From the sequence record PP430150.1: a stretch of 6,424 nt of DNA; one strand, written 5' to 3'. The DNA is from Enterobacteria phage FfLilac. Positions within the stretch are counted from its first letter, which is position 1; each line of letters starts with the position of its first letter. The notes under the pieces were generated by a model. It did no database searches. It saw only the letters and a program-made list of their open reading frames with translations, and was not told where the DNA came from. Positions 1 to 6,424 of the stretch are shown piece after piece. Both the position numbers and the translations under genes were made by a program.

Positions 1-78
1 CGGCGCATTAAGCGCGGCGGGTGTGGTGGTTACGCGCAGCGTGACCGCTACACTTGCCAGCGCCCTAGCGCCCGCTCC
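1..78 (+). other. Morphogenetic packaging signal (PS, hairpin A) of an Ff phage, immediately downstream of the gene IV stop
   Basis: GC-rich imperfect inverted repeat (gcgcattaagcgcggcgggtgtggtggttacgcgcagcg / cgctacacttgccagcgccctagcgcc) that I recognise as the f1/M13 sequence following gene IV. Boundaries approximate. Confidence 0.7.
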
Positions 79-79
79 T

Positions 80-240
80 TTCGCTTTCTTCCCTTCCTTT
101 CTCGCCACGTTCGCCGGCTTTCCCCGTCAAGCTCTAAATCGGGGGCTCCCTTTAGGGTTCCGATTTAGTGCTTTACGGCACCTCGACCCCAAAAAACTTG
201 ATTTGGGTGATGGTTCACGTAGTGGGCCATCGCCCTGATA
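80..240 (+). promoter_or_regulatory. Minus-strand (complementary strand) origin region, where host RNA polymerase makes the primer (hairpins B/C)
   Basis: Sequence matches my recollection of the f1 origin segment (ctttcttcccttcctttctcgccacgttcgccggctttccccgtcaagctctaaatcgggggctccctttagggttccgatttagtgctttacggcacctcgacc). Position between PS and the plus origin fits Ff architecture. Boundaries approximate. Confidence 0.55.
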
Positions 241-261
241 GACGGTTTTTCGCCCTTTGCC

Positions 262-420
262 GTTGGAGTCCAACGTTCTTTAATATTGGACTCTTGTTCC
301 AAACTGGAACAACACTCACAACTAACTCGGCCTATTCTTTTGATTTATAAGGATTTTTGTCATTTTCTGCTTATTGGTTAAAAAATAAGCTGATTTAACA
401 AATATTTAACGCGAAATTTA
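262..420 (+). promoter_or_regulatory. Plus-strand origin: nicking hairpin (stem 266-273/286-293), pII-binding hairpin (stem 295-301/307-313), then the A/T-rich enhancer (domain B)
   Basis: Perfect 8-bp inverted repeat gagtccaa...ttggactc around the loop cgttctttaata, which contains the conserved ctttaat/a nick context (predicted nick between 284 and 285). Second inverted repeat ttgttcc-aaact-ggaacaa. Downstream A/T-rich tract up to ~420. Confidence 0.7.
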
Positions 421-434
421 ACAAAACATTAACG

Positions 435-463
435 TTTACAATTTAAATATTTGCTTATACAAT
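435..463 (+). promoter_or_regulatory. Putative sigma70 promoter for gene II (-35 tttaca 435-440, 17-bp spacer, -10 tacaat 458-463)
   Basis: Near-consensus hexamers with 17-bp spacing, ~45 nt upstream of the gene II ATG at 507. Position agrees with the known gene II promoter in the Ff intergenic region. Confidence 0.55.
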
Positions 464-506
464 CATCCTGTTTTTGGGGCTTTTCTGATTATCAACCGGG
501 GTACAT

Positions 507-1739
507 ATGATTGACATGCTAGTTTTACGATTACCGTTCATCGATTCTCTTGTTTGCTCCAGACTTTCAGGTAATGACCTGATAGCCTTTGTAGACCTCT
601 CAAAAATAGCTACCCTCTCCGGCATGAATTTATCAGCTAGAACGGTTGAATATCATATTGACGGTGATTTGACTGTCTCCGGCCTTTCTCACCCGTTTGA
701 ATCTTTGCCTACTCATTACTCCGGCATTGCATTTAAAATATATGAGGGTTCTAAAAATTTTTATCCCTGCGTTGAAATTAAGGCTTCACCAGCAAAAGTA
801 TTACAGGGTCATAATGTTTTTGGTACAACCGATTTAGCTTTATGCTCTGAGGCTTTATTGCTTAATTTTGCCAACTCTCTGCCTTGCCTGTATGATTTAT
901 TGGATGTTAACGCTACTACCATTAGTAGAATTGATGCCACCTTTTCAGCTCGCGCCCCAAATGAAAATATAGCTAAACAGGTTATTGACCATTTGCGAAA
1001 TGTATCTAATGGTCAAACTAAATCTACTCGTTCGCAGAATTGGGAATCAACTGTTACATGGAATGAAACTTCCAGACACCGTACTTTAGTTGCATATTTA
1101 AAACATGTTGAACTACAGCACCAGATTCAGCAATTAAGCTCTAAGCCATCCGCAAAAATGACCTCTTATCAAAAGGAGCAATTAAAGGTACTGTCTAATC
1201 CTGACCTGTTGGAATTTGCTTCCGGTCTGGTTCGCTTTGAGGCTCGAATTAAAACCCGATATTTGAAGTCTTTCGGGCTTCCTCTTAATCTTTTTGATGC
1301 AATTCGCTTTGCTTCTGACTATAATAGACAGGGTAAAGACCTTATTTTTGATTTATGGTCATTCTCGTTTTCTGAACTGTTTAAAGCATTTGAGGGGGAT
1401 TCAATGAATATTTATGACGATTCCGCAGTATTGGACGCTATCCAGTCTAAACATTTTACAATTACCCCCTCTGGCAAAACTTCCTTTGCAAAAGCCTCTC
1501 GCTATTTTGGTTTCTATCGTCGTCTGGTTAATGAGGGTTATGATGCTGTTGCTCTTACCATGCCTCGTAATTCCTTTTGGCGTTATGTATCTGCATTAGT
1601 TGAGTGCGGTATTCCTAAATCTCAATTGATGAATCTTTCCACCTGTAATAATGTTGTTCCGTTAGTTCGTTTTATTAACGTAGATTTTTTCTCCCAACGT
1701 CCTGACTGGTATAATGAGCCAGTTCTTAAAATCGCATAA
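507..1739 (+). CDS. II: Gene II protein, rolling-circle replication initiator (site-specific nickase), 410 aa
   Basis: ORF 507..1739 (ATG to TAA). Translation MIDMLVLRLPFIDSLVCSRLSGNDLIAFVDLSKIATLSGMNLSAR... is recognisably Ff pII, with correct length and position after the origin. Confidence 0.95.
   Translation: MIDMLVLRLPFIDSLVCSRLSGNDLIAFVDLSKIATLSGMNLSARTVEYHIDGDLTVSGLSHPFESLPTHYSGIAFKIYEGSKNFYPCVEIKASPAKVLQGHNVFGTTDLALCSEALLLNFANSLPCLYDLLDVNATTISRIDATFSARAPNENIAKQVIDHLRNVSNGQTKSTRSQNWESTVTWNETSRHRTLVAYLKHVELQHQIQQLSSKPSAKMTSYQKEQLKVLSNPDLLEFASGLVRFEARIKTRYLKSFGLPLNLFDAIRFASDYNRQGKDLIFDLWSFSFSELFKAFEGDSMNIYDDSAVLDAIQSKHFTITPSGKTSFAKASRYFGFYRRLVNEGYDAVALTMPRNSFWRYVSALVECGIPKSQLMNLSTCNNVVPLVRFINVDFFSQRPDWYNEPVLKIA
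1404..1739 (+). CDS. X: Gene X protein, the in-frame C-terminal 111 aa of pII made from an internal start
   Basis: Internal ATG at 1404-1406 (codon 300 of gene II) begins MNIYDDSAVLDAIQ... and is in frame to the gene II stop. Established Ff nested gene. Confidence 0.8.
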   Translation: MNIYDDSAVLDAIQSKHFTITPSGKTSFAKASRYFGFYRRLVNEGYDAVALTMPRNSFWRYVSALVECGIPKSQLMNLSTCNNVVPLVRFINVDFFSQRPDWYNEPVLKIA

Positions 1740-1750
1740 GGTAATTCAAA

Positions 1751-2014
1751 ATGATTAAAGTTGAAATTAAACCATCTCAAGCGCAATTTACTACCCGTTC
1801 TGGTGTTTCTCGTCATGGCAAGCCTTATTCACTGAATGAGCAGCTTTGTTACGTTGATTTGGGTAATGAATATCCGGTGCTTGTCAAGATTACTCTCGAC
1901 GAGGGTCAGCCAGCGTATGCGCCTGGTCTGTACACCGTGCATCTGTCCTCGTTCAAAGTTGGTCAGTTCGGTTCTCTTATGATTGACCGTCTGCGCCTCG
2001 TTCCGGCTAAGTAA
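1751..2014 (+). CDS. V: Gene V protein, single-stranded DNA-binding protein, 87 aa
   Basis: ORF 1751..2014. Translation MIKVEIKPSQAQFTTRSGVSR.GKPYSLNEQLCYVDLGNEYPVLVKITLDEGQPAYAPGLYTVHLSSFKVGQFGSLMIDRLRLVPAK matches Ff g5p. A GG-containing Shine-Dalgarno (taaggtaa) lies upstream. Confidence 0.95.
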   Translation: MIKVEIKPSQAQFTTRSGVSRHGKPYSLNEQLCYVDLGNEYPVLVKITLDEGQPAYAPGLYTVHLSSFKVGQFGSLMIDRLRLVPAK

Positions 2015-2015
2015 C

Positions 2016-2117
2016 ATGGAGCAGGTCGCGGATTTCGACACAATTTATCAGGCGATGATACAAATCTCCGTTGTACTTTGTTTCGCGCTTGGTATAATCG
2101 CTGGGGGTCAAAGATGA
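2016..2117 (+). CDS. VII: Gene VII protein, minor coat protein at the tip that emerges first, 33 aa
   Basis: ATG at 2016-2018, two bases after the gene V TAA. Translates MEQVADFDTIYQAMIQISVVLCFALGIIAGGQR. Its TGA stop (2115-2117) overlaps the gene IX ATG (ATGA). Not in the ORF track (too short), read by hand. Confidence 0.85.
   Translation: MEQVADFDTIYQAMIQISVVLCFALGIIAGGQR
2071..2098 (+). promoter_or_regulatory. Putative strong promoter for gene VIII (-35 ttgtac 2071-2076, 16-bp spacer, -10 tataat 2093-2098)
   Basis: Perfect TATAAT -10 hexamer with a TTG-containing -35 inside gene VII, ~110 nt upstream of gene VIII. Consistent with the known internal promoter that boosts gene VIII expression. 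Exact hexamers are my reading. Confidence 0.5.
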
Positions 2118-2212
2118 GTGTTTTAGTGTATTCTTTCGCCTCTTTCGTTTTAGGTTGGTGCCTTCGTAGTGGCATTACGTATTTTACCCGTTTAATGGAA
2201 ACTTCCTCATGA
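2114..2212 (+). CDS. IX: Gene IX protein, minor coat protein, 32 aa
   Basis: ATG at 2114-2116, translating MSVLVYSFASFVLGWCLRSGITYFTRLMETSS. Its TGA stop (2210-2212) overlaps the gene VIII ATG (2209-2211). Read by hand. Confidence 0.85.
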   Translation: MSVLVYSFASFVLGWCLRSGITYFTRLMETSS

Positions 2213-2430
2213 AAAAGTCTTTAGTCCTCAAAGCCTCCGTAGCCGTTGCTACCCTCGTTCCGATGCTGTCTTTCGCTGCTGAGGGTGACGATCCCGCAAA
2301 AGCGGCCTTTGACTCCCTGCAAGCCTCAGCGACCGAATATATCGGTTATGCGTGGGCGATGGTTGTTGTCATTGTCGGCGCAGCTATCGGTATCAAGCTG
2401 TTTAAGAAATTCACCTCGAAAGCAAGCTGA
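2209..2430 (+). CDS. VIII: Gene VIII protein, major coat protein precursor, 73 aa (23-aa signal peptide plus 50-aa mature protein)
   Basis: ORF 2209..2430. Leader MKKSLVLKASVAVATLVPMLSFA, then mature AEGDDPAKAAFDSLQASATEYIGYAWAMVVVIVGA.IGIKLFKKFTSKAS. Asp at mature position 12 is fd/f1-like (M13 has Asn, from memory). Confidence 0.95.
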   Translation: MKKSLVLKASVAVATLVPMLSFAAEGDDPAKAAFDSLQASATEYIGYAWAMVVVIVGAAIGIKLFKKFTSKAS

Positions 2431-2445
2431 TAAACCGATACAATT

Positions 2446-2473
2446 AAAGGCTCCTTTTGGAGCCTTTTTTTTT
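2446..2473 (+). terminator. Rho-independent terminator downstream of gene VIII
   Basis: Stem aaaggctcc (2446-2454), loop tttt, stem ggagccttt (2459-2467) running into a T-run to 2473. Classic intrinsic terminator, located where the Ff central terminator is known to be. Confidence 0.85.
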
Positions 2474-2486
2474 GGAGATTTTCAAC

Positions 2487-3776
2487 GTGAAAAAATTATT
2501 ATTCGCAATTCCTTTAGTTGTTCCTTTCTATTCTCACTCCGCTGAAACTGTTGAAAGTTGTTTAGCAAAACCTCATACAGAAAATTCATTTACTAACGTC
2601 TGGAAAGACGACAAAACTTTAGATCGTTACGCTAACTATGAGGGCTGTCTGTGGAATGCTACAGGCGTTGTGGTTTGTACTGGTGACGAAACTCAGTGTT
2701 ACGGTACATGGGTTCCTATTGGGCTTGCTATCCCTGAAAATGAGGGTGGTGGCTCTGAGGGTGGCGGTTCTGAGGGTGGCGGTTCTGAGGGTGGCGGTAC
2801 TAAACCTCCTGAGTACGGTGATACACCTATTCCGGGCTATACTTATATCAACCCTCTTGACGGCACTTATCCGCCTGGTACTGAGCAAAACCCCGCTAAT
2901 CCTAATCCTTCTCTTGAGGAGTCTCAGCCTCTTAATACTTTCATGTTTCAGAATAATAGGTTCCGAAATAGGCAGGGTGCATTAACTGTTTATACGGGCA
3001 CTGTTACTCAAGGCACTGACCCCGTTAAAACTTATTACCAGTACACTCCTGTATCATCAAAAGCCATGTATGAAGCTTACTGGAACGGTAAATTCAGAGA
3101 CTGCGCTTTCCATTCTGGCTTTAATGAGGATCCATTCGTTTGTGAATATCAAGGCCAATCGTCTGACCTGCCTCAACCTCCTGTCAATACTGGCGGCGGC
3201 TCTGGTGGTGGTTCTGGTGGCGGCTCTGAGGGTGGCGGCTCTGAGGGTGGCGGCTCTGAGGGTGGCGGTTCTGAGGGTGGCGGTTCTGAGGGTGGCGGTT
3301 CCGGTGGCGGCTCCGGTTCCGGTGATTTTGATTATGAAAAAATGGCAAACGCTAATAAGGGGGCTATGACCGAAAATGCCGATGAAAACGCGCTACAGTC
3401 TGACGCTAAAGGCAAACTTGATTCTGTCGCTACTGATTACGGTGCTGCTATCGATGGTTTCATTGGTGACGTTTCCGGCCTTGCTAATGGTAATGGTGCT
3501 ACTGGTGATTTTGCTGGCTCTAATTCCCAAATGGCTCAAGTTGGTGACGGTGATAATTCACCTTTAATGAATAATTTCCGTCAATATTTACCTTCTTTGC
3601 CTCAGTCGGTTGAATGTCGCCCTTATGTCTTTGGCGCTGGTAAACCATATGAATTTTCTATTGATTGTGACAAAATAAACTTATTCCGTGGTGTCTTTGC
3701 GTTTCTTTTATACGTTGCTACCTTTATGTATGTATTTTCGACGTTTGCTAACATACTGCGTAATAAGGAGTCTTAA
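2487..3776 (+). CDS. III: Gene III protein, minor coat and adsorption protein (N1-linker-N2-linker-CT), GTG start, 429 aa
   Basis: The ORF track opens at a TTG (2457). The authentic start is GTG at 2487-2489, preceded by ggag (2473-2476), giving signal peptide [18 protein letters not shown] and mature [17 protein letters not shown]... Two glycine-rich linkers and the C-terminal membrane anchor ...[26 protein letters not shown] are present. Stop TAA at 3774-3776. Confidence 0.93.
2742..2801 (+). repeat. Four tandem 15-bp units (gagggtggYggYWct) encoding the first glycine-rich linker of pIII (EGGGS x3 + EGGGT)
   Basis: Direct read: gagggtggtggctct / gagggtggcggttct / gagggtggcggttct / gagggtggcggtact, in frame with gene III. 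Confidence 0.9.
3192..3323 (+). repeat. Tandem 12- and 15-bp units encoding the second glycine-rich linker of pIII (GGGS x3, EGGGS x5, GGGS, GSG)
   Basis: Direct read: three 12-bp GGGS units (3192-3227), five 15-bp gagggtggcggYtcY units (3228-3242, 3243-3257, 3258-3272, 3273-3287, 3288-3302), then ggtggcggctcc ggttccggt. Confidence 0.9.
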
Positions 3777-3778
3777 TC

Positions 3779-4117
3779 ATGCCAGTTCTTTTGGGTATTC
3801 CGTTATTATTGCGTTTCCTCGGTTTCCTTCTGGTAACTTTGTTCGGCTATCTGCTTACTTTCCTTAAAAAGGGCTTCGGTAAGATAGCTATTGCTATTTC
3901 ATTGTTTCTTGCTCTTATTATTGGGCTTAACTCAATTCTTGTGGGTTATCTTTCTGATATTAGCGCACAATTACCCTCTGATTTTGTTCAGGGCGTTCAG
4001 TTAATTCTCCCGTCTAATGCGCTTCCCTGTTTTTATGTTATTCTCTCTGTAAAGGCTGCTATTTTCATTTTTGACGTTAAACAAAAAATCGTTTCTTATT
4101 TGGATTGGGATAAATAA
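3779..4117 (+). CDS. VI: Gene VI protein, minor coat protein, 112 aa
   Basis: ORF 3779..4117. Its ATG lies 2 nt after the gene III stop, with Shine-Dalgarno aaggag (3765-3770) inside the end of gene III. Hydrophobic translation MPVLLGIPLLLRFLGFLLVTLFGYLLTFLKKGFGKIAIAISLFLALIIGLNSILVGYL... matches Ff pVI. Confidence 0.93.
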   Translation: MPVLLGIPLLLRFLGFLLVTLFGYLLTFLKKGFGKIAIAISLFLALIIGLNSILVGYLSDISAQLPSDFVQGVQLILPSNALPCFYVILSVKAAIFIFDVKQKIVSYLDWDK

Positions 4118-4119
4118 AT

Positions 4120-5166
4120 ATGGCTGTTTATTTTGTAACTGGCAAATTAGGCTCTGGAAAGACGCTCGTTAGCGTTGGTAAGATTCAGGATAAAATTGTA
4201 GCTGGGTGCAAAATAGCAACTAATCTTGATTTAAGGCTTCAAAACCTCCCGCAAGTCGGGAGGTTCGCTAAAACGCCTCGCGTTCTTAGAATACCGGATA
4301 AGCCTTCTATTTCTGATTTGCTTGCTATTGGGCGTGGTAATGATTCCTACGACGAAAATAAAAACGGTTTGCTTGTTCTTGATGAATGCGGTACTTGGTT
4401 TAATACCCGTTCATGGAATGACAAGGAAAGACAGCCGATTATTGATTGGTTTCTTCATGCTCGTAAATTGGGATGGGATATTATTTTTCTTGTTCAGGAT
4501 TTATCTATTGTTGATAAACAGGCGCGTTCTGCATTAGCTGAACACGTTGTTTATTGTCGCCGTCTGGACAGAATTACTTTACCCTTTGTCGGCACTTTAT
4601 ATTCTCTTGTTACTGGCTCAAAAATGCCTCTGCCTAAATTACATGTTGGCGTTGTTAAATATGGTGATTCTCAATTAAGCCCTACTGTTGAGCGTTGGCT
4701 TTATACTGGTAAGAATTTATATAACGCATATGACACTAAACAGGCTTTTTCCAGTAATTATGATTCAGGTGTTTATTCATATTTAACCCCTTATTTATCA
4801 CACGGTCGGTATTTCAAACCATTAAATTTAGGTCAGAAGATGAAATTAACTAAAATATATTTGAAAAAGTTTTCTCGCGTTCTTTGTCTTGCGATAGGAT
4901 TTGCATCAGCATTTACATATAGTTATATAACCCAACCTAAGCCGGAGGTTAAAAAGGTAGTCTCTCAGACCTATGATTTTGATAAATTCACTATTGACTC
5001 TTCTCAGCGTCTTAATCTAAGCTATCGCTATGTTTTCAAGGATTCTAAGGGAAAATTAATTAATAGCGACGATTTACAGAAGCAAGGTTATTCCATCACA
5101 TATATTGATTTATGCACTGTTTCAATTAAAAAAGGTAATTCAAATGAAATTGTTAAATGTAATTAA
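4120..5166 (+). CDS. I: Gene I protein, inner-membrane assembly ATPase, 348 aa
   Basis: ORF 4120..5166. Walker A / P-loop GKLGSGKT at residues 8-15. Translation matches Ff pI. Confidence 0.93.
   Translation: MAVYFVTGKLGSGKTLVSVGKIQDKIVAGCKIATNLDLRLQNLPQVGRFAKTPRVLRIPDKPSISDLLAIGRGNDSYDENKNGLLVLDECGTWFNTRSWNDKERQPIIDWFLHARKLGWDIIFLVQDLSIVDKQARSALAEHVVYCRRLDRITLPFVGTLYSLVTGSKMPLPKLHVGVVKYGDSQLSPTVERWLYTGKNLYNAYDTKQAFSSNYDSGVYSYLTPYLSHGRYFKPLNLGQKMKLTKIYLKKFSRVLCLAIGFASAFTYSYITQPKPEVKKVVSQTYDFDKFTIDSSQRLNLSYRYVFKDSKGKLINSDDLQKQGYSITYIDLCTVSIKKGNSNEIVKCN
4840..5166 (+). CDS. XI: Gene XI protein (pI*), the in-frame C-terminal 108 aa of pI made from an internal start
   Basis: Internal ATG at 4840-4842 (codon 241 of gene I) begins MKLTKIYLKKFSRVLCLAIGFASAF..., covering the transmembrane segment and periplasmic domain of pI. 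Established Ff nested gene. Confidence 0.75.
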   Translation: MKLTKIYLKKFSRVLCLAIGFASAFTYSYITQPKPEVKKVVSQTYDFDKFTIDSSQRLNLSYRYVFKDSKGKLINSDDLQKQGYSITYIDLCTVSIKKGNSNEIVKCN

Positions 5167-6424
5167 TTTTGTTTTCTTGATGTTTGTTTCATCATCTTCT
5201 TTTGCTCAAGTAATTGAAATGAATAATTCGCCTCTGCGCGATTTCGTGACTTGGTATTCAAAGCAAACAGGTGAATCTGTTATTGTCTCACCTGATGTTA
5301 AAGGTACAGTCACTGTATATTCCTCTGACGTTAAGCCTGAAAATTTACGCAATTTCTTTATCTCTGTTTTACGTGCTAATAATTTTGATATGGTTGGCTC
5401 TAATCCTTCCATAATTCAGAAATATAACCCAAATAGTCAGGATTATATTGATGAATTGCCATCATCTGATATTCAGGAATATGATGATAATTCCGCTCCT
5501 TCTGGTGGTTTCTTTGTTCCGCAAAATGATAATGTTACTCAAACATTTAAAATTAATAACGTTCGCGCAAAGGATTTAATAAGGGTTGTAGAATTGTTTG
5601 TTAAATCTAATACATCTAAATCCTCAAATGTATTATCTGTTGATGGTTCTAACTTATTAGTAGTTAGCGCCCCTAAAGATATTTTAGATAATCTTCCGCA
5701 ATTTCTTTCTACTGTTGATTTGCCAACTGACCAGATATTGATTGAAGGATTAATTTTCGAGGTTCAGCAAGGTGATGCTTTAGATTTTTCCTTTGCTGCT
5801 GGCTCTCAGCGCGGCACTGTTGCTGGTGGTGTTAATACTGACCGTCTAACCTCTGTTTTATCTTCTGCGGGTGGTTCGTTCGGTATTTTTAACGGCGATG
5901 TTTTAGGGCTGTCAGTTCGCGCATTAAAGACTAATAGCCATTCAAAAATATTGTCTGTGCCTCGTATTCTTACGCTTTCAGGTCAGAAGGGTTCTATTTC
6001 TGTTGGCCAGAATGTCCCTTTTATTACTGGTCGTGTAACTGGTGAATCTGCCAATGTAAATAATCCATTTCAGACAATTGAGCGTCAAAATGTTGGTATT
6101 TCTATGAGTGTTTTTCCCGTTGCAATGGCTGGCGGTAATATTGTTCTGGATATTACTAGCAAGGCCGATAGTTTGAGTTCTTCTACTCAGGCAAGTGATG
6201 TTATTACTAATCAAAGAAGTATTGCGACAACGGTTAATTTGCGTGATGGTCAGACTCTTTTACTCGGTGGCCTCACTGATTATAAAAACACTTCTCAGGA
6301 TTCTGGCGTACCGTTCCTGTCTAAAATCCCTTTAATCGGCCTCCTGTTTAGCTCCCGCTCTGATTCTAACGAGGAAAGCACGTTATACGTGCTCGTCAAA
6401 GCAACCATAGTACGCGCCCTGTAG
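5144..6424 (+). CDS. IV: Gene IV protein, outer-membrane secretin for phage export, 426 aa precursor
   Basis: The ORF track opens at an upstream in-frame ATG (5105). The authentic start is ATG 5144-5146, preceded by aaagg, giving signal peptide MKLLNVINFVFLMFVSSSSFA and mature QVIEMNNSPLRDF... The start overlaps the end of gene I by 23 nt. TAG stop at 6422-6424 is the last codon of the window. Confidence 0.93.
   Translation: MKLLNVINFVFLMFVSSSSFAQVIEMNNSPLRDFVTWYSKQTGESVIVSPDVKGTVTVYSSDVKPENLRNFFISVLRANNFDMVGSNPSIIQKYNPNSQDYIDELPSSDIQEYDDNSAPSGGFFVPQNDNVTQTFKINNVRAKDLIRVVELFVKSNTSKSSNVLSVDGSNLLVVSAPKDILDNLPQFLSTVDLPTDQILIEGLIFEVQQGDALDFSFAAGSQRGTVAGGVNTDRLTSVLSSAGGSFGIFNGDVLGLSVRALKTNSHSKILSVPRILTLSGQKGSISVGQNVPFITGRVTGESANVNNPFQTIERQNVGISMSVFPVAMAGGNIVLDITSKADSLSSSTQASDVITNQRSIATTVNLRDGQTLLLGGLTDYKNTSQDSGVPFLSKIPLIGLLFSSRSDSNEESTLYVLVKATIVRAL

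What the first reader, a model, noticed from the sequence alone, without database searches (positions are those of the whole stretch)
262..294. Plus-origin nicking hairpin has a variant stem and loop but keeps perfect pairing
Read directly, the hairpin is gagtccaa / cgttctttaata / ttggactc: a perfect 8-bp stem with a 12-nt loop. My recollection of f1/M13 is gagtccac / gttctttaata / gtggactc. Here the innermost stem pair would be A:T instead of C:G, with one extra loop base and the base just 3' of the nick context changed (aatattgg versus aatagtgg). Changing both arms together preserves the structure, which points to selection on the hairpin rather than random error. The change sits next to the pII cleavage site.
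Basis: partly seen in the sequence, partly recalled or inferred. Interest (0 to 1): 0.5.

Follow-up and report, generated by a model that had tools for sequence, protein, structure and literature searches.

The report
Compensated variant of Ff origin hairpin
This is the normal start site for DNA copying of a wild M13/fd-type filamentous phage, in which two small changes on opposite sides of a well-known DNA hairpin cancel each other so that the hairpin still closes; it is a tidy natural example of structure being conserved, not a new kind of element.

Summary
The window is a complete 6424-nt Ff-type inovirus genome. It is closest to FfIris, Copypasta and fd, at 64-67 differences. Window 266-293 is its plus-strand origin nicking hairpin: GAGTCCAA / CGTTCTTT^AATA / TTGGACTC, a perfect 8-bp stem with a 12-nt loop.

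Every other Ff genome examined has GAGTCCAC / GTTCTTTAATA / GTGGACTC. So do f1-ori vectors, and IKe and phasyl-type plasmids keep the same GTGGACTC 3' arm and closing C:G pair. The window differs by two lineage-private events: a 1-nt A insertion at 272/273 and G>T at 286 (+5 from the nick). Either change alone costs about 2.2 kcal/mol; together they recover about 1.3.

Among about 12 private mutations in this genome, the expected number of such compensated pairs by chance is 6e-5 to 2e-4. Across 17 distinct origins of the pII family, the five inner stem pairs are always Watson-Crick. The only 3'-arm changes are two independent both-sided swaps, one in this window and one in a metagenomic relative.

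The nick context and the spacing to the pII-binding repeats are unchanged, and pII is intact. I conclude it is a functional Ff origin carrying a compensated allele, which supports selection on stem pairing. Templated (quasi-palindrome) mutation is a live rival for how the changes arose. Interest is modest.

The parts
266..273 (+). 5' arm of the nicking hairpin, GAGTCCAA (canonical Ff: GAGTCCAC)
   Evidence: (I5)
272..273 (+). Lineage-private 1-nt insertion: AA where all relatives have a single A. It lies at -9/-10 from the nick, inside core-origin domain A but 5' of the pII recognition sequence.
   Evidence: PMC5405960 for domain limits
274..285 (+). 12-nt loop CGTTCTTTAATA holding the conserved pII cleavage context GTTCTTT^AATA. 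The inferred nick is between T281 and A282.
   Evidence: cleavage site from PMC5405960 and PMC11962056
286..293 (+). 3' arm TTGGACTC (canonical GTGGACTC). T286 is the private G>T change at +5, inside the pII footprint.
261..275 (+). Overlapping palindrome CGTTGGA-G-TCCAACG. The A insertion makes it perfect. It is a possible template for the insertion and a competing fold (-5.1 kcal/mol).
   Evidence: (I7)
289..317 (+). Second inverted repeat GACTCTTGTTCCA/TGGAACAACACTC. By homology it is the pII-binding repeats. It is identical to fd/f1 and at unchanged distance from the nick.
   Evidence: (I2); binding role from literature (PMC5405960 footprint 5774-5813 = window 275-314)
269..320 (+). Core origin (domain A), mapped from M13 5769-5819
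   Evidence: mapping; PMC5405960
321..411 (+). Replication enhancer (domain B), mapped from M13 5820 to about 5910. It is of the fd type here.
   Evidence: alignment; PMC5405960
507..1739 (+). Gene II, the cognate initiator pII (410 aa). It has Phage_CRI and G2P_X_C domains and keeps Tyr197. Private substitutions are S347A and S395F.

Best explanation
Window 266-293 is the plus-strand (viral-strand) rolling-circle origin hairpin of a wild Ff-type filamentous phage.

**How it works (inferred by homology).** pII binds the downstream repeats (about 289-330) on supercoiled replicative-form DNA. It cuts the + strand between T281 and A282 in the hairpin loop. Host enzymes extend the 3' end. After one round pII cuts and reseals at the same site.

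**What is different here.** This lineage carries a two-step, structure-preserving allele: an A inserted at the inner end of the 5' arm (272/273) and G>T at the first base of the 3' arm (286, +5). Together these swap the closing C:G pair for A:T and add one loop base on the 5' side of the nick. Unchanged are:
- the block from -9 to +4 (ACGTTCTTT^AATA);
- the nick-to-3'-arm distance;
- the nick-to-binding-repeat distance.

Initiation should therefore proceed as in f1.

**Why the pairing was kept.** The most likely reason is selection on the stem itself. From memory of Dotto et al. 1982/84 (JMB 162:335; JMB 172:507), the 5' arm is dispensable for nicking but lies in the part of domain A needed for termination. 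There the displaced single strand can fold.

**Shown versus inferred.** Shown: the sequence, its uniqueness, its energetics, the non-random co-occurrence and the family-wide covariation. Inferred: pII cleavage at 281/282, viability, and the termination role of the stem.
For: - **Identity.** It is a full Ff genome with all genes intact. The intergenic region is collinear with fd/f1. The fd record marks the origin at the homologous base. pII has Pfam Phage_CRI and G2P_X_C domains and Tyr197.
- **Variant unique and private.** This is shown. No other instance turned up in IMG/VR, metagenome or genome scans for +5 variants or 5'-arm variants.
- **Compensation energetics.** Ancestor -7.4, single steps -5.2 and -5.1, double -6.5 kcal/mol.
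- **Not chance.** The expected number is 6e-5 to 2e-4.
- **Family covariation.** In 17 distinct origins, pairs +5 to +9 are always Watson-Crick. There are two independent both-sided swaps (window +5; L093 +8) and no one-sided break. Outer pairs +10 to +12 are lost by 5'-arm-only changes in lineages that keep a perfect stem of at least 7 bp.
- **Probable viability.** The window starts at the same base as PP430147-151 and gives a 6425-column alignment. That matches the five plaque-isolated F-dependent inoviruses in bioRxiv 10.1101/2023.03.19.532758.
Against: - There is only one lineage with this allele, and neither intermediate was observed. The order of the events and the fitness of the intermediates are therefore unknown.
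- Both changes are what templated quasi-palindrome correction predicts, which needs no selection for the stem.
- The stem is slightly weaker than the ancestral one. A new competing fold lowers its predicted occupancy from 0.96 to 0.79.
- Classical work, as I recall it, showed that the 5' arm is not needed for nicking or initiation. Any structural role is therefore confined to termination or is modest.
- The origin's activity was not measured. That the window is a plaque-forming isolate is an inference from coordinates, not a database match.
Confidence: 0.62

Rival explanations
1. Mutational bias rather than selection. Both changes arose by template switching at quasi-palindromes. First the A insertion was copied from the upstream arm CGTTGGA (261-267), making CGTTGGA-G-TCCAACG perfect. 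Then G>T was copied from the altered 5' arm, making hairpin D perfect again. On this reading the apparent compensation is a by-product of how the mutations were made, and the stem need not be under selection.
For: - The insertion converts an imperfect 7/6 palindrome into a perfect 7/7 one (I7).
- T286 is the exact complement of the new A273 (I5).
- None of the other nine private substitutions lengthens an inverted repeat.
- Template switching is documented to create and maintain perfect hairpin stems (PMC8794818) and to be a hotspot mechanism in E. coli (PMC7202029).
- ssDNA phage replication offers ample opportunity for fold-back.
Against: - No single switch event explains both changes. They need two different donors, and the reverse complement of 272-286 is absent nearby.
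- Given an insertion at that slot, the chance that the base is the palindrome-perfecting one is already about 1/3 to 1/4. The statistical support is therefore weak.
- The family-wide pattern shows pairing is conserved over long divergence, with an independent swap in L093. Mutation bias alone does not explain that.
- This rival is compatible with selection rather than exclusive of it.
Confidence: 0.22
2. The palindrome is read as a symmetric double-stranded protein-binding site, not as a hairpin. Both half-sites changed together because a symmetric protein contact has to be kept, as seems to happen at the downstream pII-binding inverted repeat.
For: - The downstream inverted repeat shows symmetric changes between lineages: GTTCCA..TGGAAC in Ff, GTTGCA..TGCAAC in IKe, GTCTCA..TGAGAC in L093, and GTCCCA..TGGGA in L096.
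- T286 lies inside the pII footprint (PMC5405960).
Against: - The 5' arm lies outside the reported footprint and recognition sequence (5774-5813 and from 5777; PMC5405960).
- The 5' arm varies on its own in outer pairs without any change in the 3' arm.
- The stem slides inward in IKe-like phages (11-bp stem, 5-nt loop). This fits a length or structure requirement, not symmetric sequence reading.
- In the window the two arms are one base further apart, which would disturb a rigid symmetric contact.
Confidence: 0.08
3. Artefact or neutral coincidence. The two differences are sequencing or assembly errors at an inverted repeat, or two unrelated neutral mutations.
For: - Only one sequence carries them.
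- Inverted repeats can cause fold-back artefacts in library preparation.
- One vector-derived f1 origin in a Proteus plasmid record shows an isolated extra A in the loop that looks like a read error.
Against: - Expected chance co-occurrence is 6e-5 to 2e-4.
- The rest of the genome is clean, with all ten reading frames intact and about 11 other ordinary private changes.
- An error would have to be made twice and in complementary form.
Confidence: 0.05

Closest known systems
f1/M13/fd plus-strand origin, core domain A with the nicking hairpin (M13 5766-5792; nick 5780/5781)
   Same: - Same genomic position, and the same cleavage context GTTCTTT^AATA.
- Seven of the eight stem pairs are the same.
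- Identical downstream pII-binding repeats at identical spacing, and an fd-type enhancer.
- Cognate pII 98-99% identical.
   Different: - The closing pair is A:T instead of C:G.
- The loop is 12 nt rather than 11, with the extra base 5' of the nick.
- Position +5 is T, not G.
- The stem is 0.9 kcal/mol weaker, and a new competing upstream palindrome exists.
IKe viral-strand origin stem-loop (X02139 6554-6580) and IKe-like uncultured phages (L091, L095, L096, L098-L105)
   Same: The nick motif TTT^AAT lies in or at the loop. The 3' arm is ...GTGGACTC. Pairs +5 to +9 are identical to Ff. A second palindrome follows.
   Different: The stem is extended inward to 8-11 bp with a 5-9 nt loop. Outer pairs are often lost through 5'-arm changes. 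pII is only 56-64% identical. None has the +5 change.
Uncultured inovirus contig Logan SRR23874048_3046 (L093; pII 66% identical)
   Same: It has the same 11-nt loop GTTCTTTAATA. It also has an independent both-sided C:G>A:T swap in the stem, GAGTACAC/GTGTACTC at +8. This is the same kind of compensated allele.
   Different: A different pair is swapped, there is no indel, and the stem is 9 bp. The downstream binding palindrome is also different (GTCTCA..TGAGAC).
Phasyl-type arp mini-plasmid origins (NZ_CP149236.1, NZ_CP151201.1)
   Same: AGTCCAC / GCTCTTTAATA / GTGGACT followed by TTGTTCCA..TGGAAC. The origin core is homologous to Ff.
   Different: The stem is 7 bp because the outer pair is broken on the 5' side. 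These are plasmid replicons with an arp gene rather than a phage pII. The closing C:G pair is kept.

Membership tests
Ff (f1/fd/M13) plus-strand replication origin, core domain A | Located in the large intergenic region between gene IV and gene II, downstream of the packaging signal and the minus-strand origin | tested here: met
   Gene IV ends at 6424 and gene II starts at 507. Window 1-506 is collinear with the f1/fd intergenic region.
Ff (f1/fd/M13) plus-strand replication origin, core domain A | pII cleavage context GTTCTTT^AATA | tested here: met
   Window 275-285 is GTTCTTTAATA, identical to all Ff genomes. The motif is as given in PMC11962056.
Ff (f1/fd/M13) plus-strand replication origin, core domain A | Palindrome or hairpin enclosing the nick site | tested here: met
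   Perfect 8-bp stem 266-273/286-293. It is the MFE fold at -6.5 kcal/mol with z = -3.5.
Ff (f1/fd/M13) plus-strand replication origin, core domain A | Canonical stem sequence GAGTCCAC/GTGGACTC | tested here: not met
   The innermost pair is A:T, not C:G, and the loop is one base longer. This is an allelic difference. The other seven pairs are canonical.
Ff (f1/fd/M13) plus-strand replication origin, core domain A | Downstream inverted plus direct repeats bound by pII, at fixed distance 3' of the nick | tested here: met
   Window 289-330 is identical to fd, and the distance from the nick is unchanged because the indel lies 5' of the nick.
Ff (f1/fd/M13) plus-strand replication origin, core domain A | Cognate initiator pII (Phage_CRI and G2P_X_C domains, catalytic Tyr197) encoded in cis | tested here: met
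   Pfam E-values 2.4e-77 and 5.5e-34. Y197 is present.
Ff (f1/fd/M13) plus-strand replication origin, core domain A | pII-dependent nicking of supercoiled DNA, and initiation and termination of rolling-circle synthesis | not testable with these tools
   Needs phagemid rescue, two-origin plasmid or in vitro nicking assays. Viability is only inferred from the likely identity with a plaque isolate.
Structure under selection (covarying stem) | Pairs maintained across relatives through both-sided changes, without one-sided breaks | tested here: met
   In 17 distinct origins, pairs +5 to +9 are 100% Watson-Crick, with two independent both-sided swaps and no one-sided break. Outer pairs are not conserved.
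Quasi-palindrome template-switch mutation | The new sequence is the exact reverse complement of a nearby arm | tested here: met
   269-275 is the reverse complement of 261-267 only after the insertion. 286-293 is the reverse complement of 266-273 only after G>T (I7 and I5).
Quasi-palindrome template-switch mutation | One switch event accounts for the whole mutation cluster | tested here: not met
   Two different donor arms are needed. No nearby reverse-complement donor spans 272-286 (reasoned).

The most novel reading that the evidence does not exclude
The altered origin (+5 T, shifted 5' arm) and the lineage-private pII/pX substitutions S347A and S395F may form a co-adapted initiator-origin pair with shifted specificity. 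Such a natural, partly orthogonal Ff replicon might escape interference from, or fail to cross-replicate with, canonical f1 origins and phagemids. Separately, the allele is a natural test of whether the termination half of domain A (-12 to -5) is read as structure rather than as sequence.
Probability: 0.07. Interest if true: 0.6.

Novelty: new member of a known kind. Interest (0 to 1): 0.3.

Why it matters
The f1 origin is among the most used DNA elements in biotechnology: phagemids, ssDNA scaffold production, nanorods. Its nicking hairpin is invariant in every laboratory strain.

Classical deletion work left it unclear whether the hairpin matters as a structure. The 5' arm is dispensable for nicking, yet it lies in the region needed for termination.

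A wild allele that changes both arms in a complementary way points to a structural role for the inner stem. So does a second independent compensated swap in a relative, and so do the five inner pairs that never break across 17 origins. Together these give comparative evidence that the inner stem is selected as a structure.

The allele also shows that position +5, inside the pII footprint, tolerates G>T in nature, provided the genome is a viable isolate, which is inferred rather than shown. It further defines three constructs (the double and the two single-step alleles) that would separate initiation from termination requirements. This is a refinement of a well-understood system, not a new mechanism.

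Tried and rejected
- **Searches for the same or intermediate alleles elsewhere.**
  - The IMG/VR pattern allowing any inner pair found three contigs, all canonical.
  - The +5-not-G pattern found one hit in IMG/VR and 45 in metagenome contigs. All are chance matches with no origin context.
  - The 5'-arm-variant pattern found 0 hits in IMG/VR and 22 in genome contigs, all chance.
  - Plasmids and E. coli genomes hold only canonical f1 origins plus phasyl-type origins.
- **Exact-protein look-ups.** The window's pII and pV, to find sister genomes, are not on record.
- **I2-2, If1 and Erwinia PEar phages as comparators.** They lack this origin type. PEar shares only the minus-origin hairpins.
- **Other private substitutions.** I checked whether they also perfect palindromes, which would point to a template-switch-prone lineage. 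None does.
- **A single template-switch event explaining both changes.** Rejected, because two donors are required.
- **Primary literature on the -12 termination boundary and on +5 contacts.** The Dotto/Horiuchi papers and PMC148397 are not held. Only secondary summaries were available (PMC5405960, PMC11962056, PMC4403547, PMC10334589, PMC11765958). Statements about the 5' arm being termination-specific therefore rest partly on my own recollection.
- **The P0001 contig (L092).** It is an M13mp-type lacZ vector, not a wild genome.

Full report
**1. What the window is**

Megablast against the phage collection shows that the 6424-nt window is a complete Ff-type inovirus genome. It matches FfIris over 100% of its length at 99.0%. 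It matches fd and Copypasta at 99.0% over the parts their records align, and f1 and M13 at about 97%.

All ten canonical reading frames are intact. The window starts at the first base after the gene IV stop codon, exactly as do PP430147, PP430148, PP430149 and PP430151. A whole-genome alignment with those genomes has 6425 columns.

The paper that describes those genomes reports five new F-plasmid-dependent inoviruses isolated as plaques, and an alignment of 6425 sites (bioRxiv 10.1101/2023.03.19.532758). I therefore infer that the window is the fifth isolate, which is absent from the searchable collection. This is an inference, not a database hit. It matters because it implies the genome is viable.

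**2. Checking the observation**

The sequence at 255-300 reads CTTTGCCGTTG GAGTCCAA CGTTCTTTAATA TTGGACTC TTGTTCC. The repeat scan reports arms 266-273 and 286-293, 8 nt, 100% complementary, 12 nt apart (I5).

Alignment of the intergenic region with f1, M13, fd, Copypasta, FfIris, FfAmethyst, FfViolet and FfLavender shows that all eight have GAGTCCAC-GTTCTTTAATA-GTGGACTC. The window differs by an extra A at 272/273 and T for G at 286.

The same canonical sequence is found in:
- three IMG/VR contigs;
- laboratory-evolved f1 isolates;
- f1-origin vector remnants in plasmid and E. coli records.

**3. Is it more than chance?**

Comparison with six relatives identifies about 13 window-private events:
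- the A insertion at 272/273;
- G286T;
- substitutions at 872, 1545-1546, 1690, 1816, 3074, 3189, 5115, 5311 and 5911;
- a 15-nt insertion in gene III.

The two hairpin events are the only private changes in the 506-nt intergenic region. The genome holds 7 to 33 perfect hairpins, depending on the minimum stem (8 down to 6 bp). With those, the expected number of complementary double hits on one pair among 12 random events is 6e-5 to 2e-4. Independent neutral mutation is therefore rejected.

**4. Energetics**

Folded as single-stranded DNA, the free energies are:

| Sequence | kcal/mol |
|---|---|
| FfIris-like ancestor | -7.4 |
| Insertion only | -5.2 |
| G>T only | -5.1 |
| Observed double | -6.5 |

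The second change thus recovers about 1.3-1.4 of the 2.2-2.3 kcal/mol lost by the first.

In a 146-nt context the hairpin is still part of the minimum-energy fold. The insertion also makes the overlapping palindrome CGTTGGA-G-TCCAACG (261-275) perfect (I7). That creates a competitor of -5.1 kcal/mol and lowers the predicted probability of the closing pair from 0.96 to 0.79.

**5. Placement on the functional map**

For M13, PMC5405960 gives these coordinates:
- nick between 5780T and 5781A;
- pII footprint 5774-5813;
- pII recognition sequence from 5777 to somewhere between 5791 and 5809;
- domain A (core origin) 5769-5819, needed for initiation and termination and very sensitive to insertions and deletions.

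Mapping with the one-base offset gives:

| Feature | Window position |
|---|---|
| Nick | T281 / A282 |
| Footprint | 275-314 |
| Domain A | 269-320 |
| Substituted base | +5 (M13 G5785) |
| Inserted base | -9/-10 |

The inserted base is inside domain A but 5' of the footprint. The block from -9 to +4 (ACGTTCTTT^AATA) is unchanged. The distance from the nick to the 3' arm is unchanged. The downstream inverted repeat (289-317, I2) and the rest of the fd-type core are also unchanged.

From my own knowledge of Dotto, Horiuchi and Zinder 1982/1984 (primary papers not held), nicking and initiation need only about -4 on the 5' side, whereas termination needs about -12. The shifted part of the 5' arm therefore falls in the termination-specific segment.

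pII is intact. It matches Pfam Phage_CRI and G2P_X_C and keeps Tyr197, the residue that PMC5405960 says is linked to the 5' end. It carries two private substitutions, S347A and S395F, in the pX-shared C-terminal part.

**6. Comparative test of structure**

IKe has GAGTCCACTAT-GTTTA-ATAGTGGACTC, annotated as the viral-strand origin stem-loop. Phasyl-type arp plasmids have AGTCCAC-GCTCTTTAATA-GTGGACT.

A protein search with pII returned many relatives at 56-66% identity on genome-length contigs. Ten look-ups returned 14 loci. L092 is an M13mp-type lacZ vector, and L094's contig ends 246 nt upstream of gene II without showing the origin. The other 12 loci reduce to eight distinct origin sequences, seven of them new and one shared with L091. 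L091, an IKe-like IMG/VR contig, came from the IMG/VR scan for pII relatives.

I tabulated each pair by the position of its 3' partner relative to the nick, in 17 origins representing 14 distinct hairpins:
- Pairs +5 to +9 are Watson-Crick in every origin.
- The 3' arm (+5 to +12) differs from GTGGACTC in only two origins.
- Both of those carry the complementary change in the 5' arm. The window has C:G>A:T at +5. Logan contig SRR23874048_3046 (L093, pII 66% identical) has GAGTACAC/GTGTACTC, C:G>A:T at +8, with the same loop GTTCTTTAATA.
- The outer pairs +10 to +12 are broken by 5'-arm-only changes in three lineages (L091/L098/L100, L095, phasyl). In the IKe-like ones, extra inner pairs keep the stem at 8 bp or more.

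This is the standard signature of a stem selected for pairing, with a minimum length of about 7-8 bp. The sample is small, with two covariation events.

**7. How the changes may have arisen**

The insertion is exactly the base that perfects the upstream quasi-palindrome. The substitution is exactly the base that re-perfects the nicking hairpin. Template switching at quasi-palindromes is a known mutational mechanism that can create and maintain perfect stems (PMC8794818; PMC7202029).

No single switch explains both changes, because they need different donors. Given an insertion at that slot, the identity of the base is only a 1-in-3 or 1-in-4 coincidence. None of the other private substitutions lengthens an inverted repeat. 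I treat templated mutation as a plausible contributor to the origin of the allele. It is a rival to a purely selective account, but it does not explain the family-wide conservation of pairing.

**8. Other rivals**

A symmetric duplex binding site is suggested by the symmetric changes in the downstream pII-binding palindrome between lineages. Two observations argue against it. The 5' arm lies outside the reported footprint. It also varies on its own in outer pairs.

A sequencing artefact cannot be excluded without reads, but it would need two complementary errors in an otherwise ordinary genome.

**9. Uniqueness**

No second instance of the allele, and no single-step intermediate, was found in any collection searched:
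- the phage records;
- IMG/VR;
- metagenome contigs, scanned only for +5 variants;
- GTDB genomes, scanned only for 5'-arm variants;
- plasmids and E. coli genomes.

The window's pII and pV are not in the large protein collection. Natural Ff genomes are few in these collections, about a dozen distinct origins, so absence of intermediates is weak evidence.

**10. Verdict**

The element is the ordinary Ff plus-strand origin hairpin carrying a new, compensated allele. It works like the f1 origin and passes every sequence-level membership test except the exact canonical stem sequence.

It adds a small but real piece of comparative evidence that the inner stem of the nicking hairpin is selected as a structure. 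It also shows that +5 tolerates G>T, if the genome is the viable isolate I infer it to be. It is not a new kind of system. Interest is 0.3.

Noticed in passing
window 3216-3230 (gene III, 2487-3776): Private in-frame 15-nt insertion that adds one extra GGGSE unit to the glycine-rich linker of pIII (429 aa versus 424 in FfIris). It accounts for 15 of the 16 extra bases of this genome.
   Followed up: partly
window 1545-1546, 1690, 1816: An adjacent double substitution AG>GC gives pII/pX S347A, C1690T gives S395F, and G1816T gives pV Q22H. All are private to this lineage. The pII/pX changes lie in the C-terminal G2P_X_C domain, and a link to the origin allele is untested.
   Followed up: partly
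L084 (NZ_CP151201.1, Klebsiella variicola plasmid p14_KVTMDU, 1452 bp): This is a phasyl-type arp mini-replicon. Its Ff-like origin is followed by about 150 nt identical to the fd-type enhancer (domain B), and then by a second partial origin copy (AATAGTGGACTCTTTTTCCATATTGGAACA). It looks like a phage-plasmid recombinant.
   Followed up: no
L013, L093, L096, L102, L104 versus window 293-311: The downstream pII-binding palindrome changes symmetrically between lineages: GTTCCA..TGGAAC, GTTGCA..TGCAAC, GTCTCA..TGAGAC and GTCCCA..TGGGA. This suggests co-evolution of half-sites with the initiator.
   Followed up: partly
L001 (FfIris) position about 303; L004 (FfLavender) 313-330: FfIris has A>G in the 3-nt spacer of the binding palindrome (AAACT>AAGCT). 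FfLavender has a strongly diverged third-repeat region. Natural Ff origins are therefore less uniform downstream of the hairpin than in it.
   Followed up: no
L086 (NZ_CP135988.1, Proteus mirabilis plasmid pRM2023): A vector-type f1 origin with one extra A in the hairpin loop (TTTAATAAGTGGACTC). It is probably a read or assembly error or a vector mutation. It is an isolated loop-length change without any stem change.
   Followed up: no
window 113, 147, 190-192 region (alignment columns): fd and FfLavender share substitutions in the minus-origin and packaging hairpin region (for example C>T near 113 and G>A near 147) that the window, FfIris and f1 lack. Whether these are also paired changes was not examined.
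   Followed up: no
L092 (Logan SRR9869761 contig): The representative of the 109-member Ff pII cluster sits on an M13mp-type vector contig, with a lacZ fragment upstream of gene II. Much of the apparent Ff diversity in public assemblies is therefore laboratory vector.
   Followed up: no

Follow-up and report, generated by a model that had tools for sequence, protein, structure and literature searches.

The FfLilac genome and its plus-strand origin

The stretch of DNA analysed here (the window) is the whole 6,424-nt genome of FfLilac (PP430150.1), the fifth F-specific inovirus from wastewater in the collection of Quinones-Olvera et al. (PMC11015023, Table S1). It is a complete Ff inovirus genome whose numbering opens just 3' of the gene IV stop codon, and 10 of its 10 genes are intact. 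By whole-genome megablast it is 99.0% identical to fd, FfIris, and Copypasta and about 97% identical to f1 and M13, and among the Ff phages it belongs to the fd lineage. Its gene III carries a 15-nt in-frame insertion at 3216-3230, which adds one GGTGGCGGCTCTGAG (GGGSE) tandem repeat to the second glycine-rich linker of pIII, so that FfLilac pIII has 429 aa and 5.5 repeat copies, compared with 424 aa in other Ff phages.

For comparison, eight reference genomes (fd, FfIris, Copypasta, f1, M13, FfAmethyst, FfViolet, and FfLavender) were rotated to the FfLilac start and aligned, with V00604.2, J02448, and J02451.1 as the records of M13, f1, and fd strain 478 (fd-478) respectively. Exact look-ups of pII sequences contributed 15 further contigs, consisting of nine of the fd clade, five of the FfLavender group, and one M13mp/lacZ vector (L023) that was discarded; counts of variable columns given below cover 23 Ff sequences. 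An exact look-up of FfLilac's own pII in assemblies found no contig. Among the references, FfViolet (PP430151.1; L006) has lost 19 nt close to the gene IV end, at the equivalent of 6327-6345, and the resulting frameshift replaces the C-terminal ~30 residues of its secretin pIV (419 aa vs. 426).

The FfLilac plus-strand origin follows the packaging signal and the minus-strand origin in the region that separates gene IV from gene II, and its cognate pII is encoded directly downstream. We carried the published origin map, which is in M13 numbering (PMC5405960), to FfLilac coordinates via the alignment (Table 1). The pII cleavage motif GTTCTTT/AATA (PMC11962056) occupies 275-285 in the hairpin loop and is nicked between 281 and 282, and the inverted repeat that follows the hairpin is the same as in fd, f1, and M13, all Ff sequences being alike there except for G303 in FfIris. 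Domain A is followed by an A/T-rich Domain B with IHF-like cores, putative binding sites that lie within the published footprints.

Table 1. Origin-related features of the FfLilac genome in window coordinates.
Feature	Position	Strand	Basis and remarks
Packaging signal and minus-strand origin part of the intergenic region	1..265	+	f1/M13-type sequence; continues the mosaic block begun in gene IV
Nick-site hairpin	266..293	+	Stem 266-273/286-293; loop 274-285 (CGTTCTTTAATA); private +A272 and G286T
Domain A, core origin	269..320	+	M13 5769-5819 (PMC5405960)
pII nick	281/282 (T281-A282)	+	M13 5780/5781
pII-binding inverted repeat TTGTTCC-AAACT-GGAACAA	294-312	+	Alignment; directly 3' of the hairpin, in Domain A
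Domain B, replication enhancer, fd-type allele	321..411	+	M13 5820 to about 5910 (PMC5405960)
Primary IHF footprint (I)	326..358	+	M13 5825-5857 (PMC5405960); IHF-like core, minus strand, 333-345
Hypervariable spacer between IHF footprints	359..386	+	Site of the f1/M13 palindrome GCCGATTTCGGC (here GTCATTTTCTGC); private T374
Equivalent of the M13mp lacZ insertion point	369/370 (in spacer)	+	M13 5868/5869 (PMC5405960)
Secondary IHF footprint (II)	387..443	+	M13 5886-5942 (PMC5405960); IHF-like cores 396-408 and 419-431
Gene II, initiator pII	507..1739	+	Translation; pX start 1404; Met40 at 624-626; Pfam PF05144 and PF05155; exact match WZB35659.1
Gene V, ssDNA-binding protein and gene II translational repressor	1751..2014	+	Exact match WZB35661.1 (FfLilac)
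Gene IV 3' end, left part of the f1/M13-type mosaic block	6119..6424	+	Left junction within 6119-6145

Divergence and constraint in the replication enhancer

The initial annotation described the first 258 nt as identical to f1/M13 and the enhancer as a cluster of substitutions. Both descriptions hold: positions 1-258, with the packaging signal and minus-strand origin, show no difference from M13 and a single one from f1 (position 204), and the distance to M13 is concentrated further downstream, with 17 substitutions in the 152 nt of 319-470 vs. three differences in the 318 nt upstream (Fisher p = 1e-6), all three of them in 259-318 (C260, an extra A at 272, and T286). Across the FfLilac genome, just 3.4% of 152-nt windows are this divergent from M13. 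The ccgatttcgg element is indeed absent, as the f1/M13 sequence GCCGATTTCGGC is replaced by GTCATTTTCTGC at 359-370, and the delta-repeat end of Domain A also differs from f1/M13 at 319-320; the overall architecture, the spacing, the nick site, and the IHF-like cores are the same as in the f1/M13 origin.

The novelty that this description implied for the enhancer bases, by contrast, disappears once fd is taken as the reference. Over 319-470, which spans Domain B and the distal end of Domain A, FfLilac is identical to fd J02451.1 at 151 of 152 nt, the sole difference being T374, and its enhancer allele is common to 12 fd-clade sequences, namely fd, FfIris, Copypasta, and nine fd-clade contigs from metagenomic and SRA assemblies. 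The region is thus the fd-type allele of Domain B, with GTCATTTTCTGC in place of GCCGATTTCGGC, and the differences are an effect of using f1/M13 as the reference for an fd-lineage phage rather than new substitutions; this allele has been known since fd was sequenced and is textbook material. Phage fd-478 likewise shares the nick motif, the gene II leader, and the pII-binding inverted repeat, and FfLilac departs from it by +A272, G286T, C260, and T374, and by f1/M13-type bases upstream (1-259 and the last 306 nt of gene IV). The palindrome GCCGATTTCGGC itself is specific to f1/M13, with an imperfect version in FfAmethyst and FfViolet and none in the FfLavender group. An fd-type 26-mer was not found by exact scans of metagenome and genome collections, and was present in one IMG/VR contig only, which matches fd over the inspected 254-nt origin stretch.

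Related origins were also encountered outside Ff genomes. A tiny sewage plasmid of Klebsiella variicola (p14_KVTMDU, NZ_CP151201.1, 1452 bp; L012) contains an fd-type core origin and Domain B, with origin matches at 1053-1235 and 1322-1383 and 97% identity to FfLilac 267-450. Its origin segment extends from the nick hairpin to a second, partial copy of the nick site (AATAGTGGACTCTT), beyond which lies a stretch that matches the minus-origin region at 87%, and its sole ORF encodes a REP_ORF2-G2P (PF23343) Rep, not a pII-type initiator. Origins of the f1 type (~95% identity to FfLilac 1-444) occur in records of unrelated phages, i.e., OR474059.1 (lambda), OR848931.1 (Listeria phage LM 4-14-1), and OR845556.1 (Escherichia phage ECO95 1-6-1), and likewise in two IMG/VR contigs (L010 and L011); the flanks look like cloning-vector sequence and these cases are probably contamination.

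Relaxed constraint, one of the causes offered for the uneven divergence, is supported by the rates. Compared with M13, divergence is 0.112 in 319-470, close to the 0.106 at four-fold degenerate sites of the genes, and only 0.009 in 1-318, which diverges about 12 times more slowly than 319-470. The corresponding values for FfLavender are 0.230, 0.307, and 0.031; as the enhancer diverges somewhat less than the four-fold sites in this comparison, it is not fully unconstrained. Across the 23 Ff sequences, 36% of the columns in Domain B are variable, with the highest proportion of any segment in the spacer between the IHF footprints (54%) and 21% in each footprint, compared with 4% in the packaging signal and minus origin, 5% in the gene II promoter/leader, and 0% in the nick hairpin when FfLilac is left out. 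Four IHF-like cores, at 333(-), 396(+), 419(+), and 444(-), each have one mismatch to the consensus WATCAANNNNTTR (the minus-strand core at 333-345 reads AATCAAAAGAATA). They are kept in both the fd and the M13 alleles, and at 403 and 427, where these two alleles differ, the consensus has a degenerate N.

We therefore consider it very probable that the clustering of differences reflects uneven constraint and that the enhancer evolves at a roughly neutral rate; the missing palindrome falls in the hypervariable spacer. On this reading, most enhancer positions, above all those of the IHF spacer, drift nearly neutrally with only the IHF-like cores kept, and the packaging signal, minus origin, and core origin upstream are under strong purifying selection. 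The fd-type enhancer itself presumably works as it does in fd, in IHF-assisted initiation by pII. The enhancer finding in its original form thus matters little, as the divergence from f1/M13 reflects weak constraint.

Mosaic structure and alternative sources of the contrast

A recombination breakpoint near 259 had been offered as another cause of the contrast. Of the 16 informative sites between 6146 and 191, counted across the genome start, 15 group FfLilac with f1 and not with fd (fd-478 differs from FfLilac and M13 at 113, 146, 189, and 191), and the block is flanked by fd-type sites at 6118 and 319. Its maximum chi-square of 96.5 was reached in 0 of 300 permutations, and FfIris and Copypasta gave the same result. 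A control that is independent of fd agrees: FfLilac and f1 differ at 59 of 952 positions in gene IV 5167-6118 vs. 2 of 306 in 6119-6424 (p = 1e-5), whereas fd vs. f1 is uniform across gene IV (58 of 952 vs. 12 of 306), as are all comparisons with FfLavender. In neighbour-joining trees of the block, FfLilac, FfIris, and Copypasta join f1 and M13 with 88% bootstrap support and fd falls outside with 95%, an fd clade receiving 0%; the rest of the genome recovers the fd clade and the M13 clade with 100% each. The f1/M13-type block is also present in the fd-clade contigs L013-L020, and is absent from fd-478 and L021.

This f1/M13-type mosaic block, from ~6119 across the genome start to 192-318 in FfLilac, FfIris, and Copypasta, is real, and its right junction interval, 2% of the genome, contains both position 259 and the nick site 281/282. 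Within 1-318, the recombination signal consists of four informative sites only, and site 260 is discordant: it is C in the FfLilac/FfIris/Copypasta subclade and in FfLavender and A elsewhere, and has no clean place in a recombination scenario. The topology of the block tree favours transfer from an f1/M13-like donor to the ancestor of FfLilac, FfIris, and Copypasta. In such an old event, this common ancestor would have swapped the segment reaching from the gene IV end up to the core of the origin for f1/M13-type sequence. One homologous crossover in gene IV may have produced a heterodimeric replicative form, and the right junction may then have arisen at the nick site, if pII initiated at one origin of the heterodimer and terminated at the other; the same two-origin logic of initiation and termination is used in nanorod cassettes (PMC11962056).

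Other small mosaic patches were seen in this group. The Logan contig L022 (SRR31800160) is another mosaic around the origin, at the equivalents of 113-327 and 6109-6283, with fd-478-type bases at 113, 191, and 260 and M13-type bases at the gene IV end; its enhancer is fd-type except for an FfLavender-type patch at 323-327. In 3185-3455 and 5248-5848, FfLilac is the same as fd-478, and FfIris and Copypasta carry M13-clade bases. Furthermore, 9 of the 14 private synonymous sites of FfLilac carry the FfLavender-group base, unlike all other fd-clade sequences and mostly unlike the M13 clade too (1256, 1903, 2858, 3284, 3542, 3713, 3719, 3952, and 5692, plus 374 in the enhancer spacer). Five of the nine cluster in 3284-3952; such agreement looks to be beyond chance and may stem from retained ancestral states or from a patch derived from an unsampled lineage.

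Recombination helps to explain why 1-259 is exactly identical to M13, and is a second, smaller part of the contrast. That it is the entire cause, with an M13-type left part and an fd-type right part under equal constraint, is very unlikely despite the reality of the block and the inclusion of 259 in its junction interval, and the main contrast does not depend on it, since lineages that lack the block show the same contrast: fd differs from M13 at 4 positions in 1-318 vs. 18 in 319-470, and FfLavender differs from FfLilac at 10 of 318 vs. 35 of 152, in both cases without a recombination signal. The density of variable columns also differs about tenfold between the segments among the 23 sequences. 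The proposal of a breakpoint near 259 thus has support, although the uneven divergence does not mainly stem from it. An artefact has still less in its favour. Cloning-vector f1 origins do contaminate many records, but sequencing or assembly errors, or laboratory engineering that left a vector-type origin, are next to inconceivable for an allele seen repeatedly in isolates and assemblies that are independent and come from several countries, in a genome with ten intact genes, a wild-type Met40, and no lacZ or other insert.

Uneven constraint also accounts for the data better than an enhancer allele adaptively tuned to its lineage and co-evolving with pII or its regulators, which we regard as slightly less probable again than recombination alone. 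Such tuning has a precedent in the known compensators of enhancer defects, i.e., pII M40I, pV changes (gene V Arg-to-Cys), and gene II operator mutations (PMC5405960), and the fd lineage did gain several changes to T in the spacer: of ten fd-specific derived changes, nine lie within 353-427 and six are changes to T, a pattern that selection on A/T-tract bending, and not drift, could have produced. However, enhancer divergence matches the synonymous rate, and the candidate partners hardly differ. R274S is the sole pII difference between the fd-type and M13-type lineages, Met40 is invariant (it is Met in FfLilac, as the initial annotation had read), pV is identical between the two lineages, and the gene II leader/operator region 444-506 differs at position 465 only. 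In these alignments pII does not co-vary with the enhancer allele and there is no sign of the enhancer co-evolving with the initiator; with the IHF-like cores conserved as well, the lineage-specific tuning that had been suggested is not supported. The private pII, pX, and pV changes of FfLilac are absent from other carriers of its enhancer allele. Nor does FfLilac match an enhancer-defective origin of the M13mp type with a compensating initiator. In M13mp/M13KE vectors the enhancer is interrupted, at a lacZ insertion point that corresponds to the variable spacer of FfLilac, and pII Met40Ile compensates for it, whereas in FfLilac Domain B is continuous, residue 40 is Met, and the operator region 470-506 is wild type and the same as in fd and M13, so that there is nothing to compensate.

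The nick-site hairpin and the FfLilac initiator

The only FfLilac-specific feature near the 318-470 region is a variant of the nick-site hairpin. The canonical 34-nt segment GTTGGAGTCCACGTTCTTTAATAGTGGACTCTTG is invariant in all of the other 22 Ff sequences, even in the FfLavender group with its divergence of about 10%. In FfLilac the hairpin reads GAGTCCAA-CGTTCTTTAATA-TTGGACTC, with an extra A at 272 and G286T, i.e., an insertion 9-10 nt 5' of the nick and a G-to-T change at +5. The two changes convert stem pair 8 from C:G to A:T and lengthen the loop from 11 to 12 nt, and the 8-bp stem is kept. Even IKe (Lineavirus), whose pII is only 60% identical, has the stem and loop length of the canonical Ff hairpin: its 8-bp stem is GAGTCCAC/GTGGACTC, its 11-nt loop ends in TTTAATA, and TCTTGTT lies downstream, whereas IKe and Ff show no sequence relationship in the 5' half of the loop, the downstream repeats, or the enhancer. 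PEar6 gave no match to the nick-site pattern used. No sequence in the comparison other than FfLilac departs from the canonical stem pair 8 and loop length, and exact-pattern scans of viral, metagenome, and genome contigs found neither the variant hairpin nor its single-step intermediates.

Compensation between the two changes in the stem is plausible, though not proven, from DNA folding predictions, in which the canonical hairpin has -7.4 kcal/mol and the FfLilac double variant -6.5, compared with -5.1 and -5.2 for the single changes. The observed insertion ranks 3rd among 82 insertion products on the G286T background, and the observed substitution 8th among 87 on the insertion background. This energy-only test of compensation is weak, as 26% of all insertion-plus-substitution doubles are equally stable, mostly through hits in the loop. 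Origin activity is reported to fall to 0.01% or less when Domain A is altered by insertions or deletions, and M13 5785, the counterpart of position 286, belongs to the recognition sequence of pII (PMC5405960). That an isolate with both a Domain A insertion and G286T is viable is therefore mildly surprising.

FfLilac also has private changes in the replication proteins, all unique among the 23 Ff sequences: S347A (codon 1545-1547, AGT to GCT, two nucleotides) and S395F (1689-1691) in pII/pX, and Q22H in pV (codon 1814-1816), which adjoins R21 and differs from the described compensating Arg-to-Cys changes of gene V. The positions of all three vary between genera. A BLAST-based site table had listed S347A as common to L022 and the FfLavender group, which translation showed to be a gap artefact (AGC vs. 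GCT). It is conceivable, although we think it unlikely, that FfLilac carries a co-adapted replication module made up of a compensated nick hairpin, S347A and S395F in pII/pX, and Q22H in pV; the link between the hairpin change and these substitutions is speculative.

For the Ff phages as a group, these results mean that natural genomes are mosaics, with one junction interval that holds the pII nick site. A junction at this site would fit chimera formation in which initiation at one origin and termination at another resolve heterodimers. The FfLilac origin offers a natural allele for asking what pII needs around the nick. If the hairpin and protein changes are linked, FfLilac would represent a natural initiator-origin pair with shifted requirements, and it would also supply the first natural covariation evidence for selection on the nick-hairpin stem itself.
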